In this document: positions 1-64,000 of the stretch, in pieces
How the letters are laid out: each line of letters starts with the position of its first letter
Numbering within the stretch: position 1 is the stretch's first letter
From: Tubulanus polymorphus
Taxonomy: Eukaryota; Animalia; Nemertea
Direction of reading: 5' to 3'
NCBI RefSeq assembly: GCF_964204645.1
Contig: NC_134035.1
Coordinates: 4,898,001 to 4,962,000 of the forward strand
Length of the DNA stretch: 64,000 bases
The notes under the pieces: model-generated
What the model was told of the DNA's origin: nothing
What the model saw: only the letters and a program-made list of their open reading frames with translations
Database searches by the model: none
Program-made: the position numbers and the translations under genes

Positions 1-2735
1 ACATATTACAATTATGCAATTTTGCAATAGAATTTGAAAAATTTACGTTTTTCTTGATGAATTTTGTTCCATAGTTACACTAATAACAGTTGACGATAGC
101 GTTATGATTGCTTTAACAAACTTTTAGAATTACTTCTGTGTTTCAGCATTTTTCTGTCCTTGGAGAGCTGCTACATGCAAGATATCCTTTTAAAAACCTG
201 AATAAACCTGAATAAATTTGCAAGAAACTGAAATGAATTCAATTCAAAATATTTTATTTTAACTTTTGAAAATTAGTGAAAGATACTTATACTGTTTGAT
301 ATTTTTTTCAGGCTCTACCGGTGAACAATTCTCGTTCTTATAGTACTGCGCTACAGACGTTGGAGTCGGTTATCTCACCTGAAATGAAAATACAATTTGA
401 ACGTCAATACAATGAGGGATATGATGTCGCGGGAGATTCCCTGTATGAGGCATGGAAATCCCTGAAATCAAACGAAATTAACATTCATTCCAACATTTTC
501 AACAATTCATCATCGCCAGGTGAGACTCAAATGAAATGGGTCTGTTTGATTCAACTAATTGTTAGAACGTGAAATTACCTTTCTAATCTCATTTTCAAGC
601 TGACTCGGACAAGGATGTTTTAAAATATCCGATTGTGGAAAGTCGTCGCTCGAAAAATCGCACAGAAGATTCGAAACGATATTTCATCCTCACAGCAGAT
701 GATGCCTATGCGAAAGCTCTCGAGAAAAATCGGAAAAAAGAAGAGAAAGAAAACAAGAAATTAGAACGACAAGAGAGAAATAAGAAATGTGCAACAAGTG
801 TAAGTTTCAGGGACAACCTCCGGTCGAGTTGTGAGTTCATTCATTTCCCGGTACATGGTGATGATTCTTGACCTGCTAGGTACTTAGTCTATAAATATTT
901 CAGGCGTCCTCAAGACCAGTGGAGTCTCCTGTCGAGGAAAAAAAAAACGAAAATCGTGTAGTTGAGGTAGGCCTATGAAAATTAAACATTTAATGAAATA
1001 AGGTTTTTTGGAATTTAAAATTGAGAAGGGCTACAATGTGTATCTGAATTTCAGGATCCTGTGAGTGTGCCTGAAACAAGTGGCGTGAACTTGATTCACG
1101 AGATCAATATAAGGTAAATTACTACATGCTTAGCTTAAAAACATGTAATAGGCCTACCTGGTTAATAGTGATGAATAATCTATCATTACTGGGTAATTAT
1201 CATTGTAGTGAAGGTTCATATGTAGCCCTATACCAAGAGGGCCAGAAAGGCAGAAAGCACCTTTACTTCGGAGTGGTATGTTTCATCGGCTAAATTTTAA
1301 CTGAAAAAAAGGAGAAATAGAATTCATGTACGGATAGTTATATATTCAACTATTTGCAGATTCTGGAAATATCGAATGACGGAGAAACAATGTCGGTGCA
1401 ATTTTTGGAACAATATTGCAATAAAAATCTGTTCGTTTGGCCGGACGTGGAGCTCATAGAAGATCATCCGGTTGAAAATATTGTAAACAGCTTGGAACCA
1501 CCAGAAGTAGTGAACACAAGGATTCAGATGGTTTTCCGGGCTGCCGAATTTGTGAAAAGTTGCGATTTATTTGCTTGCATATGTACATAAATGTTTTACT
1601 GTAGGCCTACTGTTGATAATATATGCACGTATTTGTTGTTAAGAAAAAATTATTTAAATCATTAAAGTTATTTCTGTTATTGGCTACGATTATGTATTAT
1701 CTCTTTATTCTACAGTCGTAAGATGTTTTATAATATTTATTAGCCTACCGGCACCAGTAGGCCTATTTAGTTGTGCAATAAAAATGTGCTGTTGTTAGTG
1801 TTTTGCCTTTAATAGACCTACATACATTCTCAGTTTTCCATTTTATTACCTTCTTATCTAACGGTCCTCCTTTCAGGTGTGATGAATTTTAGGATCAATT
1901 TCCCAAGCCAAACATTCTTCGTGTTTGCATGATTAAGCAGTCATCTCCCGTCACTTACAGTCTAGGCCACCGTTTGATTTCCAACGTGACAACCATGTAG
2001 TTTGTATGACAGTTAAGATACAGTTTTGGTATCTAAAGCTTAGGTGTGAAAGATAACGGTACATCATCTATCTAATCCATCAAAATCCACGTGGAAACAC
2101 CGTAATCTGGCAATCTTCCAAATCATTTCCGGGTTTGACTTCTGGGCACATCTATTCGTCGCATTGGGGACGGTGGGTAGCGTAAAGCCGAGGGAATATC
2201 GAAAATGAAAACCGGCTCGTGATTTTTCTGAAACGCGCATGGAAATTCGAATTTTTTATGTTATAAGCCATCTAATAGGCAATATATATTAAATATTAAA
2301 CAAAATGCGATCTATGTTTTGTCTTAATTACCTAGACGAAAAACTCCCTCCAACGGCCATTTGTGCGGTTTGTGATGCTACCATCCCTAACAAATTGGTA
2401 TAACCCATATCCCCCATAAACAACATGGTATCGCCCGTTTTCAATAGCATACAAGCTGCGTTTAAATCGGCGTACAGAGCATTTCCGAACTTACGTGTTA
2501 GGTTTCCGAATTTACGTGACCGCGGCTTCCGAAATTACGTCGGCATAAAAAACTTAAAAAATCAGTGCGTTTATCTATTCAAACCCACAAAAAAAATGAT
2601 TTTGACAATAATTTGGGCAAAAAACAAAAATACATATAGGAGCTTAATTGCCGATTACTGCTAATAATTGACGGAATCCACCGATCAAAATCGCATTTCT
2701 ATAAATGTATTCCGAACTTACGTGGAGTTACCCTA
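1..2735 (+). mobile_element. Right-hand portion of a pogo-like DNA transposon with subterminal repeats and terminus
   Basis: Three TTCCGAA(C/T/A)TTACGT repeats at 2483-2540 and a fourth at 2710-2723. The stretch ends ...GGAGTTACCC followed by TA (2734-2735), consistent with a TIR plus TA target site. It encloses the spliced ORF above; the left end is outside the window. Confidence 0.55.
312..1590 (+). CDS. C-terminal part of a spliced pogo/Tc5-like (DDE_1-type) transposase-related protein; 5' part lies upstream or was not resolved
   Basis: Phase-consistent GT-AG exons 312-519, 600-799, 904-966, 1055-1113, 1209-1275, 1360-1590 give one open frame. It contains FERQYNEGYD..DSLYEAWKSLK, ILTADDAYAKALEKNRKKEEKENKKLERQERNKK and YVALY..YFGVILEI..VQFL..FVWP, motifs I recognise from C-termini of invertebrate DDE_1 transposases. 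The catalytic DDE domain is not visible here. Confidence 0.6.
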
Positions 2736-3149
2736 TGTACGGAACCTGACATTAGCGCTAATCTTTAATAATAATAGCGCCACATAGTGGAAAGGTGACT
2801 TTTAAAGCAGTGGAAGCCAATATTCATACCCTACTATTTTCTAACCTTACCCTGAACCTTTCAATGTAGGCCTATGCGTAGGCTGCCGGTAGGGGCCTAT
2901 CTTATCTTTTCATTTATCGATAAGAAGGGAAAAGCAGTCGAAAAATTTGTCAAGAGATATAAAATCATATCAGAACAACTTGACTATTTGACAAAAGATC
3001 AACAATAGTAGTACGTCGAAACAACTAATAAATGATAAGCACCGTATTCAAGGCCTTGTTGAAAGACTAAACTAAACAGATTTAACACAGACTACCTGAT
3101 CGACCATGTAATGACGGTTTACACGATGAATTTACGGTTTAAAACTCAC

Positions 3150-3281
3150 CTTTTGTTTGATATCGCTTTCTTTCCATTGCGGCCTGACCGATTTTAGTAC
3201 TGCTAATATACCCGGGGTGACGTTATCTTCGTCGATCGTAATATCCAGTCGCATTACTTCCCGGTTCAAATCGGCATCCAT
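3150..3281 (-). CDS. ETNK1: Ethanolamine kinase (ETNK/easily shocked-like), first coding exon; remainder outside window to the left
   Basis: Translates MDADLNREVMRLDITIDEDNVTPGILAVLKSVRPQWKESDIKQK followed by a strong phase-0 AAG|GTGAGT donor. This resembles the ETNK N-terminal L(D/N)(I/V)T...L..(L/V)RP.W segment that precedes FTDGITNKL. It is too short for the ORF track. Confidence 0.75.
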
Positions 3282-3799
3282 GACCCCTCGCTACCCGGTG
3301 ACACCTCGGTAACGAATGACGCTCTACTCAATTGAAATGAATTTTGATTGAATTTGCTAGCGGCCTCGCGCGATTCGTCGTCGCAGTGTGGAGCCGGCGT
3401 TATTTACTTCCGGGTTCTCAAATTTCGCGAATTTTGCGATAAAAATCCAGTTAAATCGCTCATTTCCAGAGCACCGTTTCAGAGAGAATCTCTAAAAGTT
3501 TGTTCCCATCTAGATTAACGACTCTGTTAACGATACCCAGAGATTTAACAGCGACCGATTTGATATTTCACTTCAGAAAACTAGTTGAAAGTTTCAAAAG
3601 TTCCTCTTTCATTTTTCTTTTTGTCGCCGTCGGCGTCGGTAGTTTCTCCAAAAATGCTTTTTACCCATTAAAATTAACTGATTTTCCATCTCCAACACTT
3701 ATGAGATTTCATAAATGGAAATATTTATACAAATTTGCTCGAGTGGGAGGAACAGTGAATGATTATTATTGAGAAAAATTGTTGTTTTCCATTCCATAG
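3282..3799. promoter_or_regulatory. Bidirectional promoter / 5' UTR region shared by ETNK (-) and FDPS (+)
   Basis: CpG-rich stretch between divergent start codons 3281 and 3813, with an ETS-type ACTTCCGG at ~3406-3413. Confidence 0.55.
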
Positions 3800-3812
3800 C
3801 TTGTGGATTGTT

Positions 3813-6800
3813 ATGTTAAAGAGTAGTTTGAATTTGATCAGTTCAACAAGGATTTATCATCAGTTTATACAGCACTCCGTTTTATCATCACTGTCGACGC
3901 AAGCTTCGTCTGAAATTATTCCGCCCATCGCCATCAGACGGGCATCCCGCCGCCGGTACTCGACGTCAAATATCACCACCAGGTGGCGTGATAGCAAAGA
4001 CGGAAGCTGCATCTCGAAGGAGACGTATGGTGTAGAAAATTCAACGGAAAGAATTCTGAAAGTAAGCCGCCGTGTTGAGATTATAGAAACTCATAGCCAC
4101 CAAGTCCCAATTTCATTTCGCTCTGGGACTAAATAATGATTTGAAAATGAACTAAATCCTCGTTCGTTCCAAAATCCAGCTCCACAGCTGTGAATTAGTT
4201 TAATTCAAGGTTGCCGGAACTGCGTCCGTATTCATACAACGATATCTGAGTGTCTCTGGCACACGTTTCTTCTGGCTACCCGTCATTTACTCATATCTTA
4301 CTCATACCTCTTACAGATGGACACGAAAAAGTCTCAACAGAAACAAACCGATGAGTTGAAACTTTTCGACGACGTATTTCCTCAGATTATCGACGACGCG
4401 ATGAGCATTCAAGGTCATACGCAACATGAAATTCAACAGGCTATGGACCATTTCAAGGAGGTACACCTGCCATTTATCAGTTCAATCAACTTTTTTTACT
4501 GCACGTTGTTACTGTTTAAAACATTTTGGAATCAATATAATTATTTCGACAGTATATTTATTTGAGTCTATATGGGGCGTCAGGTCAGTAAGGGACACCA
4601 ACTGCCACCAGTGCTAAAAATTATGCCTCCGAAATCTCTTGATGGCGATTCCGCACAGCTCCTTTCGAAGCTATGTACCATGAATGGCAAAGGCCCTTTT
4701 ATAAAGAATATATGGATTTGGTATGGTATTTGTATGAGCCCATGTTTGTCGAATTTCGCGGTGTTTCCCAATGATATATAAATTTTCATTAATCGACATT
4801 TATTGTTTGGAAGCAACACATACCTCCTACTAGACCAACAGCTTTAATTCCCTATAATAATAATCCATGCATTCAGTCCCTTTTGCGAAAATTACCATTT
4901 GTTTTCGACACCAATGATTAATTCCTATATGAGTAGTTCATGTAGTCGACGATAGATGGCGAACGAGTTGAACTTTCTATAATAGATATATTGATACGAT
5001 AGGTATCTAATAATACCATATTTTTGATATTCCAATGAATCAAAAAAAGGAAAGATGAAAATAATCTCGATACATTTAAGTATCGACACCATCGCTTTGG
5101 TTCCGTCGCTTTGGTTTTATTCTATCTAAAGTTAGAAAATAAAATCATCTCGAATCTTACTCTGAACTAAATGGGGGTTGTATGTCCGCAATGATAAATG
5201 GCTATTTTCCATTCGTAACTTCAATTTTCTAAAACTAATTCCATGGTTCCCACAGAACAGGGAAATTGGGAAAAAATTGGGAATTATGAAATGATAATTC
5301 CTGGTTTGGTGGAAATATTCTCCTCAAATCAGGGAAATTGTCACCCTGATATAAGTCACGTATTTCATAACCGGTTACAAAATATTTGGAAAATTCATTA
5401 CATTTCACGTCAAGGGCAACTTTCTTCAACGATTTCCCTTGAAAATCACCTTTATCAACCAGTCACCACTAAAATGTTGACTGCTGAGCATGATGTGGTA
5501 TCTGTTCATTTCCATTTAGGAAAATTGAAAAATCACCCATAAAATACTTTGGAAATTTCTTGGGGGAATTTTTAATTCATATAACTGTGGGAACCATGTA
5601 ATTCATTCTCGTGAAATTTCAGGTATTATTGTATAACATTCCGGGCGGCAAGAAGAATCGAGGACTGGCCGTCGTGTCGTCGTATAAATATCTCGTACCT
5701 AGCGATCGGGTGACCGACGATGATCTATTACGAGCGAGAATTCTCGGCTGGTGCGTCGAAATCGTAAGTATCTCTCCGAGCGCGATCGATTCCTGCAATG
5801 TATTAACCGACGAGAGCATCGTAAGGAGTTATTCACAACGTTGTCTGCCGTTTTATTTCGACAGTTACAAGCATATTTCCTCGTAGCCGACGACATCATG
5901 GATGAATCTTCTACGCGGCGAGGCAAACAGTGCTGGTATAAAAAAGTAAGCCACTGCCGGTCTGACACAAAAGGTTTTCACCCCAGTATCCTAGGTACTA
6001 TATATATAAAAAGACTTTTTGTATATGTTGCCTAGGATACTGCGGTCAAAACTTCTTTTTGTCAGGCCCTTGTGAAGAAAGTGACATTTTTGCACTTCTG
6101 CAAATTTTATTAAGCCCACGCGCCACGCGCAATGCTTTCATTTATTGATGAATAGGAAATATCTCAGATATTTCCTATTCATCAACGAACAAATTGAATA
6201 CATCAACAGATGATCTGGCAGTGCTTCGAGAAACGTAATCTGAATTTTGAAAAATTCTCATATTCAGATGCATGTTAAAACCATCTCAAGTACATCTTTA
6301 TGATCAGTCAGTCTGCTTCGTTTTTCATCATTTTATTTGTTTCAAACCTTCTCTTTTTTTCGTATTTTTTTCAGAAAGGAATAGGAATGATCGCGATCAA
6401 CGATAGTTTTTTTATCGATTCGTGCATTTATGTGATATTGAAAAAATATTTTCGCGGTGAAAAGTATTATATCGATATCGTCGAACTATTTCACGAGGTA
6501 ATCAAATGTAGTTCTACGAATCTGCCTATTACTCTTTAGTTTAGTTAATTTCAGCAAGTTTGTCGAAGGAATAGTCAAAAGTAAAACAAAAAAAAATTAT
6601 TTTATTTCCAATTAAATCATTTTGTTTGCAGACGGTTTTACAGACGGTGATTGGTCAGTCGTTGGATCTGCAGACAGCCACATCAGACGGCGAGGTCGAC
6701 TTCAGTCGGTTTTCGACGGAACGTTACGCGGCGATCGTCAAATGGAAGACGGCTTTCTATTCGTTCTATTTACCGGTAGCGTTAGCGATGTATATGGTAC

Positions 6801-8006
6801 GTCAACTCAACAATGAACTTGGGTGGTGTTTAAGTTTTTGCGCCGCGGAATTTCGCATTTATCAATAGAATAAATCAAAGAATTCCTCTATTAAAACCTA
6901 TATCTAAGATATTCAAACATTTTACTTGAAAGGATTGTTGATTCCGACAAATAAAAAGCAAAAACTGAAAATTTTATTATTGAAGCCACAACGTGGAATT
7001 GTGAGATGCAGCAAAAATGAATATTGAACAGAAAGATAATCTGGATATTACATTACATCGAAAAGCAATGGCTGCACCTGACTGTTAGGAAATACCTGAA
7101 ATATGGCGAAAAAGAACTATTTAATTTCTGAAGTTTTACTCGATAATTATGAGATTTCATTTTGTTTGTGTGTATATTAATACGTTATAAATGTGCTTTT
7201 ATTTGTTGTATTTCCAGGCAGGTATCACTGACGCTGAATCGCACGCGAAAGCCAAACGTATTCTATTGAAGATGGGACACTTCTTTCAAGTACAAGACGA
7301 CTATCTGGACTGTTACGGCGACCCGACCGTGATCGGTAAAATCGGCACCGATATAAGAGATAATAAATGTAGCTGGTTAATCAACGAAGCTTTGATAAGA
7401 GCTTCACCCGAACAGATTAAGGTGCTAGAGGTAAGATGAAGGTTACTGTTACGAGCCCTGTTATTCTATTGGGCAAGACCCAGTTCTACACATTTCGGTT
7501 TCAAGATTTAACCGTATAGGGCAAAAACATCGAAAATAAACTGATTTTAACTGATCACTCAGCAAGCGCCGCTGTGCCAAGATATTGTGTACTTTATGTC
7601 TCCACTGCTCACGCTCTGTAGTTAATTGTTTCAGGATTTTCGATATCTGATGTTCTATTGTTGAGGTTTATGCCAATTTCAACCGATAGTCAGTTTCATC
7701 AGCACCTGTGGAACTGGGTCATGCATTTCTAAGTTCATCGTGTATGTCTTTGCCATGATCATTATTTCTTCTAAACATATTTTGTTCTTCGATGGCTATT
7801 TTTAGGAAAATTACGCTCAGGCCGACCCGGCGAAAGAACGGAAAGTCAAAGACGTTTTCGACGAGTTGGACATGAAAGGAATTTACGCGCGTTACGAAGA
7901 GGATAGTTATCACGAACTCGTGCAATTGATAGAGACATCTAGTGGCGATTTACCGAAACAGATGTTCGTCACATTCGCCGAAAAGATTTACAAACGAAAA
8001 AAGTGA
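3813..8006 (+). CDS. FDPS: Farnesyl diphosphate synthase (355 aa from ATG 4317; 438 aa with the upstream presequence exon)
   Basis: Exons 3813-4061 (optional), 4317-4460, 5623-5763, 5865-5945, 6375-6497, 6632-6796, 7218-7430, 7806-8006, all phase-0 GT-AG. Motifs: GGKKNRG, first Asp-rich motif [14 protein letters not shown] (aromatic pair typical of C15 synthases), [31 protein letters not shown]-terminal KIYKRKK. AATAAA at ~8573. Confidence 0.95.
5242..5598. mobile_element. MITE in FDPS intron
   Basis: 14-bp TIRs CATGGTTCCCACAG / CTGTGGGAACCATG, flanked by a direct repeat of TAATTC. Confidence 0.7.
6145..6185. repeat. Perfect palindrome (20-bp arms, 1-nt spacer)
   Basis: TTGATGAATAGGAAATATCT-C-AGATATTTCCTATTCATCAA. 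Confidence 0.85.
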
Positions 8007-8719
8007 TCGAAATTGATTTGTCAAATATGACGTATTCAAACCCGGTTTTATAGTTTCGGTGTTAAATGTGAGCCTGAACATAAATCTAAACCACTACCAG
8101 TAACTTAGGAGCTAAATCTTGGAGTCGTAAATTTCTTATGGGTATAATTAGTATCCACTAAAAGAACCTCTCCACATTCCAAGGTCCAGTTGTGCAGTCA
8201 GGGCTTAGTTTTAAAACAATTCTGAGCCTTATTTTTTGGCAAATGAATCAACTTAAAAAACGAGTCTCAAATTTATATTTTTTTCGGACTGGGCCTTGTA
8301 ATCAGGACAATCTTTCTGGTTTAGGACAGGTTAGGCAATATGAGTAGTAAAGTCACATGTCTTTAGTACTAATACTTTATTTTCCAACATCCAGTAAAAC
8401 CTGGTCCTGACGTTTCTCAATTTCTCTGTCTTTCTACCCAATTATATTTTACTAAATCTCAACGTTTATCATGAATATGCTTTGCCATTATTATTATTAT
8501 TAATGTGATTATCATTATTATTTAATTGTCGGTAATGACTATGTACATCTTGTTTACAAAGAAAAACGGAAAAATAAATCAACCTTTAAGTCTGTAAATA
8601 GAGTCTCAAGATTTACGTTTCTACGGAGAATGAAGGATATTTTGAATAGAGACACGACTGTAGCACACACGGACCCAATCCCAAGTCCAGTTTATGAGAC
8701 CTAGCCCCAGTCTGAAACA

Positions 8720-8847
8720 TACGGAAGCCCCTCTGTGACATACGAGATAATATTTTCACAATTTCGACTTATTATGTCGAAATTCGACATAATAATAAGT
8801 CGAACTTATGAAAACATTATCTCGTATGTCACAGAGGGGCTTCTGTA
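8720..8847. mobile_element. Foldback MITE between the convergent FDPS and neuropeptide 3' ends
   Basis: TACGGAAGCCCCTCTGTGACATACGAGATAAT ... ATTATCTCGTATGTCACAGAGGGGCTTCTGTA; almost fully self-complementary, with TA ends. Confidence 0.8.
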
Positions 8848-9340
8848 GAAATAAGAATGAACGCCAAACATATGTTTTAATGTATTTCGATAATTTATTA
8901 CTGCCACGAAAAACACTGAAAAAGTTGTCATCACAGAAAACAGGACTGATCGTATGAGATACAGCGAACTTGAAGAACTGAGAACTGACAGCGCTTTGAT
9001 TTCTTTAACATTTCACATTTTCAAACAATAAACCTCGGGTTGATTTTTGCTGACTTCAAATATGAAAAGACGGCGTTATCGTGGAGGATAAGAATTAATC
9101 AACTTCTCAAACCGATTCTCAGGGGGGTTTTGGCGGAACAAGGGGACTGCCCATACAGCATCGGTGTTTTTTAGCGGGCGTTGAGAATCGAAGCGGTAAG
9201 TTTAATTTGATGGCAGCATTCAAATGAAACAGATAGTTGCGTGCGCGATAATTATCTATATACATATACATTATGTGATGGCATTTCGAAAATTCGCCGG
9301 TTACAAACGTCATCAGAACCGCGATTTAAACGCGATGCAG

Positions 9341-10991
9341 TCATCGTGTTTCACCGTAAGCGCCGCCCCAGGCGTTAGCGTTTTGCCGTTTCTCCGTATC
9401 GGAGCCGTACCCGCCGCCCCAACCGTTCGCGTTCAAACGCTTCTCGGCGTTTTCCCCGTACGCGCCACCCCAGGCGTTATGGTTTAGACTGCCTCGTTTG
9501 TCCGTCGATTCCTCCAGCCCGTAGCCACCTCCCCACGCGTTCTGGTTTTGCCGTTTTTCCGTGCCGTACGCGCCGCCCCACGCGTTCGCGTTCTGACGCT
9601 TCTCGGCGCCGTAACCGCCGCCCCAACCGTTTTCGTTCGGTTGCCGTTTAGAGCCGCCGGTCCTCTTAAACATTCGCTTATTGTTCAGACTACGCTTGCC
9701 CCAACCGAATTTGGATACTTGGTCGCTGTTTCGTTTCGTACCGTGTCGCAACAGTTCGGCTACTTGGTTTATATCGCTCAGTTGTGCCCAGGTATCTGTA
9801 TCGTGTGCGGCCGATCGTCTGTCGTTAGATTTCGGCTCGTCGTCTGCTGATGGGAACTGGCCCTCGCCGTATATCGCTAATGCATCTTTGTATGATTTAT
9901 CGACGTCCTTATTTTCTTCTGAATACGAGCCTGAAAATATAGAATAAATATTTGAGAAACATTTTGTGCGTTATTAATGAGTTTTGGAAGCACTCAAATG
10001 ACCCTCCCCCATGTTGCGACGGTTTCGTATTGGAATATGACGCAGTTTATATTCAGTATTCTCGGATGGTGAAAAAATATTTCTGTCCGCGGAAAAGCGA
10101 CGGATTCCAGTGGAGTTTTTATATACGATTCGACGCCGAATGAAGACAACAACTTTCATCCGCATCGATTGAAATTTGTGAAGTCCAATATTACGGGGGT
10201 CCGTACCCCAGCTTACTCATTGAGGTCGCCTTCGTTGGCAAGATAGATATCATCAAAATCTACCAATTCGTCCATCCACTCAAAAGATTAAGTGCACTCA
10301 CTAGGGATCGAACCCCGGGTCACAAACCGAGACTAACACGACTTGACCACTTTGCCAGTGGTTATCGGCGTAGTGTCGTATTTGCGCAACGCATCTTATC
10401 TGAACGAACTACCTATTGCGGGCCTCGTAGTTTGCAGTTTGCAGGCATTACTGGTCTTTGCTCGAGAAATGCCCGTTTATTTCTTTTAGACCCCATTCCC
10501 AGATCCCTCCCGGCAAAATATGGTTTTTCACAGATTTCAAGAACAGCGTCTCAGTTTCAGAACTGGCGCGAAATGTTTTTTTTTCGGAGCCATCATTAAA
10601 AATCTATGCGAACGGCAAACTCGTGGTCGCCTGGTTCACCGTCTAAGTGAAAATTAACTACGCCTAGTTAATAACACTTAACGTCAATTTCCCGCTGTTA
10701 AACGTTAGTTTTTAGGACGTTAAGCAAACGTTTCACGTAGTTAAAAACGCTTACGTCGCGTCGTTGATTGCTATCGATCATTGTCGACTCACGTTGGACG
10801 ACCATCGAACGAATTATCGTCAGCGCGCGTGCGCGCCGAGCCTTTTTAGCTTTTGAAAAGAAACTATGCCCGATCATTGATGGGATAGTCTCCTGATAGT
10901 TCCTCTTGTGAAACTTACCCGGGATATTCAGGATGAGTAATAGAGATACGATCGTGTAGCTGTGTTTTCTGAGATACTTCGTCCAGTCCAT
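9341..10991 (-). CDS. Neuropeptide precursor (220 aa): signal peptide, one FGW-amide and six NxN[AG]WGG[AG]YG peptides
   Basis: Exon 10919-10991 (MDWTKYLRKHSYTIVSLLLILNIP, phase-1 GTAAGT donor) joins exon 9341-9930 (GSYS-EENKDV...) in frame. The product has an acidic prosegment, repeated KR/RR sites, a GKR amidation site after FGW, and N-terminal Gln on four repeats. AATAAA (-) at ~8895-8900. Confidence 0.88.
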
Positions 10992-11829
10992 CTCTATCTA
11001 CAAAGATAATCAAATACGTGAACAGATCTATACGAACTTTAACAGTTTTACGAGAACAGAAAAACAACCATTGGAAACCTGCGGGGAAAGACTCGCAGAA
11101 ATTCCCAAACGATTTTTTCCCACTTTTCCCCATGTCCCAGATTCACTGAGACCATGAAGGCCTGTTTTTAAGTTACTTAGAGTATGGGTCCACCACCCAG
11201 AATTCTGAAAAAAATCATCTTTTTCTTAGTCCTTCATGTTTTCATCACAATTTTTCAATAGAATATCATTTTATATGTCCGTCTTGATTTTCATTGTAGT
11301 ATCTTGTAAATGTTCATCTCAATTTGAAATGCAAAAAAGTTCAGTTTTTTTTCAATTTCTTCCATCATTTGAATCAAATAATTTTCACTCCTTTATATCT
11401 TTTTTCCTTCAGTCCTTCCGAGGTTTTATGTGGAAAATACTAAATAATTTCTCCTTTTCCCTTCCCTTCCCTTTCAATTCTTTCCTGATCCCATCCATTC
11501 TAAAACGCCTATTGTGAAAAATTTTTGCCCTCCCACTTTTTCGTGTACTCCAATCGGTACTCCAAGTAATTTAAAAAGGCCTAAGTGTCAGTGTACCAAA
11601 GAAATACTAGGATCTTAGATCTCTGTGGATATAACCACTTCCATCAGGACGAGGGGAAGATGTCCTGAACGCTTTTTTAATTTTATCGAATTTCACTATT
11701 TTTGAAGTTAATGAAATAATTTTTGTCCAGCTTTATCGAATGATTATATCATCGTAACACAGTCTGGGACAAAAACAAGGGGTATAGGGTAAAAGTTAAC
11801 AGTTCCGTGTCTTTGCGAGCGCGTGTGTC

Positions 11830-12034
11830 TTAAGCCCAACGCACACGGCACCGAAAAAAAAGTTTTTCCCTCGTGAAAAAAACGTTTTCGATGTTTTTTG
11901 TTATGCCGTGTGCGGGCAGGGCAAAACACAAAACCCGCACTGAAAAACATTTTTCACGAGCAAAAAACGTTTTCTGAAAAACGTGTTTTCTGTTTCGGCG
12001 AAACAAATGTTTTGCCGTGTGCGTTGGGCTTTAA
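11830..12034. mobile_element. MITE
   Basis: TIRs AAGCCCAACGCACACGGCA / TGCCGTGTGCGTTGGGCTT, with internal inverted segments. Confidence 0.75.
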
Positions 12035-12075
12035 TGTACTGGAAACAGAAGAGGAAAAAGAGTTGCCGAATAAAG

Positions 12076-12076
<1 letters not shown>

Positions 12077-12130
<54 letters not shown>
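12077..12130. repeat. (TG)n microsatellite
   Basis: Uninterrupted TG run. Confidence 0.95.
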
Positions 12131-12131
<1 letters not shown>

Positions 12132-15100
12132 TGTGTTGCTTTCTGTTGAGGAATTTACATAACTTTCACAATTACTTCGTTTGATGGATAGTTTCCCGTT
12201 GTTCGGTTGACGGTAACACCGGTCTCCGCTAAACCGTGCCTTCTAAATTAACCGTCTGTCACGCTACATAATGGCGGCAGCGTGACTGCACATGCAAATA
12301 TACGACACCTTACCCCACGCGTCAGAGCACGGCGCGGCGGTCGCGGTCCCCGCTTTTTCTTATATGCTACTTGCGCAAGCACGTGTTTGCTTTTAAGGCT
12401 TCAATGCGCCGGTGTTGTTTTTGCCAGATTTTACGGTCGAAAAGCGGTCGTAAAAACCGTCGAGCCGCGGGTGCCTTCAGAGTAGTTTCTCGCGAAGCGG
12501 AAAACCCCGCGCTATGAAATCGAAAAAATGACTAAGCGGCATCGAGTGGAGAAACGAGTCCCATGGGACGATGGCTTATTCTAAGCAGCTTGCAGCAGAG
12601 ATCAGTATAAACTGATAGATCGTCCGCTAGATAGGATCGAAATTAGGTGCGGTCGCTATTGATTTTCAGATTCAAATTTGAATAGATTTCGCCATCATTT
12701 CGAGCACGGGATTCGAAAAGGATGAGCAGAAGATCGACTAGCCGCATATAAAACCGCTGGACTCCGGTCGAATTAAACGCGAATAAATGTCAAATCAATT
12801 TCGCAACTGACGGAAAAACGAATAGTCGACACGTTTAGGTCATTTATTCCGACAATCGGTAAAATCGTAAATTCATTAGCTAAGCATCGCGAAACGCGGT
12901 TTGTTTGACCGTTATTTCGATTCGCTTGTGCACCAAGGGTGAGCTGTACGGTGTAAATGAGAGAGCGCGTCTAAATTGATGATATTCGACGAAACTCCTC
13001 CTCGCTAAAAAAAACCCGTTTTCAAGGCCGAGCTACGATAGAACACTACAAATGAATAGATTACGTGGCAGTGACCAAGCTTGTTTCACATCTTATATGT
13101 TAAACGGGTTAATTTACGAAAAGGCTTCATTTGGTTATGAATTAGACGCTTCGGACTTGAACCGAAGTATACCCAAGTATCTCCAATTCTTTATAACACT
13201 TCCATCGAAAAAGCCGATTAATTTCGAATGTAGAAATTGTAACTTGACTAGACTCGTACTTTCCTAACGTTGCGGAAACCCAAGCATTCGAAAAACCAAG
13301 TGATTTTGAAAACGGAAATTGTATAACTTGCCTTTTATAGCCATCCCGTGCACTCCTTACGTTGCGGGAAACCTAGCCTTCGAAATCCTATCAACTAAAT
13401 AATTACTAATTCCGATTTTGCAGGAAATAATGTAAGCTTTTTGTATTTATTATTGATAGAATTGGAGGCCCTACACGTCACGGCCGCTGCCAGGGAGAGA
13501 GGCCCTTGTGATAGACATTCCCAACATTTCAAAACGATAATTATATATAACCGTTAACATGGAAAATGTCGAATAAATGTAAACCTATGTTTATTAGGGG
13601 TTTTTTTTAATGAACTTTTTTAAAACACGCCAAAATACCCCATATATTATATATAAATATAGTCAATTATCAGAATATGAGGAATGTATACAATATAAAC
13701 CATAGAGTGAAATACAAGGTGTTGTCCCGAATGGATAGAATGGAATCAAAATTTGAGTGCTTATTTCTGGAACTTAACGTCAGAATAAAGAAAAGAAGCC
13801 GATGTGCACGGATCTGTTTTCAACAAGCTACTACCCAGTCATCAATCGTTTGTTTCAGATGAAATTAAGAGCCGGGGAAATTGAATCTTATTTGTGTACA
13901 CGATACATTGTGTTCTAGTGTTGTAATCAGTTACTACAAATAGCGGTTCGCATTTCTGTGTTGTAATTGATGGATGGTTGACTGATCGGCTGATTTCCGC
14001 TGCTCAGGCGCCGCGTTCTCACGTCGGTAGAAACCGCGCCTGCCGGAGGAGTCGAGGGCGCAGGGCTTCGCAGAAAATCTATTCTTGACTCACAAAAAAA
14101 ATAGTTTTAATTCCCATGGGAAATTCAAATTCAAACTCGCCGATTCATTGGTTCCAAGGTTTTGACCTCAACTTCTACATTTCCCAATGAATTCTATCCC
14201 CGAGTGAAGATTTGTATAAGAAATGCGAGCGCTGCACTTTTTTTTTAATTTATGAGTTTTTGTGAAAAAGTTCAAGGATCTTGAAACATCGTGTGATATC
14301 TCGCGAAACTAGAGATGCCCTCTTGACAGTATACCTGGTCACACAAGACGACTATTCCCTAAAGTGTATAGATTCGACAGTGCCACATCCGCGAATCACT
14401 GAATCACATGTTGAGAAAGTTGATAACACATTTACAATGGTGTTTATGTAGTTCAAGAAATTGATAGGTCGAAAATTGCTAGTTTGACATTTCCCGCAAT
14501 TTGACAGCGACCAAACGGCCATTACACGCGAGCGGTCGTGTTGGATTTGAGTGGTAAACGGTTAACGGTGTTTCCTGTCCAGTGCGTATCCTCGAGTCCT
14601 ATGTAAACCGAACTACCACTGGTTAATGGCCACAGCAGACGCTTCATCTTATCTGACCGTATATTGAATGTTCGTTTGTTGGCCCAAATACTATCAACGA
14701 CGCTTTCTCAAAACTTACAACGATATATGAAATATAATTTCATCATGAAGATTTAGATAGTTGCGAAATAAAAAAACTTTGCGTCTATAGCGTCTGAAGT
14801 ATACTCGATTATATACGTAGTGCATTTAATTATGATGATGATTAAGTCTTGGTAGAATAACCATTCTCAAACGTGGAGAACAGATGGTAAGATCAAAAAC
14901 CTATTATACACAGATTCAAAAGTTTTAATCTGGATACATAGTGGGTTTTTACCTTATTATGATTAAGTCTTTATTTCGTACAGAAAGTACAGACTAGGAG
15001 AGAAAATAGAAGAAAAAACAAACATATGAAACACCATATTTACATGGAAGACTACCTATTTACTATGTGAATGATTAAAGGACTTGGTTTCGAAAGGTGA

Positions 15101-17419
15101 AAATGGATTAAGTTAACATGAAACAGATACAATAGTAATTGATTAGGTGTTATTTTTGGTTTTTACCGATTTTCCGAAAATTCAAAACAAAAACCGTTTA
15201 AAATCGAAATCAATTTTCGTTCTCGTCTGCAAAGAAATGCTGATCGATTGTTCATCAACGCGTTCGACAAAATGGCGATTGTTTCACACGAGAATTGAAT
15301 CGAAAAACCTATGATAGAAAAATCAAAAAGTCGCGCGCACCGAGTTACATTGCCGATACGTTTTTGTTTGCTCCTTTTTTAAACTGACACAATTTCCAAG
15401 CATTTTTTTTCTATTTCTTAGAATTATACACCAATGGTGATAAGAGTAGAAAACTGAGTACGGAAAAGTTGAGGTGGAGTTACTATCGCTGCTTTATTGT
15501 CTGTTCTCTACATATCATTTTCAAGATTTCAACGCCTCTATTTTCTATCCTGCTTTAAACGATTGTTTCCCACGTCGAAACGAATACTTTTTAAGAATTC
15601 GTTTTTATTCCGATTTTCATTTCGCGTTCATCGCATTGCGCGTACTTGATAGTAATTAAGTATTTCGCTATCGATAACATGTCCTAATCTAGTGTTGATT
15701 GAAAGGGCTGTTAGCTAACTCTCCGCAGGTAGGTGGCTTGGAGGGATTTAATTTTATATCTAATCCATAGGTCACGTGTAAAATATTAAAAAAAGTGTTT
15801 TTGAAGTATTGAAGCTGTGCTGTGATCTGAAATTGATAGAGAGAATTTTTGGTTTTACTTCTGATATCCTCAGTAAGAAAATCAATTTGAACGTCGGTCA
15901 TTTCAAAGCTCTGATCCTGCGAATCAGTCATCGAAGTATCGGGTTAATCAGAGGGCCATTTTTCTAGAAATGTCTATTCGCCTTGAGAGCATTTTCGTTG
16001 CCTCTACACGGTTATAATTACCATAGCCGATATTAAATGTAGACTAATTTGCCGATAAATGATATGACGTGCCACATATCACAACGACTTGTAAGCCGAC
16101 CGGGTATTTTTGAAGCGAGTCGATTTGTGGTACTTTCTGCGATAACACGCCATTCATCGTTAATAATTGCATGATACGTGATATAAAAACGAAGATCCGA
16201 CGGTTTCGTGTGTCCGCTTTCTCGAATCTTCTGTATTTACCACGCCCTGTGATTTAGAGTAAAAATCAAAATCGCGTTTGTTCGATAAAGATCATCTTAA
16301 AATGTATTTACTTTTATACGGGGATATAATTTTTTTTAGGTGAAATGGTAAAATTGATGCATCGCGAATCATAACAAAGAGAGTATCAAAAAATAAAACA
16401 GCCGAAAAGTTCTGAACAACGTCGACAAGTTGAAATTCATCAGAAACTTACCTTTGATACCGAATTTTCGGTATCAAACTAAAACCATTTCGAAGGAGAA
16501 TAACAAGTATAAAACATGATATGACAAGTTTATATACGATGATCTGCTTCAAACAATAGCACACATAACATGTACTATTTGTACTTTTTACTTTTTAAGT
16601 TATTCCAAACATTTACAAGTTAAAATTAAGTTTTACATGAAAAACCATTTGCAAGGCGGACTGACAAGTATGATATAAAACATATGACAAGTCTATATGC
16701 GGTGGTGATCCTATACGCTTCAAACCACAGATAACTAGGTGGGATTAACAAACGGGAATCAATGAATTGCGACATAAATTTACTATCTGAAGAGAAGCCT
16801 ATGTTATCGTTTTGACACGAGAATTAGAGAAAAAAATGTTTTTAGATACTTCTATATTACTGGCAGTACGAGTACATTTTCTCAAGCTTCCCCTGAAAAG
16901 ATGATTTTTTCTCTAACCGTCACAGAATTGATTCGCTATTCTATTATCGATATATGTCATATTGATTCATGATAGCGGGAAATAACTTCACAACGACCCA
17001 CACAAACTAAACGGGTAAATAACAGACTAATTAGATTCGCGACGCCCGTATATTGAAGTCGGTTATTATTTTTTGTTAGTTAATCGATCGGTTCGATACC
17101 GGATACTAATTGAGTGATCGATTTTTCATTAGACATGAACCCGGTAAACCTCAGCAGATGAAAAAGAGAGATCGGGTGTTGCGCGACCTTAGGAATTCAT
17201 CGAAAGAACGATGACAAAACTCTTCGTCATTACGCACACATAACAGTGTTTTGTTATTATTTCAGTCATTAAGATTTGATTATCCAAGATTTTCTAACAT
17301 ATTCAATGAATGTATTCATACTATGCATTCGAAATAAATACATTCGAGATAGTGAGTCCCTATAATGATCAAGACTCTCTTTACTTTTTTAAAAACTTTG
17401 AAATGTTGCAACGGCTCAC

Positions 17420-17635
17420 AGGGGCGGATCCATGGATCAGACTTGGGGGATTCCAAGGTTAATGTTAATCAGCCGTGTAGCAACTGAAAAATAGAAGCCT
17501 CCTGATGCATTTAGCATTCACTGACATAGGAGTTACTACTGATTTGTTCAGAATGATTTGGAATAGCGGTGTTAAAAGAAAAAAAATCAGAGGGAGATTC
17601 CAGACGCCCTGGAATCCCCCTATACCCGCCCCTGA
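17420..17635. mobile_element. MITE, AGGGGCGGATCC-TIR family (related copies ~32484-32704, ~58692-58903)
   Basis: CAGGGGCGGATCC ... CCCGCCCCTG ends. Similar CAGGGGCGCGGATCCAGG / TGGATCCGCGCC termini occur at the other loci. Confidence 0.6.
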
Positions 17636-17867
17636 CTCGGTATATCTTAATACTTACACACTCTGATTTAGTCGGTAATCTGTGTGTGGTTTATTTTTGA
17701 CGATCGGATTATTTCACACCAAGCTCATGCGATTATATTGGATTTATTTGTTAGAAAAGCTTACATTAACGATTAGGTAACTAAGTAGTCGAATAAAACA
17801 CTCTAAACTGTAGATGAATTGGGAAGTCCCACAATAGATTTTCAATGATGAATTTTATCAAAACGAA

Positions 17868-17910
17868 ACCACAACGTTTCGGCTGTTGACTAACAGCCAT
17901 CATCAGGCGA
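17868..17910 (-). ncRNA. Minimal type I hammerhead ribozyme motif (Penelope-like element type)
   Basis: Minus strand reads UCGC-CUGAUGA-U-GGCUGUU-AGUC-AACAGCC-GAAA-C-GU-U-GUGG. It has both conserved core boxes, a perfect 7-bp stem II, a loopless stem III (AC/GU) and a 4-bp stem I with two G-U pairs. Confidence 0.7.
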
Positions 17911-18709
17911 AATGAGTCTGGCACCTGATGGCTGTTAGTCCATTTTATGTAAAGCGTTGGTACAAGTCTTCAAAGAGAATGACTCGATGTATTCATATAA
18001 ACATCATTATCAGTATCGTTATTACTATTATGTATTTCATTATCGTCGACGAAAATTCGAAAATGCATATTTTAGGAATTCGTGCCTTTCGTAAAATCTG
18101 AATCTGTACATTTTCATCAAAGCGTTACTGAAAATGATAAGCTTTGAAGAAGATACATTCATGCTATGCGTTGAGTAACGCGTCGCATTCCAAAACATTT
18201 CCGTGTTGACACGTAGCAGTCATAACAGATACCCCCTTATTACATAGAAAATAGAAACATAGAAAACCTGACTTCGACGACGTAGATGTAACCAGATATT
18301 CGGAGATTTCGGGATTATTAATATCTGATGAATCGAACAGAAGGAAAAATACTAATATCTAAATGACGGTGATTAAAAAGAGAGAGATTGGTCGTATTTC
18401 AAACGAAATAGTTAGCGAATATGTGATCGCATAATACGCATTCCAAGTGGTGATGTGTAAATGTAGCAAATATTTTCAATGACCGTTCGAGGTTTGGGTA
18501 TCTTATCGTAATGAAGGACACCACTACGTTAAGTATATTGTTGTTTACAGTTTGCGTCCAGTTTTCGTTTGACTGTAGTTTCGAAGCGTATTGAGAATGA
18601 TAAGTTCAGTGTTGAAATTGTTTTGAAATAATTTTTCGAATACTGAATAATTCCTGATTTGAGTTTAGCTTACTACATTTATTCATTCATGTACAGCATG
18701 TTTCTGTCT

Positions 18710-18889
18710 ATAAATGAAGAAATCCCACACTTCGAATTTGAAATTATACGATCAAATTTATTATTACGAAACCACAACGTTTGTGGTTTCGTAATAATAA
18801 ATTTGATCGTATAATTTCAAATTCGAAGTGTGGGATTTCTTCATTTATCTACAGTTTACACGGATTATAGTGTTTATTCGACAACTACT
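18710..18889. mobile_element. Penelope-like terminal-repeat-derived insertion with perfect 67-bp foldback and 12-bp TSD
   Basis: Arms 18711-18777 and 18781-18847 are exact reverse complements. ATGTTTCTGTCT is repeated at 18698-18709 and 18890-18901. The element is homologous to the flank of the hammerhead locus (17785-17879). Confidence 0.7.
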
Positions 18890-20172
18890 ATGTTTCTGTC
18901 TGTTTGCATTGTTCACGCGGGCGCATGGGCCCAGAGGTCCACGTCTCATAGATCAGCCTTAAGTTTCATCTGTGGTCGCCTTCAAGATTCCAATTATTCG
19001 TATATACATGTACTCAGGTTATTTCTGTGATACGTTGAAACAAGGGAAAATATATATACTAAGATACTAACGAAAAGAATAACAGAATTAGAACCCACTA
19101 TATACAAAACGAATGTAATTTCAGCGAGGATCTCCGATAAAATCACAGAAACCAAACTTAGTAAATAGATTCAGTTTTCATACACTCTCTTTCATAGGTT
19201 CACCCTTTAGAATGCATACGGCTTCTTGTTGAAAAGGGCACAAAATGTGCGTTGTTTTCATAAAAAAGGCGACACTCACACGTTGTTAAATGTACCGGTA
19301 CTAAGATGAATCAACGAACAGTTGCCCTTTCGGTTACAGCCCTCGCAAAAAATCCTGGCTACCGGCCGTATTTTACAAGACATCCGACCGAGGAGAAAAT
19401 AATCGTTGTTCATATGATCCGCGGAATCCGAAACGCGAAACGTGAGATCGAATGCAAGGAAAACTTATAGAATGATAAGATTTTTTACAAATTCATGTTA
19501 CATTATTGAATAGTGGATATTTTCTTGTTTTCAGTTTCGCTACAATTCCGCGAAATATTGAATAGCACCGCTGAGGATTGACGGTCAGGTAGTTCAAGTA
19601 TTCTTTTAAAGATCAGAATTCACAAGATTCAGCATCGCAGAATCACCAAAGTTCAACAGCCTAACTGAAATTCGGTTTCTCTTAGTTCGACTATAGTCGA
19701 CTATCTCACATAACCGAAGTTGGCCCTGACATTTATGTTCTAAAATGAATTGTCGCAAGTATTGTGTTACGATGGAAATTGCGAAGTAAATAAATTCATA
19801 AATATCGCGACGATATCGTAATTCAATATCGCGATCAAGTTCCTTTACAGAACCAAACAACAAAAGAAAACCACAAAATGCGAAAATATCCAAATAAAAT
19901 GAATTGTATTCGGTCGAAAATAATTGTAAATTTTTGCAAATTTTCATTGAAATTCTACCGCCAAAAAATACTGGAGAATCTACTACAGGTGGGATGACGA
20001 ATAGATTAAAAACACCCGTTTCGCAATTTAACTTCCACGGTGGCCAACATTAGGAACATTATTCTCAAATGATTTCGGAAAAAACGCCTTATCAACATTC
20101 GATGAAAACAATTGCGGTTAATTTTTTCGAACCATCCCACATATTTTTGTAAATGATGAAAGTCGAGCTTAC

Positions 20173-20317
20173 CTTAAACCGATGTCGTTGACTTTTTCAC
20201 TCTTGTTATTTTTTCTTTCTGCTGTATGGACGGACCTACAAAACAATTTTCCTCGCCAAAATGCTCGACCAGTTTTCTAACGTCTGCCGCAGCACAGCCT
20301 ACGCGCACCTGTTTATA
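20173..20317 (-). promoter_or_regulatory. Candidate TATA promoter and non-coding first exon of the neuropeptide gene
   Basis: TATAAA (-) at 20312-20317, an ATG-free ~115-nt stretch, then an AAG|GTAAGC donor at 20173. CRE-like TGACGTAA/GACGTCA sites lie upstream (~20466, ~20595). The coding exon has an acceptor at 10998-10999, so an upstream exon is required. Confidence 0.4.
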
Positions 20318-20729
20318 TCGTCTGTTGGTGAAGCGTTTTAACCGATGCTGCCGTAAATCGCGCGCTAAATGTCTCGGACCTGTTATCGGGCAATTTTCAC
20401 GTAAGCGTCGAACGGGTTGACGAGGCGTTGTAGACGCGGCGATGGTATAACGTTTACGTCGAAAATGACGTAATCTTCTTTTACCGGATCGGTGCTGGTT
20501 TGATAGATATCTATACGTAATAGCGTTAATCGTAGGTATCTAAATGACTGTTAAATGAACCAATTTAAACTATTTGCGACCTTGAAAACTTTAGACGTCA
20601 TGTCATGAAAACCGCGTTTCGGTATCTTGAAATTTGGTTTGAAAAACATGCAAGGATGAGTTTATAATCGGGGACTTTTTGCGAGTCGAAATTCAAAACG
20701 TTTGTTTCTGTTGGTACTTTCAATTCTAC

Positions 20730-21095
20730 AGGACCCAGTTTCACAGTTGTTAAGATTTGGCTCAGAGTTAACTTATAGAAAATGAACTAGTTTAAACTCA
20801 TCGTTAACTCAAACCCACAATAGTTGATCCAGTAGATTTTACTCAAAGTTAACTCATTGAAAACAAACTAATTTTAACTCATCGTTAACTCTATCTCACG
20901 ATGGTGGATCGAGTAGTTTCGAATCGGAGTTAACTCATCGAAAATGAACTAAACTGCGAGTTAACTCAAACTCACATCTATGGAACAGGGTCCAGTTCCA
21001 CAGTCATAAGTTAGATTTAACTCTGAGTTGAAATTAGTTCATTTTTAATGAGTCAACTATGAGTCCAATCTCACATCTATGGAACTGGATCCAGT
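20730..21095. mobile_element. Adjacent MITEs of an abundant GG(A)CCCAGTT(T/C)CACAG-TIR family (also ~8185-8297, 36912-37014, 37617-37765, 42450-42556, 56170-56282)
   Basis: Recurrent CCAGTTCCACAG ... CTGTGGAACTGG termini, with internal GAGTTAACTC palindromes. Confidence 0.7.
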
Positions 21096-24000
21096 ACAGT
21101 AGTGCGGCCGGGTTGCTGTATTTCCTTCGTACTTATGATATTTGCATTCGATTCGTGACTATTAAACAAATGATGACTTTACCCGCATCGTGTCATAAAC
21201 CCGAGCACTTATCTAGAATATAATTCTAATGTCTGTTTCCATGTTCACCGGAGCTTGCGACATGGCCCGATTTGCATACGACATTGTTTGTCGAATGTTG
21301 AATGTCGATGAATTTGCATCGACACGCCACACCGAACGAACGCGCCTAAGACGCAAAATCGGAATTCGATTTTCAACTATGACGATACTTATTCAATAAT
21401 GAATCGTATCGTGTAAGGAGTGATTTAGTTATGTGAACTTCCATCCCCCGACAACGATGAATAGTTGGTATTATATATCTCAAAATCGTTCACGTGATAT
21501 TCGCAAGATTTTACATTCATATCGAAATCGAGACTGGAGACCTGACTAACTGACTTGCCCTGAGCCCTGTTAACGCTATAACCATCGCATATTATGGTTA
21601 CGATGTTACATTTTCCGAAGAAAGTCAACGTTTGGACATCAGGACTTTATTCTACGGTTCGGGTGATACCTCGGTGATACCTCCAATCCAACAGGCTGTA
21701 CATTCCAATCCACGTCCCGAATAGAAAACGGGAGTTGGTCCTCCATTCCCTATAAGGAGCGTCAACAATTCTGCGATCGTGGCGGGAGACTGAGGGCAAG
21801 TGCAAGACGGTCAGAAGGCTTTCTGGTTTCCATCTACTTTTATGAAGTTTGACGACTTGTAGTAGTTAGAGTTCGAAACGTCGTGTCGTCCGTTTTTTAA
21901 TTCTTTGAATAATAAATCTCGCTTTCTTAAATTTCTAAATTCGCACACAGCGGGTTTTTTTAAATAGTATAATCGATTCTCCACGTTTGAGCGTGGTTAT
22001 TCTACTGATATTAATGAATTTACTAAAAGCTGCGCTGCGGTTCCAGCCATATAAAACTCAGTTCTTAACTATTTCATTGCGAAGCCGCTCGCTGCGAGTG
22101 TATATAATCAGTACGATAATTCTGATACAGGTTGGTTCTTGTTAACGCCATCAAGGCCGGTGTATAACCAGCAATGACGTCCGCGGAATTGATGGCACGT
22201 TACGCTTGGATTGGGCGCAATCATACGACAGATCAAGCATCCACTAAAACGGACAAAAAGAACGTTGGAATCCCATTTGTAGCACGTAATAGAAGCGAAC
22301 ACGCGTTTATTCACAGTCGAGATGGGGATGTATTTTATTTCGGACTCGGATGGATGGTGAGGTGCTCTCTATACAATTTTCTGGTCTCGTCAGGTGACAC
22401 GCTGTCACATTTCATAAAACGCTGACGATCAAATTCGAAAGATGACGTCAATCAGATGACCGTTGAGTCGTGGGATTTTCTTTTCGAAAAATTTTCTGAA
22501 TCGCAAATTCTTTAAACTCATGAACTTCATTTGGGAATTTTGATTTATTCAGTTATTAACCGAAGTTTTGTAAATTTTTCGAAATTTTGAAAGGGTTTAT
22601 CTGGTTAGATCGTAGAAATGCATATGCATTTCTATGGTCAGAAAAATGCCCAAAGTAGGCAGAATATGCATACTTCAAATCTAAGCTATATTCATATATA
22701 CATTTTCGCTACCAACATTTCAAAGGCATCTTCTTGGAACCTCAGGTACAATACGCAACTCTGACTTTTGGGGGTATTCTATTTTCCACGTGCGTCGTTG
22801 AAATTCCCTTAAACGCCATGCATCATTACTACACAAACACTGGGACACTGCGCAAACACTGCAACTCAATCATACCTGTTATCCAACTTCGTTTTAGGTA
22901 CCGACGTATCAACAAATGTCCATCAATAAGTCATTAGTAACGCTTAGTTGATTCGTTGAAGAGTCCTTCTCGCCCGGAACAAAGTCACCACTCATAGCCC
23001 TAGAAAAAGTACCGTACGTGGGGCCTACGTACCACTCTAGATAAATAAATAGGATATAACCATCAAATTTACAGTTCGTTCACTCACGTGTTTATCTCAT
23101 AGGAATTATTGTAAGAGTAAGGAAACTAACTATGAAACGTTCAAACTGTGATGAAAGGATGTATGGCCGCCGTATGATGGACCAGGGGTGGACCTGGATA
23201 TTGGAAGGCCGAGGTCAAGAAGACAATGACAGGCGCGCATTTCCTGGATAAAGCAGTCATCTCAAAGGCCACTAGCGGGGGTCTTACCCGCGATATATCT
23301 TTCTTAAGAAACAGTTCCCATAAGAGATGCAAATTCCAGGAGGATGACGGTCAAATTGGCAGGTTTTATCTTGACGAAATGTTTCCTATTCAACATTTCG
23401 AATATCCCTAATAGTTATCTATCTACTAATACTAAGGTTACAACGAATATGAAATATATCATCAGAGTTTCAGTGAAATTTTTCGGTATAAGGAAGGTGC
23501 GCTGACCGCTGTGATGGTCATATAGATGGTCAACTCACCTACAAAAATTTCTAACAAAATCCTTCCACATTTGAAGACTGTATCGTAATAACGATAAGTT
23601 CAAAATGACCACAGCTATACAACCCCGGCTTGACCGGCCGCATTACAGATGTACTGAACCCGTTCAAAATTCTTAGAAAAACGCAATGAAACCGTGTCAC
23701 GTGTGCTTTCAGTGCCTACTTCTATTGATTTCGAATTTCAAAGAATCTCCTCAAAGCCCCAACAAGGATTGTGTTCTTCTTTTGTGCATTGATACAAACA
23801 CATGTGATATATCGAGAAGTAAAAATTTGCAATGTCTCACGATCAAATGACTAAAAACTAAATTTCAAGGAATTAAGTCATTCTTTGAAAATTGGTTTTA
23901 AAATCCATAATTCTGCGCATTTATCTTACGTATTTTGACGTTTTAAACCGTTTTCGGTTGTTCTATTGCGAGTTTGGCATATTCGAAATAGGATTAAAAT

Positions 24001-24400
24001 TAGTGACCCAAAAACAGACGTTGAAAAAGTCGCGCCAGTAAATCTGAGAGATTTCAAGTACGATGAAATCTTCGGACACGAAGAACAGGCATCGTGTTTT
24101 AACAAGAAAAGGTGATTTACATAATTGCCCACACAGCGGCGCGGTCTCGCGCTACTCGCTTGAAAAAAGTAAATGTACTCTCCGCGCCTTGTTAGACGTT
24201 TGACGATGTTTACACGTTTTAAAGAGAGACGGTTATTTACAAATTGTCGCGTCGACCCAAGAACAACTTCACCTCGTTATACAGATCGGTTTATATAGCC
24301 GGTGTTTTTCGCAATCGTCGTGTGTTACCATACGCGATTCTCGGAACTCGAATGAAACGAAAATTCCGAATATTCAAATAGAAATTCCAAAAAAAAACTT

Positions 24401-24574
24401 CAGTGGAACCTCGTTGCAGCAAACTTCACGGGGCCAGATATTATGCTCGTTATAACTGATAGTTCGTTATATCCAGTATGGAATTAATCAAATTTTCTTA
24501 CTTGGGATGAAATTCTATATTTGTTATATCCGATGAATCGTTGAATCCGAGTTCGTTGCAACGAGGTTCCACTG
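24401..24574. mobile_element. Tc1/mariner-type MITE (copies at 30822-30985 and ~40861-41048)
   Basis: TIRs CAGTGGAACCTCGTT / AACGAGGTTCCACTG followed by TA; internal sequence shared among copies. Confidence 0.8.
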
Positions 24575-26395
24575 TACTTCGATTCGACGTCGCATTTCTA
24601 CATATTGAAACATGTTTGAAAGTTGTACATGTGTACATATACATTTGGAGATATTGCGTTTAGTTTGGGTTTGGGATATAACATCGAGACTCCTATGGGA
24701 ATAGGTCCCTGAACCATAAGAATGAAATGTTTAAGAAAAAGCATATAAACAATATTCAACGACTGTAAGATTAAAGCAGTTTTCGCATCTTTTTAAGATT
24801 TGTCGAAAAATACTTTTCGGTATAAGCACAAAAACCTTGCAGGATGGTTATTCTTTTTCGTCGAATTACACAAAAAAATCTCAGTGAAGTTTCAGTTCTA
24901 GTACTGATAAGTTCGCTTTCATCGGCAAAAGGCTGGTAATTGGGCCCCTTTCGGGTCGAGATCAGAGGCCGCGTGGTGTTGCACTGTTATTGAAGACGTC
25001 TGGTTTGATAGCGGATTTAATGATCTGCCACGATGAATCCGCGACAGGCACAGAGCTTGAGAGATTGATGATAAATGCGATGACGCGCGCGGTCTATTTA
25101 ACGGTTTGTGTAAGTTGTCATCGTGTCACAGGCTATCGAACCGTTGCACACCTTGTTCGCGCAGTGCGCAGTTTAATCTCTTCTTGTACGAACTGGAACA
25201 CCTTCGCCGAAGACACCTCAGACGACGGCGGATTCAAAGAGTTCTTTGAGGCGTCGTTACAACACGGCACCAATCTAGTAACATAGATCCAGTCGTGGGC
25301 TCTGACAGCGGTGCCCGTATGTTCAGTTTCAAAGAAACTTCGAACGCCGGAACAAAGATCCATATAATGTAGGCCATAGCTAACGTATCACAGCTGATAA
25401 ACAAACCAAATTAACACATGAAGTTCAAAAGCGAAGAGTTGCAGAATCTGCGCATTAGGAGCCGTTTCTATCACATCTCTAACAAGTTTGATCGCCTCTG
25501 AAGCTTAGAGGTCCTATGGGCGGTTCAAAAGCCAGGGCCTCCAAAATGCGAATGCGCCGGTTTGGCCGCAACACGTTGACTCCGTTTGAAAAATTCATTT
25601 ATTTTACTAAATTTTTGTCACCTAATGAACATATAACCACCTTTTGAAATTACTTCATGTAGCGAATTTTTCCTTATAAAGATACCTTTTGATTCTATTA
25701 GAAATATTTGAATGGCCCGGGTCACGGCTTCACCGACCCGCCTGTCGAATGTTTGTTTGAATACTCTAATCCAAACTATTGATTTTGTCAGCATCATCGT
25801 GGATTTGAAGGACCCCATAATTTCGGACCGATCCGTTTTTCAATCATTACTGCGGGCATTGCACATTTTTGTCCTATGTACTTCCCAATGAATAAATAAA
25901 CCATTTCTTTCAAATGTACAAAAATATACATTTCCTTTAGAATGGAGTAAAACATTATATTCACTTCATCTCATTGGCAACTTCTAACTTTTCCCGCCAC
26001 TAAGAAAATAGAAGTAGAAACTACTCTGCTTCTACCCTGCTGGAGAACAGACACCTCGTCCACCACACCCACGCCTTCAAAATCAGCAATAACATCAACT
26101 CAAACAATCGACATAAATACTCCGTATTAATGTTCCGAGTCCTAGCTTATATGAGTTATTTGATCATCACTACTCATCTGCCATCTATCTCAGCATCAAA
26201 GAACTAAACTGATCAATTCATTCTCAACTTTCAAGCCTGCGCCCAGCATACCATGAATTATAATCCAATAAACAAGTAGAGAGATGATCTACTGACGATG
26301 GAAGCTCGACTATAGAATCAACACAATGAATAAATACTGTACTTTAAACAAATTTATTTTTCATTTTTTTCCACATTTCATTTCGGGAGTGAAAT

Positions 26396-28832
<2,437 letters not shown>

Positions 28833-28852
28833 GATTACGGCTTCTCTAGTTG

Positions 28853-28860
28853 TGAAAGAC
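28853..28860 (-). promoter_or_regulatory. TCT/5'-TOP-like initiator of RPS13
   Basis: GTCTTTCA about 25 nt upstream of the ATG, typical of metazoan ribosomal protein gene start sites. Confidence 0.5.
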
Positions 28861-29338
28861 CCGTATGTTCTCCACGTGCCGCGTCGGCGGAACCTCGCAC
28901 GGACACCGAACCGGACATAAATTCAAATGTATTTTATTATGCCCAAGCAATCCGGCCACCTAAATTCTCTTCTCTCTCCTAAATAGACAATATGCTTCTC
29001 TGGACCGTTTAGGCGGTCGACAAGTTTTAGTGCGATATTATGGGTCCCCTTCCTGTGATGGTGGGCTCCTACTGCGACTCACCTCATTACTCAATACCCT
29101 AATCACTTCGCGTTATATTTCATCAATCCAAAGGAAGGCTTTTTAAGCCTACTTGGTAACCCTCTTCGTACAACATATTCCGCACCAGGATAGAAAATAA
29201 TACCATCAGTTAAGACGAAAAATACAATCAACTAAATTCCACAAGTGCCAAAAGATTCCAAGAGAAACAAAGCCTAAAATCAATCAAGATATAGTTTTTC
29301 AGTAATTTCTTTTTTTATTTATTCGCGATATTACAAAT

Positions 29339-31756
<2,418 letters not shown>

Positions 31757-31772
31757 TTTGGCTATTTACGTC

Positions 31773-31790
31773 AGAGGGAGATACTTCCTT
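31773..31790 (-). promoter_or_regulatory. Polypyrimidine (TOP/TCT-like) initiator and ETS site of RPL27A
   Basis: Minus strand GGAAGTATCTCCCTCT about 20 nt upstream of the ATG. Confidence 0.5.
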
Positions 31791-34700
31791 AATGCAATAC
31801 CGGAGAGCCCGTTTCCGGATTTGCGCAATGCTCCGTACGCGAGGCAGCGTCGGTTCGATTCGAATCCCAATTTTCTCAAGTAAAGAAGAACTCAACATGT
31901 CGAAGGCAGTGTTTAATCGATCCGTACCCTAATTTTCGCCCCCATTTACTGAGAACGAACTATTTTCGGCTCTGAACTATGGACGAAGAAAATTTCCATA
32001 CACTCTCAAGCCCACAGTTTCCGCTTCACTTCTGATTTGTAATCTGTTGGTATATATGCCGAGAAATTTCCCTGAAAGAAGCTCTAAAATCCTAGATCAC
32101 TGGAATTGCACTTGTAGATAACTTTGGGGGATAAGAAGACAAAAAACAACATCAAACAAATGATTTTTAATTTTACAAAATATATTTGGCACGAAGTATA
32201 ATTGATATAAGAGCACAACGGTCGAGACAAGCATCCTTCTTGGCTTAAATTCATTTATATTTTTTACAAAATCTATATATATTTCAAGCCCGTACAGATA
32301 GCCGTATCTTTCAGATGAGGATATCTTTAATTTTTGTCAATTCTTTAAAAAACACGGTTGAAAATCGTCGAAAAATGTATGAAATACGCGATAATGATAT
32401 CATTGATAAAGGTATCTAATCGTAGACCGCACCTTACTCGGTCAATGTGGAAACTGTATCGAAGCCAGTGAATATCATAAAACAGGGGCGCGGATCCAGG
32501 ATTTTCAGTGTGGGGGTGCTCTATTGGTAATCCCCTGGAAAGTTTTGAAAAACTAAGTCTAATTTTCACGCATTCCGAGCGTTTTTAAGCACTGTTAGAT
32601 CATCTTTTATATCCAACAGTACCGTACTTAGAAATTCGGCGTTAAAAAACTGGAAATAAATAATCCGAAGAATATTTTCCAAAGCACCCTTGGATCCGCG
32701 CCAGTAAAGGTAAGTTTTTGCAAAGTTTCATTTTCTTCTGATTCTCAACTGCGTGAAATATCCATATCAGCACAGTGAAATATTCACAGAATTCCCTGAT
32801 TTTCAACTCAGCACTGGTGCAATATTCACAGATTCACCAATTCTAAACTCAGTACAGTATACAGGTCAGCGCTGAATGGCACTACCGTGAAAGGTGGAGT
32901 CTACAATAGGCCTATAACATGACTGCAATTGAGGTATTACGCTAGACTATGATGTTTTGGCAATTTAAGAAACATTTTTGGCAATTATTAATTGAAGAAT
33001 TAAGCACAGGGGTTCATTCAATTCATAACACTGCTAAAATTTAGATGATACGAATTGCGGATAAAAGAAATTCTTACAAACTCACATAACTAAACAATAG
33101 ACCTTAAAACCCTTACAGCGTGCAGTGCGTTGTATAAATCGGTGATGGACTTAGCTGATACACCGCATCACAGTGTAGCTAATACACCGCATCGCAGTGT
33201 ATTGATGTTATCAATGATTAGTTTTTTATTTCAATTGAAAGATGGTAGCATCTGTCAAACATAGCGAAATATTTGTAACTAACAATACACTGCAGAGTGA
33301 TGTACATACATCATAGTGGTATGACCATTACACAACGCACTGGGGTGGAATTTTTCATAATTTTCGAATTATCTCCAGCACTTCAGGGTATCAACAAGCC
33401 AGCACTGAAAGGTTAACAGTATGTTTTAGGGAGAAAGTACTTAGAATGTAAACTGAGATTTTCATTTCAAATGTTTGGATGACACGATCAATATTCATAT
33501 TAAACGACAAAGAATATTAAAATATGGCACAAGTTTTCCAGCAGACGCAAAATACAATCTCAAAAAAAAAACATACACACAGAATCTTACTACCAGTAAC
33601 ATCTTTATATGTAAACACTGCTCTTATAGGTTGTTATGAATAGAGCAAGGAAATGAACTTAGACTGGTCTGAAGTCATGACTGCACTGAATTAACCCTGG
33701 AACCACCACTAGTTAGATCCTGAAACCGCCGCTACTGAGCTGGTGGATACAACCACCAAGCCGAGTCATTCTTCATTTAATCAACAACATAAGGACAACA
33801 ATATAATGATACCGCCACGAGATATTGAATTCAGCGAATGAATGCGACCGATTATTATCACCGATTCATGTCCTGTAGCAGTCGAATACAAAAGCAATTA
33901 AAAGGCTTTACAAGCCGCGACACGTTCTACGACTTACACGTGAATCCGACGAGGATTTCGCGATACAACATGATGGACGACCAATACAGAAACGCATTAG
34001 AATCCGTTCGTATTTTCAATGAAAAACTACTGGATTCGAGTCGTAAATCACGAGTCGGTATCTGATAGCGTTTAAATTACAAAAGCACACATACGCATGA
34101 CAAGCTGTGAAATGAAATGGAATGTAGAGCGCTAGTGAAATAAACACGTTGCCGACATTCGATTTCGAAACGTTCATCACCCAACGAGCATAGATCATAG
34201 ATACTATTTTCAACACATTACCCGACTGAAGTGTCAGAAATCTAAAAGCTCGCAGGGAAATAGGATTTTAATTCAGCTGCTTTCGCAATCTATTCTAAGA
34301 GATTACGTCGGCTTACGAAGACATGACGTAACGTCGGATCGGTTCAAAACACGCCCAAAAAACTTCTCCCATTAGTCGCTTAAGTAACCAGTTTCTGTTA
34401 GTATGAAGAGGTATGAATGAATCGATTAATCTCGAGCGAATTGATCACTATGATTTTCAAACACGTGGAAATGTGTTCTTATGACCTGCGCGCAAAAATA
34501 AAGACGCTAAGATACAGACACGATCAAACCCCGATATTACCGCCCTCCCATTTACCCCCACCCCTGCATACCGCAGGCTTTCTCTATGTACATCTCGATA
34601 CAAATAAATAGTAAAACACCGCTGATATACGGCCATAATCTCTATACCACAAAAATCGTTCTGCACCGATGTGGGCGGTATATCGGGGCTTGACTGTATA

Positions 34701-35073
34701 TCTCGGAAGCTTAACAAATGTACAATGTAACAAACATCTACATACATATTTCATTATCATATAAGTTTATCCTACAGGTATCATACATTACGTACATGTA
34801 CGTTTTTTTTTAGCACGTAATTAGTTTACAGCAGTTGTTGTTTTTACAGTAGTATTTTTTAGTAGTGATAATTCTCGTGTTATCCTTAATAATCGTCATC
34901 GATTAAAGCCGGGTTCCTTCTGAAGAAAACCAAAAACTCGATAAGTCGTGCGCCGACCGACATAAATCATTACATCATATGAACTAACGAAATTCACTTT
35001 TCAACGCGACAAATGTTACAATATGTCAATCAGTACCAGGGAGGCGCGTTAGACCTGGATAAACCAATCACGT

Positions 35074-35255
35074 ATATCCTTCTATAAAAGATGGCTTCCC
35101 TGCTTCATCGCCATAAGACGTCATGAAACTTTAAATAAGCGATTCGAATTTTGACGAAAACGTATATCAACGATCCAATCGCTTGCTAGTTATTGGATGA
35201 CGTCATAGACATATGGGTACACGAGGCAGCCATCTTTTACGGAACGATCGATATA
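35074..35255. mobile_element. Foldback MITE
   Basis: TAAAAGATGGCT...GACGTCAT...AAGCGATT paired with AATCGCTT...ATGACGTC...AGCCATCTTTTA. Confidence 0.6.
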
Positions 35256-35971
35256 TCCTGAGTGAAAAATGTACGACTTCTTTTTCCGTATTAGAACCCA
35301 CCACCAACACCAAAACACCGTACGGTAGGACCTCGGTAAAACCGCTTTCAAAGAATTAAGAGACATACTTTAAGATCACCATCCCCCTATTCAACTTATA
35401 CTCGTATTTTTCCTTTTGATAATAATATTTATATACAACGAAACTAAAACACATGATGAAATATACATCGAATCGTCAAATATACACGAAACTGTCGTCC
35501 ACACCGACGACGGCGGGCGCGTGGTGGACATTCGTTAAATTATCTACAATAAAATACCACCGGAATTCACGACGAAAATAAAACGCATCGTTCCGGTATT
35601 AACAATAAATAACAAATAGATATCGTCGACAACCCGCTGTTTCAAAGCGATGCAGCCATTTGTTTGTTTTTGTTACTTTAAAGATCGAGCTTTGCTCAAG
35701 CCCGATGCCAATAGATGCAAATTGATTGCAAATTGCTTCGAAATACGGCCGAACCAGCTGCTGGCTCATGTTATTCAACTAAATGGCGACTTTCGCCTTG
35801 ATTTTTAGGTCTCTAGCAACAATTAAGATTCGTTGATTCAATGCTTTCAATCTACAAGTATTCGTGAAACTGGACCTCGACTTAAAGGCAATCATTAAAG
35901 TGAAGCTAATAGTCAGCGTTACTAGAATCGACGGTTGACTGACCTACCGACCCTCACCCTTCCTGAGACAG

Positions 35972-36086
<115 letters not shown>

Positions 36087-38259
36087 GCTATACATATTTG
36101 TGGAAGAATGAATAAACGATTAAATAAACTAATAGTAATATTAATAATAATAATTAATAATAATAATAATAATAATGATAATATATAAACTTTATCGTAG
36201 TTATTTTCAAAAACTACCACTCTAGCTATGAATGAAGATGAGACTGTCCTATCCATTGGATCATATCCAGCGAAAAAATAAAATCTATTTCATTTACGAT
36301 CGTCAGAGGATTATATCCGCTCCGCTTTAAGAAATCTTTAAAAACACATTTTCCGGATCGCATCCGCAGATTCTTATAGAATTTCATACAATAACCGTAA
36401 GAGAGAGCGCGTGCGTATTGTATAGGCATGCAAAAATGAGAAAAAATTTAGGCGCTCACTTAGTGTCCTCGACACCAGATTAGACAATATTAGAACTGAA
36501 TAAAGCTGGATTATTTATTGCTTCATTTTTCGTCAAGAAGAATTGGACTTAGTTTTAAAACCTATTGTAAAAAAGTATTGTAAGTTTACAGAGAATGACC
36601 ATTTGAAATAGCATCGGCTGGTTGCGGCCTGGGTACGATAATGAAATAAATAAAGTCCTTCGATAGAACGCTCAAAACCATATTCATAACAACCACACAA
36701 AAACAACTTATTGTTTATAGCCTTTGAATATATATGATTGTCACGTTTTCATTAGGACACTGAAAATGGAAATTTGTTTTTAAATTTTTGGATGACACTG
36801 AATCGAAACGACAAAATTCGCTATCAAAAGGGATTCAGGTTTGAATCTAAATTTAGTGTCGCTGATAGCCTTGGATTCGGTTCCTATACATGTTTTCCTT
36901 AAACACCACTCTGGATCCAGTTCCACAGTTCTTAACTGACTCATAGTAAACTCATTGAAAATGAAAACTGATTTCAACCCAAGAGTCAACTCGTGACTGT
37001 GGAATTGAGTCCAGGGTTCTATGTATAACTATTGCCATTGTATATAATATATTCCTTTATTTACAAACATATTACGTAATCTATAAATCTAAACCCAATG
37101 ACAAAAGCTAAGAATAGTCATCGAACACAGCGATCAACCTAAAATAAAAAATATTTTCACTTTTTTTTCAAATCCGTTATCACAGTTCATAATTCGATGA
37201 ATTCCCCCTTCAAAACATACCATTGTAATAAACCAGGCCAGAGTAGACCCAGAAATTCGAACCAGACAGCGTCGTGAGATTCTGCCATGGTACAAATTAG
37301 GAAAATCTACTAACAAGATCATCTGAATTATACTCCGACCGAACCCTTACCGAACATACCGTAAAACTAAAACAGTCAAAGGCTCTTAAGCTGGGGATAC
37401 TAATAATCAATGCTTCGCAAACATTTTCAATGTTGCTAGGTTTTAGTTAAATATCTTACATTTCCAATTACAATATAACATTTCATATTTGATAAATACA
37501 CATATCATTATCATTGAGCTGCCTTCATAGAAAAAACCTTTCTGCTGAATAATCAGACCATATATATATATATATATTCATATATAGGTATGTACATCGA
37601 ACAGCAGACGACAGTTTTTAGCTCCACATTTTTACAGACCCAGTTCTACAGATACGAGCTAGATTCAGTAAATTCAATTAAACTGACAGTATTCGATCAA
37701 GTCGAAATTAGTTCATTTTTCCGTTATTTCGAAAAAAGTTGACCGATAACTGTAGACCTGGATCCGAAATTGTTTCGATTATTATTGTGACCCTAAGACT
37801 CGTAAACCGTGGAAATTCACACTTCCTTAAATTATGTAGTTTTTGATTGGACTTTGTCATGCAGTTTGACCATACCTTCGAATACCTGATTCAATATATC
37901 GACACGAAATAATCATTTAAGTAAACGCAGAAGCGAAGCTGATATAGATTTCGAGCCTGAGGAGAGTATGAACACATATCTTACAAAATCCGATTCGACA
38001 TTCATATCCGGATGGTGCGATGTCCATCAGCGCGCGATTAATAGCTTATCAGACACAATTTCGAAAAAAGAAGATGAAATTTCATTCATTCTCGGCGTTG
38101 GTGGTGACGACGGCTATATTATAAAGTAAAAACTGCCACCAGTTTGACATGACCACGTCGCTGTCATGGACTACGAACGAATCTTTTATTCCCTGCCCAA
38201 AATTAATAATACTAGCTCGTTTTAATTTTTTAAATCTCACGTGTGATGGCCGACAACTT

Positions 38260-41200
38260 TCACGTATCATCGTCGTCTGTGTCCACAGTAGCATCTGTAA
38301 CGAAAAATAATAATTATTATTATTATCATTATTATTATGATTTACTATCATTTACTAGTATTTCACGTTATTATTTATCATTATTATTACTTTTATTGTT
38401 ACAACTCATTGCTACTATCATTACTATTATTATTTTCATCCTTTAGTGTAATTATCAGTTTATGTGCATTTATTAATTTTTGATCACCGTCAAATGTGAC
38501 TGTAATTTCGATTATAATTGTAATTGCTTGTCATGTCCTCTGGACCTTAGCATGTATTTATTTTGTATACCATTGACTTGTTTAATAAAATTAATTTGTA
38601 CTAAAAAAAAAAAAAAAAAATGAAAAATAATCGATAAAGTTTGGCACGAAATTCTTGGCCACTTTTGGTCTTAAATTATCAGCGTGGCCACTTGTATTTG
38701 AATTGCTTTTCCTCTGACTTTTCCCCGACTATTGCATAACATGTACGTTGTTTTCCCTGACTCGATCAACTAGGAATCCAATCATTTAACACAGTCAAAT
38801 ACGTAAAACATATACGGAAATTGTTTTATTCAAAAAAAAAAAAATTTCCCCCGACTATAAATATCCCTGATTTTTAGCTTTTACACAAAATTCCTCGACT
38901 ATTTCCAGACTATTTTAACGAAAAGAAAGTTCCCTGACGTTTCCCTGATTTCCAGGTAAATGGAGCCACCCTGATTATGATTTCGGCGTTACACGCGTTA
39001 CCTTCAGGAAGTTTGTCGATTTGGAAACTTCCGATCATTTCATTTTGCAAATGCGAAATAGTCGCCAACTGAGGCAGTGTCATGAACAGTCCACTAAGGA
39101 TTAACCCGCCATTTTCGGGGTGCTTTTTGATGATTTCCTGTGTCATCAAGTTCAAGTATTTCGTATGCAGCTTTTTAACTGAATCTTTACTGGTCAGTTT
39201 TTCCCGATCTGAAAAACAATGGTTTATGGAAACTGCTGAACGTGCCAGAGTCTTACGATGCGATCAGGTTCGAATCCCTGTGGGGGGGGGGGAACGCACG
39301 TGGTAGAATCTTACAATGCCATCAGGTTCAAAAAATGTGAGGTAGGAATGTGGAAGAGTTTCATCATGTCATCGAGTTCAAATCCCTGCAAGGGAGGGAG
39401 GAAAGTGGCAGAGTCTTACGATGGCATCAGGTTCAAATCTACGTGAGGGAGGAATGTGGCAGAGTCTCATGATGCCATCAGGGTTGAATCTCTGTGAAGG
39501 AGGAACGTGGCAGAGTCTGACGATGCCATCAGGTTCAAATTCCTGTGAGGGAATAATGAGGCAGTGTCTCACGGTGCTATCAAGTTTGAATCTATGTGAG
39601 GGAGGAACATCACAGTCTCATGAAGCCATCATGTTAAAAAATCCTGCCAGGGAGCTATGTGTTTACTATGACAGTGGTTCCTACTCATGCTGTAAGATTC
39701 TCTTCAAGAGAGAATTGTTTTAGTACTAAAGGGTGTCTCAAAAATGTGTTACCGAACCTCTTAAATAAATAACGCATTAACTATAACTGCAATTCAGTTT
39801 TGGGGGGTTAGATCGGTAGATTTGGATGTTTGCTCGAAGATGGAATATCGAAATGCAATGATAAGCCATGCATGCCTCAGCACTACCACGTTTTTTAATG
39901 GCCATGAAAATTAAGTAGATCCAAAACAAGAAATAAGGATTGACTCCTTCAATTATTGTGTACGTTTATCGTTAAATGACCAGTTGTGACATTGATCCTT
40001 GTGTTATTTTTCCTGTGGCGGATGGCAAAACCATCAAACCAAAGACTTAAGCGTCGGAAAGTGAGAGATTTTCGAAATACTGAATCCGATGAGTGAAAAT
40101 TCTGTGAGGGAAATAAGTGTTCGAGCTGAACTGCGCATTGGGAAAATGGTTGCCATAGTGAAGAAGTTACGTACCAGCTTAACTAGTAAAGCGAACCAAT
40201 AATTTTATTAAGGGGAAATCTGTCTCAGCTGATTTGACAGTGATTTTATTGTCATGTCGAAAACGGCAGCTTGTCACGCAACAATAAACGTGCGCAATAA
40301 CGGAACAAACCTTATTTCTCATTCTAATTTGATGTCATTCGTATTCAACAAACGCTAGCGCTCAACCACGCATGACTGATTGTTGCCTTTTAATATAGAA
40401 TCCTCAAACAAACATCACGTCTGCCAACCCTATCACCCGAATAAATCTATCACAATCATAGCTAATGAATGATTAATCTGAGACACCCTGTATAACGGAG
40501 GTTCGTTACGTAACTCACCTGGCAGCGTAGCGCGTATAGCGCTGATCAAAGCCAGCTCGCGATCGGACAGCGAGTAGCTGTTCAGCGTCGACGAAAAATC
40601 AACCATCATTTTAATCAATTCCTTCGATAAGAAATGCACCATCCAGTGCATGCAGTACTTCTTCTTACTGGGTAACAAAATATGACACTCATCGTCGTAG
40701 AAACAACCGCTGGCTCCGATCTGAAACGAAACGCGAAATTTTCCGTGTTTGAAGATCATAGATTTCACCATCGTTTAATCAGGTTATATCATAGGTACAG
40801 CCTTTGGATGAACACGTGCGATCATTCGACGACATTTCAAAACCACGGCAGACTTATAGTACAGCTTAACCTCATTACTTATACAAACTTAGGGAGACCA
40901 GGAAATCTGTTCGTTATAACCGATAGTTCGGTATATCCAATATGAAATAACTTTCCTATTTGGGACAAAATTCTAGGTTTTTAATGACTAATATCAAAAA
41001 TACATAGTATTTTTGCTAATATGAATCGTTATAAAAAGGTTCCACTGTAATATACTTAAGGTAAACATCCTCCCCGGCAGGGATTCAAACCTGATGGCAT
41101 CGAGATTGCCACAATATGATCCCCTGCCACACTAGACTCGCAGCTTAGATGATGTCAATGTTAGCCAATCAGATATCCAGTTTTATTTCGGCCCGGGTTT

Positions 41201-44200
41201 TCCCATTTATAGTTCTTTCGTGAAATTTGCCTAAGCGATTATACAACAAGCAATCTGGTGCCGCAAGTTTTTCCCGTAGTAAAGCTGCACATTTACCTGT
41301 GCACCCGTTCTTGTGTGGCTGAGCGTAGCGATGCCTTCAGGTTCAAATCCCTGCCAAGGGAGGATGTACTTGATACAGTACAATGGTATAAAAGGCGTAC
41401 AGGTTTAAAGTGTACTCACCATCCACAGTTCAAAGAATCCGTGTTTCATCAGTTCTGCCTGATCATCAGCTGGCAGATCAGTCATCCCTGGGATTTGTCG
41501 GCAAAAATCTATCGTGAAATGAAGAACAATTACATGCAGTTAATTCGTGGACAGCAGAGTCATAGATTTCCGCATTGGTTTTATGATTCGTGGCGAACCA
41601 TCCATCCGTCAATCTCGGTTGGACCCGGATATTGAGAGGCAGAAGATGCAAAAGAATAATACTTACGGCTTATATTGACTGAGCACGGTGTCACTGCCGA
41701 TATCAGCTCCTTATAAACACTGGCAATCTCGGACCTTTTCGATTTGACATTCGCCAATTGATTGGCTTCATCCTAAAATACACGAAAATACATGAAATAT
41801 TCATGAACTTGAATTGCAAATTATTTGCGAATTATCTCTAAAACACAGCGGTGATGAGAGCTTGCATATCATTCTTTTCCCCGGCAGCGCAACACCGCAC
41901 TACAGCTGAATGCCCATTTAACAGGTTTCCAGGGTAAAAAGTAAAAAGGAGAACTTAGAAGGACTTTTTCGGCAATTTTAGACCCAAAAGGAGGGACTTT
42001 TTGACTTATGAATGCCTTCACTGGAATACTAGTCATGTAGACCGGTCATACATTTCTGGGTAATTCCATAAGGCTTTCCTGTATATTCAATCTTACTGGC
42101 AATAATGAATTACCAGGCCAGGGTAATAAAATGCTTCGACAGTCAAATTCTCGAAAAAATTGCGCGTGAAAAATACATAAAAATCAAATTTGGAAGGACT
42201 TTTTTATCAAAAGGAAGGACTTAGAGCCAAAAAGAAGGACAAAGATGATGTTTGTCCAAACATTCTCCAAATACAGGACAAAGAAGGACTTGGAAGGACG
42301 GCTGAAAACCCATAAAAAAATACATCCATTTTTGCCCATTATTCGATGCACTGAGGAGGAATTTCTAAAAAATTTCAAATTATATCCGGAATTTTTCGGT
42401 GTTAGCTAGTCATTGGTCTTAAATCTAAGCCACAACTGAACAACACTGCGCCCAGTTTCGCAAAAAGGATTAAGGCCTAAATCGATTTAAGATAAACTGA
42501 ATAAACTAAGAAATCAAACAAATTTATGAGTTAAATCTTTTTGTGAAACTGGCCCCTGAAATGAAAAATCTATAACATTACCATATGAATGCCGAGTTCG
42601 ATATCTTGTCGTAGTTGTTGCCGGGCTTCGATATAATCAGCAACAGCCGTTGAGAAACACCGATTTAAATGCTCGATCACCAACTCCGGATCACCGTCGA
42701 TATCCGGTATTACGACTTCATCGGTCGCCGTCGACGCCATTTTTGATTCGGCGTCGACCGGTGTTTCTCGCTCGTCGGTAGTCGCGACGCTTTCGACATC
42801 ATCGAACATCCGCCTCTCGACGGCGACGTCCGCGTCGCTGCCGGTCGCGCCGACGACCCCGCCGTAATCTCGGTAGAACTCTTTCGTGATCGCGATGGAC
42901 GACGGATTATTGTTCGACCGTAACGACAACGACGCGTGATCGGCAGACGGATCGCCGCCGTTATCTAACGACTGCGCAGACGCCGACGTCATCTGCCACG
43001 GATTCGGGTTCGCCGACGCCGTTATATCGTTTACGCACTCGGTCAAATACCGGTCGATTTGACTGAGCGACCAGCCGCTCATGTTAGTCTGCTGCGATTC
43101 CAACGCGTTCGAATAAGCTTCGTTCAGTTTGTTCATTCCGCCGCCGCTGCCGCCACCGCTGCAGTAAGCGTCATTCGTTCCCGGTTCGTCTTTGATGATT
43201 TTAACGCACGGTGGCGCCTCCCCGCTGACGGATGCCGCGTAATATTGCGGTCTCGACGATTTACCGTTTACTTGATGTTGTTGATAGACGTTACCGTTGC
43301 CGATGTGGAGCTGCTGATGCTGGTGTTGATGATGGAAACGCTGGCTCGTCGCCCCCACGGCGTCGTGACCGTTTCCGACGTGGATGTTGACCGGCTGGTC
43401 GTAACGCGGTATTTTCGTCGCCGGTCCTGACAGCACGTCCGGTGGTCTGTCATGGCTGTACTGCCGGCTACCTCCCTGCTGCTGCCATTGCGTTTTCGAA
43501 ACGGGCTGATTTTGAAACGGGGCCGGAATAGCAGAACTGACCGACGTCAACACGTTGCTCGCTGCAGGATTATTCACCTGATGCAACAATTTGTTAATCA
43601 TTTCTGTCTGGCCATTTGAACTGTTTGCTTCCAACACCTACAACACAATTCAAATGTTTTCAAATGAGCATTTAAAACTGTATTCCATTCGTAACATACA
43701 ATTAATTGATAATACTTTGTGACAAAACAATGAGTTCAATGGGTAACCCATTGTTTTTTCTCCTTTTACTTATTATTCGAACCATATGCAGGATTACTAA
43801 TCTCTGAAAAGTGCTCTCAGCAATAATTTGAGTTACTTTCAGGAACAATTCCATTGAAATATGAAATGAAATGATCAAATTAATCAATGAAGGGTATAAA
43901 ACCCTCAGTAACATTTTTAATATCTCTGCTCGATACAGTTACCAAGAGGGGTAAGACCCTCAGTAACACCAAACAAATTTCTGTTCAAATTAATCAATAA
44001 TCAAAGAGGACTAGACCGTCAGTAACATTTTTCATATTTCTGTTCAAATCAATCAGTTTATCAAGAGGTACAAGGCCCTCACTAACAACTTTTATATTTC
44101 TGTACAAATTAATCAGGAAGGGTAAGACCCTGAGTAACATCTTTCATATTTCTGCTCAAATTAATCAGCAAGCAAGAGGGGTAAGACCCTCAGCGACACC

Positions 44201-47200
44201 TTTCATATTTTAGTACATATCAAACAAAATTAGTATCCCTAGGGGACAAAATACTGAAAATCAGAAACAGTTTGAGGAGAAGATGCAACTATAACAAATT
44301 TTGTTGAGGAGATGAATTACCACTTCGAGCAAGTTGTTCAAAAGATGGTTAAAGATAACTGGCGAATAGATACCATAGTAACAATGTAGTATCAATTGAA
44401 ACTATGTCAACTATCCCCTGGTTAACTCTAACCCACTTTTGAGCAATCGGCCCATTATCATTATCATTCTGAAAGAAATGTAAATCAAAATCCAGTCACA
44501 AGTTTCAATATAATATTCCGAGTTACGAATGATACTTTCTTTTAAGAGAAGTAGCAAATAATAAATACCTGATTGAGTAATTGTTTAATGACGGCTGGAC
44601 TCGACAGTACGGACGTATACCAGCCCCGACCCTCCGACGAGTTACTACTGTTCGGACGACTGGGCGTCGTCGGCGATACCGGCGACTCGGCCGTCACCTG
44701 CGCTGCGGCGACCATCTCGACGTCGATCGGCGACAGCGGATGTTTCTTCGCCGGAGCGGGTATAGATGGCAGCGGCGTCGCTGCCGTCGTCGTCGCGACG
44801 GGAGGCTTTGAATCGTTAGTCGTCGTCGACGGCAGATTCACGTACATCGGGCTGTTCTCGTTGGAATCGATTCCGGAATCGTTCGGCGCCGATAGCGACG
44901 TCGATTCTTTCTTTTCGCGTTCCGTCTGCAGAGCGCGTTCTTTCTCCAGTTTCGGGATTCGTCCCATTTTCACGGCTGCCAAAATGAAAACAACAAAACA
45001 TATTTTCCGAGATCAGTATGGCGCCACTTTCAGGCCATTTAGTTTGTCACGTGATAACAACAAAATCTCGAGTGAATCAGAGAAACTTCTAGGTTTAAAA
45101 TGTTACAATTCGTTCATTTTTCACTGAATCACGTCCTGATCAAGAAACACGCGCTCACTAGCATTATCCGAATTCCCCGAGTTTTTCAAGGCTTTTTGGT
45201 AATATTTGTCGAATTCTCGAGAATTTTTCCAGATTTTTTTTTGTTTCTTCATAAGATAAGATAACTTTATTTGTCTCCATGACTAAAAACAATAGTTTAA
45301 GGAGGTTATAACAATGGTAATAATAATTCTTGATTAATGCATATAAACTATCACTGTTCAATGTGCAGACGAGATTAAATCTTCAATTATCTATCACATT
45401 TTGAGAGAAAATTAGCTAGTCTTTTCAGGGTAGTCAAGTTACTGGTATTCAAAAGTTCACTATATTTGAGTATATGTATATTGGGGCGTTTCTAATATCT
45501 TTCCGGCAGTAATTCTTTGTCCGTTACGTTTATACTTTTTACGCACAAAAATACAATGGAACTCGTCACCGATTTCGTCCAGGTCATAGTTACGTTTTTC
45601 GTTTATAATCCACTTCGAATTGAATTGATTTTGGAGCTTAAGGCGAAGGAGGATTTTATAGAGTATTGTGCTGATCTTGGTGTTGTTATAGTCGTTTACG
45701 AGTCTAGTCCAATAGCTAACATTGCAGATTTTCCCTGCGATTTCGATCGGATAGCGGCCGAGCTCACCATATACGAATGCTGATGGCGTGGTTTTCTTAA
45801 CACCCAACACGTGTTTAAAGAAATTAAGATGTAGCGATTCCAGCAACTTCAGGTCTTCGTACCCCCACACTTCGGCTCCGTACAACATGCCGGGTAGAAA
45901 TGTCGCATCAAATAATTTTATGTGAATGATTTTTGTTGTGATTAAAGGGCCGATTTAAGGGGTTACCCAAGGGAATCTAGGCACACCCCAACTTTGAAGA
46001 ATAAATCCGGCAACCGAACAAAAACTGTGCGAGGATTTGGTAAGAGGTTTCATCTGAAAAGTTATTCAGTCCAAATCTCTTACAGTTATTCTTCGATTCA
46101 TCAACTGAATTAGACAGACACTTGTCGATGAAAGATCCAACACCCACAAAATGTTAGCGTAAAAAATTCCTCGTTGACATTTCAAGTGAAAATATAAATC
46201 TATTACACGCAAGTTTTTCTCAGAAACCCGGAGAATATTTTTCGCAAAGTATGCGACTATCGAGACGTCACTCGCCCCCGGGGACCAGTCGTTTTATCGC
46301 AGGGCACCCTCTTCATCGTCGCTCAGTTCTACTCACCCTCGACGGACATGCCCATCAACACGCATTGTTTGAAGCGACATGACTTGCAGCGATTCCGATT
46401 TTTTGGCGACAGAATGCATTGACCACCGAAAAAGCATTTATACTTCTCCGCCTTGGGAATACTCCTTTTGAAGAAACCCTGAAAATGCATGAACACAGCA
46501 AATGACACAAATTCGTTAGTCAGTCTTTAAGGTAGGTCTACATTAAACCCGCATTACTGGAACTGGGTTCTGAGTCAAATATCAAACTCGCACAACTGTG
46601 GAACTGGGTTCAGAGTCAAATATCAAACCCGCACAACTGTGGAACTGGGTTCAGAGTCAAATATCAAACCCGCACAACTGTGGAATTGGGTTCAGAGTCA
46701 AGTATCAAACTTACAGAACTGTGGAACTGGGTATCTAACTGACACGACTATAGGCCTATTAGGATACAGAGTTTTATAATCATATGGTGATTTTTTTTCG
46801 TTCTATTGTTTTTCCTTATCCGTATATGTCATTCTTCAGTTGGCATGGAGATTAAACCCTTCAAACGACATCGATGGCAACTTTTCCACGAATTAGCTAC
46901 GGTTTCTAATATCTCGTAGTATCAGGATATCTCGGTATCAGGTGTACTTTGCGCCTCGATTAACTTAGCACTTCGCTCCTTACGTCTAGATGCAAATTTA
47001 ATCATCAACATCTGCCGTGGTGGAAAACTTGTTAATATCAAACTAGCAAGAATCGATCCAAGCCCCGAAACTCAGTCAATTAGCGCGTATAACGATTTCC
47101 TAATTTTCATCGACATCGTTTCGAATTTTTCGAACGCGCGATCTTCGTACGACAGTGCGACGTGGATCTCAATAGGGAAGTTTCCCAGTTACCAGGCGCC

Positions 47201-48086
47201 ATTTTGAGGTGGTCCCGAAGGAACCGCATTGTTGGACAGATTTTAACTAAAACTTCTAGCGCGATTAATTGTCGTCCATTCCTCTTTTGGCACAAATGTA
47301 TCGTTAGAAAGGTGATCATTTCTATTTTCCGATGGTGTTTATTTTACTTTTCTCGGCTTTGACAATCGGATACAGTTGCAGTTTAAAAAACATACGTCAC
47401 TTTTAGGAAGGCGCCTAAAAGAAATTGGTAATTTTCTGTTATTGATTGTAACTTTTTCATGTTTTGAGATAAAATGTAGAATTTTCCATTTAAGATAGTT
47501 TTATCTAAGGACTTTGTTGATACTGCTTTCATAAAAATACCTTCATAGAAACGCGCGTGGCCACCGCTTGAGTAAAGCGCAAAGCGTACGTGAGTGGGTT
47601 GAACAGTGGTTGTCGCAGCCAAGAAAAATGAATTTAACACCATCAGAAAATAGAAATTGTCACCTTTCTAACAATTCGTAAGTTTTAATTTTGCGCCAAA
47701 AGAGGGATGGATAACAATTAATCCCGAAAGAGGTTTTTGTTTAGAAAATGTTAAAATCTGTGCAACAATGCGGGACCTTTGGGACCACCTCAAAATGGCG
47801 CCTGGCAACTGGAAGCTTCCCTATCGAAGAAATTCAACTATACGAATATTCAGATAATGAACCATATATTCTAACAGTTAGAAACTCGGAACTACAGAAA
47901 CAACCATCAGGCGAACTAAGTGAACGGTTGTAGCTGGTGGGCGAACCGAATCATAATTGTTTCAATATCTGTGTCAAGACTTACCTTACATCCTTCACAG
48001 GTAGCTACGCCGTAATGAACGCCAGTCGCCTTATCCTTACATATCTTACAATCACCAAACGGATATGGGATCGCACCATGGGGCAT
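38260..48086 (-). CDS. Nuclear receptor, NR1 subfamily related to groups C/D/E/F (Rev-erb/E75/PPAR/ROR-like), 781 aa
   Basis: Phase-consistent exons 47985-48086, 46337-46478, 44569-44975, 42582-43637, 41667-41772, 41420-41508, 40519-40720, 39002-39208, 38260-38294 (2346 nt). DBD: [29 protein letters not shown]...CFFGGQC...[20 protein letters not shown] box: [15 protein letters not shown] signature: [36 protein letters not shown]. Confidence 0.9.
38430..38620 (+). mobile_element. Probable 3' tail of a non-LTR retroelement
   Basis: AT-rich stretch ending AATAAAA, then an A18 tract, antisense within the last NR intron. Confidence 0.4.
39240..39640 (+). repeat. Degenerate ~51-57-bp tandem array of tRNA/SINE-head-like units
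   Basis: About 8 units of TGGCAGAGTC..GATGCCATCAGGTTC(G/A)AATCC (A-box-like plus B-box-like). Solitary related heads occur at ~41075-41110 (-), ~41325-41355 and ~55530-55552. Confidence 0.65.
41921..42312. mobile_element. Dispersed repeat / non-autonomous DNA element (second copy ~49575-49900)
   Basis: Shared CTAGTCATGTAGACC..GGGTAATTCCA..GTAATAAAAT core and AAGGAC subrepeats in both copies. Confidence 0.6.
43870..44210. repeat. Degenerate ~55-60-bp tandem repeat (~6 units)
   Basis: Recurrent AATTAATCA..GGGTAAGACCCTCAGTAACA..TTTCTG(T/C)TCA. Confidence 0.7.
45250..45920 (-). mobile_element. 5'-truncated, degenerate non-LTR retrotransposon 3' end (RTE-X-like)
   Basis: ORF 45460-45888 reads [37 protein letters not shown]...IGDEFH (post-RT thumb and CCHC remnant). 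The minus-strand tail is AATAAAG followed by TTATC repeats at ~45250-45272. Confidence 0.75.
46545..46732. repeat. 41-bp tandem repeat built from a MITE terminus
   Basis: The GAACTGGG anchor recurs at 46560, 46601, 46642, 46683 and 46724; the unit contains CAACTGTGGAACTGGGT, the TIR of the abundant MITE family. Confidence 0.85.
47162..47836. mobile_element. Non-autonomous DNA transposon with ~85-bp imperfect TIRs in NR intron
   Basis: ATAGGGAAG..CCAGGCGCCATTTTGAGGTGGTCCC..CCGCATTGTTG..AGATTTTAAC is mirrored at 47750-47825. Confidence 0.75.
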
Positions 48087-50223
48087 AATTACACGCTACA
48101 TGGAGAAACCTGCAATTATTAAAGAAAAAAAAAAACGTTATTAGCGTTCATTACAGTTGTATCGAGAGTACTATATAAAACCATGCATAGCGCGCGTGCG
48201 CATTGCGCGTAGAAGTCGCTAAATACGCTGCCAGAAAAACAGTATATGAATTTCGTCATAAATTCATGAAGACTAGTCAAACACCAACATGAAAAAAATT
48301 ATAAAAAATTGGCAAGCTGACAGCTTGGTGGTTTTGTATTTCTGTAGTAGAATTAATTGAACTTTGAACTGATTACTTTTTTTAAAGAGCTAAGCAAGCG
48401 ATCGGTGTCGTCTTACATCGTTATGCGTGAAATGTTACACCCAGGAATCTGAACGGTTTTATTGTAGACGTGGACCAAGTCAGTGCAACCTTTTAGATGG
48501 TCGCTATTTGAATATCGCGGTGTCTTAAAACGGAATTCATCAAATGTTGATAATTGCTAGATTACTTATCGGATTGTGTTAAAATAATTTTGCTGTATAG
48601 AAAATTTTACAGCTGAATTTAAAAGCCCGTGAAAATCATCGAAGATTCTTGTTTTGGATTTGGCCACAACGATAGAACGATTTTCTGTAGGTCTACCATC
48701 ACTACCTAATTAAGACAGGTTTCGATCGGTCTGTACCGATTCCGGAATTCTCATCCAGAATATACTCCACCTATACCGGATACCAGGATGGATAATCCGT
48801 AAACCTGATAAAAGTTTCTAATCCGGATTTCCATCAATCGCAATCAACCGACTCAAATGCAGATGGCGCTACTGCGGTATAACTGTTCGAATGAAAAACA
48901 CTGGGATCAGATTAATTATCACGGAACTACAGCGTCTCCGAAGTGATTACTCGACGATCTAATTAACAACGTTTGGAGGGGTTTTTAATAACTGGTATCC
49001 GATAGCACACCTCCCTCGGGGGGGGGGGGAGGCAGGGATGAGGGGATTACACATTTTCAATCGAATAAAGTCAACACGAATTCGCCATTCGTTTCGTGAT
49101 CTTTTTAAATGCAGGAATCTCTTCGAGGCGAGAAATAAATCAAGAGGTTATTGTGTCGAGGTATTATGTAATAAGGTTCATCGCTCTATAGAGAGGTGTA
49201 TGTGTGTATGCATGCGCACGTGTGTCTAGCGCTGCAGACTACACTTTCAAGTCGATTGAAATCATTTACAATCTCTTTATCATCGTAGCGTTTTTGAACA
49301 AGCTGGCTGAGTTGTAGTAGTCGGGTAACGTTTTTTTTTGCGCGCGGGGAGGAAAATTCTTGTTCTCTTATAGTCTATACCGGTAGCCTGATAAGCGGCT
49401 CTCGCTGCCGTATCATCATTCTTAGCTATACATTATAAATGTCAAAGCAACCTTTACATGAAACTGGACACTCACCGGACGATACGTTTGGGAACGGATG
49501 GGAGCAGTGAAATCTTTTGAGAACCGTATTCGAGTTGATTATAAGAGTACAAACAGTGTCCACGCAGTCAGAACAGGATTTCCAGTGGTTAAGATAAAAG
49601 AAGTGGCCAGGATAAAAGAAGTACGAAGAATGACTCTTTTTTCGGCAATGTTAAACCCAAAAGGAAGGACTTTTTGACTCGGAAAGAAGCACTTTCCCAA
49701 AAAAATAAGGGCCAACGAAGAAGCATTTTAGCAATGCGTTTGCCGGGATGCTAGTCATGTAGACCAGTCATATATTCCAGGGTAATTCCATTATACCTTC
49801 CTGTATAATATGATCAATCTTCCTGACAATTGAATTACGTACCAGACCTTAGTAATAAAATATTTCAGCAGTCGCATTCGCGACAAAATTGTCGGAACAA
49901 ACTCCTCTTCGCGAATAAAGAAAATGGAACAAGTTTTTTTGACAAATACAAGTCCGACTATTTTACACACCCCCTCCCCCATCTAGTGTCACACCTATGT
50001 ATTTTGTAGCCGCAACAGCTGCAAGGCTGCGTGATGAATTTCATTTTCATTCACCGACAGCCGGACCGGGCCCGGGCCTCGCCTCGTGTGTGAAATTGAA
50101 TCTAGGCAGCTGTTACCAAAAATCATAATAAAACACTGTACTCCAACATGTTCGCCGTGCTCCAATTTCGCGATTTATGTGTTTTGTCGACGCAACTTTT
50201 GAAGAGTTGCCAGATTCGCTTCA

Positions 50224-50264
<41 letters not shown>

Positions 50265-50486
50265 GTATATATATACACGTATATTAGTTATTTGAATGTC
50301 GTCAAGTGTCGTAAACAATATTTTTTAACACTGGGAACTATCTCTCTCTACTATATCTACCACACTGTACGGCACTACTCCGCCACTACTCCCTGTATCT
50401 CCGCCGCACTAAGGATCATAGGTTTAATAGATATATCTAAACGCCGCCCGCTGCCACCGCTATTCGAGGTGTTTTGATCTTACCAA

Positions 50487-50489
<3 letters not shown>

Positions 50490-50537
<48 letters not shown>
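50490..50537. repeat. (CAG)16 / (CTG)16 trinucleotide repeat
   Basis: Pure 48-nt run, just inside a strong minus-strand donor (TTG|GTAAGA at 50484). Confidence 0.9.
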
Positions 50538-50538
<1 letters not shown>

Positions 50539-51492
50539 CGAAATAAAGAAACAAAACATCAAAACATCGAAGGAGGTGGTCTACTGCGCACAAACACGCA
50601 TTCGCCGCCTTGTCCTTGACCCTGCTGGAATAAACAGAACGAGCTCTCTCTCTCTCTCTCGCAGCGTCGCAGTAGAAATACATGTATAGTGATGACATAT
50701 TCGCGCCCGATCCTATTTTATCTTCCAGCTGGCAGCCGTCGTCGTAGCTCGTCGAAACCCTCGACAATTCATGCATTCCATCGTAAATACTACGCTATTC
50801 TAAAATTCAAATTTCATAAATTCGGTCGCGCCACACGACATTTCTACCGATGAAATTCAATCTTTTGAGATCGTCGAAATCGATACCCAAGTTGGATGGT
50901 ATTACCGGGAGGCAGGTGCAAGACCTATATAAAGTAAACATCTAAAGCAAGGAGGCCAGAAAAACAGTTCGACAAATGCTTATCTTCAAGCTTTGGGCGT
51001 CGAGGGGGGATTCCCGTTTCGAACTCACCGCGCAGGTCGAGCCATCAATGAAAAACACTCACTCTATTTTCTGTATTAGATATAGAAGCCATATAAACCA
51101 CAAAATCCCTGCGTGACATTTGAAAAGAAGCGCCCGATAGATAATTAACACACAGCAAGAATAGCCGTCGTCATTCATACGCATAGCCTAGATCCAGGCC
51201 AAAATATGAAGCCATGTGTGGCATAACTTCTTAACGACACAGATGCCAAGAACAATGCGTTGATATTTTGATATGTTGTAGCAGGCGTAAATTGGTTTCA
51301 AAAGGGCCGAATTTCGTCATCATGCTTCGGGGAAATGCAGGGTTTAATGGCAAGAATTCAATTTTACTCACTGTACAATAATGAAGGCTCAGTGAATATT
51401 GTACTCACTGTCAACTACTAGTGATCCTCGAATCAAATCAACTGATATGTGAGGTTACTAGCTGCTCGCTAGCGCGTCAGCTTTAGAGCTTC

Positions 51493-52820
51493 TGAGCAAC
51501 AATCTGAGGACATGAGCTACAAACTAAGGACATCAGCTATAAAGTGAGGACATGAGCAACAATCTGAGGACATGAGCTACAAACTAAGGACATCAGCTAT
51601 AAAGTGAGGACATGAGCAACAATCTGAGGACATGAGCTACAAACTAAGGACATCAGCTATAAAGTAAGGACATGAGCAACAATCTGATGACATCAGCTAC
51701 AAACTGAGGACATGAGCAACAATCTGATGACATCAGCTACAAACTGAGAACATCAGCTACAAACTGAGAACATCAGCTACAAACTGAGGACATCAGCTAC
51801 AAACTGAGAACATCAGCTACAAACTGAGGACATCAGCTACAAACTGAGGACATCAGCTACAAACTGAGGACATCAGCTACAAACTGAGGACATCAGCTAC
51901 AAACTGAGAACATCAGCTACAAACTGAGGACATCAGCTACAAACTGAGGACATCAGCTACAAACTGAGGACATCAGCTACAAACTGAGAACATCAGCTAC
52001 AAACTGAGGACATCAGCTACAAACTGAGAACATCAGCTACAAACTGAGGACATTAGCTACAAACTGAAGACATCAGCTACAAACTGAGGACATCAGCTAC
52101 AAACTGAGGACATCAGCTACAAACTGAGAACATCAGCTACAAACTGAGGACATCAGCTACAAACTGAGAACATCAGCTACAAACTGAGGACATCAGCTAC
52201 AAACTGAGAACATCAGCTACAAACTGAGGACATCAGCTACAAACTGAGAACATCAGCTACAAACTGAGGACATTAGCTACAAACTGAGAACATCAGCTAC
52301 AAACTGAGGACATCAGCTACAAACTGAGAACATCAGCTACAATCTGAGAACATCAGCTACAAACTGAGGACATCAGCTACAAACTGAGGACATCAGCTAC
52401 AAACTGAGAACATCAGCTACAAACTGAGGACATCAGCTACAAACTGAGAACATCAGCTACAAACTGAGAACATCAGCTACAAACAGAGGACATCAGCTAC
52501 AAACTGAGGACATGAGCAACAATCTGATGACATCACCTACAAACTGAGAACATCAGCTACAAACTGAGAACATCAGCTACAAACTGAGGACATCAGCTAC
52601 AAACTGAGGACATCACCTACAAACTGAAGACATCATCTACAAACTGAGGACATCACCTACAAACTGAAGACATCATCTACAAACTGAGAACATCAGCTAC
52701 AAACTGAGAACATCAGCTACAAACTAAAGACATCATCTACAAACAGACAGCTACAGACTGATGACATCAGCTACAAACTGAAGACATCATCTACAAACTG
52801 AGAACATCAGCTACAAACTG
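51493..52820. repeat. 20-bp minisatellite (~65 units)
   Basis: Consensus CATCAGCTACAAACTGAG(G/A)A; the first ~200 bp form a 60-bp three-unit higher-order repeat. Confidence 0.97.
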
Positions 52821-53729
52821 TAGGCCATGTGGCAATATGAAATGTGAGCCAGATATATGAAATCCCAACACCACTAGATTCCGATACGAGGAGTAAACCC
52901 AATATCAGCCTGAACTCACGGTGAACTCTGACGAACCCTCTCAACAATCCGTGGGTTTTGGTGCACATGTCAAGAGCAAATATTTATGAAGACGGGCGGC
53001 GATATTCTCAAACTAGATCCATTAAAATAAAAAACTGGTTCAAATATAATAATTGTTTTTTATCGGGACGACCCGGTGCTGCCCAGGTGCGTGTAGAGTA
53101 ACTGACAATAGGAACCAAAAACGTAGGAACCCCGATAACGATTCAATTCTTTAAGCAAAGAGGTCGCAGCCCGGGACGTGTGACATTTCGAAAGTTTTAT
53201 ACGAAATCAGGTCGTAATAAGAGAGCGTTAAATAATTCAATTGAAAATCAAGATTCTTTTCGGCACCTATTTTCAGGGTTACTTCGTGTAATCCTTAAGT
53301 ATAAAACCTATCACGGCTACCCCCGGTAACAGTGCAGACGACTCATTAAAAACGTCGTAATTTTTCGAGTCAAAAATAGAAAGTTCTCGAGATGGATTTT
53401 TTTGTCGCTGTTGAAATCTGATAAAATAATTGCAAAAATTGCGTAACAATCGAGTTTGATTCAATTTCAAACACGTTGACGATGAACCCGAGTCGACACT
53501 TAATAACAATCAGAAGCCGTCGAAAGCTGCGAAAATTATATGAAAACACGACGACGGACGTTTCTACGGATTCCGAGATCGAATTTCGGATTCATCGGCG
53601 TCAATTTCTAAGACGAATTCGGCGAATCTACGCCGCCCAATATTCTACGGCTATAAGCGCAGAGATTACTTTTAGGACGATAGAGCCATTGTTAGGGCTT
53701 CTCTTTCACGCGCGTCACCGACGGTGTTA

Positions 53730-53890
53730 GGGATCATTCATTTATTACGTACGCACATAAAATTTGACTTTTTCAACCCCCTTTCCCCTCTGTACGCAAA
53801 ATCGGCCATTTTTTCATATACATTAAGCATTACAGTACGCAATTGCACTGACCCCTCCCCTTAATGCGTACGTAATAAATGAATGACCCC
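53730..53890. mobile_element. PIF/Harbinger-type MITE
   Basis: TIRs GGGATCATTCATTTATTACGTACGCA / TGCGTACGTAATAAATGAATGACCCC, flanked by TTA on both sides. Confidence 0.8.
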
Positions 53891-56514
53891 TTATCCAAAG
53901 CGATAATTCGTAAAGGAAAGGTGTAAGATCTGAAGATAGCGATGTTTTTATACGCGCTGTGGCTGCTCACGTTTTAGTACAGAGAGGACAGTCCTCAAAG
54001 TCCAAAATGCTGAACAACTTCGTCAGCTCTTTCTCAATGGTCCCAAAGAGGATATTGTCATTTTGGCAAATTTTTTGAAAAAATGTTTTCATTCTTTGTA
54101 AGCAGGCTATCTTTGTCCACTGGGATGTGTTTTTATTACAAAAAAAAGAAGAAATCTTCTTAATATTTGCAAGTTTCTCTACGTTCAAATTTTAATAAAG
54201 TTAAATCTTTTATCGTCAATATATTTTGTGTCTGTATATTTTGTATTGAATCACATTGTTTATGATCGAGGATTGTTCGAAAAAGCTATCGGTCGTTAGT
54301 TCCGCATTCGAAGTGTATCGTATTCACTATCTCCTATAAAAAACAGCAAATGTTTTAAAAAAAAAAGAAAAGGTTTTTAACCTAGCACTCGGTCTTCGTT
54401 ACGCGGATGGGCGAAATTGACTTAAAATTCAAACGAATGGCGAGTATCAAGTATAGATAGATGCTACGCGTTTTTCGTTTCAGCGAGCGAGGTGAATATA
54501 TATAGAAACATAGCGTGACAATCGCGTTACCGCGTCGTGACGACCATCAATTACGCGGTAAACGATCGTCGTCGTCGTCGGAATTGATCGACACGACACC
54601 GAGACAAATATCATCGCCCGAGTCGCCGTTAATCGAAAACGCACCCGTCCTCTTTTCGCCGCGACGTTTTTGGTCTCGAAACTGGTTCTCACCGATGACG
54701 ACGACGACGACGACGACGAACGAGAGCCGAAACTTCGCGTCGTTTCAACCTCTGTTTTCAACAGTTCGAATTCGTCGTCGCCATCGCCAGGCGTTTGATC
54801 CGCGTTTCCATAGCGACCAACAGACAATAAAGATCGCGGCGACGACGAAGTTAGAAAAATCTCAATCGCTCCTTTCGCTTTCCTGGCAAAAAACCTATCG
54901 ATTCAAATCCCCCGCTGCTTTGAAGATGTTTAGTTTGCGTAAAACTTTTCTCATCAATTTTCTGAACGCAAGTCGAGTAACTAGGTCCCTCGTAATGAGG
55001 TACCGGCACTCACCACTAGATGGTGCGACCAATAGTCAGTTTATGGGAAAATGATTTTATAAATAACTGGTTAACATACGTTCAATCCACAGAGCAATTC
55101 TCCTTATCTATTCAAAAATGTTCACGTAAATAAAGTAAATGAACATAGATTCACTGAACGATGAATTCTGTAACAATCCTCTATGTACCATTAAGTATGG
55201 TTAAAGTGTAATTAATACCTTATCATATCTTACATAGACCATCCTCGCTTGCCAGGGGTCCGGTTTCACTCCCGAACTCGCTTCCACCAGCCCCCTGGCC
55301 TCACGAAGCGTGATTTTATTACTGGCGCTGTTGCGCATGACGTCATATATCGATTTGTGAAATACTTCCTTGTTCAGTAAAACGTTCGCTGATTGGTCCA
55401 TTTAACAGGAAAACTAATAGAAGCCTAAAGTCGTTTGTTAGAAGCGCTGTGATTGGTACGACTGGATTCTGGTCGGCTAGTAACGACTCCAACAACTCGT
55501 GAGGTCAAGGGGTTCGGCGAACAGCTTTAGCGTAGTGGGTTCGAATCCCTTGACGGGTGAAGATGACATAGACATACTAGCATTAAAAAAAAAAAACATC
55601 AACCTTTCTAGTCATTCAGCGTTGTCCAATTTGCTGGAATTTAGAGGCCCTATAAAATCTCAAAAATTGAAAATACAGCCTGATTTTGGTGCAATCCGTC
55701 GCATACAAGTAACATGTAGCATGACAGAACGTTAGGAGTGATGACCTCAAGTGGTGTACGGGCTGTTTAGACAGGGATAGATGTAAAAAACGGGCAGGGA
55801 ATTGGGGGAGGCTACTGCTTTAATATCCTAAACCCTATTGGTTTTGCTGAGCTAGAAAGCGAGGTTTTTAACAACAATCAAACGAATGTGGTTTAAATAT
55901 CGAATTGCGGTCCGATCGGGAACCTGATTTCGTAACACGAAAAGTTTAGAACGTCTGTTTTTCCGTAAACTTTGGTAAGCACCGGGACGCTTATCAAAAA
56001 ACAAACAACTTCGAGAATATTCTTCGAAATAACAAACCTTGACAGAGGCCTAGATCGACATTGTTACAATCTCATGTCGATTTTCATTCACCTGCCCCGC
56101 ATGAATTATTGAATCACTCTATGCATAAATTACGCCTAAACGATCAAATTGAGGATTGCTAAAACCTCTGGACCCAGTTCCACAGTTGTGAGTTAGAGTT
56201 AACTCTTGAGTTAAAGTTAGTTCTTTTTCAATGTTTTAACCCAGGGTCAAATCTTAACTCAGAACTGTGGAACTGGATCCAGGGCGGCTATTTCGTTCAT
56301 CTCTCCGTTAAAAAACGATGATCGCTACTGGTAAATTCCATTATTAAGCGCCTTACTCACTTTGTAAATACTTTCTTCAAAAATGATTTATCGCGATACT
56401 TCGCGCGTTTCTTAACGTTCCTGATTTACCCAATACGTGCCTAGAATTCACGATAGCTCGATTTCGAGAATATATCGGATGACGACCCGAGTAACGAGAA
56501 CGGCTTCATGGAGA

Positions 56515-56613
56515 CAGAAGGCGGAGAGAGGGAATAGAGAGAGGGAGGAGAGAGGGAGGAGAGAAGAGAGAGGGAGGAGAGAAGAGAGGGAGGAGAGAAG
56601 AGAGGGAGGAGAG
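56515..56613. repeat. Purine-rich (GA) low-complexity tract
   Basis: GAGAGGGAGGAGAGAA-type repeats. Confidence 0.85.
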
Positions 56614-59451
56614 CGTTTTTACTGGTGTCACATTCGGAACCTGTGCCCACGTGAACCCATAGAAACGTCTTCCGATTCATAGACGTTTACGAAACAATTT
56701 CAAAAATAACTGACAACTGGCTTTTCATAGTAACGCGTCTAAATATACGTCGCTTAACACATTTTTAGTGATGTAACGTACATCGTTCGTGTGGCTTCAG
56801 AAACAGATACGACTCGAATACGAATAACTCTCTAATGATATTCAATAGCCGGCTACGACCTACGCAAAGCGACCCGTGATCATATTTCATTATTGCGACT
56901 GGTCTAGAGGCCGATATTGATCTCTGTATTTCAGAATTAATGAACGAAACCCACGGTTAGTGAAATGACGGTTTATTCCGACAGTTTTGAAGTTCCGCGC
57001 GAAACGAAAATCTAGTTTTTCGTCGAATTTCTCATCGAATTCTGCGGGATTTTGTTCATTAATTCGTTATACATATTTTGTACCCGACTTTTAAGAACTC
57101 GCTACAATCGCCAAAACCAGTCCCTCAACCTACGCATAACCCTACTGCTGGTCGTAACGAGAGGCCAGAGTCGATCTGTCAAAAAAAATTCTACCGCACC
57201 CAGATTTGAGGTTAGAATCCAGGCGTAGTATCTGCACTCGCGCCATCCTAACCCCATGGAAATTGTTCCGTGTCAATTACTAAACGTTGTACTATTCTGT
57301 TGCCAGTTGCTCAAAGCGGTGGATAGAGTGACAATCAAAAATTCATTGTTACTATGGTATTTATCCGCCGGTTATCGTTAACCAAGTTTAGAGCAACTAC
57401 TGGCCCCAGGGATTGCTGGTTAACAGGCCGACAGTTTGCCTAACCCTAGTATAAACTAAATACATAGCCTATATATTCACATTGATAAAAATTCACAAAA
57501 TTCTAATTGGCACCTGATTTTGAGACTAAAGGACTAAAATATGGGCCAAATTAGCCTAATTCTGTCAATGTCAGCTCATCCCCAACATATGGCCGAGGCC
57601 ATTTTTAGCACATGGCAGCTGCCCCCCCCCCCCCCCCCGCGAAATTTGGGAAAAGTACCATTTTTGCTAATTTTATTGTTATATCCTATAGAACTGCCCT
57701 TTTTCAGATTACTATCTCTCTGTCCATTCAATTCAATTGATTGAGAGTTTGATAACTAGACAGCAACGAGAAATAATATATTTGACAAGATAGCAAAATC
57801 AGAATTTGTAAGCCCTGGGTAAACTCTACCTAAACTAAAAGTCGAGACTTAAATGAGTGAATTTAAAATGCCCCATTTTATAGAGTCTAGAGACATTAAA
57901 TTGATAATACGTTTATTAATGCAAAAGCACGAGACTGACGACAATAACACCTAACACTACAGCACTTAGAGTCAGTGCTCTAACTCTCACATAGCCGGCA
58001 GCTCATAGTAGTAGTAGTGCATGTAAAATGTAGAATAGTCGATCAATTCCGATCTAAGACAGCAATATGTGCATTGACGGCAGCAGCGGGATGTCGAACA
58101 AACAACTGTGAAATAGTCGACTAATCGACTTTTTACCCAGCGAAAATAGTCGCTTTTCGGCGATTCTGAAAGTTGATACGGCGCACTGAAGCGTGGACAA
58201 CACGTAAATAGACAAAACCTACCGATATATAGATAGAAATATCCGTATAGCCGCTGTTTAGAGTCGTTAGCGCTGGTTTTGTCGACTATTTGCTGATGTA
58301 GGGCACCTTCTCGCGGCGCTGTTTATAATGTAGGACACGGTGGAGGCGCTGTTGCGTGTAAATATCAATTCGGTCATTACGTCATTTTCATAAAGCGCCG
58401 TTACATAGATCGGACTAGCGCCCGGACGTTTTCAACGAGGAACCTGTTCGGATTAATGTCCCGGACGTATTTCACCATACATCATACCGGTGCGCCGCAC
58501 TACTGATCGGTGTTCGGCCGTGGTACTGGTGAATTTTTTCCCGAGTCACCTGCGAGGTGTCTGACTCCTCGGGGGATGTAGAGGGTTCAAGTTCAAACCT
58601 AAGTTGGGCTTCACGAGGACTTGGAGGAAACACCTTCTGAACACGGGGGTTCAGCTGGGCGCAGGGTTCGTCATTTGAGCCGGCCAATCGCAGGCGCAGA
58701 TCCAGGATTTTTTCCAGGAGGGGGTTCATAAAAATCTTAATGTTAAACTACCGACTAAAATCTCTAATGAAGGGCCTATACGGTAGGCAAACATAAGATA
58801 ATGACACTCGATGTGTCGTTGCGTACTCTCTGCCCGCTTTGTCTTGAGTACATTCCTTCAAGAAAGTGATTTAAGAAAAAATTGGTAGCTGGATCCGCGC
58901 CTGGATCGTAGACTTTTTAAGAATACTAGTCCAGTGGAAACACGATTTTTTGGCCCAAAACTTCAAACGTTTCGATTCATTGGCCGGAGGTGAATTAAGG
59001 GGACTTGAGTCGGACATCTGATCAATTCGGTATTCTGAACAAGTTGCACGTCCGTGGTATCAAATATCACTATTACCGCAGATTCATGAAAAATTTTCCA
59101 GGTTTATTGAGGGCGTTTTCAGCTGCACCAGATATATAGATCAGCGTGCAAAAAAAAACAGAAAAAATAAAATCGTCTTATAACCGCTATTTAAGAAATA
59201 TGGATTTTTATTTTCGATCGGCCGAGTCGTGACCAGTAGAATTCAGCGAATTATGATCGCTATCATTTATCGTTTATCTAAATGAACAAAAACGATCACA
59301 CATTTCTTCTAGGAAATCTTCCGGATATGTACAGGTTATCGTTGATGTCACCCGGTAAAACAAGCGTAAGATTAGATCATAATTGACACTCATAAAAGAT
59401 AAATGAAATATTTATTGTAATATTTCATAGGTGTCTGCGTAGACTGCTTTT

Positions 59452-61875
59452 TTAGTTTTCTCGGTGCACCAAGTCATACACTAGTTTTGCCGTAACTACA
59501 TCTTCAATTGCCATTCCTTTAAAAAAAAATCAATAATCAATGCGTTTACGGTATAAACATGAATTCAATAATCGTCCAAGTTTCAAGTATCATTAAATTC
59601 GAGAAACAAATGTAGTGAGATAAAATATCTAATCGTTTTACCCAATGATTTGAATACTGTCGTTTTTTCGCAGTTAGTTTCCTTCCTGCTGTCGATAACT
59701 TCTCCGAGTTCTGCGTAGATTTCCGCCTGTAGGAGAAAAGTTTCGAAATTGATCAATAAGGTCGGCGAAAATTTCATCTCGACGATTAATATTAGGTCGA
59801 TAGTTACCTTAGAACGGATGATATCTCCGCTCTCAACGGCCGCCCCGTCTTTAGTGTCCACGTATAAAACGGAATGTTTCAGTAACTCGGGGTCTAATTC
59901 CTGTAGTCCCGGTGCGCAGGCGCCTACAGCTGAATAAAGAACGACGATTTTAATTTTTTCCAACGCATTTCTTCCACTGTTACTGACCGGGGTAGTATTC
60001 GTACAATGTACGATTTCTACTTTTGAAGTTGCCTAAGTTGCGTATTTTGAAATTGCGAAACCACTTTTACATCTTTTACACCCAACCTATAGCTCAGTCT
60101 AGAATAAAGGTTCCCAGGGTTGCGGATGATAAGATGGAAAATTGAAAATGAATTTGAAACAAACCATTGATATGAGCTCCTGGTTTGACCCAGTCTTTAA
60201 AAACTAGCGGCTGTTTCGAGAATGTGGCTGTGACGATAATATCAGCGTTCTTCACGGCATCTTCCGCACTTTCACAAACCTTTCCTCTACTTCCGATATG
60301 AGACACCAGTTTCTCCGATGAACTACGCGTTCGGCTGTAAACTCGAACCTATACGTTAATAGAATAAGTTATTCAATCTAAAAAAATATTTTCTTCAAAA
60401 GTTTTATTCGGTTTTTCATTTAGCTTTGAAGACATACTTCAGTGAACGAGTAAATTTGCGAGAATACGTCCCAGTGACTTTTGCCTTGAGTACCAGCTCC
60501 GATTATCGCGAAAATTTTTGGTTCGCCGTTGCAAAGATACTATTTTGAATAGAAAATAAATATAGCGATGTGTATCGAATAAAGGGACATTAAGGGTTTA
60601 ATGTATGATTATCTCCGTGTACCTTAGTGGCGACAGCAGACGCGGCTGCGGTTCTTATTTCTGTCACCGAAATGGCATCAATTATCTATTTTGAAAAAGA
60701 ACATTTTAACAGATATGTATTCACACGTCTTTGTTCTGATTATTCGATTGAGTTTTTCTCAGTAGCCTTACCGATATTATACTACCGTTTTCAGCGTGGA
60801 ATAGCAACAGGACGCCTTGATAAGGTGGCAGATTTCGGCTTTTATTTTCGCTGTAACCCGTTATAACTTTCACCGCCAGCGCCTGATCGCCGGCCGAATA
60901 ACCCGGCATAACGAGCAATACCCTGTGGAGGAAGTTGCAGCACACATGATATTCACCACTACCGCTTTTTAAGAACGGTATTTTGGTTACACGTATTTGC
61001 GGTTTTTATGATTCTTGTTTCAAAAACATTCACATTTTGATTTTGGACTTATCCGATCTGTTATTGTAGTGAAATTTTGAGATATTGTCTACCCCGGCTA
61101 AGCACTTCCACACATTACACCTAATTCTGGACACATGGTTCTTTAAAATTCTTACTTCTTTTACATATGACAGCTAGGGTACTTTCACTAATTGTCGGGT
61201 CCCTTTGCATTTTTGTCTAGATAACTCATTCGTCCAGTCGTGTTGAACAACTACCAAAGGGTCTTTCGTCGGGAATTAGGTTTGATTAACTCTATCACTG
61301 CGAATTTATTGCGAATTTTGTAGGTATTGGTATTTTGTGAAGGTGTGAGTATAGGTTTGGGAATTAGATTTTTTCATACGGAGTGCCATCGTGCGGTTAT
61401 CAGTTTCTATTCGGAGAGATTACTGTGAATCGATAATATATCAATTTGTGTCACAGCATTAAAACATGTGTCTCGCTGACGAACAGAGCTCACTGTAGTA
61501 TATACATGTATGTCGGACAGTACGCAAACACTCAGACAATAAAAAAATCGGTATGAACCGATGTAGGCAGGTTATAACATATACGAACCAGGATAAGCCT
61601 GACAATGAATATTTCACTCCCTAAATCAGATTTAGCCGAATTGAAGATTGCATTCAGATCATTTTCTCTCTATGATGAATCACTTACCCATTATGGTCAT
61701 TGACCTCAACTGTAGAACGCACAGGTTGAACGACCCCTCCTGCCTCTTCACCCTTAGAAAAGTTCCTCAACGCTTCTTCCAGCGCATCGACTAACGGATG
61801 GACCGGGTTCAAAGCCTCGCGTACTCGCTGTTCACTGATGTATTCGGGAGCTGTCGCTGCACTGGTGTGCGACAT
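59452..61875 (-). CDS. CRYM: Mu-crystallin / ketimine reductase (ornithine cyclodeaminase family), 319 aa
   Basis: Phase-consistent exons 61688-61875, 60772-60922, 60623-60685, 60438-60539, 60165-60348, 59808-59929, 59642-59726, 59452-59516 (960 nt). Motifs: GGVVQPVRS, VMPGY, RTAAASAVATK, IIGAGTQG, ADIIVTAT, WVKPGAHINAVGAC, ESGDII, TTVFKSLGMAIED. Confidence 0.93.
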
Positions 61876-64000
61876 CGTGATATAGATTACCGAGCCGGCT
61901 TGTTATCAATGCCAGACTTAATGCCTCCAATACCTTGCAACACACTACTTACTACTCAGCAGAAATGTTTGGATTCCGCTGTGCCGGGGGTAATGCAAAG
62001 TTGACTTTATCTCAACCTTTGAACTGACTTTATTGTGTAGAAGGTTTATGAACTAAACTTCGGACATTCATAATTTCATACGTACTTCGTCACCAGCGAC
62101 GAGGAGATGGCTTGCAAGCTTCACTTTGGCAAAACAAAGTGAGGAGTCCGTTGGGAAACAAACAATTTATAGTCACATCTAGTTTTCCAGAAAAATGTCA
62201 TAAACCAAAAACTGAATCGGATAAAACAAGTACATAACTATTAACTTTAAAAATGCCTTAAGACTCTTAATTGAAAGCAGATTTCTTTAATAAAGCTAGC
62301 TAAAACGGTGACGATAATATCGTTATTCCTTGGGTAGAAATATCGGCGTCAGATCTCGACCGTATAATGCTGCCCCTATGTAAAACCATAGCGGGATAAA
62401 TGTGAACTAATTTTTCACTCGCCTGCCAGACACTTTTTACTGACTTATAGGACGGACTATTTACCAATTTGCGGGCCGGACCGTGTGAAATTCTGGAAAC
62501 TGCACTGAAACTACACAACTGACAATGCTTCTACTAAGCATTAGTTAAGAAAGTGGGAAAATATGATTTGTTTCAACTGTGATTACTAAAGGCCTACAGA
62601 TTACATTTGACATGGACCCTGCCGATTCAGTCCAGAAAAGATACAAAACCAGTATTAGAATTGGCTTCCAAAATTCTCAAGTTCTAACTTGTGGTTAGAT
62701 ATCTATAAATTAAGATGATCTATTTGTTGAGATTTGGGATCTGGGATCTATTAGCAAAAACTCACTTGAATTGTTCGGTGGCAATGACTGTAGGGCTGGG
62801 CCGACTGCTCAGACTGTGCTTCTACGAGAGGCTCTCAAGTGCATTCGTTTTCAAATTTTGAATGAATTTTTCATCTACATTTCTCAAAATTTCAATTATT
62901 TGGCCTTTTATGAGACATCCACAATCGATCGATAAGAACTTCCCCACCATCCTACCCTCGGCAGGAGTGGAATCAGGCCGTGGCCACACTGCTGACAGCA
63001 AAATGAAATGAAAAAGGCATTAAAACTTTAAAAAGGGCCACTATCCATGCCTTTCGAGAGACGAAATTTCGAAGTTTGAATATTATTTTCAAAGTTGTGA
63101 AATTCCACACGTTTTCTCAAACATTTTGGGCCTGGCGGCACTAGAAACAAAAGGAAACAGATCATCAGAAAATTTTACTCGATTCTAACTTTTTTCAACC
63201 TCACAGCTGGGGAAATTTCTCGAGGGCACTCGCCGTAGAATGAACGGCATCGCCACACTAGAGATCCCCTGACAGTCTGGTCCTGGACCCACCCTGGGGC
63301 CACGTGAAAACAAAAATCATTCGATACTTAATTACTTGCATCTGAATAATTGAATGTGCTAAAAATCGCCAGCTGTATGGTTTCAGCGCTGTTTCAAGAA
63401 TTTCAGAAAACTTTCTGAGTGCGGACCGCTCGACCAGAAACCCGGGGAGTTAACGAGTTCAAAGACTCTGGCACGCGAGTAAAAAGTTAATTTCCTGTTT
63501 TCCCGCTATCGTAAAATATAGGGGCAGCACTTGGCAGTTAATATCTGACCATGGACTACAATTCTACTGTGGCATGCGAGTAATAAATATATTCTTAAAT
63601 CTAATTTCATTCATCATTCAACATGATTTTGTTTTAATCAATAAATTCCATCTATAAAAAAGCTTTGTTTCAGGTAAATATGCTTTTAAAATGGTTTCAA
63701 AGTAATTTTAATGTAATCCATATCGTGCTTGTCAACCAAGGTCGTGTGGAGGCAAACATACCCTCAGAAGAAATATTTTCGTTTCGATCTAAATTTCCGT
63801 CGATTCAACTCAAAAAAGGTCCAATTTTGACAATATAAAGGTTTTAATTGACAATTTCTTACGCTTCCTTACATACACTAATGGGATTAGTTTAGTAGTA
63901 AGGGCAAGGTGGTAGGGTAAAAGCCAAATCAAAAGCCACCAAATTAAATTTTATTTCCTCGCGACCTCTCTCTCTGCCGTCCTCCTCGTCCTCACTATCA

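Follow-up and report, generated by a model that had tools for sequence, protein, structure and literature searches.

Several described peptide families offer points of comparison for the gene reported here, including MIP/allatostatin B, RGWamide/APGWamide, spiralian GnRH/AKH-type peptides, kinins and cubozoan RYamides. MIP/allatostatin B is defined by the pattern W-x6-W-amide. In RGWamide/APGWamide precursors, the GW-amide is present in several copies and a pair of C-terminal Cys is spaced 20-30 residues apart, and MIP is grouped among the W-amides in the same survey (PMC8557429). Precursors of the spiralian GnRH-2-like/AKH type (e.g., QWSQSLGWGGAGAG-KR, PMC8557429 supplement 1) carry a single amidated copy right after the signal peptide, which is followed by a Cys-containing associated peptide. 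Kinins end in FxxWG-amide, and the leucokinin reported for Tubulanus polymorphus in 2021 is a normal FKPWGG-KR precursor with AFKPWGGKR/SFKPWGGKR units (PMC8557429). In cubozoan RYamides (W..GRY-amide, PMC6402141), Arg precedes the Tyr and a basic residue follows the Gly, which gives a Tyr-amide.

For nemerteans, the main reference is Thiel et al. 2021 (PMC8557429), which covers 13 transcriptomes including that of T. polymorphus, lists ~1,300 precursors in 72 groups and names several lineage-specific ones. Its supplement 6 also reports a mass-spectrometry (MS) peptide from Lineus longissimus, DTNVDRNGWGGNY, which is C-terminally amidated (on Tyr) and assigned to transcript c35881_g1_i1|m.35853. 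That transcript (as c35881_g1_i1) is neither in the annotated pro-neuropeptide list files of the paper nor among its five new MS-derived precursors.

The gene that we compare with these systems is LOC141913127 of the palaeonemertean T. polymorphus, which RefSeq labels only "uncharacterized protein". It is a real, single-copy gene with two exons on the minus strand and, judging from its sequence, most likely encodes a secreted multi-copy pro-neuropeptide or prohormone-type pro-peptide. Positions given below are those of the window, i.e., the whole stretch of 64,000 nucleotides that was analysed (G000:C11:4898001-4962000), and the features are collected in Table 1.

Table 1. Features of LOC141913127 and its downstream flank, in window positions.
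Feature	Position	Strand	Remarks
Coding exon 1	10919..10991	-	Met1 to first base of Gly25, MDWTKYLRKHSYTIVSLLLILNIP-G; putative signal peptide; matches N-terminus of P0001
Phase-1 intron, 988 bases	9931..10918	-	GTAAGT...TTTTCAG, canonical GT..AG; joined exons reproduce the RefSeq protein
Coding exon 2	9341..9930	-	Residues 25-220 and TGA stop at 9341-9343; 196 codons
Acidic N-terminal propeptide, 36 residues (26-61), net charge -6	9821..9928	-	Followed by RR at 9815-9820
26-residue peptide SAAHDTDTWAQLSDINQVAELLRHGT between RR and KR	9737..9814	-	No amidation signal
NSDQVSKFGWG, KR on either side	9698..9730	-	Predicted product NSDQVSKFGW-amide
Dense cleavage linker KR-SLNN-KR-MF-KR-TGGS-KR	9644..9697	-	Splits to SLNN, MF, TGGS
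Six KR-separated paracopies, core NxN[AG]WGG[AG]YG with variable acidic tails	9344..9643	-	
Repeat unit 1, QPNENGWGGGYGAE	9602-9643	-	14 residues
Repeat unit 2, QNANAWGGAYGTE	9557-9595	-	13 residues
Repeat unit 3, QNQNAWGGGYGLEESTD	9500-9550	-	17 residues
Repeat unit 4, GSLNHNAWGGAYGENAE	9443-9493	-	17 residues
Repeat unit 5, LNANGWGGGYGSDTE	9392-9436	-	15 residues; contains LNANGWGGGYG
Repeat unit 6, QNANAWGGAYGETR	9344-9385	-	14 residues
Candidate polyadenylation signal ATTAAA	9201..9206	-	135 bases past stop; motif match alone
Canonical AATAAA	8894-8899	-	Motif match alone

The start codon lies at 10991 (context gagATGg). Joining 10991-10919 (73 bases, i.e., 24 codons plus one base, with the donor ...CCG G|GTAAGT at 10919) to 9930-9341 (590 bases) gives 663 bases, which translate locally to 220 amino acids. 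This product, leader included, equals XP_074660685.1/XP_074660686.1 over the full length (database record P0001), and RefSeq lists two transcript records for the locus. Base composition follows the second exon: in 200-base windows, GC is 0.50-0.61 inside exon 2 versus 0.30-0.49 in the flanking DNA. Database queries used either exon 2 as taken from the genome or P0001 itself, with the hand-joined exons serving for translation only. The preliminary description had proposed a signal-peptide exon spliced to a KR-punctuated exon; the agreement of the join with both RefSeq proteins bears out the splicing, and the first exon encodes a hydrophobic putative leader.

LOC141913127 has no paralogue in the 268-Mb genome. 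The degenerate DNA pattern WGG[AG]YG has ten matches there, six of which are in exon 2, and a reversed control pattern has four. The remaining four WGG[AG]YG matches are isolated singles, three of them G-runs, and no other gene in the genome carries the motif. FGWGKR likewise has no other coding occurrence; a second site at C11:6400200 was rejected as a chance match, the reading frame there being full of stops.

Two repeat-like stretches lie near or within the gene. About 500 bases downstream, an inverted-repeat element (8724-8843) reaches a word depth of 3215 in a DNA run, versus ~41 in its surroundings, and has sub-threshold Rfam matches to the MIR1120/MIR6274 hairpins of plants. Its appearance is that of a high-copy transposon of the MITE type, not that of a microRNA gene. 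The second stretch is intronic and similar to a tRNA-derived SINE, with a B-box motif like that of tRNA genes (GGTTCGATCCC, 10304-10314, minus strand). ARAGORN finds no tRNA in the intron, read depth over the B-box stretch is not raised, and Rfam has nothing within the gene.

The N-terminus has the look of a secretory leader. Its most hydrophobic nine-residue window, TIVSLLLIL (residues 13-21), scores 2.99 on the KD scale versus a mean of -1.42 elsewhere in the protein, and the putative leader shows a basic n-region (K5, R8, K9) and small residues at PG|S. The rest of the protein is punctuated by eleven dibasic sites, ten KR and one RR, with KK and RK absent from the body. Ten KR in the 195-residue body compares with a mean of 1.09 and a maximum of 6 in 20,000 shuffles. 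Placement is equally regular: every KR sits between conserved units and none within, so that all six cores are bounded by KR.

A "core" in this context is the ten-residue NxN[AG]WGG[AG]YG stretch of each repeat unit, the first of which starts at residue 121. The amidation signal Gly-KR occurs once in the protein, as FGW-G-KR, and is absent after all six cores. The conserved core ends exactly at the Gly after Tyr, the usual place of an amidation signal, and the basic residue is absent there: the residues that follow YG in units 1-6 are A, T, L, E, S and E, with none basic in any copy. Net charge is negative or neutral in the predicted repeat peptides, and the whole protein contains 15% Gly, 5% Tyr and no Cys in 220 residues. 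The GGGY and GGAY variants alternate strictly along the array, and four of the six units begin with Gln, both as described earlier. The peptide list given in the preliminary description is also exact throughout, including NSDQVSKFGWG-KR, the 26-mer between RR and KR, and all six units.

Divergence among the six ten-codon cores is mostly synonymous (pS 0.55, pN 0.11), with the 93 pairwise differences falling 8/26/59 on the first, second and third codon positions. The copies are therefore old, and purifying selection has maintained the peptide sequence. Two allelic differences in the coding sequence (9485 and 9704, from one DNA run) are both at third positions and synonymous.

Strict alternation of the variants had been taken to imply duplication of a two-peptide unit, and this part of the preliminary description does not survive. 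Such a duplication should leave units two apart as the most similar, which they are not. Mean DNA identity of the cores is 0.67 within variant classes versus 0.65 between them, and the closest pair, units 2 and 5 (0.82), belongs to opposite classes. Tandem Repeats Finder (TRF) gives a period of 45 bases, i.e., one unit, and the unit lengths (14, 13, 17, 17, 15 and 14 residues) have no two-unit rhythm. A strict 3+3 alternation would arise by chance with a probability of ~0.1. As the copies arose from one unit, a single ancestral loss of a basic site after the Gly would explain its absence from all six.

Relatives were sought at several levels of sensitivity. Pfam gave no match, and in two word searches against 5.8 billion clusters nothing but the protein itself (P0001) was retrieved, even at E<=10 with the repeat half as query. 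HMMER, run exhaustively against 1.84 billion representatives, gave eight non-self matches at E<=0.001, with E-values from 1e-6 to 5.5e-4. Of the seven that were inspected, five (P0002, P0003 and P0005-P0007; E 1e-6 to 7e-5, the best non-self matches) are precursors of 640-755 residues with many copies of KRQAFSAWAGKR...DDEKR, i.e., crustacean-type kinins. Another is an NPWGG repeat protein, and P0009 (E 5.5e-4) has ~22 copies of QPVWSGRYG-R. The alignments run in register with the same ~15-residue period, and the columns in common are EKR-Q, A/P-W and G, plus Y-G for P0009. These matches are weak and repeat-driven, and most of the columns in common are generic precursor features. Leaving aside the repeat protein, they are themselves multi-copy neuropeptide precursors, which speaks for a protein of that kind.

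P0009 itself is an unannotated 624-residue protein (ENA ERZ25066855, contig ctg749_63x_l) with its copies in the form K-QP[VI]W[SN]GRYG-R-EADEVN, a layout that would yield many copies of pQPVWSGRY-amide, similar to the W..GRY-amides of cubozoans (PMC6402141).

Neighbours found with a protein language model are nearly all multi-copy pro-neuropeptides, including allatostatin A, prothoracicostatic peptide, tachykinin, PBAN, FLP-1 and TRH, at a score of 0.86, which is under the level at which the tool is reliable. We treat them only as a lead, one that may point to the kind of protein and not to its family.

The absence of close relatives can be read against a control. The same word search with the T. 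polymorphus leucokinin gene returned 48 relatives (some in crabs, horseshoe crabs, ticks, insects and Urechis, others in Logan and ENA assemblies), so this type of search does find short-peptide precursors across phyla. Among the 18 of these 48 matches that were inspected, there was no heteronemertean-type GFRPWGGKR precursor, so nemerteans other than T. polymorphus seem to be poorly represented in the database. The missing relatives would accordingly argue for there being none outside Nemertea and say little about the phylum itself.

Published lists tell the same story. WGGGYG, WGGAYG, NAWG, AWGG and FGWGKR are absent from the nemertean, brachiopod and phoronid pro-neuropeptide lists of PMC8557429, as is the degenerate repeat motif put forward in the preliminary description. 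Pleurin, GxGH, GGRWamide and CP3-r have no entry in the supplement of that paper under the labels searched, and motif searches of its files were negative. Nemertean ND peptides can be set aside as unrelated, their motif being LWND/HGDD. In the searchable literature, the motif and its 5-mers lead to unrelated papers only. The orphan status first proposed for the gene is therefore upheld by the lack of a Pfam match, word searches that find only the protein itself, weak HMMER matches, and absence from the 2021 list and the searchable literature.

Kinins share with LOC141913127 a multi-copy organisation, a ~15-residue period, unit starts at KR-Gln, a W-G/A-G centre and acidic spacers ending in E/D-KR. 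However, the residue at W-3 in units 1-6 is E, A, Q, H, A and A, never Phe, and WGG runs into [AG]YG and an acidic tail. With no KR in that place, a WG-amide is impossible. T. polymorphus also has a separate canonical kinin gene on another chromosome (C6:6882456-6883361), with 11 FKPWGGK pattern matches in GFKPWGGKR units; unlike LOC141913127, it is a single coding exon with a contiguous leader and no intron after it. These defining residues and the separate gene are the grounds for rejecting kinin membership.

The remaining families are set apart in similar ways. One predicted product ends in x-Gly-Trp-amide (FGW-amide), as in RGWamide/APGWamide, but a single FGWG-KR copy and zero Cys in 220 residues are at odds with that family. 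For MIP/allatostatin B, the Trp expected seven residues upstream is missing from NSDQVSKFGW, and no repeat unit is amidated; MIP turns up only as a language-model neighbour (score 0.86). The earlier exclusion of kinin, MIP and APGW/RGWamide thus stands, the defining features of each being missing. GnRH-2-like/AKH-type peptides share the Gln start and W-G-G-A centre, but the six copies here are internal, from residue 121, and no Gly plus basic site follows them, which rules out the GnRH/AKH/corazonin type. Cubozoan RYamides and P0009 share a W-x-G-x-Y-Gly core, Gln/Pro starts, acidic spacers and a similar period. Those proteins, however, have Arg ahead of the Tyr and a basic residue behind the Gly, an arrangement that gives a Tyr-amide. 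LOC141913127 has neither, its Tyr being preceded by Gly or Ala and its YG followed by A, T, L, E, S or E, so the RYamide type was also rejected. Pedal peptide/orcokinin had been excluded as well, and this holds as far as the searches go (no such protein among the HMMER matches at E<=0.001, and no Pfam match).

If LOC141913127 does encode a pro-neuropeptide or prohormone-type pro-peptide, its processing would be as follows. Entry into the secretory pathway would depend on the exon-1 leader, cleavage at the one RR and ten KR on prohormone convertases, and removal of the basic residues on carboxypeptidase E. Peptidylglycine alpha-amidating monooxygenase (PAM) would convert ...FGW-Gly to NSDQVSKFGW-amide. 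Six non-amidated peptides of 13-17 residues, each with the core and a short acidic tail, would be freed, the N-terminal Gln of four of them could cyclise to pyroglutamate, and the released peptides would act on receptors. The data establish the gene structure, the excess of cleavage sites, purifying selection on the cores and the lack of detectable relatives; that the product is secreted, cut, made in neurons or used as a signal is putative. The architecture (leader, eleven dibasic sites, one Gly-KR and six paracopies under selection) favours the neuropeptide-precursor call of the preliminary description. Its further suggestion of an "undescribed signalling system" was overstated, given how often nemerteans have lineage-specific precursors and that the peptides have no known receptor or activity. 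Two features count against a precursor: the repeat peptides do not have the amidation that is typical of many neuropeptides, and a net negative charge is less common among them. A new, lineage-restricted pro-neuropeptide family is plausible.

Convertase-processed peptides need not be neuronal. Parallels are the Gly/Tyr/Trp-rich NLP/CNC peptides of the C. elegans epidermis and the multi-copy peptides of amphibian skin, and LOC141913127 could likewise encode a secreted precursor of gland, epidermal-mucus, proboscis or defence peptides. Nothing in the data places its expression in neurons, the WGG.YG core is reminiscent of the Gly/Tyr/Trp-rich nematode NLP peptides, and the mucus and proboscis secretions of nemerteans contain many peptides. 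We nevertheless consider a non-neuronal role unlikely: the net negative or neutral peptides are unlike most antimicrobial peptides, Gly makes up only 15% of the residues and Tyr 5%, the absence of Cys is unlike known nemertean peptide toxins, and no NLP-type or toxin protein is among the HMMER matches at E<=0.001.

It is also conceivable that the gene is a strongly derived offshoot of a W-containing amidated family (kinin or W..G.Y-amide), in which the basic site after the Gly was lost before the unit multiplied, fusing peptide and acidic spacer. The crustacean-type kinins, as best non-self matches, align EKRQ..AW.G in register with the same period, their KR falling onto the A/G-Y of the repeat, and P0009 aligns W.G.YG in register. 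Conservation that stops exactly at the Gly, the site of a would-be amidation signal, would fit such a loss, as would the reported Tyr-amidation of the Lineus peptide. The similarity, however, comes down to three or four core residues beyond what precursors generally share (KR, Gln start, acidic spacer). None of the six units has the kinin Phe at W-3, and the canonical kinin gene lies on a different chromosome and lacks an intron behind its leader; descent from either family is in our view quite improbable. An uncleaved secreted Asn/Gly-rich repeat protein, or a mis-annotated or non-functional open frame, would suit a locus annotated only as "uncharacterized" for which this analysis saw no transcript, peptide or orthologue, but is very improbable given the tenfold excess of KR placed exactly between conserved units, purifying selection on the cores, two SNPs that are both synonymous, and a 220-codon frame that is intact across a canonical intron and has two RefSeq transcript records.

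The Lineus peptide deserves separate attention, as DTNVDRNGWGGNY-amide is the only pointer to a possible relative and, for now, a lead. It comes from the same phylum and has N-G-W-G-G-x-Y in common with unit 5. It differs in being reported as Tyr-amidated, whereas no amidation signal follows the cores here. The unused core Gly, the Lineus Tyr-amide and the in-register alignments with kinin and RYamide-type precursors feed both the putative derived-family origin above and a second putative reading, which we offer tentatively and think doubtful: LOC141913127 may be the first genomic member of an undescribed nemertean (possibly wider) W-G-G-x-Y family that has already been detected by MS in Lineus (NGWGGNY-amide), was never annotated, and in Tubulanus keeps the amidation Gly in its core without the basic site. 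If so, either an unconventional cut after the Gly produces Tyr-amides, or Gly-extended, acidic-tailed peptides are used, and in a bilaterian precursor processing of either sort would be unusual.

Sequencing runs and transcript records bear on expression as follows. Three runs that contain the locus have reads over intron and exons alike and behave as DNA, and no contig on record has the exact spliced product. A search requiring near-identical 31-mers found none of the locus in a 2015 run (possible RNA). Given this requirement and the possible divergent lineage of that run, its silence is uninformative and does not show the gene to be silent. On the matter of lineage, the single genomic kinin locus (LOC141907067, also an "uncharacterized protein" in RefSeq) differs clearly from the 2021 transcriptome leucokinin in both units and leader, which suggests that cryptic species or divergent lineages underlie the T. 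polymorphus transcriptome and genome.

In an under-studied phylum where lineage-specific precursors are to be expected, LOC141913127 is an ordinary type of find, with one mildly unusual feature in its processing, and leaves the general picture unchanged. If the peptides of this probable pro-neuropeptide are made, the nemertean neuropeptidome gains a family missing from the survey of 13 transcriptomes published in 2021, and a RefSeq locus labelled "uncharacterized protein" gains a testable function. One amidated FGW peptide beside six non-amidated paracopies with an unused Gly would also make a small case for the gain and loss of processing sites, and the peptides would be candidate ligands for orphan spiralian GPCRs.
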